Source: an uncultured Bacteroidales bacterium
GTDB taxonomy: Bacteria > Bacteroidota > Bacteroidia > Bacteroidales > UBA1402
Direction of reading: 5' to 3'
Length of the DNA: 64,000 nt
NCBI GenBank assembly: GCA_964472175.1
Contig: CAYYJF010000001.1
Coordinates: 40,950-104,949 of the forward strand
Part shown: piece after piece, positions 1 through 64,000 of the stretch
Numbering within the stretch: position 1 is the stretch's first letter
Layout of the letters: each line of letters opens with the position of its first letter
Position numbers and translations under genes: made by a program
The notes under the pieces: model-generated
What the model saw: the letters and a program-made list of their open reading frames with translations, nothing else
What the model was told of the DNA's origin: nothing
Database searches by the model: none

Positions 1-432
1 ATGCGCCATCAAACGGGCAAAGGCTTTGACCACTTCGATATCGGTTTCATCCAGTTCCTTCTGTTCAAATTCTCTGAACAATCTGGTATATGGGGAGTTC
101 AATGAGACAAAATAAGAATCGGACAATAACGAATGTTTGAAAAACTCCATATACCCTACAGGAAACGGAGTATCAACACCTTTTTCTAAAAGAATGAGCG
201 CGTTTTCATAAGCCCTTTGAGCCTTGGATTTTCTAAAATACGCATAGACAAGTTGATTGATGGCGTTGGGTTTTCTGTATTTTTTAACCGTCAACGTCAG
301 GGAATCGACAGAGAAGTTTTTCAGTTCATTCCGGCTTTTGTATATGGTCTCTCCACTTGTGAAAAATTGTTCGGGCAATGCTTCAAAAAATGAAGTCAAC
401 TTCTGGAAATCGGGGTGTATGATGCGTCTCAT
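1..432 (-). CDS. Lipopolysaccharide kinase (Kdo/WaaP/InaA-like) family protein, 3' end runs off window
   Basis: Not in ORF track; read by hand from ATG at 432 (ATGA overlap with GT9 stop): MRRIIHPDFQKL...IYKSRNELK...VKKYRKPNAINQLVYAYFRKSKAQRAYENALILLEKGVDTPFPVGY; open to window edge. Confidence 0.75.
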   Translation of the reverse strand, partial: MRRIIHPDFQKLTSFFEALPEQFFTSGETIYKSRNELKNFSVDSLTLTVKKYRKPNAINQLVYAYFRKSKAQRAYENALILLEKGVDTPFPVGYMEFFKHSLLSDSYFVSLNSPYTRLFREFEQKELDETDIEVVKAFARLMAH

Positions 433-1463
433 AAATCGTTCAATGTCTGTTTGAGTTTTCGAACAACAACCTCAGGTGAAATGCCATTCAGACAAGGGTA
501 ATTGCCCTTATAACAGGGGATATTCCCATAAATAGAACATGGACGGCAATCCAAATCCAATTGAACCGCATTGAATTCTGATTGAAACAAACCATAAAAA
601 CCCGCAAAAGGGTGTGTTGCACCCCATATGGAAACAACAGGCGTATGGGCAATAGATGCCAAATGCATATTGGCAGAATCCATGGTGAGCATCACATCCA
701 AACAAGCCATCAACTCAACTTCCTCTTTTAGTTGAAGCTGCGAGGGAACCTGTATTTGAGGATACTTCGTTTTCCACTGATTTATCACCGATTTTTCGTA
801 TGCACCTCCGCCAAAAAGAAACAACGTATATTGATCCTCTTTGAGGAGGGATTCAATGACCTGCTCTGTGTATTTACCTGGATAGATTTTCCCTTCATGC
901 TTTGCAAAAGGAGCGATTCCTATCCACTTTTTGTTTTTTTCACCGAAAATAGGCCTTTGTTTGGCCATTTTTTCTTCTGAACAACCCAATTTTGGGCGGG
1001 TATCAAAATGTATCAACGAAAATCCGGCCTTTGCAAAAACATCCCGATAACGCTCAAAAGAAGTTTTGAGTTGTTTTAATTGTTTTCGGCGTTTTCTGAC
1101 GAGTTTTCTTCTTTCATTTCTTTGCTTGTCAATCCGAAATACGGGAATTCTGGAACATTTGAAGAAAAAACTTAGAATTTTGCTGCGATGTACGTTGTGG
1201 ACATCACATACGACATCCACTTTCAAGGGTTTGATGTCTTTGTATAAACGATACAAACCCCAAATACCTTTGTGTCTTCCCTTGGTAAAAGCAGGTACAA
1301 AATGTACATTGGAAGGAGATCCAGAAAACAAATCTTCCATCTGGGGTTTTGAAACCATGATGAATTTGTGTTCCGGATACTGCTCCGCAAGACCATTTAC
1401 CAAAGGCACGGATATCGCAACATCTCCCAGTGCAGAAAACCGTATGACCAATACTCCGGCCAT
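429..1463 (-). CDS. Glycosyltransferase family 9 (heptosyltransferase-like)
   Basis: VIRFSALGDVA N-terminal motif; DSANMHLASIAHTPVVSIWGAT; CRPCS motif. Confidence 0.9.
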   Translation of the reverse strand: MAGVLVIRFSALGDVAISVPLVNGLAEQYPEHKFIMVSKPQMEDLFSGSPSNVHFVPAFTKGRHKGIWGLYRLYKDIKPLKVDVVCDVHNVHRSKILSFFFKCSRIPVFRIDKQRNERRKLVRKRRKQLKQLKTSFERYRDVFAKAGFSLIHFDTRPKLGCSEEKMAKQRPIFGEKNKKWIGIAPFAKHEGKIYPGKYTEQVIESLLKEDQYTLFLFGGGAYEKSVINQWKTKYPQIQVPSQLQLKEEVELMACLDVMLTMDSANMHLASIAHTPVVSIWGATHPFAGFYGLFQSEFNAVQLDLDCRPCSIYGNIPCYKGNYPCLNGISPEVVVRKLKQTLNDL

Positions 1464-1464
1464 T

Positions 1465-2070
1465 TTATTTTTGTGCGTACAAAACAGGATTTAATGAAGG
1501 ATCATTGTACATCTTCATTTGCTTGTAAACTTTCATATATCGCTTCCCGGTTTGAATATCTTCAAGCAATTGGTCAATGGCAGCGGATAAATCATCGCAT
1601 TGTTCATTGAGCACCTGCAACTTTTTGGCACAAGCCTGAATATGGTCAGGGGCAGCATTGGTTCTTTCTGCTTCCACCCGCATGTGCCAAATCTTCAAAA
1701 TCAAAATGGATAAGCGGTCGATGGCCCAGGCCGGACTCTCTGTATTGATGACGGCATCCTTTTGAATCACAGCATTTTTGTATTTTTCGAAAAAATAACT
1801 GTCAATCCGTTCAACCAAATCTGTACGATCCTGATTGGATTTGTCAATACGACGTTTGAGTGCCAACGCTGCAATCGGATCTATTTCCGGTTCACGGATT
1901 ATATCTTCTAAATGCCACTGAACGGCATCAATCCAATTTTTTAAAAACAGGTCAAATTCGATGGTACCCTGCTGATACGGATTTTGAATGGGCGCATCAA
2001 CGTGGTCGGTTTCATGATAAACTCTGGTCGCTTCAGAAAAAATGCTTTTTGATAGTTCGCTGAATGTCAT
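1465..2070 (-). CDS. DUF4254-type protein of unknown function
   Basis: WHLEDIIR...IDKSNQDRTDLVERID...TESPAWAIDRLSIL; first gene of operon with GT9 and LPS kinase. Confidence 0.75.
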   Translation of the reverse strand: MTFSELSKSIFSEATRVYHETDHVDAPIQNPYQQGTIEFDLFLKNWIDAVQWHLEDIIREPEIDPIAALALKRRIDKSNQDRTDLVERIDSYFFEKYKNAVIQKDAVINTESPAWAIDRLSILILKIWHMRVEAERTNAAPDHIQACAKKLQVLNEQCDDLSAAIDQLLEDIQTGKRYMKVYKQMKMYNDPSLNPVLYAQK

Positions 2071-2094
2071 GGATGATATTTTTTAGTCTTTTTG

Positions 2095-2161
2095 CAAAGA
2101 TAGAAGTTTTTTAGCATCACATACATGCAAACCTACTCTTAAAAAAGTTTTCGTACCTTTG
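2095..2161. promoter_or_regulatory. Divergent Bacteroidetes sigma-A -7 elements (TATCTTTG on - at 2095-2102; TACCTTTG on + at 2154-2161)
   Basis: Both match TAnnTTTG about 20-25 nt upstream of the DUF4254 and pdxB starts. Confidence 0.7.
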
Positions 2162-2183
2162 TTGTTTGTTTTCATCAACAGAT

Positions 2184-3329
2184 ATGAAAATTGTAGCTGA
2201 CAATAGAATTCCATACTTAAAAGGCCTTCTTGAGCCATATGCCGACGTTCAATATTTGCCGGGCAAGGACATTTGCAACAAAGATTTAATCGATGCGGAT
2301 GCCCTTTTGATTCGATCCAGAACCAAATGCGACAGGGCTTTGCTTGAAGGAACAAATGTCAAATTTATTGGAACCGCTGCCATTGGTTTTGATCATATTG
2401 ATACAGATTATTGTGAAGTAAAAAACATCAAGTGGGTCAATGCCCCTGGGTGCAACTCAAAGGCCGTTGCGCAATACGTTATTTCAAGCATTTTGCAGTT
2501 TGCACGAAAATACGACTTTAACCCTCGTGAAAAAACCATTGGGATTATCGGAGTCGGCCAAGTCGGCCAAAAAGTAGAGCGGTTTTGTCGTTTATTGGGG
2601 ATGAATGTGCTGTTAAATGATCCTCCGAGAGCCAGAAACGAAGGTGAAAAAAATTTCGTATCCCTAGATCGAATCCTTTCCGAAAGCGATATGATTACAT
2701 TCCATCCCGTACTCGAAAAAGAGGGTCCGGACAAAACCTGGCACATGGCCGATTCGGCATTTTTTGAGAAATTAAAGAAACCCATTTTTTTAATCAACAC
2801 TTCAAGAGGAGCCATTGTTGACACCCAGGCATTAAATACAGCGCTTTCGAATCAAACCGTGATTGATGCTGCTTTGGATTGTTGGGAAAATGAACCGGAT
2901 ATTGACCTGGAATTGCTACAACAGATTCTGATAGGAACGCCTCACATTTCGGGATATTCTTCAGACGGTAAAGCAAATGGAACCAGAATCGTCGTGGAAC
3001 AGCTGAATCAATTTCTGGAACTTGGCATTCCTAAAATTGAATTAAAGTTGCCCAATCCTGAAGAGCCTGTTTTAAAAATTCATAAAAACACGCCAAAAAA
3101 AGTTGAAATGGCTTTATTGTATGCGTATGACCCCATTGTTGACACGAACGAGCTGAAAAAGAACCCCCTAAATTTTGAAGAGATTCGCTCCAACTATGTA
3201 TTCAGAAGAGAATACAAAGCATTTAAAATCATGTGTCGTAACGAATCTGATTCTGAAATTTTACGTGCTTTCGGATTTCAGATTCCGCAAAGAAATGAAA
3301 TTGCGCATATCGACGACTACCGTGAATAG
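2184..3329 (+). CDS. pdxB: Erythronate-4-phosphate dehydrogenase
   Basis: MKIVADNRIP start; IRSRTK, GIIGVGQVG, INTSRG, DCWENEP, TPHISGYS motifs. Confidence 0.92.
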   Translation: MKIVADNRIPYLKGLLEPYADVQYLPGKDICNKDLIDADALLIRSRTKCDRALLEGTNVKFIGTAAIGFDHIDTDYCEVKNIKWVNAPGCNSKAVAQYVISSILQFARKYDFNPREKTIGIIGVGQVGQKVERFCRLLGMNVLLNDPPRARNEGEKNFVSLDRILSESDMITFHPVLEKEGPDKTWHMADSAFFEKLKKPIFLINTSRGAIVDTQALNTALSNQTVIDAALDCWENEPDIDLELLQQILIGTPHISGYSSDGKANGTRIVVEQLNQFLELGIPKIELKLPNPEEPVLKIHKNTPKKVEMALLYAYDPIVDTNELKKNPLNFEEIRSNYVFRREYKAFKIMCRNESDSEILRAFGFQIPQRNEIAHIDDYRE

Positions 3330-3910
3330 GCCTCAAATTCTTTCGCCAAAATCAGTTCAATAACCTTAGGAAAGTGCTTGTATTCCAACGCATGAACCTT
3401 ATTAGCCACTTCTTCAGAAGTATCCGTTGACTCAACAGGGCACGTTGCTTGAAAAACCACCTGACCCTCGTCATAATTTTCATTGACGTAATGGATGGTA
3501 ATGCCTGTTTGTTTCTCGCCAGCATCGACAACAGCCTGATGAACCCGATCTCCATACATTCCTTTTCCTCCGAATTTTGGCAACAATGCCGGATGAATGT
3601 TTACAATTTTATTGGGAAAAGCCTGTACCAATTTTGCAGGAATCAATAATAAAAAACCAGCCAAAACGATGAAATCAATCCGATACTCATTCAATAAAGA
3701 CAGGACTTCATCGGATTCTTTAAAAACAGCCGCTTGCAAGGTTTTAGACACAACACCCATTTTTATAGCCCGTTGATGAACAAAAGCCTGACTTTTATCA
3801 GAAAGAATCAACGCAATTTCGACTTTGTCATTGCCAGAAAAATAGTGATAAATATTTTCTGCATTGGAGCCTGAACCTGAAGCAAAAATGGCCAATCGGA
3901 TGGGATTCAT
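3317..3910 (-). CDS. purN: Phosphoribosylglycinamide formyltransferase
   Basis: AIFASGSGSNAE; NIHPALLPKFGGKGMYG; TIHYVNENYDEG; start moved to ATG at 3910. Confidence 0.95.
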   Translation of the reverse strand: MNPIRLAIFASGSGSNAENIYHYFSGNDKVEIALILSDKSQAFVHQRAIKMGVVSKTLQAAVFKESDEVLSLLNEYRIDFIVLAGFLLLIPAKLVQAFPNKIVNIHPALLPKFGGKGMYGDRVHQAVVDAGEKQTGITIHYVNENYDEGQVVFQATCPVESTDTSEEVANKVHALEYKHFPKVIELILAKEFEAYSR

Positions 3911-4060
3911 TGAATTGTTTTTTATTGTTAAGTATTGCACACAGTAATTAAAGTTGTGCAAAAAAAAGCATTTTTCGAGTTCAACCGTGATTAAAATCCA
4001 AAAATATTTTGTTTCTTTGCACCGCAAAATTACGAATAAGAATTTTTATTAACCTAAAAA

Positions 4061-4306
4061 ATGACCGTTATGTCTGACGTAGCTGCAAAAGTAAAAGCCA
4101 TCATCGTTGACAAGTTGGGAGTAGAAGAAACCGAAGTTACCCCTGAAGCAAGTTTCACAAACGACTTGGGTGCAGATTCCCTCGACACCGTTGAATTGAT
4201 CATGGAATTCGAAAAAGAATTTGGAATTTCTATTCCAGATGACAAAGCAGAAAAGATCACTACTGTCGGTGAAGCTATCGCACACATTGAAGCAACTGCC
4301 AAATAA
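4061..4306 (+). CDS. acpP: Acyl carrier protein
   Basis: [17 protein letters not shown] phosphopantetheine motif; true start may be ATG at 4070. Confidence 0.97.
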
Positions 4307-4324
4307 ATAAGGCAATTCAATCGT

Positions 4325-5590
4325 ATGGAATTAAAAAGAGTTGTCGTAACAGGTCTTGGTGCCATTACACCCTTAGGTAACAATGTCAATGATACATGGG
4401 CATCATTGCTTAAGGGCGTAAGTGGAGCCGGACCTATTACGCGCTTTGACACGTCAAAGTACAAAACAAAATTTGCTTGCGAAGTTAAGAACCTTGATTT
4501 ATCTGTCTATTTTGACCGGAAGGAAGCCCGTAAATACGATCCTTTTGCTCAATTTGCAGTGATTGCCGCAAAAGAAGCCATTTCAGATGCAGCAATTGAT
4601 ACTGAAAAAGAAGATTTAGATCGTATTGGCGTCATTTGGGGTGCCGGTATTGGTGGAATCGATACTTTTGAACAAGAAGTTCTTGAATTTGCAAAGGGAG
4701 ATGGTTCTCCAAGATTCAATCCATTCTTCATTCCAAAAATGATTGCAGATTTATCTGCTGGTCATATTTCAATGATGTATGGATTCAGAGGACCAAACTT
4801 CTGTACAGTATCAGCCTGTGCTTCATCCTCTAACGCCATTGCGGATGCATTCAATTATATCCGTCTTGGTAAAGCAAATATGTTCGTTTGTGGAGGTTCG
4901 GAAGCTGCAATTACGCAGGCCGGTGTTGGTGGATTTAACTCCATGCACGCCCTTTCAACCAGAAATGAAGACTATGCAACCGCATCGCGACCTTTTTCTA
5001 AGAGTCGGGATGGATTTGTGATGGCAGAAGGTGGCGCATGCTTGATCCTTGAAGAACTTGAACACGCATTGGCACGTGGCGCAAAAATTTACGCAGAAGT
5101 TGCTGGTGTTGGTTTATCCGCAGATGCACACCACATGACAGCACCACATCCTGAAGGATTGGGCGCGATGTTGGTCATGAAAAATGCACTTGAAGATGCC
5201 GAATTAAAACCCGAAGAAATTGATTATATCAACGTACACGGCACATCGACACCTCTGGGTGATATTGCAGAAACCAAAGCCATTAAAGCTGTATTTGGCG
5301 AGCACGCTTACAAATTAAATATCAGCTCAACCAAGTCTCAGACCGGTCACCTCTTAGGTGCAGCTGGAGCCATTGAGGCCATGGTTGCTGTATTGTCTGT
5401 TCAACAGAACATTATTCCTCCAACCATTAATTTCCAGGCAGGAGATGAAGACCCTGAAATTGATTACAACCTCAATTTCACCTTCAATACTGCTTGCAAA
5501 CGCGAAGTAAGGGCAGCCTTGTCCAATACTTTTGGTTTTGGCGGTCACAATGCAAGTGTCATCGTTAAGAAATGGAAGCCAAACGCTTGA
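4325..5590 (+). CDS. fabF: 3-oxoacyl-ACP synthase II
   Basis: RVVVTGLG, SACASS (catalytic Cys), YINVHGTST, SSTKSQTGHLLGAAG, NTFGFGGHN. Confidence 0.97.
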   Translation: MELKRVVVTGLGAITPLGNNVNDTWASLLKGVSGAGPITRFDTSKYKTKFACEVKNLDLSVYFDRKEARKYDPFAQFAVIAAKEAISDAAIDTEKEDLDRIGVIWGAGIGGIDTFEQEVLEFAKGDGSPRFNPFFIPKMIADLSAGHISMMYGFRGPNFCTVSACASSSNAIADAFNYIRLGKANMFVCGGSEAAITQAGVGGFNSMHALSTRNEDYATASRPFSKSRDGFVMAEGGACLILEELEHALARGAKIYAEVAGVGLSADAHHMTAPHPEGLGAMLVMKNALEDAELKPEEIDYINVHGTSTPLGDIAETKAIKAVFGEHAYKLNISSTKSQTGHLLGAAGAIEAMVAVLSVQQNIIPPTINFQAGDEDPEIDYNLNFTFNTACKREVRAALSNTFGFGGHNASVIVKKWKPNA

Positions 5591-6345
5591 TTTCAAAATC
5601 ACTAAATAAAATAAGGCTCCGCACTGTCAAACAGAGGGAGCCTTATTTGTTGTTTAAAAACATATTGGGCTTTACCCCCAAAGATACAAGCCTGTATGAA
5701 ATGGCATTGCGTCATCGATCGGCATCCTTAAAAGCCCCTGGAGGTGAACGGATCAACAATGAAAGACTGGAGTTCTTGGGAGATTCGGTATTGAACGTTG
5801 TGGTCACCGATTATTTGTATCAAATGTTTCCCAATCTGGATGAAGATTTTTTAACCCGCACACGCTCAAAAATTGTTCAGAGAAAGACATTGAATCGCAT
5901 TGCACTGCAATTGGGACTAGATAAGATGTTGCTCTCAACCGCATTTTCACAAGATGTCAACCATGTCTCGGTCTATGGGAATGCATTCGAAGCATTGATT
6001 GGAGCCATTTATTTGGATAAAGGCTATGCGAAGTGTAAACACTTTTTGGAACATTCCATCATCGAAAAATATATTGACATCCAAAAAATAGCTAAAACAG
6101 AACAAAATTTCAAATCCTTACTGTTGGAGTATTGCCAACAACAAAAAATTGAAATAGAGTTCAAGACTGAAGAAAGAGATGTTTCGACAGATAAATCAGA
6201 ACGCTTTATCTCGCAAATTTTCATCAACCAAGAGATGAAGGGAGAAGGTTTCGGGATGTCAAAAAAAGAAGCCCAACAAAAGGCTTCAAAATTGACCTTG
6301 ATACAGTTCAATCAAATTCAGGAAGGGCAAACCTCAAAACTATAA
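5587..6345 (+). CDS. rnc: Ribonuclease III
   Basis: NERLEFLGDSVL signature plus C-terminal dsRBD; probable TTG start overlapping fabF stop (alternative ATG at 5572). Confidence 0.93.
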   Translation: MISKSLNKIRLRTVKQREPYLLFKNILGFTPKDTSLYEMALRHRSASLKAPGGERINNERLEFLGDSVLNVVVTDYLYQMFPNLDEDFLTRTRSKIVQRKTLNRIALQLGLDKMLLSTAFSQDVNHVSVYGNAFEALIGAIYLDKGYAKCKHFLEHSIIEKYIDIQKIAKTEQNFKSLLLEYCQQQKIEIEFKTEERDVSTDKSERFISQIFINQEMKGEGFGMSKKEAQQKASKLTLIQFNQIQEGQTSKL

Positions 6346-6395
6346 CAATCACAAACTTTTTTCTATAAGTTATGTGTGAGGTGCTTTAAAATAAC

Positions 6396-6403
6396 TATTT
6401 TTG
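6396..6403 (+). promoter_or_regulatory. -7 promoter element (TATTTTTG) for GH3-like/cysS operon
   Basis: Matches TAnnTTTG 26 nt upstream of ATG 6430. Confidence 0.6.
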
Positions 6404-6429
6404 AGTTTATTATAAACAAGATTTTCAAA

Positions 6430-7476
6430 ATGGATTTCATTTCAGGTTTATACAATCTGTATTTAAAAGATCGATTCAAAGAAATTCAGAACTATGCAAC
6501 TGAAGCATCTGACATTCAGAGCGAACAGCTGTCAAATTTGTTGTTGGAAGCCTCCGAAACCGAAATGGGAAAACGTTTTAATTTCAAAACCATTTACAGT
6601 TATCAGGAATTCCGTGAACGCTTGCCCATTCAAAGAATTTCTGATTTGTCGAATGACATCAATCGCATGGCAAGTGGAGCCTCCAATATTGTATGGCCAG
6701 GAGCACCGATTGCCATCATGGATTCAATAAACAACATAAAAATTCCATTGTTCCATCAAGCCATCATTGAAATTTTTCAAAAAGGCATAGGAGATAGTTA
6801 TGCCATCCACATGCAATCACATCCGGACTGCAAATTACTCGATGGTTTCTCTGTAAATGTAGGGAACGGTGAAAGAAGCCCTTTCCTGAATGAATTATAC
6901 TCCATATTGAGGGAAAACGAACCCTTTTTGTCCAACCTATTAAACTTACCCAAACGTGTTGGGAAAGACAAAGACGGGAACCCCTCCATTGAATTGGTTC
7001 TTCAAGAGTGTTTGGGGCAAAAAGTGACCAGTTTTAGAGGAACACCTCAAAGATTGAATGCAGTCCTGAGCAAAGGGCTGCACAAAACAGGAAATTCCAA
7101 TATTCAGACACTTTGGCCAGACGCAGAAATTTTGTTCGAACGAAATATTTTGAACCATGTTGAAATCGCCGAACAAAAACAATTGATCCCTGATAACATT
7201 CAATATCAATTCTCCTATTTGTCACCGGAAGGTTTTTTTGGCATTCAGGACGGTATTGAAGACGAATCCCTCTTGCTCATGTTGGATTTAAGCACATTTT
7301 ATGAATTTATCCCCATCGATGGTGATTCTTCGGACATCATTCCATTGGAAGACATCACCATCGATCAAGTATATACGCTTGTCATTACGAATTGTAACGG
7401 CCTTTGGAGATGCTGCTCAGAAGGGCCAAAAATCAAATTCGTTGCAACCAATCCGTTTAGATTTATTTTAATATAA
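6430..7476 (+). CDS. GH3 (acyl-adenylate synthetase) family protein, C-terminally truncated and motif-degenerate
   Basis: N-terminus typical of Bacteroidetes GH3 ([10 protein letters not shown]...FRERLPI...IVWPG; [10 protein letters not shown]; [13 protein letters not shown]; TNCNGLWR); ends at NPFRFILI. Confidence 0.7.
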
Positions 7477-7484
7477 CAGAATTC

Positions 7485-8960
7485 ATGACTCAAGATTTAT
7501 TTCTTTACAATACCCTTCACCGTAAAAAAGAAGTTTTCAAATCCATTTTACCGGGTAAAGTAGGATTGTATGTATGTGGCCCTACCGTTTATGGAGATGC
7601 CCATTTAGGACATGCAAGGCCAGCCATTACCTTCGATTTACTTTTTAGATATTTGAAACACCTGGGATATCAGGTTCGGTATGTCAGGAACATCACAGAT
7701 GTTGGTCATTTGGAAAACGATGCCGACTCTGGAGAAGATAAAATTGCAAAAAAAGCCCGCTTGGAACAAATTGAGCCCATGGAGGTTGTTCAATACTATT
7801 TGTTACGCTACCACAAGCATATGGAAGCATTGAACATATTGCCTCCAAGCATTGAGCCCCATGCATCCGGACACATTGTTGAGCAAATAGAATTCGTGAA
7901 AAAGATACTTGAAAACGGTTGGGCATATATTCAAAATGGCTCTGTGTATTTTGATGTCGAAAAGTACAATCAAAAACACCCTTACGGAAAATTGTCCGGA
8001 AGAAATATTGAGGAATTGCTTAGCACTACTCGTGAATTAGACGGTCAATCTGAGAAAAAGAATTCTTTCGACTTCGCTTTATGGAAAAAAGCATCGGCCG
8101 AACACATTATGAGATGGCCCTCACCTTGGAGTGATGGTTTTCCAGGATGGCATTTAGAATGCTCTGCCATGGGAACAAAATATTTGGGTGAAGAGTTTGA
8201 CATTCACGGAGGCGGAATGGATTTGTTGTTTCCACACCATGAATGTGAAATTGCACAGTCTGTTGGCGCATTGGGTCATGAAACGGTTCATTATTGGATG
8301 CACAACAATATGATTACCATCAATGGGCAAAAGATGGGAAAATCTCTTGGAAATTTCATCACACTGGAATCCTTTTTTGAGGGTAGCCACGAACTGCTCG
8401 AGAAGTCATATCATCCCATGACCATTCGATTTTTCATCTTACAAGCCCACTATCGCAGTACGGTAGATTTTAGCAATGAAGCCCTGCAGGCATCCGAAAA
8501 AGGATTGGCAAGATTGTTTGAAGCCTATCACAGACTCCAAAAGATTCAGGCTTCTTCCGGATCCTCGGTTTCTTTTGACGGCTTAAGAGAAAAATGTCAT
8601 GAAGCAATGAGTGATGATTTGAATACGCCCATTGTCATTTCGCACCTGTTTGAAGCCTGCAAGAACATCAATTTGATTTCTGACGGAAAAGCCACAATAT
8701 CTCAAGCAGATCTAAAGGAGCTCAAAGAAGTATTTTCTCTATTCTTGTTTGAAATTTTGGGTCTCTCAGACGCTCAAAGCAGCACGGGCACAACCGAAGC
8801 GGGTTTTACTGGTGCCATCGATTTGTTAATGAAACTAAGGATGGAAGCCAAGCAAAACAAAGACTGGAATACCTCCGACAGAATTCGCAATGAATTAACT
8901 GCTTTGGGATTTGAAATCAAGGATACCAAAGACGGTTATGAATGGAAGATTGCAAAATAG
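7485..8960 (+). CDS. cysS: Cysteine--tRNA ligase
   Basis: [12 protein letters not shown] (HIGH), [15 protein letters not shown] (KMSKS). Confidence 0.97.
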
Positions 8961-8962
8961 CC

Positions 8963-9793
8963 TTAATTTTTTGTAGGCTTTTGCATCGGGAATAAGGTTT
9001 TTTCTGCGTTATTCAGGATGGCTTTGACTGAGCCAACCCGAATAGGAGATTCCACCATTAAGGGGATGTGATTGTTGTCATCTGAAATCCAAAGTTTTAG
9101 CACATCCCCACGCTTAAAGACCGTTCCTTCAACCAACGAAATGGTCAATGCGTGGGCTTTATAATAGCCTATTTTGTGTAGTTTCACCTTTTCACGGCCT
9201 TTATAGGTGATAAAAATCTTATATTCCCCATCGTCCAAACGCACGGGAATCTCAACCTTTTTACCTGGTTTATACAATTCTGAATTGGCCAAACACCGCA
9301 ATCTGTACAAACTCGTCACAATATCAAACCCACAATTTTCGGTTTTGGAGACCACCACGGGTTTCCACTCTTTTTTTCTGTATAATTTGGTGGAGATGCG
9401 CCAAAAATTGCCTTCTTTATTAAATTGATACTCGTCAATACCATGCCAATTGTCTTCATGTGTGAATTTATAGGAACGGATGGGATTTAAGGTTTGACTA
9501 TCAACATAAGACACCAAAGTGTCTCTGACTCTAAAAAAGGAATCAAAGGATTTATAGGTTTTGCCATCGGCAGTAAGCTTCAAAGCCGGTTTGCGATTAT
9601 ACGTCACGGCATTTACGTTAAACTGGCATGTACCAGCCTGAATCCAGACAAAGCTAACGTTGTAGAAAAGTTGATACTCTAAACGTTCACCGGGCTTAAA
9701 AACAACGTTCTCAACATTGCATACGGCACCTGATCCAACGAAGAACAAGGATTGAAGCATCAATATACCCGAAAAAAGGACAATCTTTTTCAT
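8963..9793 (-). CDS. DUF3108-type exported protein
   Basis: Signal peptide; GERLEYQLFY start and WISDDNNHIPLMVESPIRVGSVKAIL end typical of this family. Confidence 0.7.
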   Translation of the reverse strand: MKKIVLFSGILMLQSLFFVGSGAVCNVENVVFKPGERLEYQLFYNVSFVWIQAGTCQFNVNAVTYNRKPALKLTADGKTYKSFDSFFRVRDTLVSYVDSQTLNPIRSYKFTHEDNWHGIDEYQFNKEGNFWRISTKLYRKKEWKPVVVSKTENCGFDIVTSLYRLRCLANSELYKPGKKVEIPVRLDDGEYKIFITYKGREKVKLHKIGYYKAHALTISLVEGTVFKRGDVLKLWISDDNNHIPLMVESPIRVGSVKAILNNAEKTLFPMQKPTKN

Positions 9794-11631
9794 TTTGAAA
9801 TTTTTGTCTTTGGAATTAATTCTTTTGGCTTTTGCATCAATATGGGCAATTCATTCACATCCCATACTTCTTCGACATCCCAATTCTCCCTTAGTTTAAT
9901 GGACCTGGAATTATAAAACACCGATTCCGGCTGCCTGCTTTGTTCAAAAGCTCCCGGATCCCACTTCCCATTATTATTTTTATCTCGAATGGCACGCATA
10001 TAGTATACGCCTGGCAATAAATACTTGAAATCAGCAGTGGCATTGACCAATGGGAGGCGACGCACAACCTCATCCGACTTATTGAGCAACTCTACAAACC
10101 CATGGTCGTTCAAACCCTCTACAAACACTGTCAATCTCGAGTAATCACTTTCTGATTTTACTCTAAATGAAAGAGAAAGTGAATCATTGATCGCATCATA
10201 CAAGCCCCGGATTTTACCTGAATCAATTTTAATTTTATACTCCTTCCCGAAATCCCAGGTGGCATCGACATAGTATCTGCGAATTCGCACAGAATCCCGA
10301 TTAATTTTAAAAGTGCATTTTTGCCAAGTGGTATCCTTTTTGACCATCAGGTGCCATGCATCAAGAGCCAGATCCTGAACCGGTTCAGAAAATTCAATAA
10401 AAGGCCTCGAGAAAATATCCATCGTGTAAGGAATTTTCACATTCATCGAGAGTCTATTGACGACCACTGGTTTTGCTTTCTCTTCTTCTTCCTTTTTGTT
10501 GGTGGACTCAGATGGCTCTTTCTGTTGTTTTCTCAAGGGTCTGGAAAAGAAATTCAATGTATCTGTTTTCCAAACCAGTTGATTGAGGGTATCTGTCATC
10601 TGATATTCCATTTGCAAATACAGAGAATCTGTTTGAACCAACATGGTATCGCTAATCCAATAAGTCAAGGTATCGTTTGTTGGGCTTTTATCCAATTCAT
10701 ACCAGGGGTCCTGATGTTGATTGAGTAAGGTGACTTTTGGCATTGACTGAACAGGGGCTGCAAAAAACAATTGAATCCGGTTTCTTGAAACCCGCTCTTT
10801 CTTCTTGAGATATTGTTGTTGAAATGCTTCTTGATAATAATTCAAAACGACATCGTTTGGGAAAAAGCATGTCATGTTCTTTAAAATAATCGTATCAACG
10901 GTGATACTGTCTTTCCATATGGTATCGGCTTTGGTACAAAGTTCTGTTCTGGGGAAAAAAACGGAATCGTTAAAAGCGATTGGTTCACCTGGTTGATCAA
11001 ACATATAATCTCTGTTTTTATCCCCTAAAGCAAAAATTTTAAAGGGTACCTGCGGCAACCCTTTGACCACAAATGCTCCGTCCGAGCCACTTCTGGTAAT
11101 TTGACCAAACGGTTTGTTTTTGAAAACCAAGCTTTCGTTTCCTTCATGGGTTCCAATCAGAATTCCGGATAATGGATTTAAATTAGAGGCATCAATCACC
11201 GTTCCGGAGATTCTAAAACTATCCAAAACACTTCCGGTAGAGAAATTTAAAGCATAGTCCCCAAATTTATTCCCCTCATTGTAATCAACGATCGCATCGG
11301 TGAAATCAATCGTATACGTTTGATTCGGCTCCAATGTATCATTTAAAATGACCACAATTTTGTTCCCAATCGATTTTGCTTCGGGGGGAATTTTTTGAGG
11401 GGGAGACACCAGAACCTTTTCTGAAGGCGACTTCAAAGAAACCAGTTCATTAAACTTGATTTCAATGCGATTTTGTGAAACATTGAGCGCATTCTCAATC
11501 GGGGAAGATATTTCCAGCCGGGGGGGTGTGATATCTTTCGGTCCACCGGAAGGCGAACCGACACTGGCACAAGAAATCACAAACAAAACAAAAAAAACAA
11601 ATGTCGCAAACCGAAAATAAACTTCCTTCAT
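9790..11631 (-). CDS. Ig-like (Big_5) domain lipoprotein
   Basis: Lipobox VISC followed by ASVGSPSGGPKDITPP; FNELV; DFTDAIVDYNEGN; DKNNNGKWDPG. Confidence 0.75.
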   Translation of the reverse strand: MKEVYFRFATFVFFVLFVISCASVGSPSGGPKDITPPRLEISSPIENALNVSQNRIEIKFNELVSLKSPSEKVLVSPPQKIPPEAKSIGNKIVVILNDTLEPNQTYTIDFTDAIVDYNEGNKFGDYALNFSTGSVLDSFRISGTVIDASNLNPLSGILIGTHEGNESLVFKNKPFGQITRSGSDGAFVVKGLPQVPFKIFALGDKNRDYMFDQPGEPIAFNDSVFFPRTELCTKADTIWKDSITVDTIILKNMTCFFPNDVVLNYYQEAFQQQYLKKKERVSRNRIQLFFAAPVQSMPKVTLLNQHQDPWYELDKSPTNDTLTYWISDTMLVQTDSLYLQMEYQMTDTLNQLVWKTDTLNFFSRPLRKQQKEPSESTNKKEEEEKAKPVVVNRLSMNVKIPYTMDIFSRPFIEFSEPVQDLALDAWHLMVKKDTTWQKCTFKINRDSVRIRRYYVDATWDFGKEYKIKIDSGKIRGLYDAINDSLSLSFRVKSESDYSRLTVFVEGLNDHGFVELLNKSDEVVRRLPLVNATADFKYLLPGVYYMRAIRDKNNNGKWDPGAFEQSRQPESVFYNSRSIKLRENWDVEEVWDVNELPILMQKPKELIPKTKISK

Positions 11632-11679
11632 TCAATATCCTTTGAAAGACAACAGACAATAAGACTTATATCTCTTTTG

Positions 11680-11781
11680 CAAAGGTACTAGAAATTCGTT
11701 TCTCAAATGGTTGAACTTGTTAATTTTTAACACAACAAACAATTTGTTAAGGGCACAAACCTATTTTTTTGCATATCTTTG
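11680..11781. promoter_or_regulatory. Divergent -7 elements (TACCTTTG on - at 11680-11687; TATCTTTG on + at 11774-11781)
   Basis: Match TAnnTTTG upstream of the Ig-like gene and dapB. Confidence 0.65.
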
Positions 11782-11824
11782 CCGTTTGAATTGAGAGACA
11801 AATCGTTTTTTTTAAATTATATAT

Positions 11825-12538
11825 ATGAAGATTGCGTTAATTGGTTACGGGAAAATGGGGCATGAGATTGAAAGAATTGCTCTGGAAAGAGGTCATGAGA
11901 TTGTTTGCACCATTGATATTGGGAACCCCGAAGCTTTTGATTCCGACGCTTTCAAATCGGCGCAGGTAGCCATCGAATTTACCAGACCCGAATCCGCATT
12001 GAACAATTATAGAAAGTGCTTTGAAAAAAATATTTCTGTGGTGTCCGGAACAACTGGCTGGTTAAATGCAATTGAAGAAATTCAAACAGCCTGCAAAAAC
12101 GGACAGACCTTCTTTTATGCTTCAAATTTCAGTCTGGGTGTCAACCTTTTCTTTGCATTAAACAAAAAACTGGCAGAGATGATGCAAAACATTCCGGCTT
12201 ACGATGTACGCATGAAAGAAATTCACCATACCCAAAAACTGGATGCGCCCTCAGGAACAGCCATCACCCTGGCTGAAGACATTCTAAAAATATGTGACCA
12301 GAAAAAGCAGTGGGTCAATCAAATCAGCCCCGAAAAATCGGACTTAATGATTGTTTCTGAACGCACCGGAGCTGTTCCTGGATTTCATGAAATCACCTGG
12401 GAATCTGATGTGGATTCCATCACCATTGCACACGACGCAAAAAACAGGGTCGGTTTTGCCCTTGGAGCAGTATTGGCCGCAGAATTTACCGAAAACCACA
12501 CCGGTTTTCTATCAATGAATGATTTACTCGGGTTTTAA
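11825..12538 (+). CDS. dapB: 4-hydroxy-tetrahydrodipicolinate reductase
   Basis: GYGKMG, IEFT, VSGTTG, ASNFSLGVN, EIHHTQKLDAPSGTA. Confidence 0.95.
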   Translation: MKIALIGYGKMGHEIERIALERGHEIVCTIDIGNPEAFDSDAFKSAQVAIEFTRPESALNNYRKCFEKNISVVSGTTGWLNAIEEIQTACKNGQTFFYASNFSLGVNLFFALNKKLAEMMQNIPAYDVRMKEIHHTQKLDAPSGTAITLAEDILKICDQKKQWVNQISPEKSDLMIVSERTGAVPGFHEITWESDVDSITIAHDAKNRVGFALGAVLAAEFTENHTGFLSMNDLLGF

Positions 12539-12555
12539 TCTAACATCGAAATTCA

Positions 12556-14013
12556 ATGAGCCAGGATACAAATAAAAAGACCAAAAATTCAAAGAAATTG
12601 AAATGGATTCGCTTCTCCATTTGGACGATGATGACCATCCTTTTCTCCATTTGGACACAAAGTTTTTGGTGGTTGCTTGCAATCCCTATGTTTCTTGACC
12701 TATACATTACCCGCTACTTCCCATGGGGATTCTGGAAAAAATCTAAAAATAAATACTTTAAAAGCATCATGGATTGGGTTGATGCCATCGTATTTGCACT
12801 GATCGCTGTATACATCATCAACATTTACTTTTTTCAAAACTATCAAATACCTTCTTCTTCACTTGAAAAGTCACTCTTGGTAGGCGATTTCCTGTTTGTG
12901 AGTAAAGCAAGTTATGGGCCCAGAGTACCCAATACGCCATTGGCTTTTCCATTGGCGCATCACACCATTCCTGGTTTGAATATTAAATCCTATTCGGATA
13001 AACCACATTGGGGGTATAAAAGGGTTCCAGGTCTGGGAAAAATCAAAAGAAATGACATTGTCGTCTTCAATTATCCTGCTGGAGATTCAGTGACTATTAC
13101 CAAACCCATTCCGGATTATTATACCTTGAGTTACACCTTGGGGAGACAGTATCAAACTTCGACAGAGGTTGCCAGTAATTACATTAAAAACAACCCTGAT
13201 CTTTTCGGTAAATTGGTATACAGACCCGTCGATCGTCGGGAACATTATGTAAAAAGATGTATCGGACTGCCCGGAGAAACACTGGTCATTAAAAACAACC
13301 ACGTATTTATTGATGGCGTCAAAATTGAAGAAGAGCCTGGTGTACAATTCAACTATTTTGTTCAAACAAAAGGAGGATATATCACCGAAACCATGTTCCA
13401 ATCCTGGGGTATTACCAAGGAAGACTATTTAAACAGTAAGATTGACCTCAATGAGCTCGGATCTTTGGGCCTTCCATTTCATAAAAATACAAATGGAGCC
13501 TACAATCCGGTTTATATTCTACCGGCCACTAAAAGCACATTGAATAAAATCAAAAACAATCCTTTTATTGATACGGCATTTATTGAACCAGATATTATTA
13601 ATGGCATGAATTTCGGCGGGCCATCTTATCCATTAACCGATGAAAATTCCTGGACAAGAGACAATTACGGTCCCATCTGGATTCCTGCAAAAGGAGCGAC
13701 AATCAAATTAACTTTGGAAAATCTCCCCATCTATTTGCGTGTAATTGAAAACTACGAAGGACAATCAGTGGATGTCATAAATCAAAAAATTTACATCAAT
13801 GGGAAAGTTGTACAATCCTACACTTTTCAGATGGATTATTATTGGATGATGGGTGATAACAGGCACAATTCTGCAGACTCAAGGTCGTGGGGTTTCGTAC
13901 CTGAAGATCACGTTGTTGGGAAGCCCATTCTTGTCTGGTTGTCTTTGGATAAAGATAAAAGTTTGTTTGAAGGAAAAATTCGATGGAATCGATTTTTTAA
14001 ACGCGCTTACTAA
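12556..14013 (+). CDS. lepB: Signal peptidase I
   Basis: IPSSSL (Ser), YVKRCIGLPG (Lys), GDNRHNSADSRSWGFVP. Confidence 0.95.
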   Translation: MSQDTNKKTKNSKKLKWIRFSIWTMMTILFSIWTQSFWWLLAIPMFLDLYITRYFPWGFWKKSKNKYFKSIMDWVDAIVFALIAVYIINIYFFQNYQIPSSSLEKSLLVGDFLFVSKASYGPRVPNTPLAFPLAHHTIPGLNIKSYSDKPHWGYKRVPGLGKIKRNDIVVFNYPAGDSVTITKPIPDYYTLSYTLGRQYQTSTEVASNYIKNNPDLFGKLVYRPVDRREHYVKRCIGLPGETLVIKNNHVFIDGVKIEEEPGVQFNYFVQTKGGYITETMFQSWGITKEDYLNSKIDLNELGSLGLPFHKNTNGAYNPVYILPATKSTLNKIKNNPFIDTAFIEPDIINGMNFGGPSYPLTDENSWTRDNYGPIWIPAKGATIKLTLENLPIYLRVIENYEGQSVDVINQKIYINGKVVQSYTFQMDYYWMMGDNRHNSADSRSWGFVPEDHVVGKPILVWLSLDKDKSLFEGKIRWNRFFKRAY

Positions 14014-14036
14014 AAGTATTAACCAAAATACAAAGC

Positions 14037-14927
14037 ATGAAAATCAGACCAATTATTCTGATTTTATTTATTGCTGCATTTATTGCAATGACAATTCGGG
14101 TGTTTTTCATAGAATCTTACAAAATAGCAACAGATTCAATGTCAGACACGCACAAATCTGGAGTATGTCTGCTTGTTGAGAAGTGGACACTTGGAGCACT
14201 TATCCCTTTTAGTCATAGGCAAAGGGTTTCCGGATTTGGCTCGATTGAAAGAAACGATTTGATTGTATATAAACAACCACTTATCAGGCCCTCTTCCCCC
14301 AGAAATCGCGACCTGCTCAGTCGATGTATCGGATTGCCGGGAGAAACGCTCTATTTGAGCAACGATACCGTTCTTGTGAACAATCAATTATTAAACAGAC
14401 CAAAGACCATCGTTGAATGCTATCGTTTTTCTTCGGAAGCAGAAAACACGTTAAAAAAGCAAATCATTCGACTGAAATTAAGCGCAGCCATTTACGAAAA
14501 AGGGGATGTTGGATATGTCTATTTGAACAAATGGGATTGGTATAAATTATATACCAGCAAACCATTGGAAAAATCCACTCTACAAAAGGAATCATGGGTC
14601 ATGCAACCCATACACTTGAAAATACCCAAAAAAGGAATGAAAATTCCTCTGAATGACAGCACATTACAATTGTATGGTAACCTCATACAAAATTTTGAAG
14701 AGGTAAAAATTACAAGAGATTCCGTCGGTAGAATCTATAAAAACGGATATTTGGCACATCTCTATGTCTTCAAACAAAATTACTACTTTTTGATGAACGA
14801 CCATCAAGGGCATTTAAATGACAGCAGACAATTTGGAGTCATTCCCGAATCCTTGTTTGTTGGCAGGGCTTGTTTTGTTTTATTCTCACCTGAGAACAAA
14901 CGATTTATGCAAAAAATATCGAATTAA
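14037..14927 (+). CDS. Signal peptidase I paralogue, probably non-catalytic
   Basis: S26 fold motifs present but LLSRCIGLPG has Ser (codon 14319-14321) where lepB has the catalytic Lys. Confidence 0.8.
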   Translation: MKIRPIILILFIAAFIAMTIRVFFIESYKIATDSMSDTHKSGVCLLVEKWTLGALIPFSHRQRVSGFGSIERNDLIVYKQPLIRPSSPRNRDLLSRCIGLPGETLYLSNDTVLVNNQLLNRPKTIVECYRFSSEAENTLKKQIIRLKLSAAIYEKGDVGYVYLNKWDWYKLYTSKPLEKSTLQKESWVMQPIHLKIPKKGMKIPLNDSTLQLYGNLIQNFEEVKITRDSVGRIYKNGYLAHLYVFKQNYYFLMNDHQGHLNDSRQFGVIPESLFVGRACFVLFSPENKRFMQKISN

Positions 14928-14929
14928 GT

Positions 14930-15568
14930 ATGTCTCTGTCCTATTTCTCCATTGCTTATTTTGCACCCATTCAATATTATTGGCATTGGAATCAGTCTAA
15001 AACAGTAGTGATTGATGGTGGAGAACACTACCAAAAACAAAGCTGGAGAAACCGTTGTCAGATAGCAACGGCAAACGGCCCCTTATCTTTAAGCATCCCC
15101 ATTCTTTCAAATGGTGAGAAGAGCATATGTGATGTACAAATTTCAGACCATGGAAATTGGCAATCAAAACATCTTGTTGCCATTGAATCTGCCTATCAGT
15201 CCAGTCCGTTTTTTGAATATTACTACGACGACATTCGGGAATTAATTCAGCAAAAAGGCATCGGTTTGTTTGAATTCAACCGATCCATTCACGAAAAGAT
15301 GTGCGCCTGGCTTAACATATCCAAGCCATACCACATTCAAACAACTGAATTGCAATTGGAGGATGCTACAAGCAAAATAAACGACTTTAGAGCAAGCATT
15401 CATCCCAAAATCAATTGGAAAGAAACCGATTGCGCCTTTCAATCCACACCTTATTATCAAGTTTTTGAGGCCAAATTTGGTTTTTTGGAGAATTTAAGCA
15501 TTCTTGATCTGCTTTTCAATATGGGACCAGAGTCTATCCTTTATTTGATGGATAGGTCTCAATCATAA
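14930..15568 (+). CDS. WbqC family protein
   Basis: EHYQKQSWRNRC, AYQSSPFFEYY, NLSILDLLFNMGP. Confidence 0.85.
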   Translation: MSLSYFSIAYFAPIQYYWHWNQSKTVVIDGGEHYQKQSWRNRCQIATANGPLSLSIPILSNGEKSICDVQISDHGNWQSKHLVAIESAYQSSPFFEYYYDDIRELIQQKGIGLFEFNRSIHEKMCAWLNISKPYHIQTTELQLEDATSKINDFRASIHPKINWKETDCAFQSTPYYQVFEAKFGFLENLSILDLLFNMGPESILYLMDRSQS

Positions 15569-16806
15569 ATAATTCTGTTCAGCTTTTTAATCTCAAGAAT
15601 TTCATTGGCAATGTCCATTAAGTCGAGCGCTTTAAAAGTAAGAACATGATTCATGACTTCCTCCATGCTATCGTATTTATTGAAATGCAATAGACTCTTT
15701 CCCATGGCCAAAGTCGCATTTTCTTTGTTTTCTGAAGAAATGGCCATCTGCCCAAAAAGCTGATTTTGAGCAGACTTTAATTGCCTATCGGTGAGCTTAT
15801 TATCCATGAGCAGCCTCAATTCTTTTTCAACAATGGTCAAACATTGATCCAAATTGGAGGGATCGGTACCAAGATAAATGGTAAACAATCCTGTATCGGA
15901 ATAGGAGGAAACCCCCGACTCCACAGAATACACCAATCCACGCTTTTCTCTCAAAGAAACATTCAAACGGCTGTTCATCCCCGGCCCTCCAAGGATGTTG
16001 CTGAGCAACACCATCCCAACCCTCTTTGGATCATTCAACGCATAATTTTTGCCACCAATAATCACATGCGCCTGGTGCGTATCTTTATGAAGCGTTTGGA
16101 TCATTCCCCGATGCGGATTCGGCAGCAGGGAGTTCGATTTCATCGCTTTTTTCCTAGGCAAAACCGACAAATACTTATCGATTAATTTATTGAAATGCTT
16201 CGTTGAAATGGAGGATTGTGAATAAAATACAAGCCTCTCCGTATCATAATTCCTTTCTAAGAAATCCACAAAATGCTGCTGGTCAAAAGCATTCAAAGAA
16301 TCTGGTGATCCCAAAATACGTCTTCCAATGGGATGCTGCCCATACAATAAAGCTTCAAAATCATCAAAAATCAGATCCGAGGGAGAATCTTCATATGAAT
16401 TGATTTCATCCATGATGACCAAACGCTCTTTCTCAATCTCTGAAGTTTGAAAGACGGAGTGATGCACCAAATCTGTCAACAATTCAATGGCCCTTTCATA
16501 GTCTTTTTCCAAAAACATGGAATACACATACAATTCTTCCTTGGTGGTATAGGCATTCAACTCTCCGCCAACGGTTTCCATCCGGTTCAGGATATGATGC
16601 GGCCTTCTGTTTGTGGTCCCTTTAAACAACATATGCTCCGTAAAATGAGCCAATCCGGATTCAAAATCCAGCTCATCCCGGGAGCCAACCTGCAGCACAA
16701 AACCGCAACAAGAGACCAAACCGACACAGGATTTATGAATCACCCTGATGCCATTGGGGAGGTTTAGAATAGTGGTAGAAGGATCCATCGGTGAGGTCGT
16801 TTTCAT
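15559..16806 (-). CDS. M16 family zinc peptidase
   Basis: Inverted zinc motif HFTEH; GGELNAYT; LREKRGLVY. Confidence 0.92.
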   Translation of the reverse strand: MKTTSPMDPSTTILNLPNGIRVIHKSCVGLVSCCGFVLQVGSRDELDFESGLAHFTEHMLFKGTTNRRPHHILNRMETVGGELNAYTTKEELYVYSMFLEKDYERAIELLTDLVHHSVFQTSEIEKERLVIMDEINSYEDSPSDLIFDDFEALLYGQHPIGRRILGSPDSLNAFDQQHFVDFLERNYDTERLVFYSQSSISTKHFNKLIDKYLSVLPRKKAMKSNSLLPNPHRGMIQTLHKDTHQAHVIIGGKNYALNDPKRVGMVLLSNILGGPGMNSRLNVSLREKRGLVYSVESGVSSYSDTGLFTIYLGTDPSNLDQCLTIVEKELRLLMDNKLTDRQLKSAQNQLFGQMAISSENKENATLAMGKSLLHFNKYDSMEEVMNHVLTFKALDLMDIANEILEIKKLNRIIYD

Positions 16807-17732
16807 CTTTTATTTGAATAACTAGCTGCGAACTCTTTCGATAAAGAGTTTTCGTAGGATTGGCAAACCTCGGAAGCGAAATCCAATCCACATTCAATAA
16901 TGTAGTCCCAATCGGACTCCCTTAAATGTATCAAATCGAATTTTGAAACACCGGCATGATACAAAGCAAATAAAATACCGGCATTGAAATTATCCCCTGC
17001 ACCCACCGTACTCACCGGCTGAATGGATTTGGACTCATATTGCTTCTTGAAATTTGGCGTTCTGACAACAACACCCTTTTCTGCATACGTACAAATGAAG
17101 ATTTGCGTGTAGAATTGAATTTTTTCTTTATACACTTTGTCCATATCCGTCGTGTTGTACATATAGAAAAAATCATCCACAGAACCTCGAATAATGTCTG
17201 AAAATTCGAAATTTTCAATAAACGTAGGCGTTAAACGAATGGACTCGTTCGCATGTGTAGATCTAAAATTTACATCGTAATACACGATGGCTTTCCTGTC
17301 GGTGGCAAATTGAAGCAAATCCAGCATTCTTGGGCGCAAAACCGGGTTGATGGCATAATAGGAACCAAACAGAACCAAATCATCTGCTTCCAGGATTGGA
17401 TACCCAGTTTCAAGCCTATTGTTTGGATAATCTTTGTAAAAAAGATATTCAGCATCATTTTGCGCATTTAAAAAAGCCAGTGAAACGGGCGATTTTCCAT
17501 CAGGGAAAGTATCAATGTATTCAGTCGTCAGATGACTTTCAGCCATATAATCCTTGATGATTTTCCCAACCCTGTCATTTCCAATTTCGCTGATAAAAAT
17601 TGCAGGCAAGCCCATACGTCCCAACGATATTAAACCATTGAATGAAGATCCACCCGGAACAGCACGAACTGGCTGATTCTCTTTAAAAAGGATATCCAGA
17701 ATGGTTTCACCAATGCCTACAATCTTCTTCAT
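16803..17732 (-). CDS. PfkB family carbohydrate kinase (fructokinase-like)
   Basis: GETILD, PGGS, YDVNFR, STVGAGDNF anion-hole motif. Confidence 0.9.
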   Translation of the reverse strand: MKKIVGIGETILDILFKENQPVRAVPGGSSFNGLISLGRMGLPAIFISEIGNDRVGKIIKDYMAESHLTTEYIDTFPDGKSPVSLAFLNAQNDAEYLFYKDYPNNRLETGYPILEADDLVLFGSYYAINPVLRPRMLDLLQFATDRKAIVYYDVNFRSTHANESIRLTPTFIENFEFSDIIRGSVDDFFYMYNTTDMDKVYKEKIQFYTQIFICTYAEKGVVVRTPNFKKQYESKSIQPVSTVGAGDNFNAGILFALYHAGVSKFDLIHLRESDWDYIIECGLDFASEVCQSYENSLSKEFAASYSNKR

Positions 17733-17820
17733 ATATCTAAATTTAAAAAAATGGAGTCAAACTTAAGGTATTCAGCTATAATAGGCAAGAAAATCAGGAT
17801 AATATTTGAAAAAATATGTC

Positions 17821-17828
17821 TACCTTTG
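17821..17828 (+). promoter_or_regulatory. -7 promoter element (TACCTTTG) of DEAD-box helicase
   Basis: Exact TAnnTTTG 38 nt upstream of ATG; short GCTGTT/AACAGC stem in the leader. Confidence 0.65.
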
Positions 17829-17866
17829 CACCCGCTGTTGCTGATAACAGCATTTAAATTAATTTA

Positions 17867-19726
17867 ATGAAGACATTTGAAGAATTGGGAATCGCACCCG
17901 CTATTTTAAAAGCGATTTCCGACCTGGGTTATGAACAGCCCATGCCCGTACAAGAAGAAGTTATTCCATTCTTACTTGGCGATGACAACGACGTCATAGC
18001 CTTAGCTCAAACCGGTACAGGAAAAACGGCAGCATTCGGTTTGCCTATTATCCAAAAAATTGACGTTTCAACTTTCAAACCACAAGCATTGGTTCTTTGT
18101 CCTACCCGTGAATTGTGTTTACAAATTGCAGACGATTTAAACGACTATTCCCAATACATCGATGATTTAAAAGTTTTGCCGGTATACGGTGGATCCAGCA
18201 TTGAAAGCCAAATTAAAACGTTGAAAAGAGGTGTGCACATTGTTGTTGCAACTCCAGGCCGTCTATTGGATTTGATGAACAGAAGATGCGTTGACTTAAG
18301 AAGCATTAAAAACGTCATTATGGACGAAGCAGACGAAATGCTCAATATGGGTTTTTCGGAAAGTATCGATGCCATCCTGGCTGAAGTGCCCACAGAAAGA
18401 AACATGTTGCTATTTTCTGCGACAATGCCCTCCGAAATCGCACGCATTACTGGAAAATATATGAAACATCCACGTGAAATCGTGGTCGGAAACAAAAACG
18501 AAAGTACTGCCAATGTGAAACATGTATATTACATGGTTCATGCCAAGGATAAATACCAGACATTGAAACGTATTGCAGACTTTTATCCAAACATTTACGG
18601 GATTATTTTCTGCCGTACAAGAAAAGACACCCAAGAAATTGCAGACAAACTGATTCAAGACGGATATAGTGCAGATTCTCTACACGGAGACCTCTCTCAA
18701 TCTCAAAGAGACTACGTGATGAATAAATTTCGTCTCAGAACCATTCAATTGCTTGTTGCAACCGATGTTGCAGCTAGAGGATTGGATGTGAACGATTTGA
18801 CACATGTCATCAATTTCAGTTTGCCCGATGATGCTGAAACTTATACACACCGAAGTGGTAGAACCGGTAGAGCAGGGAAAACAGGCATCTCCATTGCCAT
18901 CACCCACATCAAGGAAAAAGGCAAAATCAAGGAGATTGAGCGTAAAATCAACAAAACTTTTGTTGCTGCCACCATGCCAACTGGTCAGGCAATTTGTGAA
19001 AAACAAATATTCCATTTTTTCGATCAAATTGAAAAAGTAAAAGTGAATGAAGAAGAAATTCAGCCTTTACTTCCTCAAATTTACAGGAAACTGGAATGGC
19101 TTGAAAAAGAAGATCTTTTGAAACGCGTTGCCTCATTGGAACTTAATCGAATGTTGGAATACTATCGCGATACGCAAGATATCAATACAGTAGATGAAAA
19201 TTCCAAAAGAGAACGCCCTGAAAGAGACAGAGAATCGACAGGACCTGAACCCGGATTTAGCAAAATCTTTATCGGATTGGGTAAAATGGACGGCATCAAC
19301 CCCAAAAATCTCATGGATTTGGTCAATGATTATGTTGAAGGCCGCGTTCGAATCGGGAAAATCGATTTCTTTACCAGATATTCGCTTTTTGATGTAGAAG
19401 AAGCCTCTGCTAAAACAGTCGTCAATGCGCTTCGCAATTTGGATTTCCTTGGAAGAAATGTCAAGGTTGATTTTGCCACAGAAGAGCAAATGAACCGTGG
19501 ACAAAAGGAAAAATACGGTGAAGGTTCCAGCAACCCTTTCAGAAAAGGCCGTTCACAAGGTGGTGGAGGCTACAAAAGAGAAGGTGGAAGCAGGGATAGA
19601 AAACCTGGTGCTTCTGGTTCAGGCGGTTACAAAAAGAGTTCAGGAAACGCTGGAGGAGGAAGAAGAGATGACAAGCGATCAGGCGGTTATGGCGGAAGCT
19701 CCGAGAGAAGAAATAAAAAATATTAA
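17867..19726 (+). CDS. deaD: DEAD-box RNA helicase (DeaD/CsdA type) with DbpA-like C-domain and G/R/K-rich tail
   Basis: AQTGTGKT, PTREL, DEAD, SAT, ARGLD, HRSGRTGRAG. Confidence 0.9.
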   Translation: MKTFEELGIAPAILKAISDLGYEQPMPVQEEVIPFLLGDDNDVIALAQTGTGKTAAFGLPIIQKIDVSTFKPQALVLCPTRELCLQIADDLNDYSQYIDDLKVLPVYGGSSIESQIKTLKRGVHIVVATPGRLLDLMNRRCVDLRSIKNVIMDEADEMLNMGFSESIDAILAEVPTERNMLLFSATMPSEIARITGKYMKHPREIVVGNKNESTANVKHVYYMVHAKDKYQTLKRIADFYPNIYGIIFCRTRKDTQEIADKLIQDGYSADSLHGDLSQSQRDYVMNKFRLRTIQLLVATDVAARGLDVNDLTHVINFSLPDDAETYTHRSGRTGRAGKTGISIAITHIKEKGKIKEIERKINKTFVAATMPTGQAICEKQIFHFFDQIEKVKVNEEEIQPLLPQIYRKLEWLEKEDLLKRVASLELNRMLEYYRDTQDINTVDENSKRERPERDRESTGPEPGFSKIFIGLGKMDGINPKNLMDLVNDYVEGRVRIGKIDFFTRYSLFDVEEASAKTVVNALRNLDFLGRNVKVDFATEEQMNRGQKEKYGEGSSNPFRKGRSQGGGGYKREGGSRDRKPGASGSGGYKKSSGNAGGGRRDDKRSGGYGGSSERRNKKY

Positions 19727-19735
19727 TGATTCAGT

Positions 19736-19761
19736 ATGGCTGCCCCTCATAAGGCAGCCAT
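19736..19761 (+). terminator. Hairpin downstream of deaD (ATGGCTGCC-8nt-GGCAGCCAT)
   Basis: Perfect 9-bp stem followed by only a weak U tract (CATTTTG); may be an attenuator or processing site. Confidence 0.55.
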
Positions 19762-19774
19762 CATTTTGTAAAAT

Positions 19775-21421
19775 ATGATTACGATTGACGCCCTTACCGT
19801 TGCCTTCAACGGCAGCACTTTATTCAAAGACATTTCTTTTGTCATCAATCCAAAGGACAGAATTGCCCTGATGGGGAAAAATGGCGCAGGTAAATCCACC
19901 CTTTTAAAGATTTTGGCAGGCGTCAAAGAAGCAACCAAAGGCAGCATCACCAAGCCTGGCGATTTAAAAATAGCGTATTTGCCACAGCATTTGCTCACCA
20001 ATGACGATACAACCGTTTTTCAGGAAACAGCAAAAGCATTTTCCCATTTACACGCATTGGAAAACGAGATCGCAAAAATCAATGAAGAGCTATCCATTCG
20101 AACAGATTACGAATCAGACGAATACATGCAGTTGATTGAAAGGGTTTCCAGCTTGAGTGAAAGCTTTTATCAAATCGAAGAAATCAATTACGATGGCGAA
20201 ATAGAAAAAATGCTGTTGGGATTGGGCTTCAACCGTTCTGACTTCACACGACCTACAGCCGAATTTAGCGGAGGGTGGAAAATGAGAATAGAATTGGCCA
20301 AATTGTTGCTCAAGAATCCGGATGTATTGCTTTTGGACGAACCAACCAATCATCTGGACATCGATTCCATTCAATGGTTTGAAGACTATTTGATGAACAG
20401 CGGGAAAGCCGTTGTCTTGATTTCCCACGACAAAGCCTTTGTAGACAATATTACGACCAGAACCATTGAAATAACAATGGGTAAAATCTACGATTACAAA
20501 GCCACCTACTCCCATTATCTGGAGCTCAGAAAAGAACGTCGCGAACAGCAGCTCAAACAATACGAAGAGCAACAGAAATTTATTGCAGACACACAAGACT
20601 TTATTGAACGCTTCAAAGGCACCTATTCCAAAACCCTGCAAGTCCAATCCAGGGTAAAAATGCTGGAAAAACTAGAAAGAATAGAAGTCGATGAAGTCGA
20701 TCACTCTGCCCTGAAACTCAGGTTTCCACCCTCACCAAGATCGGGTTCCTATCCGGTGATTGTTGATTCCGTCACAAAAAAATGGGATGAAAAAATCGTG
20801 TTCACAAATGCCAATTTTACCCTGGAGCGCGGCGACAAAGTTGCCTTTGTCGGAAGAAATGGAGAAGGGAAATCATCCATGGTAAAATGCCTCATGAATG
20901 AAACCCATTTTCAGGGAGAAATCAAAATCGGCCACAATGTAAAAATCGGATATTTCGCTCAAAATCAGGCATCTTTGTTAGATGAAGACAGAACCGTGTT
21001 CGAAACCATCGATGTCGTTGCCGTAGGAGAAGTTCGAACCAAAATCAAAGACTTGTTGGGCGCATTCATGTTTGGAGGAGAAGCCTCAAATAAAAAAGTC
21101 AGCGTGCTTTCCGGAGGCGAAAGAACCCGTCTGGCCATGATCAAACTTTTGTTGGAGCCAATCAATCTGCTTATCTTAGACGAGCCGACCAATCACCTGG
21201 ATATGAAAACAAAGGACATCCTCAAGCAGGCTTTGCAACATTTTGACGGCACACTCATCGTCGTCTCACATGACAGAGATTTCCTCGATGGATTGGTCAA
21301 AAAAGTGTATGAATTTGGGCAAAACAAAGTGGTAGAACATTTGGAAGACATCTATGGATTTTTGAACAAAAAGAAATTTGAACACTTAAACGAAATTGAA
21401 CGCAATTCAAAAAACAGTTGA
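19775..21421 (+). CDS. ABC-F family translation factor ATPase
   Basis: Two ABC cassettes (GKNGAGKST/FSGGW/LLDEP; GRNGEGKSS/LSGGE/ILDEP), no TM segments. Confidence 0.92.
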   Translation: MITIDALTVAFNGSTLFKDISFVINPKDRIALMGKNGAGKSTLLKILAGVKEATKGSITKPGDLKIAYLPQHLLTNDDTTVFQETAKAFSHLHALENEIAKINEELSIRTDYESDEYMQLIERVSSLSESFYQIEEINYDGEIEKMLLGLGFNRSDFTRPTAEFSGGWKMRIELAKLLLKNPDVLLLDEPTNHLDIDSIQWFEDYLMNSGKAVVLISHDKAFVDNITTRTIEITMGKIYDYKATYSHYLELRKERREQQLKQYEEQQKFIADTQDFIERFKGTYSKTLQVQSRVKMLEKLERIEVDEVDHSALKLRFPPSPRSGSYPVIVDSVTKKWDEKIVFTNANFTLERGDKVAFVGRNGEGKSSMVKCLMNETHFQGEIKIGHNVKIGYFAQNQASLLDEDRTVFETIDVVAVGEVRTKIKDLLGAFMFGGEASNKKVSVLSGGERTRLAMIKLLLEPINLLILDEPTNHLDMKTKDILKQALQHFDGTLIVVSHDRDFLDGLVKKVYEFGQNKVVEHLEDIYGFLNKKKFEHLNEIERNSKNS

Positions 21422-22118
21422 ATGGAACGGTATAGATGTCGTCGTGTTGAAAAAAAACATGACAAACATCCGATTGACCATCACCAGAGATGGAACACTA
21501 AAACTATCTGTACCAAGTAGGTTTTCAGAAAAACAGGCCCTCCATTTTTTAGAGGGAAAAAAGGCATGGATAGAAAAACACCTTCAAACGCGACTGCTTG
21601 CCAAATCTGAATATACCAACATCAATGGCGTTCCCTATTTGGGGAAATGGGTTGAATACAGCATTCAATATCAAGAAATTGGGTCGACCATAAAATGGAA
21701 CGAAGCAGGGAAAATGAACATTGCCCTTAAACGAGGCTGCACCACAGAAATCATTCCCAAATTATTGGATGCCTTTTACAAAATAGAACTTCAAAAACAC
21801 GTCATGCCCTTCCTTCGAAAATGGGAACAGACGCTTGGCGTTCAGGCAAATACCATTTCATTTAGAAAAATGACGACCCGATGGGGCACCTGCAACATCA
21901 TCAAAAAACGCATTCTTTTCAACACAGACCTTTGCAAACACGATCCGACATGTATGGAATACATCGTTTTACACGAATTGTGTCACCTGATAGAAAGTGG
22001 ACATGGAAAAGCATTTAAAGCATTGATGGACAAACACATGCCAGATTGGCGTTCCATCAGAAAAAAACTCAAAGAAAACGACTTAATTTTTTCCTCGAAC
22101 AAAATACTTTTTCAATAA
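21396..22118 (+). CDS. YgjP/DUF45 (M48/SprT-like) zinc-dependent protein
   Basis: MTTRWGTC; YIVLHELCHLIESGHG HExxH motif; TTG start uncertain. Confidence 0.85.
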   Translation: MNAIQKTVEWNGIDVVVLKKNMTNIRLTITRDGTLKLSVPSRFSEKQALHFLEGKKAWIEKHLQTRLLAKSEYTNINGVPYLGKWVEYSIQYQEIGSTIKWNEAGKMNIALKRGCTTEIIPKLLDAFYKIELQKHVMPFLRKWEQTLGVQANTISFRKMTTRWGTCNIIKKRILFNTDLCKHDPTCMEYIVLHELCHLIESGHGKAFKALMDKHMPDWRSIRKKLKENDLIFSSNKILFQ

Positions 22119-23576
22119 AGGTTGAGCTTTCAGTTCCCCAAACAGCACATACAAGGCCAGGGCCAACAGCAGAAGCGTTCTAAGCCCCATTTCCAGGTAC
22201 AAATGGTCTAGTTGAATCTTCATCCCAATGAAGTACAACACCAGTGTTAGAGCGGCATATTTAAAGGCTGACAACAAGTCATATTTGACAGGGAAATACT
22301 TCTTACCGAGCAACCACGAAACCAACATCATGACCAGAAAACAGAACAGGGAAGACCAGGCAGAAGCAACGTAACCATAAAGCGGAACAAAAACCAAATT
22401 ACCAATCACGGTCACCAGCAATCCAACGATAGAAATCACGGCCCCCCAATCTGTTTTATCCGACAATTTGTACCAAAACGAAAGGTTGAAAGTAATTCCC
22501 TGGAAAATGTAGGAAACCAGGACAATAGGTACAACCTGAAGTCCAACCCAATAATCTTTATCAATCATCAATTTCAGCAAATCCAAATAATACATGACCC
22601 CCAAAAAAACAAAAGCAGAAAAAATGATGAAGTACTTCATCGCTTCTGAATAGGCTGCCGTATCGTTCTTTTGCTTGTGTTTGGAAAAGACGAAGGGTTC
22701 ATAAGCATACCTGAATGCCTGCGTAAACATCATCATAACGATGCCCAACTTAAAACAAGCAGTATATATCCCCAGTTGCGTCAAACCCTGATCACCACCG
22801 CCAAGCAAATATTTCAAAATCATCTTATCAAGCGACTGATTCATGATGCCGGCAATCCCCAAAACCAATAGAGGTAAAGAATATCTCATGAGCGGTTTGA
22901 ACAGGCGTGGATTGAAAACAAATTTTGGTAACAACCAATATTTGGACATCAACAACAAGCCAAATACAGACGAAATGACATTCGATAAAAAGACATACCC
23001 TACGCCGTAATCAAGTTGATAGAACCAAGAAATGAGTGATGGATGGTGTTTGTAAATGAGGGGGCAAATCCACAAGAAAAACAAATTGAAGAAGATATTC
23101 ACCCCGATCATCGCCATTCTGACCGTGGCAAAAAACAGTGGCCTCTTTTGAAACCGAATCCAGGCAAAAGGCAATGCACTGAAGGCATCAATGGCAACTG
23201 TAAATCCCATCATCCAGACAAAATCCGGATGAGATTCATACTGTAAAATGGAAGAAACCGGTCGAAGAAAAAGACTGATAACCAGAATGAAAGCCAAGGA
23301 AGTGGCTGCCAGTGAAATCAAAGATGTCGAATAAACGATATGGGCTTGATTTTTATACTTGTTGGCGAATCTGAAAAAGCCTGTTTCTAATCCATACGTT
23401 AAAATGACCAGCAACAAGGCCGTCCAGGCGTACAACTCTCCTACCATCCCATAGTCTTTGGGCTGACTCAACATATGGGTATAAAATGGCATCAAACACC
23501 AATTCAAGAAACGGCCAAGAATGCTACTTACCCCATAAATAGCCGTATCTTTCACCAACAACCTCATTTCAGCCAT
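22083..23576 (-). CDS. Polysaccharide/oligosaccharide flippase (MOP/Wzx family)
   Basis: KDTAIYGVSSILGR start, many TM helices, FRYAYEPF motif. Confidence 0.8.
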   Translation of the reverse strand: MAEMRLLVKDTAIYGVSSILGRFLNWCLMPFYTHMLSQPKDYGMVGELYAWTALLLVILTYGLETGFFRFANKYKNQAHIVYSTSLISLAATSLAFILVISLFLRPVSSILQYESHPDFVWMMGFTVAIDAFSALPFAWIRFQKRPLFFATVRMAMIGVNIFFNLFFLWICPLIYKHHPSLISWFYQLDYGVGYVFLSNVISSVFGLLLMSKYWLLPKFVFNPRLFKPLMRYSLPLLVLGIAGIMNQSLDKMILKYLLGGGDQGLTQLGIYTACFKLGIVMMMFTQAFRYAYEPFVFSKHKQKNDTAAYSEAMKYFIIFSAFVFLGVMYYLDLLKLMIDKDYWVGLQVVPIVLVSYIFQGITFNLSFWYKLSDKTDWGAVISIVGLLVTVIGNLVFVPLYGYVASAWSSLFCFLVMMLVSWLLGKKYFPVKYDLLSAFKYAALTLVLYFIGMKIQLDHLYLEMGLRTLLLLALALYVLFGELKAQPLLKKYFVRGKN

Positions 23577-23618
23577 AAATCAGCTTCATTAAATACATGG
23601 AATAAGTACGCAAAAATG

Positions 23619-24641
23619 CTAAAACAAAGACGCATCTGGCATGGATTTATGTTTGCCAAGATGCTTCCAGGCCAAATCGGTCACTTCCCTACCTCTGGGC
23701 GTTCTTTTTAAAAAACCCTCCTGAATCAAAAACGGCTCGTAAACCTCTTCAATCGTACCAGGATCCTCACTCAATGCCGTAGACAAGGTTGACAATCCAA
23801 CCGGCCCCCCTTTGAATTTCTCAATAAGCACCAAAAGAATCTTATTGTCAATTCTGTCTAGACCATATTGATCAATGTTCAGCGCCTCCAAGGCATATTT
23901 AGCAATCTCTAAATCAATAATGCCTGAACCCTTCACCTGAGCAAAATCGCGCACCCTTCGAAGCAAGGCATTGGCAATTCTGGGCGTACCTCTGCTCCTT
24001 CCGGCAATTTCTTCTGCAGCATCTTTGTTGCAATGAATGGCCAAAAGCTTGGCAGATCGAAGAACAATACTGGTAAGAACTTCCGATTTATAATATTCCA
24101 AATGGCAATTGATTCCAAATCGGGCACGCAAAGGAGCCGTCAACAATCCACTTCGTGTGGTGGCTCCTATCATAGTGAAAGGATTGATTTCCAACTGTAT
24201 AGACCTTGCTGACGGGCCTTTGTCAATCATGATATCAATTCTATAATCTTCCATTGCCGAATAGAGATACTCCTCAACAATGGGACTAAGACGATGAATC
24301 TCATCAATAAACAGCACATCATTGGGTTCTAAAGCCGTTAAAACCCCGGCCAAATCGCCTGGTTTATCCAACACAGGGCCGGAAGTGAGCTTCATGCCCA
24401 CTCCCAATTCATTGGAAATAATATTTGAAAGGGTCGTTTTGCCAAGTCCGGGCGGTCCATGTAGTAAAATATGATCCATGGCTTCACCCCGCATCTTAGC
24501 GGCGGAAACGAAAATGCGCAGATTTTCAACAATTTTCTCCTGTCCTTTGAAATCGGAAAACCTCAGCGGGCGAAGTGCTTTGTCGACATCCAGCTCTTCA
24601 TTATTTTGCTTTTCGTCACGTATGTTAAATTCTTCGCGCAT
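23619..24641 (-). CDS. ruvB: Holliday junction branch migration helicase
   Basis: [46 protein letters not shown]. Confidence 0.97.
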
Positions 24642-24659
24642 ATTTCTGGGTTTTCAGGG

Positions 24660-24714
24660 CAAATTTACAGAAACTTTTACAATAAACGACCGTCGCTTCT
24701 TTTTTGTATTTTTG
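24660..24714. promoter_or_regulatory. Divergent -7 elements (TAAATTTG on - at 24660-24667; TATTTTTG on + at 24707-24714)
   Basis: Match TAnnTTTG upstream of ruvB and spmAB. Confidence 0.65.
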
Positions 24715-24733
24715 TAGTCAAATATCAAACAAT

Positions 24734-25972
24734 ATGGCACTGAACTATATTTGGATCGCCTTTTTTCTCATCGCAGGCATCGTAGCATTGTTTCAATTGC
24801 TCCTATTTCAAGACACCACGGTTTTTGAACGCATGATGACAGCCAGCTTTGACTCGGCAAAAATGGCAGTATTGGACATTTCCTTGCCCTTGGCAGGTAT
24901 CATGACCTTGTGGTTGGGCATCATGAATATAGGCGAAAAAGCAGGAGCCATTCGATTATTATCAAAAATTGTGGGGCCATTTTTCCAGAAATTATTCCCG
25001 GAAATACCCAAAAATCATCCGGTGAATGGCCAATTATTGATGAATTTTTCGGCAAACATGCTAGGGCTGGACAATGCGGCGACACCAATGGGACTAAAAG
25101 CCATGCAAAGTTTGCAAGATTTGAATCCCCAAAAAGAAACAGCGTCCAATGCTCAAATCATGTTTTTGGCTTTAAACACCTCGGGATTGACCATTATTCC
25201 AATCAACATCATTGCGCAAAGAGCCATCCTGGGCTCGGTCAATCCAACCGATGTCTTTATTCCCATTCTCATTTCAACCTTTGTATCGACCCTGGTCGCC
25301 ATTTTATTTGTAGGATACAAACAAAAGCTTAACCTCTTGAATCCATGTGTATTGGGATGGATTGGCGGCATTTCAGCCTTCCTCTTTGGCCTAACCTACT
25401 GGTTTTCAACGATGGACAAAGCACAAATGACCGAAACTTCCGGATTGCTAAGCAACATCATCATCTTCGGCATCTTATTTGCTTTTATTCTCGGAGCATT
25501 CATTAAAAAAGTCAACGTTTGGGAAGCCTTTATTGACGGGGCCAAAGGGGGATTTGAGACCTCGGTTAAAATCATCCCATACCTTGTAGGAATGCTCGTT
25601 GGAATCGGAGTTTTCAGAGCCAGTGGCGCAATGGATCTGCTCATGAATGGCATCAAATCCATTGTGGAAAGTGTTCAATTTGATACCCAATTCGTCGATG
25701 CGCTACCAACAGCTTTGATGAAACCACTCAGTGGAAGCGGTGCCAGAGGCATGATGCTGGATGCCATGAAAACATTTGGAGCCGACTCTTTTTCCGGTCG
25801 TTTGTCTTGCATGTTTCAGGGAGCAGCAGATACAACCTTTTACATCGTTGCACTTTATTTTGGTTCCGTAGGAATTAAAAAAACCCGGTACGCCATTGGG
25901 GCCGGCTTGTTGGCCGATTTGGCCGGAGTCATTGCTGCCATTGTGTTGGCCTACACCTTTTTTCAATCATAA
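24734..25972 (+). CDS. SpmA/SpmB fusion (nucleoside-recognition Gate domain) membrane protein
   Basis: ANMLGLDNAATPMG (SpmA) and KPLSGSGA...DTTFYIVALYFGSVGIKKTRY (SpmB). Confidence 0.85.
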   Translation: MALNYIWIAFFLIAGIVALFQLLLFQDTTVFERMMTASFDSAKMAVLDISLPLAGIMTLWLGIMNIGEKAGAIRLLSKIVGPFFQKLFPEIPKNHPVNGQLLMNFSANMLGLDNAATPMGLKAMQSLQDLNPQKETASNAQIMFLALNTSGLTIIPINIIAQRAILGSVNPTDVFIPILISTFVSTLVAILFVGYKQKLNLLNPCVLGWIGGISAFLFGLTYWFSTMDKAQMTETSGLLSNIIIFGILFAFILGAFIKKVNVWEAFIDGAKGGFETSVKIIPYLVGMLVGIGVFRASGAMDLLMNGIKSIVESVQFDTQFVDALPTALMKPLSGSGARGMMLDAMKTFGADSFSGRLSCMFQGAADTTFYIVALYFGSVGIKKTRYAIGAGLLADLAGVIAAIVLAYTFFQS

Positions 25973-25975
25973 ATC

Positions 25976-26392
25976 ATGGTAAGATTCCACAGTGAACATA
26001 TCGAAATGCCATCCATTGATGAAGGAAAAATTGTTGCATGGATGGAGAAAGTAGCCAACTCTTTCAACAAAAGTATCGGAGACGTTCAATATTTGATTTG
26101 TACAGATGAAAAAATGCTGGAATACAACAATTTGCACTTGAACCACGATTATTATACAGACATTATCACATTTGATTACAGCCAAAACCCTTACATTTCG
26201 GGTGACATATACATTGGATTGGAAACAGTAAAGAGCAATGCCGCCTTATTAAAAAAGCCTTTTCAAGAGGAATTTTACAGGGTTTTGATTCATGGCATTC
26301 TGCATCTTTGTGGACTCAAAGACAAAGAAGCTAAAGATGAAATAAGGATGCGTGAAGAAGAAGACAAAGCACTTTCCATGCTCATATATTAA
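25976..26392 (+). CDS. ybeY: rRNA maturation endoribonuclease YbeY
   Basis: HDYYTDIITFDY; IHGILHLCG. Confidence 0.92.
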   Translation: MVRFHSEHIEMPSIDEGKIVAWMEKVANSFNKSIGDVQYLICTDEKMLEYNNLHLNHDYYTDIITFDYSQNPYISGDIYIGLETVKSNAALLKKPFQEEFYRVLIHGILHLCGLKDKEAKDEIRMREEEDKALSMLIY

Positions 26393-26416
26393 CATATATA
26401 ACACAGATATAATAAG

Positions 26417-28294
26417 ATGAATTTCATATACGATGTCATCGTGGTCGGAGCTGGTCACGCAGGATGTGAGGCTGCTGCCGCCGCAGCCAATTTGGGTTCA
26501 AAGACCTTGCTCATCACCATGGACATGAATAAGATCGCCCAAATGAGCTGTAATCCGGCCATGGGGGGTATCGCAAAGGGACAAATTGTTCGTGAAATTG
26601 ACGCATTAGGTGGTCAATCAGCCATCGTAACAGATCAAACAGCCATTCAATTCAGGATGCTGAACCGATCTAAAGGCCCTGCCATGTGGAGCCCGAGATC
26701 ACAAAGCGACCGTACTAAATTCTCCGAATATTGGAGAGCAATCCTTGAAAACACCACCAACCTGAATATCTGGCAAGATACCGTTACAGCATTACACTTC
26801 AATCCGGATGGTTCAGTCAACGGAGTCATTACAACCATTCAGGCAAAATTTTACGCAAAGTGCGTTGTCCTGACCAACGGAACCTTTCTAAATGGGCTGA
26901 TTCATGTGGGGAAAGCCCAATATCACGGAGGAAGAATGGCAGATTCTGCCTCTTATGGGATCACAGAACAGCTCTCTTCTATGGGAATCGCTTACGATAG
27001 AATGAAAACCGGAACGCCTGTAAGAATTGATGCAAGAAGCGTCAATTTTGACCTCATGGAAGAACAAAAAGGAGATGTAGATGATCACAAATTTTCATAT
27101 TTGGATTTCAAGCCCAGGCCGCTAAAGCAACAAAGCTGTTGGATTTGTTACACGAACCCGGAGGCACACAGTATTTTGCACAATTCCATCGATGAATCGC
27201 CCTTATACAACGGACAAATCAAAAGCATTGGTCCACGATATTGCCCAAGCATTGAAACTAAAATATTTACATTCTCGGATAAAGACCAGCATCAGTTGTT
27301 TCTTGAGCCAGAAGGCGAAACAACCAATGAAATGTACTTAAACGGATTCTCTTCATCTTTACCACTATCGGTTCAAATAAAGGCGTTGGAAACGATTCCA
27401 TGCTTTAAAAATGTGCAGATTTTCAGACCTGGATATGCCATTGAATACGATTTTTTTGATCCTACACAGCTTAAACACAACTTAGAAACAAAGAAAATCA
27501 AAAACTTGTTTTTTGCAGGTCAAATCAACGGAACCACTGGATACGAAGAAGCTGCAGGTCAAGGCTTGATGGCAGGCATCAACGCACACATCAACTGTCA
27601 TGGTGGCGATCCTTTTGTTTTACAAAGAGATGAAGCCTATATTGGCGTATTGATCGATGATTTGGTCACAAAAGGCGTCGATGAACCGTATAGAATGTTT
27701 ACCTCCAGATCAGAACATCGCATACTTTTAAGACAAGACAATGCGGATATGAGATTGACAGAAAAAGCATACCAGCTAGGATTGGTGAAGAAAAACAGAT
27801 TTAAATTATTCACAAAGAAAAAGAAAGAAGTCGATTCACTGATTGAATTTTGCTCAAATTACTCGATCAAAGCGTCCATCATCAACCCTGTTTTGGAAGC
27901 ATTAAACACCGCCCCTCTGAAACAAGGGGTGAAGTTAAAAGACCTGATTCAACGTCCACAGCTCAATTTTGACAATCTAAAACAGCATATTGAAGCCTTA
28001 AATCAAAAAATTGAAAAAATTGACTGCTTAAAAGAAGAAATCATTGAAGCTGCAGAAATTCAAATCAAGTATGAAGGTTATATTGAAAGAGAGCGTGGCA
28101 TCGCAGAAAAGATAAACAGATTGGATCAAATTAAAATTTTGGGCAAATTTGAGTACGACAACATCCAATCGCTCTCTATTGAAGCAAGGCAGAAACTTAA
28201 AAGGATACAACCAGAGACCATCGGGCAGGCATCCCGAATACCAGGTGTATCTCCAAACGACATCAACGTCTTGCTCTTATTGATGGGTAGATAA
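26417..28294 (+). CDS. mnmG: tRNA uridine-5-carboxymethylaminomethyl modification enzyme
   Basis: GAGHAGCEA, MSCNPAMGG, GPRYCPSIE, AGQINGTTGYEEAA, EPYRMFTSR. Confidence 0.97.
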   Translation: MNFIYDVIVVGAGHAGCEAAAAAANLGSKTLLITMDMNKIAQMSCNPAMGGIAKGQIVREIDALGGQSAIVTDQTAIQFRMLNRSKGPAMWSPRSQSDRTKFSEYWRAILENTTNLNIWQDTVTALHFNPDGSVNGVITTIQAKFYAKCVVLTNGTFLNGLIHVGKAQYHGGRMADSASYGITEQLSSMGIAYDRMKTGTPVRIDARSVNFDLMEEQKGDVDDHKFSYLDFKPRPLKQQSCWICYTNPEAHSILHNSIDESPLYNGQIKSIGPRYCPSIETKIFTFSDKDQHQLFLEPEGETTNEMYLNGFSSSLPLSVQIKALETIPCFKNVQIFRPGYAIEYDFFDPTQLKHNLETKKIKNLFFAGQINGTTGYEEAAGQGLMAGINAHINCHGGDPFVLQRDEAYIGVLIDDLVTKGVDEPYRMFTSRSEHRILLRQDNADMRLTEKAYQLGLVKKNRFKLFTKKKKEVDSLIEFCSNYSIKASIINPVLEALNTAPLKQGVKLKDLIQRPQLNFDNLKQHIEALNQKIEKIDCLKEEIIEAAEIQIKYEGYIERERGIAEKINRLDQIKILGKFEYDNIQSLSIEARQKLKRIQPETIGQASRIPGVSPNDINVLLLLMGR

Positions 28295-28296
28295 AC

Positions 28297-28312
28297 TGTT
28301 CCACGTGGAACA
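28297..28312. promoter_or_regulatory. parS centromere-like site (TGTTCCACGTGGAACA)
   Basis: Perfect 16-bp palindrome matching the canonical bacterial parS consensus; 2 nt after the mnmG stop. Confidence 0.85.
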
Positions 28313-28376
28313 AATAAATTGTAACAAATTGATAACCTGCTAAATGCAATATTAGAAAACCAGATTGGCGACCTTT

Positions 28377-30188
28377 ATGGCAGAATTTGACACATACCAA
28401 GCTATCAAAAACAAACTCGAGAGAATTCCCGAGCAGCCAGGAGTGTATCAATATTTTGGCATTGACGGAGAAATCATTTATGTTGGGAAAGCGAAAAACC
28501 TAAAGAAAAGGGTGATGAGCTATTTCAATAAAGACCACCATGATTCGCCAAAAACAAAAATATTGGTTAAAAAAATTCGGGATATTCAATACATCGTTGT
28601 TGCAGATGAAGAAGACGCATTGCTTCTTGAAAACAACCTCATCAAAGAATATAAGCCAAAATACAACATCCTTCTCAAAGACGATAAGACCTATCCGAGT
28701 ATTTGTATTAAAAAAGAGCCTTTTCCCCGAATATTTCAGACAAGAAAAATAGAAAAAGACGGTTCAGAATATTTTGGCCCCTACTCCAATGCGTCCATCA
28801 TTCGGGCTTTGCTTCAATCCATACGCAATATTTACCCGATAAGAACGTGCAAATTGCCTTTATTGGAAAAAGACATCAAACAAGGAAAATACAAGAGCTG
28901 TCTTGAGTTGCAAATAAAAAAATGCATGGGCCCATGTATCGGTTTGCAACAGATGGATGCATACATGGAAAATATTCGGGAAATCCGTGAAATATTAAAA
29001 GGCAATACAGCATTGATCAGCAAAAAACTGTTCAATGAAATGCAAAATCTTTCAAAAGATATGAAATTTGAGGAGGCGCATCAAATCAAAAATAAATACG
29101 ATTTAATCGAGCAATTTAAAAGCAAATCGACGGTCGTTAATACAAAAATTGATCAAATAGAAGTCTATTCCTATGCGGAAATTGATCAAACAGCCTTGGT
29201 CAATCATTTATTCATCGTTCAAGGATGCATTGTTAGAGGACTCACCTTAGATTACAAAAAAAAGGTCGAAGAATCGAAAGAATCTGTTCTCAGTTCAGCC
29301 ATTTTTGAAATACAATCCAGGTTTAACAACGTTGGGAAAAAGGTGATCGTGCCTTTTGAGCCGGAGATGAAAGCAAAAAACATTGAATACATACTTCCCA
29401 CAAAAGGCGATTATAAAAAACTCTATGATTTATCCGTTCAAAACGTGAAGCAATACAAGGTTGAGCTTCTTAAACAGAAAGAAAAACTTCATCCGGAACA
29501 AAGGAGCATTCGGATACTGAGTACATTGAAAGCAGACCTGCAGTTATCTTCACTCCCATTGCACATTGAATGTTTTGACAATTCTAATATTCAAGGGCAA
29601 TTCCCGGTCTCTGCATGTGTTGTCTTCAAAAATGCAAAGCCATCGAAAAAAGACTACAGACATTTCAATATCCGCACCGTCGAAGGACCAAACGACTTCG
29701 CTTCGATGGAAGAAGTCTTGCATAGAAGATACGAAAGAATCCTCCACGAAGAAGGCCCATTACCCCAGTTGATCATCGTTGATGGTGGGAAAGGTCAGCT
29801 TTCATCGGCAGTGAGCGTGCTGGAAACATTGGGCATCAACCATAAAATTGCCATCATTGGCATCGCCAAAAATTTAGAAGAAATATTTTTTCCCTACGAC
29901 TCTGTACCCATCTATTTGAACAAAGACAGCGAGTCACTTAAACTTATTCAACACCTTAGGGATGAAGCACATAGGTTTGGAATCAGCCATCACCGAAATC
30001 AGAGAAGTAAGGCACAAACACATTCCATCTTAGATGACATCAAAGGGGTTGGACCAAGCACAAAAATAGCATTATTTCAGCACTTCAAAACCATTCAACA
30101 AATGAGAAAAGCCAGCTTGGAGGAGATGGAAAAGGTGGTTGGGAAACAAAAATCAAGGTTGATAAAGGACTATTTTGAACAACAATGA
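28377..30188 (+). CDS. uvrC: Excinuclease ABC subunit C
   Basis: GIY-YIG domain (PGVYQY...IYVGKAKNL), IECFDNS, VDGGKGQ, RDEAHRF, HhH. Confidence 0.96.
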   Translation: MAEFDTYQAIKNKLERIPEQPGVYQYFGIDGEIIYVGKAKNLKKRVMSYFNKDHHDSPKTKILVKKIRDIQYIVVADEEDALLLENNLIKEYKPKYNILLKDDKTYPSICIKKEPFPRIFQTRKIEKDGSEYFGPYSNASIIRALLQSIRNIYPIRTCKLPLLEKDIKQGKYKSCLELQIKKCMGPCIGLQQMDAYMENIREIREILKGNTALISKKLFNEMQNLSKDMKFEEAHQIKNKYDLIEQFKSKSTVVNTKIDQIEVYSYAEIDQTALVNHLFIVQGCIVRGLTLDYKKKVEESKESVLSSAIFEIQSRFNNVGKKVIVPFEPEMKAKNIEYILPTKGDYKKLYDLSVQNVKQYKVELLKQKEKLHPEQRSIRILSTLKADLQLSSLPLHIECFDNSNIQGQFPVSACVVFKNAKPSKKDYRHFNIRTVEGPNDFASMEEVLHRRYERILHEEGPLPQLIIVDGGKGQLSSAVSVLETLGINHKIAIIGIAKNLEEIFFPYDSVPIYLNKDSESLKLIQHLRDEAHRFGISHHRNQRSKAQTHSILDDIKGVGPSTKIALFQHFKTIQQMRKASLEEMEKVVGKQKSRLIKDYFEQQ

Positions 30189-30628
30189 AAGCACTCATTC
30201 AAAGGGTAAAGAAGGCAAAAGTGACAGTCAATGGGGAGATTACAGGAGCCATTGATGATGGTATGCTGGTTTTCATCGGCGTTGAAAAAGATGATAATAA
30301 AGAAGATCTGGCCTATATTTGCAAGAAAATTGTGAACCTTCGAATTTTTTCAGATGCGGAAGGCAAAATGAACCATTCGATCATAGATAAGGAATATAAT
30401 ATTCTGTTAATCAGCCAATTTACACTCACGGCAAACACAAAAAAAGGGAACAGACCCTCTTTTATTGAAGCAGCAGCACCGGAGATTGCCGTTGAAATGT
30501 ATCAGGAGATGATTGAAACCTTGAGTCTGGTCATGGGGAAAAAAATACAAACCGGAATATTTGGAGCAGATATGCAAGTAGAATTAATCAACGATGGGCC
30601 AGTAACCATTCCCATTCAATCAAGATAA
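30185..30628 (+). CDS. dtd: D-aminoacyl-tRNA deacylase
   Basis: MKALIQRV, SQFTL, GNRPSF, NDGPVT. Confidence 0.96.
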   Translation: MKALIQRVKKAKVTVNGEITGAIDDGMLVFIGVEKDDNKEDLAYICKKIVNLRIFSDAEGKMNHSIIDKEYNILLISQFTLTANTKKGNRPSFIEAAAPEIAVEMYQEMIETLSLVMGKKIQTGIFGADMQVELINDGPVTIPIQSR

Positions 30629-30629
30629 G

Positions 30630-30968
30630 ATGGAAACAATTACACTAAGTCAAGCGCAAGAAATGGTGGACGATTGGATCAGGGAATACGGCGTAAAGTA
30701 TTTCAACGAGTTAACCAATATGGCCATTTTAACAGAAGAAGTGGGTGAACTTGCACGGATTATTGCACGTACCTATGGCGAACAATCCTTTAAGTCAACC
30801 GATAAAGAATCTAGTATTTCGGAGGAACTGGCAGATGTGTTGTGGGTTATCCTATGTTTGGCCAATCAAACGGGGACCGATCTAACCAAGGCATTTCAGC
30901 ATACGATACAAAAGAAAACAATCAGAGACAACACCAGACATTTAAACAATAAAAAACTTACAGATTGA
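30630..30968 (+). CDS. MazG-like nucleotide pyrophosphohydrolase
   Basis: LTEEVGELA...EELADV. Confidence 0.88.
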   Translation: METITLSQAQEMVDDWIREYGVKYFNELTNMAILTEEVGELARIIARTYGEQSFKSTDKESSISEELADVLWVILCLANQTGTDLTKAFQHTIQKKTIRDNTRHLNNKKLTD

Positions 30969-31840
30969 TGGGAAAAATTGAATCAGTTTTGAAGGAGTAT
31001 CCAAAAATGGATTATCAGAACATAGAAAACGACATTCAAAAGATCATAGAAAAACGGGCTAATGGCTATAAAAATCAAAAAACCTACAGTGCACTATTCA
31101 ACTGTTTGGATTTGACCAGCCTCAATACAACAGATAACGAACAATGCATTTCTGATTTGGTTCAAAAAGTGAACCTCCTACCCGAGAAATTCCAGGAAAT
31201 GCCACAAGTCGCGGCCATTTGTATTTATCCATCTTTTATCAAGATTGTGAAAGAAGAATTGACTGAATCGATCGAAATCGCATCGGTTTCAGGCGGTTTT
31301 CCACACGCACAGACCTTCATGGAGGTTAAGGTAGCAGAAACAGCCTTATGCGTACTGGAAGGCGCCACAGAGGTTGATTGTGTGCTTTCTGTAGGGGAAC
31401 TCAAAGAAAAAAGGTACGATGAAATCGTAGAAGAACTTCAGGAAATGAAGGCCACTTGTAGAAACGCTACACTGAAAGTGATATTGGAAACAGAAGCCCT
31501 TACTTTGGATGAAATCAGAATCGCCAGCATTCTTTGTTTGGAATCCGGTGTTGACTTTATCAAAACTTCGACAGGAAAAATGAAAGTGGGAGCCACTTTA
31601 GAGGCCGCTTACGTGATGCTGCATACCATAAAGGACTATGCTGAACTTAGGGGTGAAAACAAAGGGTTTAAGGCAGCCGGTGGCATTTCAACAGCTGAAG
31701 AAGCCATCAAATACTATAGCCTGGTTGATGAGATCCTTGGAGCAGAATGGTTGAACAATCAACGATTAAGATTTGGGGCAAGTAAATTGGCAAACAGCTT
31801 GCTTTCAGAATATTATGGAAAGCAAATTAACTACTTCTAA
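30968..31840 (+). CDS. deoC: Deoxyribose-phosphate aldolase
   Basis: DLTSL, GATEVD, KVILET, FIKTSTGK, KAAGGI, RFGAS. Confidence 0.93.
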   Translation: MGKIESVLKEYPKMDYQNIENDIQKIIEKRANGYKNQKTYSALFNCLDLTSLNTTDNEQCISDLVQKVNLLPEKFQEMPQVAAICIYPSFIKIVKEELTESIEIASVSGGFPHAQTFMEVKVAETALCVLEGATEVDCVLSVGELKEKRYDEIVEELQEMKATCRNATLKVILETEALTLDEIRIASILCLESGVDFIKTSTGKMKVGATLEAAYVMLHTIKDYAELRGENKGFKAAGGISTAEEAIKYYSLVDEILGAEWLNNQRLRFGASKLANSLLSEYYGKQINYF

Positions 31841-31841
31841 C

Positions 31842-32810
31842 TTATTTACTACGATTGATGGCATATTCCAAACAACTTAAAAGCGCTTGTTTGTAAACGG
31901 AATCCTTGAAACCATTCAGGGATTCTACAGCCATCAGTTTGAAATCCATCATCCTTTTTTCGGCATAAGATATGCCGCCGTATTCCTGCACAAATAAGCT
32001 TAGTTTATTGAGATTCTCTGAAGAATATTGCTTATTTCGAATCATATTTTTGACGCTTCGCGTCTGATTATCTGGCGCATGTTCAAGGGCATAAATCAAA
32101 GGCAAAGTCATTTTTCCTTCCTTCAAATCGTTGCCTGTGGGTTTGCCGATGTCGCTCGAATCAAAATAATCAAAAATGTCGTCTTTGATTTGAAAAATCA
32201 TTCCCAAATACTCGCCAAATTTTTGTAATTGGGCTTCCTCCTCTTTTGAAGCCTCAGCTGTAATCGCGCCAGCTTGACAGCAGAATGCAAAAGTGACAGC
32301 AGTTTTCAATTTAATGACATGGAGATACGCTTGTTCATCAATGATCAACTTCTTTTCATTGGAAACCTGCATCAATTCGCCATCTGAAAGATCGCAACCA
32401 AGTTTTGAGAGCAAAAACGTAATTTCTCTCGATTTGATCTGACGCGTTAAATAAGCAGCTTTTGATAAATAATAATCCCCAACTAGAATTGCTACCCGAT
32501 TGTTCCACAGGGCATTAACTGAATACCTGGAACGACGTTCAAAGGTCTGATCAACCACATCATCGTGCATCAAACTGGCTGTATGAAGCAGCTCCAATGA
32601 TACAGCTGCTGTAATTGTATCATCATTCAAACGATCGAGCAGTGAGGCAGAAAGCAGCGTGATAATGGGTCTTAATTCTTTGCCTTTAGACAATCTAACA
32701 TATTGCAAAATCTTACCCAACAGGAAATTGTCGGTTTGTATCGCCAATTCAAAAGCCTTTTGATATGCTTTGAATTCCTTTTCAACCGGTTTGCGAATTT
32801 GATCAATCAT
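31842..32810 (-). CDS. ispB: Polyprenyl diphosphate synthase (IspB-like)
   Basis: LMHDDVVD...RR and FQIKDDIFD aspartate-rich motifs. Confidence 0.88.
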   Translation of the reverse strand: MIDQIRKPVEKEFKAYQKAFELAIQTDNFLLGKILQYVRLSKGKELRPIITLLSASLLDRLNDDTITAAVSLELLHTASLMHDDVVDQTFERRSRYSVNALWNNRVAILVGDYYLSKAAYLTRQIKSREITFLLSKLGCDLSDGELMQVSNEKKLIIDEQAYLHVIKLKTAVTFAFCCQAGAITAEASKEEEAQLQKFGEYLGMIFQIKDDIFDYFDSSDIGKPTGNDLKEGKMTLPLIYALEHAPDNQTRSVKNMIRNKQYSSENLNKLSLFVQEYGGISYAEKRMMDFKLMAVESLNGFKDSVYKQALLSCLEYAINRSK

Positions 32811-32911
32811 ACAAAAAAGTTATGCAGACAAAAGTAATAAAAAAAAAGGGGTTGCTCATTTTTTTGTACTTTTACATGGATAGACAAACCCCATTAAACC
32901 CATCAAACTGT

Positions 32912-35803
32912 ATGAGTCATTCTACCGATGAGAAATTGTATTTACTAGATGCCTACGCCCTTATTTACAGAGCTTATTATGCATTTATGAAAAGCCCTCG
33001 AATGAATTCAAAGGGCGAAAACACATCGGCAGTATTTGGATTTTTAAACACGTTGGAAGACTTGATCAGGAAACATAATCCCAGTCACCTTGCTGTGGTA
33101 TTTGATCCACAGGGGCCAACTTTCAGACATTTGGCTTATGAACCTTACAAAGCGCAAAGAGAAAAAACACCTGAGGTCATTTCCTGGTCGGTTCCATGGA
33201 TTAAAAAATTACTACAGGCATATCAAATTCCAATATTGGTGGTAGATGGATTTGAAGCAGATGATGTTCTTGGAACCATCGCAACTTTGGCTTCAAAAGA
33301 GTCCTTGACAACTTACATTGTTTCACCCGATAAAGATTTGGGGCAAGTCATTGATTCACATATCTTTCAATTCAAACCAAAATTTGGATCAAACGAATTT
33401 GAGGTCTTTGGGCCAAAAGAAGTCACTGAGAAATATGGTTTGAAAAGCCCGCTTCAGATGATTGACTACCTTGGATTGGTGGGCGATTCTTCTGACAACA
33501 TTCCCGGATGCCCTGGGGTTGGTGCTGTCACTGCAAAAAAATTACTGGATCAATTTGACAACATAGAAACTTTGCTGGAAAACACCGATCAACTGAGCGG
33601 TTCTGTTAAAACGAAAGTTGAAAACAACAAAGATTTGCTCGTCATGTCGAAATTCCTTGCGACCATTCGACTAGATGTTCCCATTGCTTTTGATAAAGAA
33701 TCGCTGAAAAGAATTGAACCCAACGAATCAGAATTGATGGAGCTCTACCAAAGGTTGGAATTGAGAGGACATCTTCAAAAAATAATTTCGAAGAATAGCG
33801 AAAAAGAAAACAGTCAAAAAGAACAAGAAAAAAAAAATCATAAAAAAACCAGCATCGCAAATAATGGACAAACCAGCATTTGGGATGTTGAAGATACCAC
33901 CATTGTTGTTCCGCAAAAAATAGAGGATCCCAATGCCTTTGAGAATCCAACTTTCCCGACCGATGGACAGGATGCTTCAGAATTTTCAAATCTCAGGGAC
34001 ATTCATTCAGTGGATCACAAGTACTATCTTATTGAATCTGAGGATGAATTCAATGATTTTTATGGTCAGATTTTGGATCAGAAAATTTTTGCATTTGACA
34101 CAGAAACCAATCACATTGAAGCCATTCATGCAGATTTGGTCGGAATTTCATTTTGCTGGGAAAATCAGAAGGCATTTTACCTCCAAATTTTTAACAATCC
34201 AAACAAAGCAAATTTTTTGTCTAAAATAAAAACTTTGCTTGAAAATCCGCTCACCACAAAAATTGGACAAAATCTCAAGTATGACATGATGGTGCTTCGA
34301 CATTTGGGCATTCAGGTAAAGGGTCCCCTTTTCGATACCATGGTGGCGCATTACTTGATTCAACCCGAACTGCGCCACAATATGGATTTCTTGGCTGAAG
34401 TCTATTTGAAATACAAACCGGTTTCCATCGAATCGATTCTTGGCAGCAAAGGAAAGAATCAAAAAAACATGCAAGATTTAACTGCCGCTCAAATTTATGA
34501 ATATGCAGCTGAAGATGCGGACATCACCTGGCAATTAAAAACGGTCATTGAAAAAGAGTTGGTAGATCAAAAACTGGATGATTTATTCCATCAGGTTGAA
34601 ATGCCACTGGTTCATGTTCTCTTAGAAATGGAATACGCCGGGGTTGGTCTAGATTTGGATTCACTCAAGCAATCCTCGCTCATATTGAATCGTTCATTGC
34701 AATTGTTGGAACAAAATATTCAAGCAGAGTCTGGGATAAATTTCAATGTAAACTCTCCAAAACAAATTGGAGAAGTCCTGTTTGACCATTTAAAAATTGA
34801 TCAAAAGGCGAAAAAAACCAAAACAGGTCAATATGTAACCAGCGAAGATGTTCTGGAAAAACTGAAATCCAAACATGTGGTGGTTGATTTGATTTTGCAG
34901 CAAAGGGGGTTAAAAAAATTGCTGTCAACGTACATTGATGCCCTGCCCGCTTTGATTCATCCCGTTACAAATAAAATTCATACCTCTTTCAATCAGACCG
35001 TTACATCTACAGGAAGATTGAGCTCCAGCAATCCCAACCTACAGAACATTCCCATTCGCGAAGAACTGGGCAGGGAAATCAGAAAAGCATTTACAGCCGA
35101 TGAAGGGACTGTATTTTTGTCTGCAGACTATTCTCAAATTGAATTGAGAATCATGGCCCATTTGAGTCAGGACCAAACCATGATCGAAGCCTTTAAAATG
35201 AATGCAGACATACACGCCATTACTGCATCAAAAATCTATAAAATTCCCTTGGAGGAGGTCACTTCTGACATGCGAAGAAAAGCCAAAACGGCAAACTTTG
35301 GCATCATTTACGGCATCTCAACTTTCGGTTTGGCAGAAAGAATGAACGTTTCAAGAACAGAAGCCAAAGAATTGATTGATGGTTACTTTCAGACCTATCC
35401 AAATGTGAAAAAATATATGGAACAGTGCATTGAAGTGGCCAAAGAAAAAGGCTGGGTAGAAACCCTGTTCCATAGAAAAAGATATTTACAGGACATCTAT
35501 TCTCAAAATGCCAATGTTCGCAGTTATGCCGAACGAAATGCGATCAACGCACCCATTCAGGGAACAGCAGCAGACATCATTAAAAAAGCGATGATTGACA
35601 TCCAAAAAGAAATCGAAGCAGAATCGTTGTCAACAAAAATGATCCTTCAGGTGCACGATGAATTGAATTTCATTGTCCCTGTCGACGAATTGGTAAAGGT
35701 TAAGGAACTGGTTATTAGGAATATGGAAAATGCAGTGAAACTCGATGTCCCTCTGAAAGTAGATTTGGACTACGGCAAAAACTGGTTGGAAGCACATTCG
35801 TAG
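32912..35803 (+). CDS. polA: DNA polymerase I
   Basis: 5'-3' exonuclease (LLDAYALIYRAYY), 3'-5' exonuclease (FDTET), polymerase motifs (DYSQIELR, KTANFGIIYG, QVHDEL); start chosen at ATG 32912. Confidence 0.96.
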   Translation: MSHSTDEKLYLLDAYALIYRAYYAFMKSPRMNSKGENTSAVFGFLNTLEDLIRKHNPSHLAVVFDPQGPTFRHLAYEPYKAQREKTPEVISWSVPWIKKLLQAYQIPILVVDGFEADDVLGTIATLASKESLTTYIVSPDKDLGQVIDSHIFQFKPKFGSNEFEVFGPKEVTEKYGLKSPLQMIDYLGLVGDSSDNIPGCPGVGAVTAKKLLDQFDNIETLLENTDQLSGSVKTKVENNKDLLVMSKFLATIRLDVPIAFDKESLKRIEPNESELMELYQRLELRGHLQKIISKNSEKENSQKEQEKKNHKKTSIANNGQTSIWDVEDTTIVVPQKIEDPNAFENPTFPTDGQDASEFSNLRDIHSVDHKYYLIESEDEFNDFYGQILDQKIFAFDTETNHIEAIHADLVGISFCWENQKAFYLQIFNNPNKANFLSKIKTLLENPLTTKIGQNLKYDMMVLRHLGIQVKGPLFDTMVAHYLIQPELRHNMDFLAEVYLKYKPVSIESILGSKGKNQKNMQDLTAAQIYEYAAEDADITWQLKTVIEKELVDQKLDDLFHQVEMPLVHVLLEMEYAGVGLDLDSLKQSSLILNRSLQLLEQNIQAESGINFNVNSPKQIGEVLFDHLKIDQKAKKTKTGQYVTSEDVLEKLKSKHVVVDLILQQRGLKKLLSTYIDALPALIHPVTNKIHTSFNQTVTSTGRLSSSNPNLQNIPIREELGREIRKAFTADEGTVFLSADYSQIELRIMAHLSQDQTMIEAFKMNADIHAITASKIYKIPLEEVTSDMRRKAKTANFGIIYGISTFGLAERMNVSRTEAKELIDGYFQTYPNVKKYMEQCIEVAKEKGWVETLFHRKRYLQDIYSQNANVRSYAERNAINAPIQGTAADIIKKAMIDIQKEIEAESLSTKMILQVHDELNFIVPVDELVKVKELVIRNMENAVKLDVPLKVDLDYGKNWLEAHS

Positions 35804-35820
35804 AATCGACTACTTTTTTG

Positions 35821-35828
35821 TACTTTTG
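35821..35828 (+). promoter_or_regulatory. -7 promoter element (TACTTTTG) of ychF
   Basis: Exact TAnnTTTG 26 nt upstream of ATG. Confidence 0.65.
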
Positions 35829-35854
35829 CGGCTTCAAATCCTATTTAACAATAC

Positions 35855-36958
35855 ATGGCTTTACAATGTGGTATCGTCGGACTTCCAAATGTAGGAAAGT
35901 CCACCCTTTTCAATTGTCTTTCAAACGCAAAAGCTCAAGCAGCAAATTTCCCTTTTTGCACGATCGAACCCAATGTTGGTGTCATCACCGTTCCTGATGA
36001 AAGATTATCGGAATTGGCCAAACTGGTCAATCCTGAACGAATTGTGCCAACGACGGTGGAAATCGTGGATATCGCCGGTTTGGTGAAAGGTGCCAGCAAA
36101 GGAGAAGGTTTGGGGAACAAATTTTTGGCAAATATCCGTGAAACGGATGCAATACTGCATGTATTGAGGTGTTTTGAAGACGAAAATGTTACCCATGTCG
36201 ATGGATCGGTCAACCCGGTTAGGGATAAGGAAATCATCGATTATGAATTGCAGTTGAAAGATCTGGAAACCCTGGAAAGTAGAATTCAGCGCGTTCAAAA
36301 AATGGCCCAAACGGGTGGTGACAAACAAGCCAAACAGCAATATGAGGTTTATAGTGCCATCAAAGCGGCTTTGGATAAAGGTCAGTCTGCCCGTACGGTG
36401 ACTTTTCAAAATAAAGATGAAGAAAAGATTGCTCGTGAATTGTTCTTATTGACCAGCAAACCCGTGTTGTATATCTGCAACGTCGATGAAGCATCCGCGG
36501 TCAATGGCAATAAATATGTTGACATGGTCAGAGAATCCATACATGGTGAACAGGCCGATATTTTGATTGTCGCCGCAAAAATTGAATCTGAAATTGCAGA
36601 ATTTGAAACGTTCGAAGAAAGAGAACTCTTTCTGAATGAAATTGGGTTGCATGAATCCGGCGTAAACCGCTTGATTAAAGCCGCTTACCAATTGTTGAAT
36701 TTAAGTACCTATTTTACGGTAGGTGTCAAAGAAGTTCGCGCCTGGACATACATTACAGGAAGCAAAGCACCTGTATGCGCAGGGGTCATTCACACCGATT
36801 TTGAAAAAGGATTCATCCGCGCTGAAGTCATCAAATACGATGATTACATCCGTTTGGGATCTGAAAATGCGGTCAAAGAAGCAGGAAAAATGTCGGTTGA
36901 AGGGAAAGAATACATTGTTCAGGATGGTGACATCATGCACTTTAGATTCAACGTTTAG
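35855..36958 (+). CDS. ychF: Redox-regulated ATPase YchF
   Basis: GLPNVGKST, FPFCTIEPN, DIAGLV, HTDFEKGFIRAE. Confidence 0.97.
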   Translation: MALQCGIVGLPNVGKSTLFNCLSNAKAQAANFPFCTIEPNVGVITVPDERLSELAKLVNPERIVPTTVEIVDIAGLVKGASKGEGLGNKFLANIRETDAILHVLRCFEDENVTHVDGSVNPVRDKEIIDYELQLKDLETLESRIQRVQKMAQTGGDKQAKQQYEVYSAIKAALDKGQSARTVTFQNKDEEKIARELFLLTSKPVLYICNVDEASAVNGNKYVDMVRESIHGEQADILIVAAKIESEIAEFETFEERELFLNEIGLHESGVNRLIKAAYQLLNLSTYFTVGVKEVRAWTYITGSKAPVCAGVIHTDFEKGFIRAEVIKYDDYIRLGSENAVKEAGKMSVEGKEYIVQDGDIMHFRFNV

Positions 36959-36960
36959 GC

Positions 36961-39582
36961 CTATTTCCCTTTCAAAATCTTTTTAATTTCACTCAATTTA
37001 TTCAGCGCTTCGATGGGCGTCAAATGATCGATGTCTACACGGATGATTTCGTCTCTGATTTGAGACAAAATGGGGTCATCCAACTGGAAAAAACTCAGTT
37101 GCATTCCATCCCTTTCCTGCGCAATTTCGGTGGTGGGTTTGTGGAGTGACCCTTTTCTGTTTTCATTTTCCATCTGATCCAGAATGTGGTTGGCGCGCTT
37201 CAAAATACTTTGAGGCATCCCTGCCATTTTGGCCACGTGTATGCCAAAGCTATGCTCTGTACCACCACGTACCAACTTTCTTAAAAACAAGACTTTATCT
37301 TCACTTTCCCGAACAGAAATGTGATAATTACGTATGCGTGAAAACGATTTTTCCATTTCATTCAATTCATGATAATGGGTTGCAAAAAGCGTTTTGGCTT
37401 TAAATTTCGGATGTTCGTGGATGTATTCAACGATAGACCATGCAATGGAAATGCCGTCATAGGTGGAGGTACCCCTGCCCAATTCATCAAACAAAACCAA
37501 ACTTCTTTGGGATAAATTGTTGATGATGTTTGACGCTTCATTCATTTCCATCATAAAAGTGGATTCACCTGAAGAGATGTTGTCGGAAGCTCCTACCCGG
37601 GTAAATACCTTATCTACAAGTCCTATTCTCGCAGCTTCTACCGGAACAAAGCAACCCATTTGGGCCATCAGTACAATAATGGCTGTTTGCCTTAAAAAGG
37701 CAGATTTCCCTGCCATATTCGGGCCGGTAATCATTAGAATTTGTTCCGTTGTTCCGTCCATATACACACTGTTGGGAACATATACACCATTTTCTGGCAA
37801 TTGCGTTTCAATGACAGGATGCCGGCCATTCACAATATCCAACACATCACTGTCTTCGATTTGAGGACGAACATATTTGTTGTGCATCGAAACCAAAGAA
37901 AAAGCAAGCAAACAATCCAATTGTGCAATGATGGATGCATTTTTTAGAATGAAAGCAATGTATTGAAGGGTTTCAACCATTAATTCATTGTAGATTCTGG
38001 ATTCTATGGCTTGAATCTTTTCTTCAGCACCTAAAATCTTTTCTTCATAATCCTTGAGTTCCTGCGTAATATAACGCTCCGCATTGACAAGGGTTTGTTT
38101 TCTGATCCAATCTTCGGGAACCTTGTCTTTTTGGGAGTTTCTTACCTCAATATAATATCCAAAAACATTGTTAAAACTGATTCTCAGACTGCTGATACCT
38201 GTTCGCAACACTTCTCTTTCCTGAATTTTCAAGAGAAAGTCCTTTCCTGAGTTGGATAATTTGCGCAATTCATCCAACTCCAAATCAACACCTTCTTTGA
38301 CAACTGTTCCTTTATTCAGCGCAATGGGTGGATTTTCAACAATGGTTGCTCCAATTTTATCCATGATGATTTTACATGGATTCAATTGATGAACAAGCTG
38401 TAAAAAGGAGTCGGGAATGTCTTCTTTGATGCTTTGAGCTTCCTGGATGATATTATCAATGGATTGAAATGAGCGGCACAATTCGACCATTTCTCTTGGA
38501 TTCACTCTCCCAACCGATATTTTGGAAGCAATTCTTTCAATGTCACTGATGGAAGCTATTTTTTCACACAAGAACCGGTTGAAATCTGTGGTTTGAATCA
38601 AAAAATCAACCACATCTTGTCTGTTTTGTATGTCCTGAATGTCCTTTAATGGGAATAAAATCCAACGCCGCATCAATCTGGCACCCATCGAAGACTTGGT
38701 TTTATCCAAAATATTCAATAAGCTTTTTCCGCCCTCATTGATTGGATTGCAAAGTTCCAGACTTCGAATGGTAAAACGATCCAATCGAACAAACTTTTCT
38801 TCTTCAATTCTTGAAATCGACTGAATATGACTTAGTTGCTTGTGTTCAGTCATATCCATATAATACAAAATAGCACCGGATGCAAAAATAGCAAGGGGCA
38901 TATCCTGAATTCCAAAACCTTTTAAATTGACCGTGTTGAAATGTTTTGTCAGCCTCATTTGCGCTGTTTCCGCTGAAAAAACCCAATCTTCCATTTCAAA
39001 TTGGGCAGCATGAAAGGAAAATTGTTCTTTTAAAACCGATTTTTTGCTTCTTTCATAGATAATTTCTTTCGGAGCAAACAGATTCAATAGTTTATCGATG
39101 GTGTTTAAATCGCCTTCTGAAGTCAAAAATTCGCCCGTTGACAAATCTAAAAAGGCAACACCTGCCCTGTTTTTTTCAATATGCAAACCAGCCAAAAAAT
39201 TATTCTCTTTGGTATCCAAAATCTGATCATTGGTAGAAACACCGGGAGTAACCAATTCGGTGATGCCACGCTTCACCAGTTTTTTGGTCATTTTCGGATC
39301 TTCCAATTGATCACAAATGGCAACTCTTCTACCCGCCCGCACCAGTTTGTATAAATAGTTATCCATGGCATGATGTGGAAAACCAGCCATTTCTATGGGA
39401 CCTGCAGCACCGTTTGATTTTCTGGTTAAGGTGATGTTTAATATATCGACTACATCTAGAGCATCCTTTCCATAGGCTTCATAAAAGTCTCCTACTCTGA
39501 AAAGCAGCAACGCATCGGGATGTTTGCTTTTCATTTCAAAATATTGTTTGATCAGCGGTGTATTTTCAGCAGTTTTATTCAA
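36961..39582 (-). CDS. mutS: DNA mismatch repair protein MutS
   Basis: [35 protein letters not shown]-terminal QLSFF; start reassigned to TTG 39582 because the ORF-track TTG (39609) lies inside a -7 promoter box. Confidence 0.95.
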
Positions 39583-39606
39583 GGAGTCTATTTTTAATTG
39601 ATACGG

Positions 39607-39614
39607 CAAATATA
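39607..39614 (-). promoter_or_regulatory. -7 promoter element (TATATTTG) of mutS
   Basis: Exact TAnnTTTG on - strand 24 nt upstream of the TTG start. Confidence 0.65.
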
Positions 39615-39991
39615 AAAAAAGGATGTTGAAAACCTGTTGGTAAATGTTGATAAGTCCGAATGATTGTGTTGAGAAAAATAAACAACTTCAAAGGATGTGA
39701 AAAGTATCCCAGGATACGAACAAGCATCCATAGAGTTATCAACAGAACCGTTTGTAAAAAACCATCAACAACATCTATTTCAACAGTCAACTAAAAAAAT
39801 GAATATCGTTATATAAATGAACGAAATAGAAAGTTTGATGATTGTTGAAAACTTGTTTACAAACTAAAAAAAATATTCATAACTCAACTTCCTTGATTTT
39901 TTTCAATTAAAGTATCAACACTATCAACTGTCTATTATTATCCTTAAATTCTTTTATTTAATAATCTAATGAATAATAATAGGATGTTTGT
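39610..39991. other. Candidate chromosomal replication origin (oriC)
   Basis: About 380-bp very AT-rich intergenic region with about 10 TT(A/T)TCAACA-like 9-mers, an AT-rich CTA/TTA repeat segment, a strand-bias switch across it, and parS nearby. Confidence 0.8.
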
Positions 39992-40522
39992 TTATTTGTT
40001 GAGTTCATTATAAAAACTCCAGATAACAATTCCGGCTGCGACCGATACATTCAATGAATGTTTGGTACCAAATTGTGGAATTTCAATGCAAGAGTCGCAT
40101 AAATCAACCACAGATTGCTGTACACCATGCACTTCATTTCCCAAAATAATGGCATATTTTTTTTGAGTATCCAAGTCTAATTTTTCAAGTGAAATGCTGT
40201 TTTGAGCTTGTTCAATGGCGCATACCACATAACCCTCCTGTTTTAAATTTTCTACCACCTTCAAACAATCTGTATGGTATTCCCAATCAACACTAAATTC
40301 AGATCCCAATGCGGTTTTATGGATTTCAGGATTGGGTGGTGTAGAAGAAATACCGCATAACACAATTTTTTCAATCAGGAATGCGTCTGCAGTTCTAAAT
40401 ATGGAACCAATATTGTGCATGCTTCTGATATTGTCTAAAACAATGGTCAAAGCAGTTTTTTCACTATTTTTAAAGGCTTCTGTGGAAAGTCTTTGCATTT
40501 CCAATATACTTCGTTTTTTCAT
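39992..40522 (-). CDS. SpoU/TrmH family RNA methyltransferase
   Basis: VLDNIRSMHNIGSIFRTADAF, LGNEVHG, IPQFGTKHSLNVSVAAG. Confidence 0.92.
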   Translation of the reverse strand: MKKRSILEMQRLSTEAFKNSEKTALTIVLDNIRSMHNIGSIFRTADAFLIEKIVLCGISSTPPNPEIHKTALGSEFSVDWEYHTDCLKVVENLKQEGYVVCAIEQAQNSISLEKLDLDTQKKYAIILGNEVHGVQQSVVDLCDSCIEIPQFGTKHSLNVSVAAGIVIWSFYNELNK

Positions 40523-40588
40523 CTCTCGGATTTTAGGCGTAAAATTAGGAAGAAATGCCTAATTTTGTGTTTTACAATACAATTGAAT

Positions 40589-41530
40589 ATGATTGAAATG
40601 GATTACATTTCTGAGATAAAAAGACTTAAGAGGGAAAAAGATGCCATTATCATGGCTCATTATTATCAGGCAAATGAAATTCAGGATATTGCTGATTTTA
40701 TAGGTGATAGTTTGGCATTGGCCCAACAAGCAGCCAAAATTCAATCCAAAATATTGGTGGTATGTGGTGTGTATTTTATGGGAGAAACAGCAAAAATTTT
40801 ATCTCCTGATAAAAAAGTACTGGTACCAGATGTAAATGCAGGTTGTTCACTGGCTGATAGTTGTAAAGCGGAAGATTTTAAGCTATTTATTGACAAACAC
40901 CCCAATCATAAAGTGGTGACGTATGTCAATACAACAGCCGACGTGAAAGCTTTAACCGATATTGTTGTCACTTCTTCCAACGCCGTTCAAATCATACAGT
41001 CGTTTCCAAAAGACGAAAAAATAATCTTTGGACCAGACAGAAATTTAGGCAATTATATCAATAGTCTGACAGGTAGAAATATGGTTTTGTGGGATGGAGC
41101 CTGCCACGTTCATGAGCAATTTTCTGTTGAAAAAATTGTACAATTAAAATTATTGCATCCCAGTGCGCTCATTTTAGCACATCCCGAGTGTAAAGATGTT
41201 TTGTTAAAAATGGCCGATTTTATTGGTTCAACCTCGGCCATTATTCAGTACGTTGAACAATCCGGGGAGCAGCAATTTATTGTTGCAACAGAATCCGGTA
41301 TATTGCATGAACTGAAGAAGAAATGCCCGGATAAGGAGTTTATTCCTGCACCACCGAATGACAGCAGCTGTGCCTGCAACGAATGTATGTATATGCGTTT
41401 GAATACCATCCAAAAAATTCATGATTGTTTGTTGAATGAACACAATGAAGTCTTGATTGATGAAGCCATTCGCATCAAAGCCGAAAAACCAATTCGACGC
41501 ATGTTGGAATTGTCAATCAAATTGAAATGA
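40589..41530 (+). CDS. nadA: Quinolinate synthase
   Basis: AHYYQ, GCSLADSC, YVNT, ACHVH, AHPEC, CACNECMYM. Confidence 0.95.
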   Translation: MIEMDYISEIKRLKREKDAIIMAHYYQANEIQDIADFIGDSLALAQQAAKIQSKILVVCGVYFMGETAKILSPDKKVLVPDVNAGCSLADSCKAEDFKLFIDKHPNHKVVTYVNTTADVKALTDIVVTSSNAVQIIQSFPKDEKIIFGPDRNLGNYINSLTGRNMVLWDGACHVHEQFSVEKIVQLKLLHPSALILAHPECKDVLLKMADFIGSTSAIIQYVEQSGEQQFIVATESGILHELKKKCPDKEFIPAPPNDSSCACNECMYMRLNTIQKIHDCLLNEHNEVLIDEAIRIKAEKPIRRMLELSIKLK

Positions 41531-41545
41531 TGTAATCAACAGCTT

Positions 41546-42121
41546 ATGAATCGGATTATTTTTGCCACGAACAACAAACACAAACTGGAGGAAGCTTCCA
41601 ATATTTTGTCTTCATCCGTTCAGATTGTATCTCTGAAAGAAATTGGTTTTTCAGGTGACATACCTGAAACAGGAAACACGTTGATAGAAAATGCATTACA
41701 AAAAGCTAGATACATATTTGATCGATACGCTATGAATTGCATGGCTGATGATACAGGTTTGGAAGTTGAAGCATTGGATGGCCGCCCCGGAGTCTATTCA
41801 GCCAGATATGCAGGACCTGAATGTTCGTCTGAAAAAAATATCGAAAAACTACTGTTTGAATTAAAAGAGTGTTCGAATAGAAAAGCAAGTTTTAAAACGG
41901 TTGTTGCTTTGATTTTGGAAGGAAAGGAATATTTGTTTGAAGGTGTTGTGGATGGTGAAATTCTGGGCGAAAAATCAGGGAATCAGGGCTTTGGTTATGA
42001 TCCCGTTTTCAAACCGAATGGAAGTAAGCTAACATTTGCTGAAATGACTTCTGAAAGTAAAAATTCAATCAGTCACAGAGCATTGGCATTTAATAAATTG
42101 GCTATTTTCTTAAATCAATGA
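41546..42121 (+). CDS. rdgB: Non-canonical purine NTP pyrophosphatase
   Basis: ATNNKHK, ADDTGL, PGVYSARY, FGYDPVF, SHR. Confidence 0.95.
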   Translation: MNRIIFATNNKHKLEEASNILSSSVQIVSLKEIGFSGDIPETGNTLIENALQKARYIFDRYAMNCMADDTGLEVEALDGRPGVYSARYAGPECSSEKNIEKLLFELKECSNRKASFKTVVALILEGKEYLFEGVVDGEILGEKSGNQGFGYDPVFKPNGSKLTFAEMTSESKNSISHRALAFNKLAIFLNQ

Positions 42122-44430
42122 ACAAGGTTTTATTTCCTGTTTTATTTGTTTTGATGCTGCTAAGCCATCCTATTTTTGGACAAGAACCTGTTGGTTTTTG
42201 GAGAACCCATTATTCCTATAAAAATGCCAACCAGGTGGTGTTCACCGATCAAATGGTATTTGTTGAAGCAAATCACAAATTATATACGTATCATCCAGCA
42301 ACCAACGATGTTCAAATTTTAACCAATTTGGATGGTTTAAATGGCAATGATGTTTCAAAAATCGCCTGGTGTTCAGAACAAAAAACCCTGGTTATCATAT
42401 ACATTGATGGAAATATTGATTTCTACCAAAATGGGACGATTTATAATCTGAATGATTTCAAAAAAAAATCACTGACGACAGATAAATCTATCCTGAATCT
42501 GAGAATTTATGGCTCTCAGGCGTTTATTTCAACAAAATCGGGATTGTTGGAAGTGGATGTGAAAAGAAAAGAATTTTCCAATGCCTATTTATTTTCGTTT
42601 AATTCGGGAGAAAATGCACTTTCTGACGCTGTCATGTATCATGATACTCTGTACATGCTTACACCGGGTGGGATATTTGCCGGCAATAAAAATGACAATT
42701 TGCTGGATGCCGACTATTGGAAGCAGGTAGATACTTTTACCAGTAAAAATGCCCATCAATTGATCTGGTTCAATGAATCGTTTATGCTTTTAGACCATTC
42801 CGGAAATGTGTTTCGTGGTGAACCGGGTCATTGGAATCCCTTTTTAACCGGAAATAATATTTTATCCATTCAATCTCAGGATTCCATGTTGTTTGCCAAT
42901 AGTCAGCAATCGACTTACATCTTTGACAAAGCATATATCATGAAGCCAATTGATTTGGGGGTATCAAATGCAGTCGCTTATGATTCAAAGAATAATCTGA
43001 TTTATCGGGCGCAGGGAAATCAGGGGTTGTCTGAATTGCGTTGGAACGGAGTCCGGTACGAAGTGAAAGCTGATTCCATCTTTCCTGAAGGTCCACCCAT
43101 GAATCATGCATGGAATTCTTACTATAAAGACGGGCATTTATATGTTACTGGAGGTGGCCGTTGGACAGGCAGGTCTTGGTATCCGGGTGAAGTCGCAAAA
43201 TTTGATGGAGAAAATTGGACGGATTTATCTGATATACAGTCTGCTACAGACTCTATTGGATATAAGCCTTGTGATTTTTTAAATATTGCAGTAGATCCGC
43301 AGGACGATTCACATTATTTTATTACCACTTGGGGCGATGGCTTGTTGGAGTATAAAAATAATAAATTCTACAAGCAATACAATCAATTTAACAGCCCATT
43401 AAAAACCATTGTTCCTGGTCGTTATTGTCGCGTTGATGGCGCCATATTTGATCAAAATGGCGATTTATGGGTGCTCAATTCAACCTATTATTCGGGAAGT
43501 TTTAAGGCCGATTCAGCGTTGTTTATTTTGAATAAAAATGGCACTTGGTCGAAAAAATTATTTTCTCAATTAAAAGCTTCCCCTACCTGGAATTCGATTT
43601 TATTTACCAGAAATAATCAGGTTTGGTTGAATTCTGCAAGGGTGTTAAACGGCATTTTTGTTTTTGACAATACAACGACTACAAACCCAAGTGCTAAGTT
43701 TTATGACAGTTTTACCGATCAGGATGGCCAGGCTTTTAGTCCTTGGAAAATTTTGTGTATGACAGAAGATTTGGACGGAACTGTTTGGATTGGAACCAAT
43801 TTAGGGCCTCTGGTTGCGAGCAACATTGAGCAAATTTTTGATCCGGAATACACTTTTACACGCATAAAAATTCCAAGAAATGATGGATCGGAAGTGGCGG
43901 ATTATTTATTGAACAAGATTCAAATCAATTGTATTACGGTTGATGGCGCGAACCGAAAATGGATAGGAACCGAAAATGACGGTGTTTATTTGGTTTCAGC
44001 CGATGGAACAAAAACCATCCATCATTTTAATACTGAAAATAGTGTATTGCCTTCAGATTTGATTTGGTCAATCTCCATTCATCCGGAAACAGGTGAAGTT
44101 TTTATTGGAACGGAAATGGGCCTGGTTGGTTTCAGAAGTGATGCCATCACGGGAAAAGAGGACTACAATCGGGTATATGTATTTCCAAATCCTGTTCAGC
44201 CAAATTTTGTTGGTCAAATCACGGTGACAGGCTTGATGAAAGATACTCAGGTACGAATTACAGATCTCAATGGTCAAACAGTGATCAAAGGCAAATCTTT
44301 GGGTGGACAGTTTTCCTGGAATGGATACTTGGTGAATGGTAAAAAAGCCCCAAGTGGCGTCTATTTGGTTTTTGCCGCATCGGCCGATGGGATGGAATCA
44401 CAAGTGTCAAAATTTATGATAGTCCGATGA
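42118..44430 (+). CDS. porZ: PorZ-like beta-propeller protein with T9SS C-terminal domain
   Basis: Signal peptide; propeller repeats (DGANRKWIGTENDGVY; FIGTEMGLV); CTD VYVFPNPV...SGVYLV...KFMIVR; 770 aa; downstream of rdgB. Confidence 0.75.
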   Translation: MNKVLFPVLFVLMLLSHPIFGQEPVGFWRTHYSYKNANQVVFTDQMVFVEANHKLYTYHPATNDVQILTNLDGLNGNDVSKIAWCSEQKTLVIIYIDGNIDFYQNGTIYNLNDFKKKSLTTDKSILNLRIYGSQAFISTKSGLLEVDVKRKEFSNAYLFSFNSGENALSDAVMYHDTLYMLTPGGIFAGNKNDNLLDADYWKQVDTFTSKNAHQLIWFNESFMLLDHSGNVFRGEPGHWNPFLTGNNILSIQSQDSMLFANSQQSTYIFDKAYIMKPIDLGVSNAVAYDSKNNLIYRAQGNQGLSELRWNGVRYEVKADSIFPEGPPMNHAWNSYYKDGHLYVTGGGRWTGRSWYPGEVAKFDGENWTDLSDIQSATDSIGYKPCDFLNIAVDPQDDSHYFITTWGDGLLEYKNNKFYKQYNQFNSPLKTIVPGRYCRVDGAIFDQNGDLWVLNSTYYSGSFKADSALFILNKNGTWSKKLFSQLKASPTWNSILFTRNNQVWLNSARVLNGIFVFDNTTTTNPSAKFYDSFTDQDGQAFSPWKILCMTEDLDGTVWIGTNLGPLVASNIEQIFDPEYTFTRIKIPRNDGSEVADYLLNKIQINCITVDGANRKWIGTENDGVYLVSADGTKTIHHFNTENSVLPSDLIWSISIHPETGEVFIGTEMGLVGFRSDAITGKEDYNRVYVFPNPVQPNFVGQITVTGLMKDTQVRITDLNGQTVIKGKSLGGQFSWNGYLVNGKKAPSGVYLVFAASADGMESQVSKFMIVR

Positions 44431-44904
44431 CATTTTTTCCCTTTCTCTCAACGCTTCATACAAGGTGGTGATGGTTTGTTTGATGGTAGGATGTATCAGA
44501 TTTGGGGCGATTTCCATCAATGGCTTCAAGACAAAAAATCTTTGATGTAAGTGTGGATGGGGAATCGTTAAGTGTTCATCTGAATAAATCCATTGGTCAT
44601 ACATCAGGATATCCAGATCAATCAGTCTGTCCTCGTACCTTGTTTTTCCTGTTTTAAGGCGCCCCATGACTTTTTCAATGTCTTTGAGCACCGTGAGGCA
44701 CTCCAATGGGGGAATCTCCGTCCTGATGAAAGCACAGGCATTCACAAAATGGTTGTTTGAATCAAACCCCCAGGGCTCAGAATAAAAAAACCCGGATCGA
44801 ACCACAACGGTTCCAATCCGAGTTTCTATTTCATTCAATGCTGTCTTGATTTGGGTTTCTTTATTTCCCAAATTGGAACCCAAACTAACATACAAATCGG
44901 CCAT
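44407..44904 (-). CDS. folK: 2-amino-4-hydroxy-6-hydroxymethyldihydropteridine diphosphokinase
   Basis: SLGSNLG, RLIDLDIL, IPHPHLHQRFFVLKPL. Confidence 0.95.
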   Translation of the reverse strand: MADLYVSLGSNLGNKETQIKTALNEIETRIGTVVVRSGFFYSEPWGFDSNNHFVNACAFIRTEIPPLECLTVLKDIEKVMGRLKTGKTRYEDRLIDLDILMYDQWIYSDEHLTIPHPHLHQRFFVLKPLMEIAPNLIHPTIKQTITTLYEALREREKMSSDYHKF

Positions 44905-44908
44905 GGCA

Positions 44909-45958
44909 TCAAATAATCAACATGGCATCGCCGTAGATTCCAAATCGATATTTTTCTTTGATGGCAATCTCATATGCATCCATAATCAATTCATATCCGC
45001 CGAAAGAGGCAACCATCATCAGCAGCGTAGATAATGGGGTATGAAAATTTGAAATCATGGAATTTGCTACGCTGAATTCATAGGGTGGGAAAATGAATTT
45101 ATTCGTCCAGCCATCGTAGCTTTTCAAATGACCTTCTGAACCAACAGAACTTTCAATTGCTCTCATAACAGTGGTTCCAACAGCACAGATTTTGTTACCT
45201 CCATCTCTGGCCTGGTTGACAATTTTTACAGCTTCTTCGGTAATCAGCATTTGTTCTGAGTCCATTTTGTGTTTGGTCAGATCTTCCACATCGATTTCGC
45301 GAAAGTTGCCCAAACCGGCATGCAAAGTCACATATGCAAATTTCGCACCTTTAATCTCCATTCTCTTGAGGAGTTCCCTGCTAAAATGCAAACCTGCACC
45401 GGGTGCAACCACAGCACCTTCATTCTTCGCAAAAATGGTCTGAAAACGCAACTCATCATCGGATTCAACCGGTCTTTTTATACTTCTTGGGAGTGGGGTT
45501 TCGCCCAATGCGAATAGTGCCTTTTTAAACTCATCATGAGGGCCGTCGTATAAAAATCTCAAAGTTCTGCCGCGTGATGTTGTGTTGTCAATCACTTCAG
45601 CGACCATAGAATCATCTTCACCAAAATACAGTTTGTTTCCAATTCTGATTTTTCTGGCCGGATCGACCAATACATCCCACAAACGAAGGTCTTCATTCAG
45701 TTCCCGAAGTAAAAATACTTCAATTTGCGCTCCTGTTTTTTCCTTGTTGCCATACAATCTGGCAGGAAAAACCCGGGTGTCATTGAAAATGAAAACGTCG
45801 TTTTCATCAAAATATCCGGCAAGATCTTTGAACAGTTTGTGTTCAATTGTTTTGGTGTTCCGATTCACCACCATGAGTCGGGATTCATCCCGATTGTAGG
45901 TTGGATACTGAGCCATGAGCTCTTCCGGAAGTTTAAACTTAAATTTGGAAAGTTTCAT
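44909..45958 (-). CDS. queA: S-adenosylmethionine:tRNA ribosyltransferase-isomerase
   Basis: [40 protein letters not shown]. Confidence 0.95.
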
Positions 45959-45972
45959 ATTCAAAATTCAAT

Positions 45973-46662
45973 TTAAGACGAGACTGTCTGTCCAGTAATA
46001 ATAAAATCATTTATGTTCAGACAATGATCTATGGTAATATCGCCAATTCTTGTTCTACGTAATGCAGTGAGATGTGCGCCGCACTGCAATGATTCTCCTA
46101 AGTCACGTGCCAAAGCCCGAATGTATGTACCTTTACTACAGACCACTCTAATTGTGAGCTTTGGGAGTGAAAAATCCAGCAATTCTATTTCGTCAATAAT
46201 GAGTACTTTTGGTTTTAATTGTACTTCTTCACCTTTTCTGGCCATCTCATAAGCCCGTTTACCATCTACTTTACAGGCTGAAAAGGAAGGGGGTACTTGT
46301 TCAATTGTCCCAACAAACTTTTTCAGTGTGTTTTGTACTAGTTCTAATGTAACGTGTTTATAATCAAACCTTTGGTCTATCTCCTTTTCCAAATCAAAGG
46401 AGGGTGTCGTAGCACCCAATTCCAATTCGGCAATATATTCTTTTGTTTGGTATTGAAATTCTTCAATTCGTTTGGTTGCTTTGCCAGTGCAGATAATCAT
46501 CAAACCCGTTGCCAATGGATCCAATGTCCCGGCATGCCCAACCTTTAGTTTTTTAATACCCAATTGTTTACACAGATAGTTTCGTACTTTCGCAACCAAT
46601 TTAAAGGAAGTCCAAGTGAGCGGCTTATCGAAGTATAAAATGGCTCCTTCAATGTAATCCAT
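45973..46662 (-). CDS. truB: tRNA pseudouridine(55) synthase
   Basis: KVGHAGTLDPLATG, CSKGTYIR. Confidence 0.96.
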   Translation of the reverse strand: MDYIEGAILYFDKPLTWTSFKLVAKVRNYLCKQLGIKKLKVGHAGTLDPLATGLMIICTGKATKRIEEFQYQTKEYIAELELGATTPSFDLEKEIDQRFDYKHVTLELVQNTLKKFVGTIEQVPPSFSACKVDGKRAYEMARKGEEVQLKPKVLIIDEIELLDFSLPKLTIRVVCSKGTYIRALARDLGESLQCGAHLTALRRTRIGDITIDHCLNINDFIITGQTVSS

Positions 46663-46668
46663 TCTGTT

Positions 46669-46896
46669 TTATTCTACGTCTTTGCTTTTTTTGAGTATGC
46701 CGAAGATGACAAAAATAAAACCAAAAAAGGAAACTCCAGGTCCCAGAACAATTCTTCTGAAACTGAAAATATCCGGATTGAATTGTGTTTCTCCAGATGG
46801 CTCACCCATCATCAATAAATAGCCGAGAATGACAGCTAAAACACCGATTCCGATCAGGATAAAATTCTGTTTGTCAAGGGCAAATTTTTTGTTCAT
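46669..46896 (-). CDS. DUF3098-type small membrane protein
   Basis: Two TM segments around FNPDIFSFRRI; between ftsX and truB. Confidence 0.8.
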   Translation of the reverse strand: MNKKFALDKQNFILIGIGVLAVILGYLLMMGEPSGETQFNPDIFSFRRIVLGPGVSFFGFIFVIFGILKKSKDVE

Positions 46897-46906
46897 AACT
46901 TAATAA

Positions 46907-47785
46907 TTATACGTAGTATAAATGACTCACATTCATTTTTAAATATTTGGATACAGCCAACCAGGTTGCACCAACGATAATCAAGACACCGAAAAAGAGC
47001 AGAATTAAAAATACAATGCCCAGTGTAGCGGGGGTAATCAATTGTATGGTCCCTTCCATGCGTTGTTCCAGATAAGCAATCAAACCCCACAAACAAGCCG
47101 TTGAAAGGATTGCAGAAACAACCCCAACCCACATGTTTTCCAACAAAAAGGGTTTTCTGATAAAGTTGTTGCTTGCACCAACCAATTGCATCGTGCGAAT
47201 GATAAACCTTTTTGAATAGATCATCAAACGAACCGTATTTCGAATCAATGAAAAAGAAATAAATGTTAAAAGGGCGGCCAAAATCAACAATACAAAACCA
47301 ACTCGACGAATGTTGTTGTTCACCAATTCGATCAAGTCTTTTCGGTACAACACTTCATCGACTGAGGAAAATGTTTTCAGTGATTTTTCAATTTTTGCGA
47401 TGCTGTCACTGTTTGCATAGGGTGCATGCAGAAAAATCTCAAAAGATTCCAACAATGGGTTTGCGCCCAAAAAAGCTTCCGGATTCTCTCCTAAATTTTC
47501 AACCAAATCTTTCATGGCTGTTTCTTTATCTACATATTCAACAGATTTTGCCCAAACCGATTTTTCCAAATGGCCTTGCAGCATTTTGATGTCTGGCAGT
47601 GGTGTTGTTTCGTCAATAATGACTGAAAGAGAGATGTTTTCTTTCACGTTTTTTGAAAGATTTTTGGCGGTGATGGCCAAAATCAACATGATTCCGGTCA
47701 ATAGCAAGACCAAAGTGATGCTGACAGTTGCATTGAAACGCGCATTGAAAACCCTTGTAGCGCTGATTTTGTTTTGTTTATCCAT
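46907..47785 (-). CDS. ftsX: Cell division permease FtsX
   Basis: NTVRLMIYSKRFIIRTMQLVGASNNFIRKPFL; LGANPL; 4 TM layout. Confidence 0.9.
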   Translation of the reverse strand: MDKQNKISATRVFNARFNATVSITLVLLLTGIMLILAITAKNLSKNVKENISLSVIIDETTPLPDIKMLQGHLEKSVWAKSVEYVDKETAMKDLVENLGENPEAFLGANPLLESFEIFLHAPYANSDSIAKIEKSLKTFSSVDEVLYRKDLIELVNNNIRRVGFVLLILAALLTFISFSLIRNTVRLMIYSKRFIIRTMQLVGASNNFIRKPFLLENMWVGVVSAILSTACLWGLIAYLEQRMEGTIQLITPATLGIVFLILLFFGVLIIVGATWLAVSKYLKMNVSHLYYV

Positions 47786-47859
47786 GAAAGCAGTTTTCCC
47801 CGAAAATTGGCGCAAATTTGCTAAAAATATCCCAAATATACGATGGAAAACGCCGATTT

Positions 47860-49197
47860 TTATGACTTATTATCAATTAATTCTCCAAAAAGGGTTGCTG
47901 AGGTGCAATCGTTGATTTTTACTTGCCTTAATTGGCCAATTCTTGAATCATCTTTTGGAAAAATGACGACTTTATTTTGCTGCGTTCTTCCAAAATACAT
48001 CTCCCTGGATCTTTTTGAAAAACCTTCCACCAAAATTTCAAAGGTTTTTCCAATATTTTTTCGATTACTTTGTTCGGACAATGCATTTTGTGTTGCAATC
48101 AACTCGTTCAATCTCCTGACTTTTTCTTTTTCGCTGACGGTGTCGGGCAAATGTTTGGCAGCGTGTGTGCCTGGTCTTTCCGAATACTTGAATAAAAAGG
48201 CTGAATCAAACTGTACTTCTTTCATCAATTCGATGCTTTCGAGATGATCTTCTATGGTTTCCGAATGAAATCCGCAAAACAAATCGGTTGACAAACCACA
48301 ATCGGGAATGATTCTTTTGATGCTTTGAATGCGTTCCAGGTACCATTGCTTATCGTACTTCCTGTTCATTAGCTTCAAAATTCTTGAACTGCCCGATTGA
48401 ACCGGCAAATGGATGTGGTTGCAGATGTTTTTTCTGGAAGCGATGGTTTCTAAAATCTCATCACTCATATCTTTTGGATGTGAGGTCGCAAACCGGATGC
48501 GCATGTCCGGTTGTTCATCGGCAACCAATTGCAGCAAAGACGCAAAATTGATGACCTTTCCGTTTGCATTTTCGTAGTGATAGGAATTCACATTCTGACC
48601 CAATAAAGTCACTTCTTTGTATCCTTTATTCCACAAATCATTGAGTTCCTTGAGAAGGCTTTCAGGTTCACGGCTGCGCTCTCTGCCTCTGGTATAAGGA
48701 ACGATGCAATAGGTACAAAAATTATTACATCCACGCATGATTGAAATAAAACCGCTAATACCTTTCCCAAGTCTTGCCGGCAACACATCTTTGTATGTTT
48801 CTGTTGTTGACAATTCAATGTTGATGGCTTTGTTCCCCTGCTGTACAGCCCCGATCAAATTGGGCAAATCCATGTACGAATCAGGTCCAACAACCAAATC
48901 CACGTGGTGGTTTTCAATCAGGGAATCTTTCATCCGCTCTGCCATGCATCCAAGAATACCTAAGACTTGTTTCCGCCCATTTTTCTTTCGCAACGAATGA
49001 AAATAGTCCAGCTTGGAAAATATTTTTTGTTCCGCATTATCTCTGATGGAACAAGTATTGATCAAAATTAAGTCCGCATTTTCGGGTTTGTTTGTCAATT
49101 CAAAGCCATCAATGCCCAAAATGGACACCACAACTTCACTATCGGCTACATTCATTTGGCAGCCATAGGTTTCGATATATACAGTTTGATTGTTCAA
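47860..49197 (-). CDS. miaB: tRNA-2-methylthio-N6-dimethylallyladenosine synthase
   Basis: TYGCQMN, NTCSIR, CNNFCTYC radical SAM motif, HLPVQSGS, TRAM domain. Confidence 0.95.
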   Translation of the reverse strand: MNNQTVYIETYGCQMNVADSEVVVSILGIDGFELTNKPENADLILINTCSIRDNAEQKIFSKLDYFHSLRKKNGRKQVLGILGCMAERMKDSLIENHHVDLVVGPDSYMDLPNLIGAVQQGNKAINIELSTTETYKDVLPARLGKGISGFISIMRGCNNFCTYCIVPYTRGRERSREPESLLKELNDLWNKGYKEVTLLGQNVNSYHYENANGKVINFASLLQLVADEQPDMRIRFATSHPKDMSDEILETIASRKNICNHIHLPVQSGSSRILKLMNRKYDKQWYLERIQSIKRIIPDCGLSTDLFCGFHSETIEDHLESIELMKEVQFDSAFLFKYSERPGTHAAKHLPDTVSEKEKVRRLNELIATQNALSEQSNRKNIGKTFEILVEGFSKRSREMYFGRTQQNKVVIFPKDDSRIGQLRQVKINDCTSATLFGELIDNKS

Positions 49198-49218
49198 AGG
49201 ATAAAAAATTAATGTCAG

Positions 49219-50082
49219 TTATGAAAAATGTATGGTGAATCGTGCCATCACTTTTTCTGAATAAGTTTTGGATACGGGAATGTCAGGAACGCGTTCCTCA
49301 TCCAGTGCCAGGTAAATGCCGTCTTTTTCCTTTCTTAAGACTTTTACTTTGTCAAAATTAACAACATAAGATCTGTGGCAACGAATCAAGGAAGTGTTCG
49401 CAAAGCGATCTTCTAAATTTTTCAAAGTATTTCTGAGCATAAAGTGCACAATTTTGCCTTTATTGAAATAATGGACTTTTACATAGTTATCGGCCGATTC
49501 TAAATACAAGAGTTGGTCGGATTGAACGGATAATTTAAAATCGCCCTTTTCATCATTGAAAACAATCATTTCTTTTTTGGTTGAATCCACTTCGATTTCA
49601 TCCGATGCCAGCTTTTCCAGTTTCTCTTTTTTGTCTACCCATGAAAAATATAACCAGGAAATGGAATAGGGTAACAACAAAACCAGGCTGGTATTCCGTA
49701 TGGAACCTTTCAGCAGTGTGAGGACATCCCTACTGTCTTTCAATGCGATTTGTTCAAACAGGGTATAAAACGAAGCCATAATGGTAATTTCCATGAGCAC
49801 CCAAAGCAGGTATTGCCATAAAAACAACTCCCTTCCTTTTTTGGTGCTATAATACATGATGATCCGACTTAGCACGACCACCAGGATTCCGGTTAAAATG
49901 ATCAGACTGGAATACAATAAATATCCCATATCAGAAATGCCCGGTTTCCAGTTTCTTGAATTAAATGGTTCATAAAAATTGATAAACACCAATGCAAAAA
50001 GCGAGGTAAACAAAATCATTGTAATGATGTTGTTTTTCTTGTTGATGTATTCCGGGACCTTTTGAAATAGTGCTTCAAACAT
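49219..50082 (-). CDS. Membrane-anchored LytTR family transcriptional regulator
   Basis: About 4 N-terminal TM helices, no receiver domain; C-terminal LYLESADNYV...RCHRSYVVN...IPVSKTY. Confidence 0.88.
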   Translation of the reverse strand: MFEALFQKVPEYINKKNNIITMILFTSLFALVFINFYEPFNSRNWKPGISDMGYLLYSSLIILTGILVVVLSRIIMYYSTKKGRELFLWQYLLWVLMEITIMASFYTLFEQIALKDSRDVLTLLKGSIRNTSLVLLLPYSISWLYFSWVDKKEKLEKLASDEIEVDSTKKEMIVFNDEKGDFKLSVQSDQLLYLESADNYVKVHYFNKGKIVHFMLRNTLKNLEDRFANTSLIRCHRSYVVNFDKVKVLRKEKDGIYLALDEERVPDIPVSKTYSEKVMARFTIHFS

Positions 50083-50102
50083 ACGGATGGGTGTTTATGG
50101 TG

Positions 50103-50110
50103 CAAAAATA
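50103..50110 (-). promoter_or_regulatory. -7 promoter element (TATTTTTG) of LytTR gene
   Basis: Exact TAnnTTTG 20 nt upstream of ATG. Confidence 0.65.
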
Positions 50111-50162
50111 ACTCAATTCTTCATTCGAAAAGCCTAAAAATCCAACTTCTTTTATTTGATAC

Positions 50163-50193
50163 TTCACCCCTGTTGGCGGATTTTTATCCCTGT
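50163..50193 (+). repeat. Imperfect direct repeat TTCACCCCTGT / TTTATCCCTGT (20-bp period), candidate LytTR operator
   Basis: 9/11 identity; lies between the LytTR gene and the divergent hydrolase. Confidence 0.4.
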
Positions 50194-50291
50194 ATATTCA
50201 AAATCGACCTGAAAGATACTCAAAAAAACCATCTGTTTGTAATCAAATTTTGTCATGACTTCCTTTGTACTCTATTTAGAACAATAAATAT

Positions 50292-51428
50292 ATGAAGTGG
50301 TTAAATTTCGTCGCCAGACAAAAAGATATGATTCGTCGTTTTCGGATGAACAAAGAGGATGAAATGGAAGAGTCAAAAGTGAAAATCCGATTTTTTGATT
50401 TTCATTCTACCTTCAATTTTAAATTGGTCTCACAATTGTCTGACCAAGCCTTGCTCGATGGAGCAATCGTTGAGAATCTTGATTTTTCTTATCCAGTTTT
50501 TATCCCGAAAAAAAGAAAGAATCAAACAAGTGCCATCATATTGTTGCACGGTTTGAATGAAAAAAATTGGGATAAATACCTGAGTTGGGCTGAATATTTG
50601 GCTTTGCACACGTCTAAACCGGTTATTTTATTCCCCATCGCATACCACATGAACAGGTCTCCGGTTTTGTGGAGCGACCCCAGATTTATGTCTATTCTGG
50701 TGGATAAACGCAAGATCGAAATGCAAAACAGCAAGTCTTTGTGTTTTGCAAATGTCGCATTAAGTGAGCGCCTGAGTGAAGATCCTTCTAGATTTTATAC
50801 TTCAGGCAGACAGACCGTTGAAGATCTACATCAGTTGGCTTTAACCTTACATGAAGGGAATCACCCGCTATTTGAAAAGGGTACTAAAACCGATTTTTTT
50901 GCGTATTCCATCGGCTCATTTTTGGCCGAGATTACGTTGATGATCAATCCAGATAAATTGTTTGATAAGTCAAGATTGTTTGTTTTTTGTGGTGGATCGG
51001 TTTTCAATCAAATGTTTGGGGAATCTAAGTTTATTATGGATAATATAGCATTTGAAAAACTGATGGATTATTTTTTAAACAGCTGGTCAAAGATTATATC
51101 CACCGATAAATGGTGGCATGATGCAACAAGCAAAGCTTTTAAAATGATGCGGCATTCGGATGAAGACAAATATGATCGTGAGCGTTTTTTTAAAGAAATG
51201 GGGAAAAGAATCAAAGGGATTTCATTAAAGCAGGATACAGTGATGCCATTTGAGGGGGTAAAAGCCTGTATGGGATTCAAAAATGCAAAAAAAAGATTCA
51301 GTGTGCTGGATTTTCCTTTTCCCTATTCTCACGAAGTACCTTTTCCGACCAATCCGCAGATTCCACCCAAATTGGTGAACCACTCCTTTGTTGAAGTGTT
51401 TTCCAAGGCGGCTTTATTTCTTGGATAA
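50292..51428 (+). CDS. Alpha/beta hydrolase-fold protein (DUF6051-like)
   Basis: LLHGLNE, nucleophile elbow AYSIG, DTVMP, YSHEVPFP; start uncertain. Confidence 0.65.
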   Translation: MKWLNFVARQKDMIRRFRMNKEDEMEESKVKIRFFDFHSTFNFKLVSQLSDQALLDGAIVENLDFSYPVFIPKKRKNQTSAIILLHGLNEKNWDKYLSWAEYLALHTSKPVILFPIAYHMNRSPVLWSDPRFMSILVDKRKIEMQNSKSLCFANVALSERLSEDPSRFYTSGRQTVEDLHQLALTLHEGNHPLFEKGTKTDFFAYSIGSFLAEITLMINPDKLFDKSRLFVFCGGSVFNQMFGESKFIMDNIAFEKLMDYFLNSWSKIISTDKWWHDATSKAFKMMRHSDEDKYDRERFFKEMGKRIKGISLKQDTVMPFEGVKACMGFKNAKKRFSVLDFPFPYSHEVPFPTNPQIPPKLVNHSFVEVFSKAALFLG

Positions 51429-51477
51429 TTTGGTAAAACCCATGTATTGTTTTACCTTTGGTTTAAATCATTGAATC

Positions 51478-51969
51478 ATGGACATTGGTGATATCCTTTT
51501 TTATGTAATCATTGGTGCATCTGCTGTGGGATCGATTGTGAAAAAGTTGCCGAAAAAAGCCGACAACGCTTCAAATGATGAATCGAAAAGCGTGCAAGAA
51601 AGTCCAATGAAAAAGATTCTGGAAGAAATTAACAAGTGGGACGACTATATTCCTTCTACTCCGAAACCCGCTCCGAAACCTCAAACTCAGAGCAGGCCAA
51701 TGGCACATCCCCTTGATACAAAGTCCACAAGCCAGGTAAACAAAAAAGAAACCACAAGAAAAAATGTGGAAGAGATGTATGTAACACCGGAAGAGGGAAC
51801 GCTCCATCATTCCGCGAATCTGGCATCTAATTTTTTCAATGAATCAGACCCTGAAAAATGTGGTGGAAATATCCTCATTGATTTGAGTGACGTTGATGAA
51901 ATGAAAAAGGCCATCATTTACAGCGAGATTCTGACTCCCAAATACGGTTTTTCTTCCAAAAACAGTTGA
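51478..51969 (+). CDS. Membrane-anchored hypothetical protein
   Basis: N-terminal TM helix, Pro/Lys-rich linker, C-terminal MKKAIIYSEILTPKY; own -7 box TACCTTTG at 51453-51460. Confidence 0.65.
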   Translation: MDIGDILFYVIIGASAVGSIVKKLPKKADNASNDESKSVQESPMKKILEEINKWDDYIPSTPKPAPKPQTQSRPMAHPLDTKSTSQVNKKETTRKNVEEMYVTPEEGTLHHSANLASNFFNESDPEKCGGNILIDLSDVDEMKKAIIYSEILTPKYGFSSKNS

Positions 51970-52031
51970 ATTTATTTTACGCAGTGTGGGTTATTTCATA
52001 CCTTTGGGACGTTTAAAAAAACCCCTAGTGT

Positions 52032-53516
52032 ATGTCTTTAAAATTTATATCCGCAGAGGAAGCTGCTTCTTATGTCCATAACAATGATCGGGTAGGTTTC
52101 AGTGGCTTTACGCCGGCAGGAGCCCCAAAAATTATTCCGAAAGCGATTGCAAAAAAAGCCATTCAGGAACATGAAGCCGGTAGGCCTTTCAAAATAGGTG
52201 TTTTCACCGGTGCCTCAACAGGTGATTCTTTGGATGGCGAATTGGCAAGAGCAAATGCGATTTTGTTCAGAACACCCTATCAATCGAATGCTGATTTAAG
52301 GAAAAGCTTAAACAGCCGTGAATCTCATTATTTTGACATGCACTTGTCTGCTTTGGCTCAAGAACTTCGTTATGGCTTTTTTGGGAAAGTGGATGTGGCT
52401 GTGTTGGAAGTCGCCGATGTGTCTGAAGACGGAGAATTGGTTTTAACCTCCGGAGTCGGGATTTCTCCAACAATTGCAAAATTAGCCGATAGAATCATCT
52501 TGGAATTAAATTCCAAACACCCGAAATACATCAAAGGTTTGCACGATGTTTACGAACCACTGGATCCCCCTTTGCGACGCGAAATTCCCGTTTATACGCC
52601 AAAGGATAGAATCGGTAGTGCCATTTTGAAAGTAGACCCAAAAAAAATTGTTGGTATTGTAGAAACCTGCGAAGATGACCAGGTTGGTGGTTTCTCACCT
52701 TCTGATGCGGTCACAGATGCTGTTGGACAAAATGTTGCCAAATTTTTGGTTCAGGAAATGGAAGCAGGACGGATCCCAAAATCATTTTTGCCCATTCAAT
52801 CTGGTGTAGGAAACATTGCCAATGCAGTCCTGGGAGCTTTAGGCTCAAATCCGGGTATCCCGCCTTTCTCCATGTACACGGAGGTGATTCAAGATGCAGT
52901 GATCGATTTGATGCGGTCCGGAGATGTTGAGTTTGCCAGTGGTTGTTCTTTAACCATTTCTCCTGCCAAACTGCAAGGCATTTACAAGGATTGGGATTTC
53001 TTCAAAAACAAGTTGATTTTGAGACCTCAGGAGATTTCAAACAATCCTGAAGTTGCCAGAAGAATGGGACTCATCACCATCAATACGGCATTGGAAGCAG
53101 ATATTTTTGGAAATATCAATTCTACCCACGTGCTCGGAACGAAAATGATGAACGGAATCGGCGGTTCTGGTGATTTTACCAGAAATGCGTATATGTCCAT
53201 CTTTACCTGTCCATCTGTGGCCAAAGGAGGAAAAATCAGTGCCATTGTTCCAATGGTTTCACACTTAGACCACAACGAACACTCCGTAAAAGTATTGATC
53301 ACCGAACAAGGTATTGCTGATTTGCGTGGAAAATCTCCCGTACAAAGAGCTAAAACCATTATTGACAATTGTGTACATCCTGATTATAGGGCAATGTTGA
53401 ATGACTATTTGGTAAAAAATAAAGATTCTCATACCCCGCATACATTAAGTTTGGCTCACAACATGCATCTGGAATTTCTGAAATCCGGTGACATGAGAAA
53501 TACAACCTGGGAATAG
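52032..53516 (+). CDS. Succinate/propionyl-CoA:acetate CoA-transferase (acetyl-CoA hydrolase/transferase family)
   Basis: SGFTPAG, QSGVGN, YTEVIQD, MMNGIGGSGDF, TEQGIADLRG; -7 box TACCTTTG at 51999-52006. Confidence 0.9.
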   Translation: MSLKFISAEEAASYVHNNDRVGFSGFTPAGAPKIIPKAIAKKAIQEHEAGRPFKIGVFTGASTGDSLDGELARANAILFRTPYQSNADLRKSLNSRESHYFDMHLSALAQELRYGFFGKVDVAVLEVADVSEDGELVLTSGVGISPTIAKLADRIILELNSKHPKYIKGLHDVYEPLDPPLRREIPVYTPKDRIGSAILKVDPKKIVGIVETCEDDQVGGFSPSDAVTDAVGQNVAKFLVQEMEAGRIPKSFLPIQSGVGNIANAVLGALGSNPGIPPFSMYTEVIQDAVIDLMRSGDVEFASGCSLTISPAKLQGIYKDWDFFKNKLILRPQEISNNPEVARRMGLITINTALEADIFGNINSTHVLGTKMMNGIGGSGDFTRNAYMSIFTCPSVAKGGKISAIVPMVSHLDHNEHSVKVLITEQGIADLRGKSPVQRAKTIIDNCVHPDYRAMLNDYLVKNKDSHTPHTLSLAHNMHLEFLKSGDMRNTTWE

Positions 53517-53517
53517 T

Positions 53518-54330
53518 ATGGATTGGTTGATGCTTTTAAAAGCGATCATAATCGGTATTGTAGAAGGAATTACAGAATTTATTCCTATCTCCAGTACCGG
53601 CCATATGATCTTGGTAGATTCATTTTTGGAACTTTCTGAAAATAAGTCTTTTACTACGGCTTTTGAAGTTATCATCCAGTTGGGTGCAATCGGATCAGTC
53701 ATTGTTTTTTTCTGGAATGATCTGTGGCCATTCAGCGGCTCAAAGGATAAACAGGCTGAGACATGGAATATTTGGCTGAAAGTCCTGGTGGGCGTAATGC
53801 CTGCTGTGGTACTGGGTTTATTCTTTAACGATTATATAGAAGCACATTTATTCAATTCGAAAGTGGTTGCGACCACGTTGCTACTATATGGAGTTTTGTT
53901 GATATTGATCGAAAAAATGCATGCCGGAAGTGGGAAAATTGACCGTGTGGCCTCCATTCCATACACATTGGCGATTGCCATTGGGTTGTTCCAGTGTCTG
54001 GCGATGGTGCCCGGTACTTCCAGGTCTGCCGCAACCATTATTGGCGCCATGCTTTTAGGTCTGTCCAGAAGTGCAGCAGCCGAGTATTCTTTCTTTTTAG
54101 CCATCCCAACCATGGCCGGAGCCACCTTGTTGACCATTGCAAAAAACGGGACCTCTTTCACCTCTTTTGAGTGGCTCGTGATTGGCGTTGGTTTTGTTGT
54201 TTCCTTTGTAGTTGCATTTGCTGTGATCAAGCTTTTTATGGGATACATCAAAAAACATGATTTTACGGTATTTGGCTACTATCGCATTGTTTTGGGATTG
54301 ATCGTGTTGCTCCTTTTGTGGAATAAGTAG
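53518..54330 (+). CDS. uppP: Undecaprenyl-diphosphate phosphatase
   Basis: VEGITEFIPISSTGH, IQLGA, PGTSRS, AAEYSFFLAIP. Confidence 0.95.
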   Translation: MDWLMLLKAIIIGIVEGITEFIPISSTGHMILVDSFLELSENKSFTTAFEVIIQLGAIGSVIVFFWNDLWPFSGSKDKQAETWNIWLKVLVGVMPAVVLGLFFNDYIEAHLFNSKVVATTLLLYGVLLILIEKMHAGSGKIDRVASIPYTLAIAIGLFQCLAMVPGTSRSAATIIGAMLLGLSRSAAAEYSFFLAIPTMAGATLLTIAKNGTSFTSFEWLVIGVGFVVSFVVAFAVIKLFMGYIKKHDFTVFGYYRIVLGLIVLLLLWNK

Positions 54331-54351
54331 CCCATTTTTAAAATAGTATTT

Positions 54352-54391
54352 GAAAAAAGCAGCGAATCATTTTGTAATCGCTGCTTTTTTC
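54352..54391 (+). terminator. Intrinsic terminator after uppP
   Basis: GAAAAAAGCAGCGA-12nt-TCGCTGCTTTTTTC perfect 14-bp stem including U tract. Confidence 0.8.
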
Positions 54392-54420
54392 GTATCATTG
54401 TGCCCCCTAATATAATAAGG

Positions 54421-54939
54421 ATGAGCAGATTTTATTTGATTGGGTACATGGGTGCCGGGAAAACAACTTACGGAAAATTGTTGGCCAAATCGTTGAATTT
54501 ATCTTTTGAAGATCTGGACGACTATATTGAAAAAGCGCAACAAAAATCCATTTCGGAATTGTTTGAAATACACGGTGAGGATGGATTTCGTAAGTTGGAA
54601 AGAGAAGCATTGAAAGGCATTTCCACTTTGGATAATGTGATTATCGCAACGGGTGGTGGCACACCTTGTTTCCATGACAATATGGAATTCATGAATAAGT
54701 CCGGAGATACGATTTATCTTCGAACATCTGTCAGGGAATTGCGCGATCGGTTAAAGATGTCAAAGTCAAAAAGGCCCCTAATTGCTGGTAAAAACCTCAA
54801 AGAACTAGAGCAATTTATTGCAGAAAACCTCGAAAAAAGGGAGCATTTTTATTTAAAATCCAAGTATATTTTGGACACAGATGATTTGAATTTGAACAAC
54901 ATCAAAACAAATTTTCTAGAAATTTTAGATAGAGCATAA
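54421..54939 (+). CDS. aroK: Shikimate kinase
   Basis: GYMGAGKTT, DLD, GEDGFR, ATGGG, RPL. Confidence 0.93.
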   Translation: MSRFYLIGYMGAGKTTYGKLLAKSLNLSFEDLDDYIEKAQQKSISELFEIHGEDGFRKLEREALKGISTLDNVIIATGGGTPCFHDNMEFMNKSGDTIYLRTSVRELRDRLKMSKSKRPLIAGKNLKELEQFIAENLEKREHFYLKSKYILDTDDLNLNNIKTNFLEILDRA

Positions 54940-54941
54940 TT

Positions 54942-56474
54942 CTATTGTCCCCATTTTTCTCTGTCCATTGCACGATATTGAATGGCTTCAGCAATGTGCA
55001 TTTGTTTTACTGTTTCATCACCACTTAAATCTGCGATCGTTCTGGCCACCTTTAATATCCTGGTATAAGCTCTGGCTGATAATTGTAGCCTTTGCATGGC
55101 TTTTTTTAGCAACGCTGTGCAATCAGAATCCAGTGTTACATAGGCATTCAGATCTGAAGAACTCATGTTGGCATTACAAAGCGTTTCGCTATTTTTATAT
55201 CTATTTGTCTGGATTTCACGTGCGCTGATAATTCTTTCCCGAATGGCATGACTCGATTCGCTGGGCTCATGTGCATTCATTTTTTCAAACGTGACAGGTT
55301 GAATTTCTGTTTGAATGTCAATTCTATCCAACAGAGGTCCGGAAATTTTGTTTTTGTATCTAAACCTTTGTCCTGGTGTACAAATACATTCCTTATTTGG
55401 ATGGTTGTAGTAGCCGCAAGGGCATGGGTTCATGGAAGCGACCAACATCATTTTTGCCGGGAATTCAACAGCATATCGTACCCTTGAAATGTGAATTCGC
55501 CCTTCCTCCAGGGGTTGTCGTAAAATTTCCAATGTGGATCGGTTAAATTCAGGAAGCTCATCCAAAAAAAGCACACCATGATGAGCCAAAGATATTTCAC
55601 CGGGCTGAGGCTTATTCCCTCCACCCGCCATGGCGATGGCGCTGATGCTATGGTGAGGGCTTCGAAAAGGTCTTTCCCTGATGAGGCCTGTTTCTGAACT
55701 ATACGTGCCAGAAATCGAGTGTATTCTGGTCGTTTCGATGGCTTCGTCAATGCCCATGGGAGGCAAAATGCCAGGGATGCAATTGGCAATCATACTTTTC
55801 CCTGCTCCCGGGGGGCCTATCATCAATATATTGTGTCCACCGGCACAGGCCACCTCGACTGCTCTTTTGATTTGTTCTTGTCCCCTTACGTCTGAAAAAT
55901 CCTGGTGTGTTTTATTTTTGAATGTGCGTGTTTTTGACTTATCAGGAGTCAGGGGGAGGAATTCTTGAGGGGCATGTAGAAATTTTCGTAGATTGATGAC
56001 ATGATCTATCCCGACGACTTGTATCCCTTCGATGATTTGTGCCTCCGGCGCATTGTCCAGAGGTACCACCAAAGTTGAGATGCCTAGTGTTTTTGCCAAA
56101 ATGGCAATGGACAAGACCCCGCGAATTGGTTTCACCCGTCCATCCAATGCCAATTCACCAACAAACATGCTGCTTTCTAAGCCGGAAGCGGGGATGTATT
56201 CTCCAGCGGCCATCATTCCAACCAATAAAGGCAAATCATATGCAGTACCTTCTTTCCTTAAATCGGCAGGTGACATATTGATGACAATTTGCTTCCTGGG
56301 AAAATCCATTCCATTCACTTGTAACGCTGAAACGATGCGTTCATGGCTTTCTTTTACCGCATTGTCGGGTAATCCGACCAATGAAAACCGAAAACCTCTT
56401 GAAATATGTACTTCGATTTGAACGGGCATAGCTTCTACTCCCTGAAGGGCAGCACTGGACACATTTACCAACAT
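54942..56474 (-). CDS. comM: YifB/ComM family Mg-chelatase-like AAA+ ATPase
   Basis: GLPDNAVKES, GPPGAGKS, PFRSPHH, FLDELPEF, NPCPCG, SGPLLDRID. Confidence 0.9.
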   Translation of the reverse strand: MLVNVSSAALQGVEAMPVQIEVHISRGFRFSLVGLPDNAVKESHERIVSALQVNGMDFPRKQIVINMSPADLRKEGTAYDLPLLVGMMAAGEYIPASGLESSMFVGELALDGRVKPIRGVLSIAILAKTLGISTLVVPLDNAPEAQIIEGIQVVGIDHVINLRKFLHAPQEFLPLTPDKSKTRTFKNKTHQDFSDVRGQEQIKRAVEVACAGGHNILMIGPPGAGKSMIANCIPGILPPMGIDEAIETTRIHSISGTYSSETGLIRERPFRSPHHSISAIAMAGGGNKPQPGEISLAHHGVLFLDELPEFNRSTLEILRQPLEEGRIHISRVRYAVEFPAKMMLVASMNPCPCGYYNHPNKECICTPGQRFRYKNKISGPLLDRIDIQTEIQPVTFEKMNAHEPSESSHAIRERIISAREIQTNRYKNSETLCNANMSSSDLNAYVTLDSDCTALLKKAMQRLQLSARAYTRILKVARTIADLSGDETVKQMHIAEAIQYRAMDREKWGQ

Positions 56475-56526
56475 AGGCATATATTTATGCCTCAAAAATA
56501 ACAAAAAAGAAATAAAAAAGAAACTA

Positions 56527-57204
56527 TTAATTCCTTTTATTTGCGCCTGTTCGAATTTGATTTGCCATGTTTGAATTCGCTGCCTCCCCTTTCAATAAAT
56601 CAATCAATTCGATGGTAATGGGATCGAAATCGTGGTAGAAAAAATCTTGAATGAGCACAACGCTGGCCAGTGCATTTGTATGATCGAGAATATATTCCTT
56701 GGCTTTTTGTTTTAACAGCAAATTGATTTCAATGAGTCGGGTCAAATCGGTTTTGCTGGCGTAGTCGAAGTCAGATATTAAATCCAGTCGTTCTTTATAT
56801 AATTGATGAATGGAATTCTTAAATTTTTCCAAATCGTTGTTTACATCACCTCCACGTATGGAGAGCAAATCAACATAGTTTATGTCTCCTTTGATGTTGA
56901 TTTTATCACCAGGTGCTCCAAATAAGGTCGTCCATTTTTTTTGTTCGACAAATTGAATGGAAATGGGAGTGGGGTTTTCGTTTACAAGAATGTCAAAATC
57001 AAAAATGCCTTTGTTGTTTGACATAATGGTATCAAAACAGCGAATCTGACCCGCATCGAAATAGGAGACAACAATCACCGTTTGTCCAAGATTGTCAATT
57101 TGACCCTGAACAGACACATTTTTCTTGGTTTTATCTGTGTTGCAACTGGACAAAACAAGAATCAACATACAAACGAATGATGTTATTTTCTTCATCAACC
57201 CCAT
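56527..57204 (-). CDS. DUF4369-like lipoprotein
   Basis: Lipobox LSSC; helical C-terminal part (AKEYILDHTNALASVVLI). Confidence 0.55.
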   Translation of the reverse strand: MGLMKKITSFVCMLILVLSSCNTDKTKKNVSVQGQIDNLGQTVIVVSYFDAGQIRCFDTIMSNNKGIFDFDILVNENPTPISIQFVEQKKWTTLFGAPGDKINIKGDINYVDLLSIRGGDVNNDLEKFKNSIHQLYKERLDLISDFDYASKTDLTRLIEINLLLKQKAKEYILDHTNALASVVLIQDFFYHDFDPITIELIDLLKGEAANSNMANQIRTGANKRN

Positions 57205-57447
57205 TAAAGTGTTAATAAGTGTGAAAGTACGAATAAATCAAATGCAATCAAAAAAAATCGCCAATTTTTAAGCAGTTTTCATTCAAATGATTAGAGATAA
57301 AAACGACCCAAACGTTTAGTCTCTGAATTATATATGGTCTTTTTTATTATTTTTGATCAAAATACACGTTGTTTACACCTTGTAAAAAATGATAGAATTG
57401 ATGAAGGGCCTGAATCACCAATTTTCAATAAACTTCAATGATTTTAA

Positions 57448-58431
57448 ATGATGGAAAATCGAGACATTTCAGTAGGAATTGATATTGGTGGCACAAACAC
57501 AGCCTTTGGGATCGTCGATGAAAACGGCCTTGTCTTGTTGAAAGACTCCATGAAAACAGCCACGCATGGCAATGCTGCACAGTTTTTGAGTGATCTTGCT
57601 TATCGGATTCATCGATTATTGGAACAAATGGAGCAAGATGGGCTGGTTTACCGTTTGGTTGGCATAGGAATGGGGGCGCCCAATGCCAATCATTACACTG
57701 GTTCCATCGAAAATGCACCCAATCTTTCTTTCTCTGGAATTGTTCCGATCAAGGACATGATGCAACAATTTTTTCCAGCGGATTTGCCCATCGTTGTTTC
57801 TAAAGATGCGAATGCGGCTGCCTATGGTGAATTGATGTATGGTGGAGCCCGTGGGATGAAGCATTTTGCCATGTATACTTTGGGCACCGGGGTAGGTAGC
57901 GGATTGGTTGTAGATGGCAAAGTTGTTTACGGGCATGACGGATTTGCCGGAGAGTGCGGGCACACCACCATTGTGCCTGAAGGAAGGAAATGCGGCTGTG
58001 GTGGCTGTGGACATTTGGAGACATATTGTTCTGCATCCGGAATGAAGCGAACGGCTTTTGAGTTATTATCCAAAGACCATGCCAGTCAAAGTCAGTTGGC
58101 AAACTATTCGCTCAAGGCGTTGGATTCAAAAATTATTGCTGAAGCCGCATTGATGGGTGATGCTTTGGCCATTGAAGTCTTCAACAAAACGGGTTATTGG
58201 TTGGGCATTGGTTTGGCCAATACGGTATGTCACATCAGTCCTGAGGCCATTTTTCTGTTCGGAGGACCGACTGCTGCCGGTGATTTGTTGATTAATCCCA
58301 CAAGGGAAAGCTTGGAACGGCATCTTCTACCGAATTATCGGGGTAAAATTCAATTGTTAACGTCTTCGCTCCATCCGGGCGATGCGGCCATTATTGGAGC
58401 AGCGGCTATGGGCCGATCGATGGTTTGCTGA
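57448..58431 (+). CDS. ROK family sugar kinase (glucokinase-like)
   Basis: GIDIGGT, TLGTGVGSG, AGECGH, CGCGGCGHLE zinc motif; no N-terminal HTH. Confidence 0.88.
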   Translation: MMENRDISVGIDIGGTNTAFGIVDENGLVLLKDSMKTATHGNAAQFLSDLAYRIHRLLEQMEQDGLVYRLVGIGMGAPNANHYTGSIENAPNLSFSGIVPIKDMMQQFFPADLPIVVSKDANAAAYGELMYGGARGMKHFAMYTLGTGVGSGLVVDGKVVYGHDGFAGECGHTTIVPEGRKCGCGGCGHLETYCSASGMKRTAFELLSKDHASQSQLANYSLKALDSKIIAEAALMGDALAIEVFNKTGYWLGIGLANTVCHISPEAIFLFGGPTAAGDLLINPTRESLERHLLPNYRGKIQLLTSSLHPGDAAIIGAAAMGRSMVC

Positions 58432-59569
58432 TGTTTTTTCGAGTTGCGAAACATAAAAAAAGAATACCCAAAACTGCTGAAATAAAGGAACCAAACAAAA
58501 TTGCGATTTTGGCATCGTTTACCAATTGTATGTCATCAAAGGCCAAAAGTGAGATGAAGATTGACATTGTGAAACCAATTCCACCCAATAAGCCTGCGCC
58601 CAATAGGTGTGACCATTTGATGTCCTGGGGCAATTGACCCCATTTAAAGTATACGGCGATGGCCGTCAATAGAAGAATTCCTAAAGGCTTTCCAACAATC
58701 AAACCTAACATGATACCAGTGTTATGTGGTTCAGCCATGCCATCAAAGACATTGCCATCAAAAACAATTCCAGTATTTGCTGCTGCAAACATGGGAAGAA
58801 CAAGAAATGCAATTGGCCAATGTAAATGGTGTAATACTAGTGAAGATGGGGTCTTTTCACCACCGTCTCTAAATGGGATGGCAAAAGCCAATAATACCCC
58901 GGAAATGGTGGCGTGTACTCCAGATTGCAAAAATAGGAACCACATGAGAATCCCACCGATGATATAAGGCAATAAATGGTTCACTTTGAGTTTGTTCAAC
59001 AACAATAAAACACAGAAAACGGCCAAACCCAAAAACAGATATGTCCAGTAGATGGTTTTGGTATAAAGGAACGCAATGATTAGAATGGCCCCCAAGTCAT
59101 CAATCACTGCCATCGCAATTAAAAAAACTTTCAGGGAAGCCGGAATGCGTTTTCCCAACACAGATAGAGCTGCAATTGCAAATGCGATGTCTGTGGCCAT
59201 TGGTATCCCAAACCCATGATCTGTCGCTGTTCCATAATTCAGGGACATATAGATAAGAAATGGCCCCAACATACCACCAACTGCCGCAAATAATGGTAAA
59301 ACCGCATTTTGTATTTGTGACAACTCTCCCTGATAAAATTCCCTTTCAAGCTCCAGTCCTATCATCAGGAAAAAAAGTGCCATCAGGCCATCATTGATCC
59401 AATCTGTGAGGGTGTGGTGTTGGATTTCCACATTCCAAAATGCAGTATAAGAATTGCTTGATGGAGAGTTGGCCATAATGAGTGAAGCAACTGTAAACAA
59501 CAAAAGTAAAATACCCCCTGCCTTTTCACTCTGTAAAAAACGCTTGAAATAATGCGTTAAATAAATCAT
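58406..59569 (-). CDS. nhaA: Na+/H+ antiporter NhaA
   Basis: WINDGLM, ATDIAF, AVIDDLGAI, GKPLGI, GIGFTMSIF. Confidence 0.95.
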   Translation of the reverse strand: MIYLTHYFKRFLQSEKAGGILLLLFTVASLIMANSPSSNSYTAFWNVEIQHHTLTDWINDGLMALFFLMIGLELEREFYQGELSQIQNAVLPLFAAVGGMLGPFLIYMSLNYGTATDHGFGIPMATDIAFAIAALSVLGKRIPASLKVFLIAMAVIDDLGAILIIAFLYTKTIYWTYLFLGLAVFCVLLLLNKLKVNHLLPYIIGGILMWFLFLQSGVHATISGVLLAFAIPFRDGGEKTPSSLVLHHLHWPIAFLVLPMFAAANTGIVFDGNVFDGMAEPHNTGIMLGLIVGKPLGILLLTAIAVYFKWGQLPQDIKWSHLLGAGLLGGIGFTMSIFISLLAFDDIQLVNDAKIAILFGSFISAVLGILFLCFATRKNISKPSIGP

Positions 59570-59577
59570 TCGTTGTT

Positions 59578-60333
59578 TTATGATATTGAAAAATACGGTA
59601 GCAACAAATCTTCAAACTGGTAATATCCCTTTGATTTGTCGTGGAGATTGTCTGCTGCAAATATAACTCCGTTACCAAAGGCCTCTCTTGATATGGATTC
59701 ATGTACCAATCTGATGGTTTGATACGGAAAGCCGAAGATTACCTCGTGTTTTCCGACGATGCCACCAACCCGAATGGAATTGATTTTATCGTTTGTTATC
59801 CTCAGTTTATCTGCAATTTTCAATGCTGTTCCGGAGATGCCTTTTTTTTGTTTGAAATGTTCTTCGATAATTTCAATATCCACATAAGGGGCTATTTTCT
59901 TTAGTATTCGGCTAGCCGTTAAAAGAAAATTTACACCAAGGGTGATGTTTGGAGACCACATAACGGTGGTTTCATGGGAAATGCTCTTCAAGTATTTAAC
60001 CGTTTTAACATCGTAATGAGAGATGGCTGTTATAATTTTTATATGTTTTCTGGCCGCAGCATCTCCATAGGTATATATCCCAAATTCTGAGGAGAAATCA
60101 ATGATATAGTCAACAGGGTTTTCTTCAATAAACGAATCGAAATGAATGTTTTTTAGCGCATAGATCTTCCCCGGATCATCGCATTCTATGCCCATAAAAT
60201 CCTTTACAGAAATATGCTCTTGTTTCTCTGACTTCCTTAGCACCCACTCTAATGAGTAGTTTTCTTGCTGGAGAACCACGTTGGCCACAGCTTTTCCGGT
60301 TTTACCGAAACCGATCAATCCAATTTTTTTCAT
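59578..60333 (-). CDS. Second, divergent dihydrodipicolinate reductase-like protein
   Basis: GFGKTG, IIDFS, WSPNITLGVN, EEHFKQKKGISGTA, RVGGIVGKH, SREAFGNG. Confidence 0.75.
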   Translation of the reverse strand: MKKIGLIGFGKTGKAVANVVLQQENYSLEWVLRKSEKQEHISVKDFMGIECDDPGKIYALKNIHFDSFIEENPVDYIIDFSSEFGIYTYGDAAARKHIKIITAISHYDVKTVKYLKSISHETTVMWSPNITLGVNFLLTASRILKKIAPYVDIEIIEEHFKQKKGISGTALKIADKLRITNDKINSIRVGGIVGKHEVIFGFPYQTIRLVHESISREAFGNGVIFAADNLHDKSKGYYQFEDLLLPYFSIS

Positions 60334-60436
60334 CCTGCATTTTTTATGCATAAATATAACAAAAATTGGTGGTAAATAAAATTATGTAATCACAGAAGGA
60401 GGTTAAAAAGTGTAGAAAAAGGTTAATGTGCGGCGT

Positions 60437-61165
60437 TTAAATGTCTCTAATTATCAGTGAACCAGCATCTTGATCCAATAGCCATTTTCGATAACCTTTC
60501 TGTGGCTCTACGTGATCGGCAGGGTATCGGTTCCAGCGATGAGGGACTGCCATTTCAGCAATCATGCAGGATTTTGATGCTCCAGTGACCACAAAGGCAA
60601 TACCTTTAGCCCTGTTGATCAGCGAACCAGTCATTGTAATTCGTTTTTCTCCAGTGGTGGGATGTTCTGTAGAGACACACCATTTCTCACTTTCAAACAA
60701 GTGTTCATTTCCCGGGAAAATGGATGCTGTATGACCGTCATTCCCCAAGCCTAGCAAGATCAAATCCAATTGTGGAAAACCATCTTCCAAGGGAAGTTCT
60801 TTACCCAATATTTGTGCATATCTTTCTGATTCCATGATGGGATCATTTTCACCTTCTATTCGGAAAATATTTTTTTCGGGAATGGGAATATGTTCAAGCA
60901 GCGTTCTGAATGCATTCCCATAATTGCTTTCCGGATGATTTGGCCCAACACAACGTTCATCTACCCAAAACAATTTTAAACGGTCAAGTTGAACTCTGCT
61001 CCAATCTTTATGACACAATCTGTCAAAAAAAACCAAAGGAGTTGTTCCACCTGAGAGTGCAACTGAAACAGATGCTTTTTCGTTGGTTTTTTTTGTTAAC
61101 CAACGTATTCCCAAATCCGTTAAAGAGTCTATCGACTTAAAAACGTGAATTTCTGTTAGTTTCAT
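60437..61165 (-). CDS. pgl: 6-phosphogluconolactonase
   Basis: ALSGGTTP, WVDERCV, ESNY, LGLGNDGHTASIFP. Confidence 0.95.
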   Translation of the reverse strand: MKLTEIHVFKSIDSLTDLGIRWLTKKTNEKASVSVALSGGTTPLVFFDRLCHKDWSRVQLDRLKLFWVDERCVGPNHPESNYGNAFRTLLEHIPIPEKNIFRIEGENDPIMESERYAQILGKELPLEDGFPQLDLILLGLGNDGHTASIFPGNEHLFESEKWCVSTEHPTTGEKRITMTGSLINRAKGIAFVVTGASKSCMIAEMAVPHRWNRYPADHVEPQKGYRKWLLDQDAGSLIIRDI

Positions 61166-61176
61166 AACAATGGGGT

Positions 61177-62697
61177 TTAAAGTTCACAATATAAACCATC
61201 ATCTGCCAAATTTTTACAAGGGAACCTCCAGCCTTGTCCGTATTCAGAGATCATTTCTGAAGCCTGAATGGGTCCCCAGGTGCCACAAGGGTACCCATGT
61301 ATGGGTGTGCACTTATCCTGATTCCAGGATTCCTGAATGGGTTTCACAAACTTCCAGGCTGCTTCCACGGCGTCAGCCCGTGCAAAGAGTGTTGAATCTC
61401 CATTCATCGCATCCAGAAGGAGTCGTTCATAAGCAGTAGGGAGATGTTGATTGGACAATTCAGTGTAATGAAAGTCCATATTCACGGGCTTGACATGGAA
61501 TCCACTGCCTGGTTGTTTCATGCCAAATTTTAAGAGTATGCCTTCATCAGGCTGAATGCGAATGATTAATTCGTTGCAATACTGAACCGATTCTTCGTTT
61601 TGAAACAGCGAGTGGGGGGTTGGTTTGAAGTGTATTACAACCTCAGTCACCCTTGTTGGCAGACGCTTTCCTGTTCGAATGTAAAATGGAACCCCTCCCC
61701 ATCGCCAATTGTCGATGTGGAATTTCATTGCAACATAAGTTTCAGTTCTGGATCGCTTGTCAACACCTTCTTCCTGCCTATAACCAGGCAAAACCTCACC
61801 TTTGACCGTAGATTCTACATACTGGCCTCTGACCACTTGTTGATTCACTTGTGATTTTAAAATGGGTTTCAAGGATTGAAGCACTTTGAGGGTCTCATTT
61901 CTGATGGAGTCTGCATCCATGGAGGAGGGGGGCTCCATGGCAACGAAACCAACCATTTGCAACAAATGGTTTTGTACCATGTCTCTCAATGCACCTGCGC
62001 CTTCATAGTAGGAGCCGCGTCCTTCCAATCCAATGCTTTCTGCCGAAGTAATTTCAATGTGACTGATGTAATTCCGATTCCAAAGGGGCTCAAAAACACC
62101 ATTCGAAAACCTCATGACCAGTAAGTTCTGGACAGTCTCTTTGCCTAAGTAATGATCAATTCTGTAGATCTGTTCTTCTTCAAAATGCCGATGTAGTTGT
62201 TCATTGAGCTGTTGCGCAGACTCGAGATCATATCCAAACGGCTTTTCAATAACCAACCTTCTGAAGCCTTTTTCTGATTGATGGAGTCCTGCTTGCGCCA
62301 GATGATCTGCAATCGGGCCAAAAGCACTGGGCAAGAGTGATAAATAAAACAATAAATTGCCGGATGAAGCCAATCCCGGTTGATAAAGAAATTTTTTCAA
62401 TCGCTGATATTCTTCGGGATGATAGACATCCATTTGAAAATAGGTCAAATGGTCACAAAAAGCCAGAACTTTGTCGTGTTTGTAATGAACGCTTTCAGAA
62501 TATAACTGAATGCCTTCTTTCGATTTTGACCGAAAATCGGATTCTTGCAAAGCACTTCTCGCGATACCGATGATCTCAAATTCTTCAGGCATCATTCCTT
62601 GATCGAACAATGCATACAATGATGGAATTAGCTTTCTTTGAGTTAAATCTCCAGAAGCTCCAAATATCAATAATTTCAAGTTTTCAGGCTTCTTCAT
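61177..62697 (-). CDS. zwf: Glucose-6-phosphate 1-dehydrogenase
   Basis: GASGDLT, EKPFG, RIDHYLGKE, RWGGVPFYIRTGK, AYERLLLD. Confidence 0.97.
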   Translation of the reverse strand: MKKPENLKLLIFGASGDLTQRKLIPSLYALFDQGMMPEEFEIIGIARSALQESDFRSKSKEGIQLYSESVHYKHDKVLAFCDHLTYFQMDVYHPEEYQRLKKFLYQPGLASSGNLLFYLSLLPSAFGPIADHLAQAGLHQSEKGFRRLVIEKPFGYDLESAQQLNEQLHRHFEEEQIYRIDHYLGKETVQNLLVMRFSNGVFEPLWNRNYISHIEITSAESIGLEGRGSYYEGAGALRDMVQNHLLQMVGFVAMEPPSSMDADSIRNETLKVLQSLKPILKSQVNQQVVRGQYVESTVKGEVLPGYRQEEGVDKRSRTETYVAMKFHIDNWRWGGVPFYIRTGKRLPTRVTEVVIHFKPTPHSLFQNEESVQYCNELIIRIQPDEGILLKFGMKQPGSGFHVKPVNMDFHYTELSNQHLPTAYERLLLDAMNGDSTLFARADAVEAAWKFVKPIQESWNQDKCTPIHGYPCGTWGPIQASEMISEYGQGWRFPCKNLADDGLYCEL

Positions 62698-62713
62698 AAC
62701 AACGCAGTTTACA

Positions 62714-62721
62714 CAAAGATA
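62714..62721 (-). promoter_or_regulatory. -7 promoter element (TATCTTTG) of zwf-pgl
   Basis: Exact TAnnTTTG 16 nt upstream of ATG. Confidence 0.65.
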
Positions 62722-62797
62722 GAATCCTTTTGCTCAAAAGTCAAATCACATTCAGGAAAAGAGTTACAATAAAAAAAGAGAGTTCAAAGTAAAAAGA

Positions 62798-62830
62798 AAA
62801 GAGTCTCAAAGTATTCACTTTGAGACTCTT
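62798..62830 (-). terminator. Intrinsic terminator after pckA
   Basis: AAGAGTCTCAAAGT-ATTC-ACTTTGAGACTCTT 14-bp stem with U-rich tail on - strand. Confidence 0.85.
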
Positions 62831-62856
62831 TAAAAGGTATATACAGTTCTGCAAAA

Positions 62857-64000
62857 TTACAATTGCGGACCTGAAGGAATCAAAGCTTTAGCTGCATCGT
62901 TGTCGCAGTATTGCTTGAAGTTTTCAATGTACATTCCGGCCAATTTTTTGGCTTTTGCTTCCCATTCAGCAACATCACTGTAGGTGCTGCGTGGATCCAG
63001 GATGTCAGAAACACCTTCCAGTTTCACAGGAACGGTGAGGTTCATTACTGGAATAACCTTTGTTTCAGCTTTTTCAATGCTGCCATCGATGATGGCGTCG
63101 ATGATGGCGCGGGTATCCTTCAGGGACATACGCTTGCCGGTTCCGTTCCAACCTGTGTTTACCAAGTAAGCTTTGGCACCGTTTTCGTTCATCTTTTTAA
63201 CCAAAGTGCTGGCATAAGCAGTCGGGTGAAGGGTCAGGAACGCTTCGCCGAAGGCAGGAGAGAAGGAAGGAACGGGTTCAGTGATACCACGTTCGGTTCC
63301 GGCCAATTTGGAGGTGAATCCGCAAAGGAAGTGGTATTGAGCCTGATTGTTGTCCAAGATGGAAACCGGAGGCAATACACCAAAAGCATCAGCAGACAAG
63401 TAGATGATCTTATTAGCGTGACCTGCACGTGAAGGAGAAACAATCTTGTTAATGTGGTAAATTGGGTAAGAAACGCGTGTATTTTCTGTGACGGATTGGT
63501 CAGAAAAATCGGTGTCGCCTTCGTCGTTGACAGTTACGTTTTCTAACAAAGCATCGCGACGGATGGCGCGCCAAATGTCTGGTTCGTTTTCCTGGCTCAG
63601 GTTGACAACCTTGGCATAGCAACCACCTTCGTAGTTGAAAACGCCATGATCGTCCCAACCATGTTCGTCGTCACCAATCAAGTAACGTTTTGGGTCTGCA
63701 GAAAGTGTGGTTTTACCGGTACCGGACAAACCGAAGAATACGGCAACATCACCGTCTTTACCAACGTTTGCAGAGCAGTGCATAGATGCAATGCCGCGTT
63801 GTGGCAAGTAGTAGTTCATCAAAGAGAAGATGCCTTTTTTCATTTCACCGCCGTACCAGGTACCACCAATGACCTGCATTTTCTTGGTCAAATCGAACAA
63901 AGTGAAGTTTTCAGAGTTCAATCCTTGTTCTTTCCAGTTGGGGTTGATTGTTTTTGAACCATTCAAGGTCACGAAATCGGGTTCACCGTAGTTGGCCAGT
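62857..64000 (-). CDS. pckA: Phosphoenolpyruvate carboxykinase (ATP), 5' end outside window
   Basis: [49 protein letters not shown]. Confidence 0.96.

Follow-up and report, generated by a model that had tools for sequence, protein, structure and literature searches.

A predicted chromosomal replication origin with DnaA boxes carrying A at position 6 in the mutS-SpoU gap of an uncultured Bacteroidales bacterium

In an uncultured wastewater and bioreactor Bacteroidales, chromosome replication very probably starts in the intergenic gap between mutS and a SpoU-family methyltransferase gene, an origin (oriC) predicted here from sequence and of ordinary architecture. A first-pass annotation of the window (the whole 64-kb stretch of DNA that was analysed) had read this place as an origin. 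That reading is now supported by a strand-corrected switch in composition skew, by an unstable duplex joined to tandem DnaA boxes, by the conservation of the box cores and by box clusters in other Bacteroidales. The features on which it rests are collected in Table 1.

Table 1. Features of the candidate origin in the window, and box clusters at other Bacteroidales loci (A6 and C6, boxes with A or C at position 6; DUE, DNA unwinding element)
Feature	Position	Strand	Remarks
mutS	36961-39582	-	NCBIfam MutS equivalog, 991 bits; transcription directed away from origin
Putative mutS promoter -7 element TATATTTG	39607-39614	-	24 nt upstream of TTG start 39582
Box TTTTCAACA	39624	-	DUE-distal array
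Box TTACCAACA	39635	-	DUE-distal array
Box TTATCAACA	39645	-	DUE-distal array
Box TTCTCAACA	39667	-	DUE-distal array
DUE-distal four-box array	39624-39675	-	39624/39635/39645 phased 11 + 10 bp, plus 39667
Box TTATCAACA	39736	+	points towards DUE
Box CCATCAACA	39762	+	points towards DUE
Box ATTTCAACA	39777	+	points towards DUE
Three-box group	39736-39785	+	oriented to DUE
Box TTTTCAACA	39843	-	joined to near-palindrome
Box TTTTCAACA + near-palindrome TTGTTTACAA (+ strand)	39843-39864	-	21-bp block TTTGTWAACAAGTTTTCAACA conserved
Box GTATCAACA	39912	+	tandem pair, points at DUE
Box CTATCAACT	39921	+	tandem pair, abuts 39912 box
Two abutting boxes	39912-39929	+	oriented to DUE
AT-rich DUE, candidate	39930-39991	.	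ends at SpoU stop codon
DnaA-trio-like triplets CTA TTA TTA	39932-39940	+	complement 3'-GAT AAT AAT-5'
SpoU-family RNA 2'-O-methyltransferase gene	39992-40522	-	NCBIfam + Pfam SpoU_methylase; 3' end abuts DUE
Cluster in L038, Prevotella sp.	679-bp gap directly upstream of nadA		A6:C6 = 10:2; skew left mixed, two right genes positive
Cluster in L077, Bacteroidaceae	518-bp gap two genes from porZ		A6:C6 = 10:0; GC3 skew: one left gene negative, right 11/14 ORFs positive
Cluster in L019, Prevotellaceae, uncultured MAG	1-454, directly upstream of mutS		A6:C6 = 1:6, four exact TTATCCACA; GC3 skew: 9/9 right genes positive, no left genes
Cluster in L032, Paludibacteraceae	4270-4664, gap 22% GC		A6:C6 = 6:1; no skew switch

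The gap runs from 39583 to 39991 (409 bp) and has an identical length in the two closest relatives. Its mutS-side border is most likely a TTG start at 39582, because the ATG of the relative L084 reads ACT in the window. The gene order across the locus is polA, ychF, mutS, gap, SpoU, nadA, rdgB, porZ (type IX secretion), folK and queA, and the other ORFs of the window are housekeeping genes, for example ruvB, mnmG/gidA, uvrC, dtd and mazG. The neighbouring genes place the organism in the Bacteroidota. Metagenomes from wastewater, bioreactors and sediment, about 20 in all, contain near-identical sequence. Among the matches listed from GTDB species representatives the best MutS match has 64% identity, and the lineage is therefore poorly represented. 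The element that we take to be a -7 element of the Bacteroidota TAnnTTTG type lies on the mutS side of the gap, and the block TTTTYTATATTTGC, the probable mutS -7 element in the alignment, is conserved in the window, L081 and L084. A sigma-70 promoter and terminator scan, whose consensus is ill-suited to Bacteroidota, gave counts equal to those of shuffles. Elsewhere in the window there are two DapB-like genes (11825-12538 and 59578-60351) and two signal-peptidase S26 genes in tandem (12556-14927).

Gene strand confounds raw cumulative GC skew, whose minimum is accordingly broad (24-41 kb). We therefore regressed per-gene skew within the 64-kb window on gene strand together with the side of a breakpoint. 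A breakpoint placed at 39.8 kb gives the side term t values of 6.6 for GC3, -6.7 for AT3 and 5.3 when all positions are taken. Skew goes from negative to positive on passing it from left to right, as at an origin rather than a terminus, so that the window holds the kind of switch expected at an oriC. The best-fitting breakpoints lie at about 30-41 kb (resolution near 10 kb), an interval in which no sizeable intergenic gap other than the one between SpoU and mutS is found. The mutS gene itself is slightly right-side-like in skew, the best breakpoints (30-38 kb) falling a few kb to the left of the gap. Two genes, mazG and dtd, deviate in skew; the identical genes deviate in the relatives L084/L085, which suggests a gene-specific bias. 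GC3 skew also changes sign across the SpoU-mutS gap of L084/L085. Genes to the left of the gap are mostly on the + strand and give no co-orientation signal.

Within this gap, 382 bp hold a dense cluster of 9-mers related to the DnaA box. A sequence check returned all ten boxes at the coordinates and on the strands first reported, with the first three spaced 11 and 10 bp apart and with A at position 6 in 10/10, so that the C6 of the canonical TTATnCACA is found in none of them. The boxes of L081, L082, L084 and L077 likewise carry A6. Two groups of opposite orientation can be distinguished: the boxes at 39736, 39762, 39777, 39912 and 39921 are directed to the DUE, and those at 39624-39675 face the opposite way. 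Seven boxes match TTATCAACA with at most one mismatch and the remaining three with two. The whole window has 48 matches at the stricter threshold; 7 of the 48 fall within these 382 bp, and the other 400-bp bins of the window hold at most 2. We shuffled the 382-bp region itself (26% GC) 5000 times while preserving dinucleotides, which gave a mean of 0.43 matches and a maximum of 5, and 0/5000 shuffles reached 7. There are 8 copies of the core TCAACA where 0.58 would be expected, and other AT-rich 382-bp stretches of the window contain at most one match each. Motif density is thus above the AT-matched background (7 versus 0.43), a comparison on which the first-pass annotation had staked its proposal, and the intergenic cluster looked for in an oriC is present with 7 (at most one mismatch) or 10 (at most two) boxes.

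An AT-rich unwinding element beside the boxes, another expected component of an oriC, is present as well. The least stable duplex sits directly 3' of the tandem boxes 39912 and 39921: by nearest-neighbour dG, 39922-39982 is the least stable 60-mer in the whole 64 kb (-60.1 kcal/mol versus a mean of -78.6, sd 4.3; 4.3 sd off the mean). The elements follow each other in the order GTATCAACA, CTATCAACT, GT, CTA TTA TTA, and the complement of the triplets, 3'-GAT AAT AAT-5', equals the DnaA-trio consensus. Under the search rule for a basal unwinding system (BUS) a box may have up to two mismatches and must lie no more than 16 bp from three or more NAN triplets, the commonest first triplet being 3'-GAT-5' and a second tandem box being frequent (PMC8287927). 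The window has all of these, namely box 39912 (one mismatch to TTWTCMACA), the tandem box 39921, an 11-bp spacer and CTA TTA TTA. The NAN-triplet rule is permissive and easily satisfied by chance in AT-rich DNA; we therefore regard the match as consistent anatomy and not as proof.

The incC part of the Bacillus subtilis oriC (DnaA-boxes 6/7, DnaA-trios, AT-rich 27-mer) has a similar arrangement: two abutting boxes oriented as TTATCCACA, then 2-3 bp of G/C as spacer, triplets of which the first is CTA (3'-GAT-5') and an AT-rich unwinding site after them. We take the B. subtilis layout to be TTATCCACA AATCCACAG GCC CTACTATTAC..., with the triplets CTA CTA TTA. The candidate origin departs from B. 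subtilis in having A6 and not C6 in its boxes, three clean triplets versus six or more, and a position that is not between dnaA and dnaN.

It resembles E. coli oriC in being unlinked to dnaA and in having gidA/mnmG nearby, 11.5 kb away in the window; gidA beside oriC is the classic gamma-proteobacterial arrangement. The two also share a DUE at one edge, DUE-proximal boxes that point at it, and a distal group of opposite orientation with 10-11 bp phasing, that is, left and right halves (PMC5742627). Unlike E. coli oriC, the candidate origin has no 13-mer repeats and no GATC clustering, and its flanking genes are different. We also observed that replication, repair and nucleotide-sanitising genes cluster round the origin between 23619 and 44430 (ruvB, mnmG/gidA at 26417-28294, uvrC, dtd, mazG, polA, mutS and rdgB).

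The absence of dnaA and dnaN from the window was correctly noted from the start: tblastn gave no dnaA match, and a DnaA or DnaN domain is found in 0/55 annotated ORFs. No dnaA homologue was found by tblastn in the 80 mutS loci listed either. Linkage to dnaA/dnaN is frequent among origins and not defining. According to DoriC, Bacteroidetes origins commonly lie far from dnaA, and the predicted oriC of Prevotella intermedia OMA14 (1,498,452-1,498,927) is at a skew switch (PMC4755523); the separation from dnaA is therefore not new. The candidate origin is like the DoriC Bacteroidetes oriCs in its E. coli-like boxes (one mismatch allowed), its GC-skew switch and its distance from dnaA. The P. intermedia account comes without a box consensus (PMC4755523), and the window locus belongs to an uncultured lineage. 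Ori-Finder and DoriC would score the window boxes as one-mismatch E. coli boxes.

We compared the gap with its counterparts in relatives obtained by a SpoU protein search and contig look-ups (SpoU identity 99% for L082, 94% for L081 and 70% for L084/L085). All of them have nadA, SpoU, a gap of 409-430 bp, mutS, ychF and polA. Box cores are 95% identical in L081 versus 81% for non-box gap positions (p = 0.003), and 75% versus 53% in L084 (p = 0.001). Conservation within the gap is highest at the DUE, with 97% identity in L081 versus 68-80% in mid-gap, and TATTATTATTC of the DUE is retained in L084. In both L081 and L084, therefore, box cores and DUE exceed the remaining gap sequence in conservation, as would be expected for the elements of an oriC.

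Two substitutions in L081 turn TTCTCAACA and ATTTCAACA into TTATCAACA, i.e. towards consensus, and the cores of boxes 39736, 39762 and 39777 are retained there. The DUE-distal four-box array is kept in L081 and is present in degenerate form in L084. L084 retains the abutting pair as AACTCAACA GTATCAACA, followed by only two clean triplets; in L081 the outer tandem box 39912, the nearer-consensus member of the pair, is degraded to AAATGAACA. The sequence ATAATAG (the triplets in reverse complement) is invariant in the window, L081 and L084. In a further relative, L083 (68% SpoU identity), the contig stops 69 bp past the SpoU stop codon (6532-6600), where the DUE would begin, and this contig end may be an assembly break at the origin.

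The box at 39843 is conserved together with its neighbour. In the block TTTGTWAACAAGTTTTCAACA, 20/21 positions are identical in the window, L081 and L084, the exception being W, and the flanks diverge; L084 has two additional copies of TGTAACAAGTT. The near-palindrome TTGTWAACAA could be a site for a second origin-binding protein. Another block between boxes, 39872-39890 (reverse complement TTGAGTTnTGAATATT), is kept in L081 and L084 and contains a weak box-like AACTCAAC.

A comparison with the SpoU- and nadA-adjacent regions of other Bacteroidales had been proposed as a check, and it came out in favour of the origin: the gap is kept in close relatives, and A6 clusters lie beside nadA in L038 and near porZ in L077. 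Most of the 80 Bacteroidales mutS loci listed have no box cluster within 10 kb, and the origin is therefore not generally adjacent to mutS. Phased arrays comparable to the distal array of the window occur in both L038, where a phased triple reads TGTTCATAA-ACC-TGTTGAAAA-CCA-TGTTGAAAA, and L077, where the cluster lies inside the shared neighbourhood porZ-rdgB...mutS...ychF-polA. The L019 cluster occupies the same position as that of the window but has C6 boxes. On the loci compared here, A6-rich clusters are widespread in the order and recur in one neighbourhood, and both A6 and C6 occur.

Other clusters show how such counts should be read. The gap in L032 has seven TTTTCAACA-like boxes on one strand, with GC3 skew positive on both sides; without a skew switch it was not counted as an origin, and the cluster is either no origin or one that has recently moved. 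Box clusters alone are therefore no proof of an origin. The cluster in L021 (2990-3500, Phocaeicola-labelled), with 11 TTWTCMACA-like words in 500 bp and 72 in 13.7 kb, was rejected as a false positive since it lies in what reads as coding DNA, and motif density alone can therefore mislead.

The L032 case bears directly on the best-surviving alternative, in which the cluster is a DnaA-box cluster other than the origin: a titration or reactivation site of the datA/DARS type, or a DnaA-controlled mutS promoter near the true origin. Clusters of boxes outside oriC are known from E. coli as datA and DARS (PMC5742627), the distal phased boxes of the window overlap the probable mutS promoter, and the best skew breakpoints fall to the left of the gap. 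Against this, the switch interval (28-41 kb) offers no other usable intergenic gap or box cluster. The cluster is also joined, through the tandem boxes and the trio-like triplets, to the least stable duplex, a module that datA and DARS do without, and no part of the gap is more conserved than the DUE. A site of the datA/DARS type would be a cluster away from the skew switch and without an unwinding module, and what we find is the reverse on both counts. We consider this alternative unlikely.

The base-specific contacts of E. coli DnaA are made by R399, P423, D433, H434, T435 and H439 (PMC2533591). TTA is read by R399 and TnCACA by the helix 434-451, and E. coli DnaA, unlike what the window boxes offer, requires TTATnCACA with C6 included (PMC5742627). 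Residues were numbered on an E. coli domain IV query identical to chain 1J1V_A. A first DnaA search used a Bacteroidota-like domain IV query that already contained DHAT and SLASIG and was thus biased. It returned DnaA fragments of Bacteroidales, Flavobacteriales and Bacteroidia with KDHATVLH in 120/120 (119 KDHATVLHA, 1 KDHATVLHS) and SLA at 421-423 in 115/120, the other 5 having Ser or Thr at 423. Because of this bias the search was repeated with a query of domain III only, which gave 101 new hits, 86 of them reaching domain IV. Among these domain III-selected Bacteroidota hits, DHATVLHA, that is T435A, is present in 86/86. Of the 84 hits that could be read around position 423, 78 have Ala there and the rest Ser or Thr, with Pro in 0/84. 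R399, D433, H434 and H439 are kept in Bacteroidota DnaA and R432 is replaced by Lys, so that the full six-residue E. coli-type contact set, as in B. subtilis, is not found there.

The suggestion that the DnaA of this lineage reads a shifted box through a changed recognition helix is therefore supported, with two reservations. The helix is changed, with T435A throughout the domain III-selected hits and Pro423 never seen, but the change is phylum-wide and not special to this lineage. A shifted box agrees with A6 in all ten boxes of the gap, but the canonical TTATCCACA occurs at one Prevotellaceae locus, L019, and DnaA specificity may therefore be broadened rather than shifted. On present sequences the A6 box goes with Ala435 and Ala, Ser or Thr at 423 in Bacteroidota DnaA.

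Lineage-specific boxes have precedents in the cyanobacterial TTTTCCACA, the Thermotoga maritima AAACCTACCACC and the Helicobacter pylori TCATTCACA type, where, as here, a phylum-level shift of the box is found alongside substitutions in DnaA domain IV (PMC10225481, PMC6669920, PMC5043019). Unlike those boxes, which keep C at position 6, the present ones are changed at this very position, and the candidate substitutions on the protein side are T435A and P423A/S/T. Our literature search, carried out in one library, found no paper tying TTATCAACA to a Bacteroidetes DnaA.

The same comparison speaks to a second and quite improbable alternative, that the 9-mers are sites for another TGTTGA-recognising protein, for example a transcription factor of mutS or SpoU, their likeness to DnaA boxes being coincidental. 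Binding by DnaA is deduced here, position 6 departs from the TTATnCACA required by E. coli DnaA (PMC5742627), and the conserved palindrome beside box 39843 means that at least one further factor may bind. Yet 8/9 positions agree with the DnaA box, including the 5' TTW, and a pair abutting at 9 bp, phasing by 10-11 bp and opposed groups make up the geometry of a DnaA oligomer (PMC5742627). Related clusters moreover mix A6 and C6 (10 and 2 in L038, 1 and 6 in L019), and in this phylum the helix with which DnaA recognises this part of the box is altered.

Short repeats by an AT-rich stretch would also fit the iterons of an integrated plasmid or conjugative element, read by a Rep protein. An iteron-type origin would be expected beside a rep gene in a mobile context. 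No rep, relaxase, integrase, partition or mobile-element gene was found in the 64 kb, no tRNA, Rfam match or boundary repeat lies in the window, and the flanks are housekeeping genes whose synteny is kept across families, which leaves this explanation with hardly any probability. A chance build-up of A/T-rich words in a low-GC spacer, conceivable given the 26% GC of the gap and the dense but meaningless TTATCAACA-like words in the coding DNA of L021, is effectively refuted by the composition-matched shuffles, none of which reaches the observed count, and by the preferential conservation of the boxes.

Taking the gap as the origin, we propose the following course of initiation. Some ten 9-bp TTWTCAACA-type boxes, divided into two oppositely oriented groups, would be bound by DnaA; the SpoU-proximal group ends in two abutting boxes aimed at CTA TTA TTA and a 60-bp AT-rich stretch. 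A DnaA oligomer would nucleate on the boxes, extend onto the triplets and open the AT-rich stretch, where the helicase would be loaded; such opening would correspond to the basal unwinding system known from B. subtilis. The distal phased group, which overlaps the probable mutS promoter, is probably a second sub-complex like the right half of E. coli oriC, and it may couple mutS transcription to initiation: its phased boxes overlap the upstream side of the -7 element, and mutS transcription may therefore follow DnaA occupancy.

Beyond this locus, we tentatively put forward, at slightly less than even confidence, that the Bacteroidota have a DnaA-box class of their own, TTWTC(A>C)ACA, whose reader would be a DnaA with Ala435 and a helix 4 without Pro423, a thymine methyl replacing the guanine of the position-6 G:C pair. 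The same proposal places Bacteroidales origins in a conserved nadA-rdgB-porZ-mutS neighbourhood with an extra palindrome TTGTWAACAA for a further origin-binding factor. The pairing of box and DnaA is a modest new variant, and the architecture of the origin is the ordinary module of boxes, trios and DUE, so the general understanding of bacterial origins is unchanged. The combination of A6 with T435A and P423A/S/T offers a hypothesis on structure and specificity for a box position at which E. coli DnaA is strict. For origin finders applied to Bacteroidota, our results suggest that TTWTCMACA is a better motif than the E. coli box. For this lineage, the predicted location of oriC would anchor the replichore structure and coverage-based estimates of growth rate.
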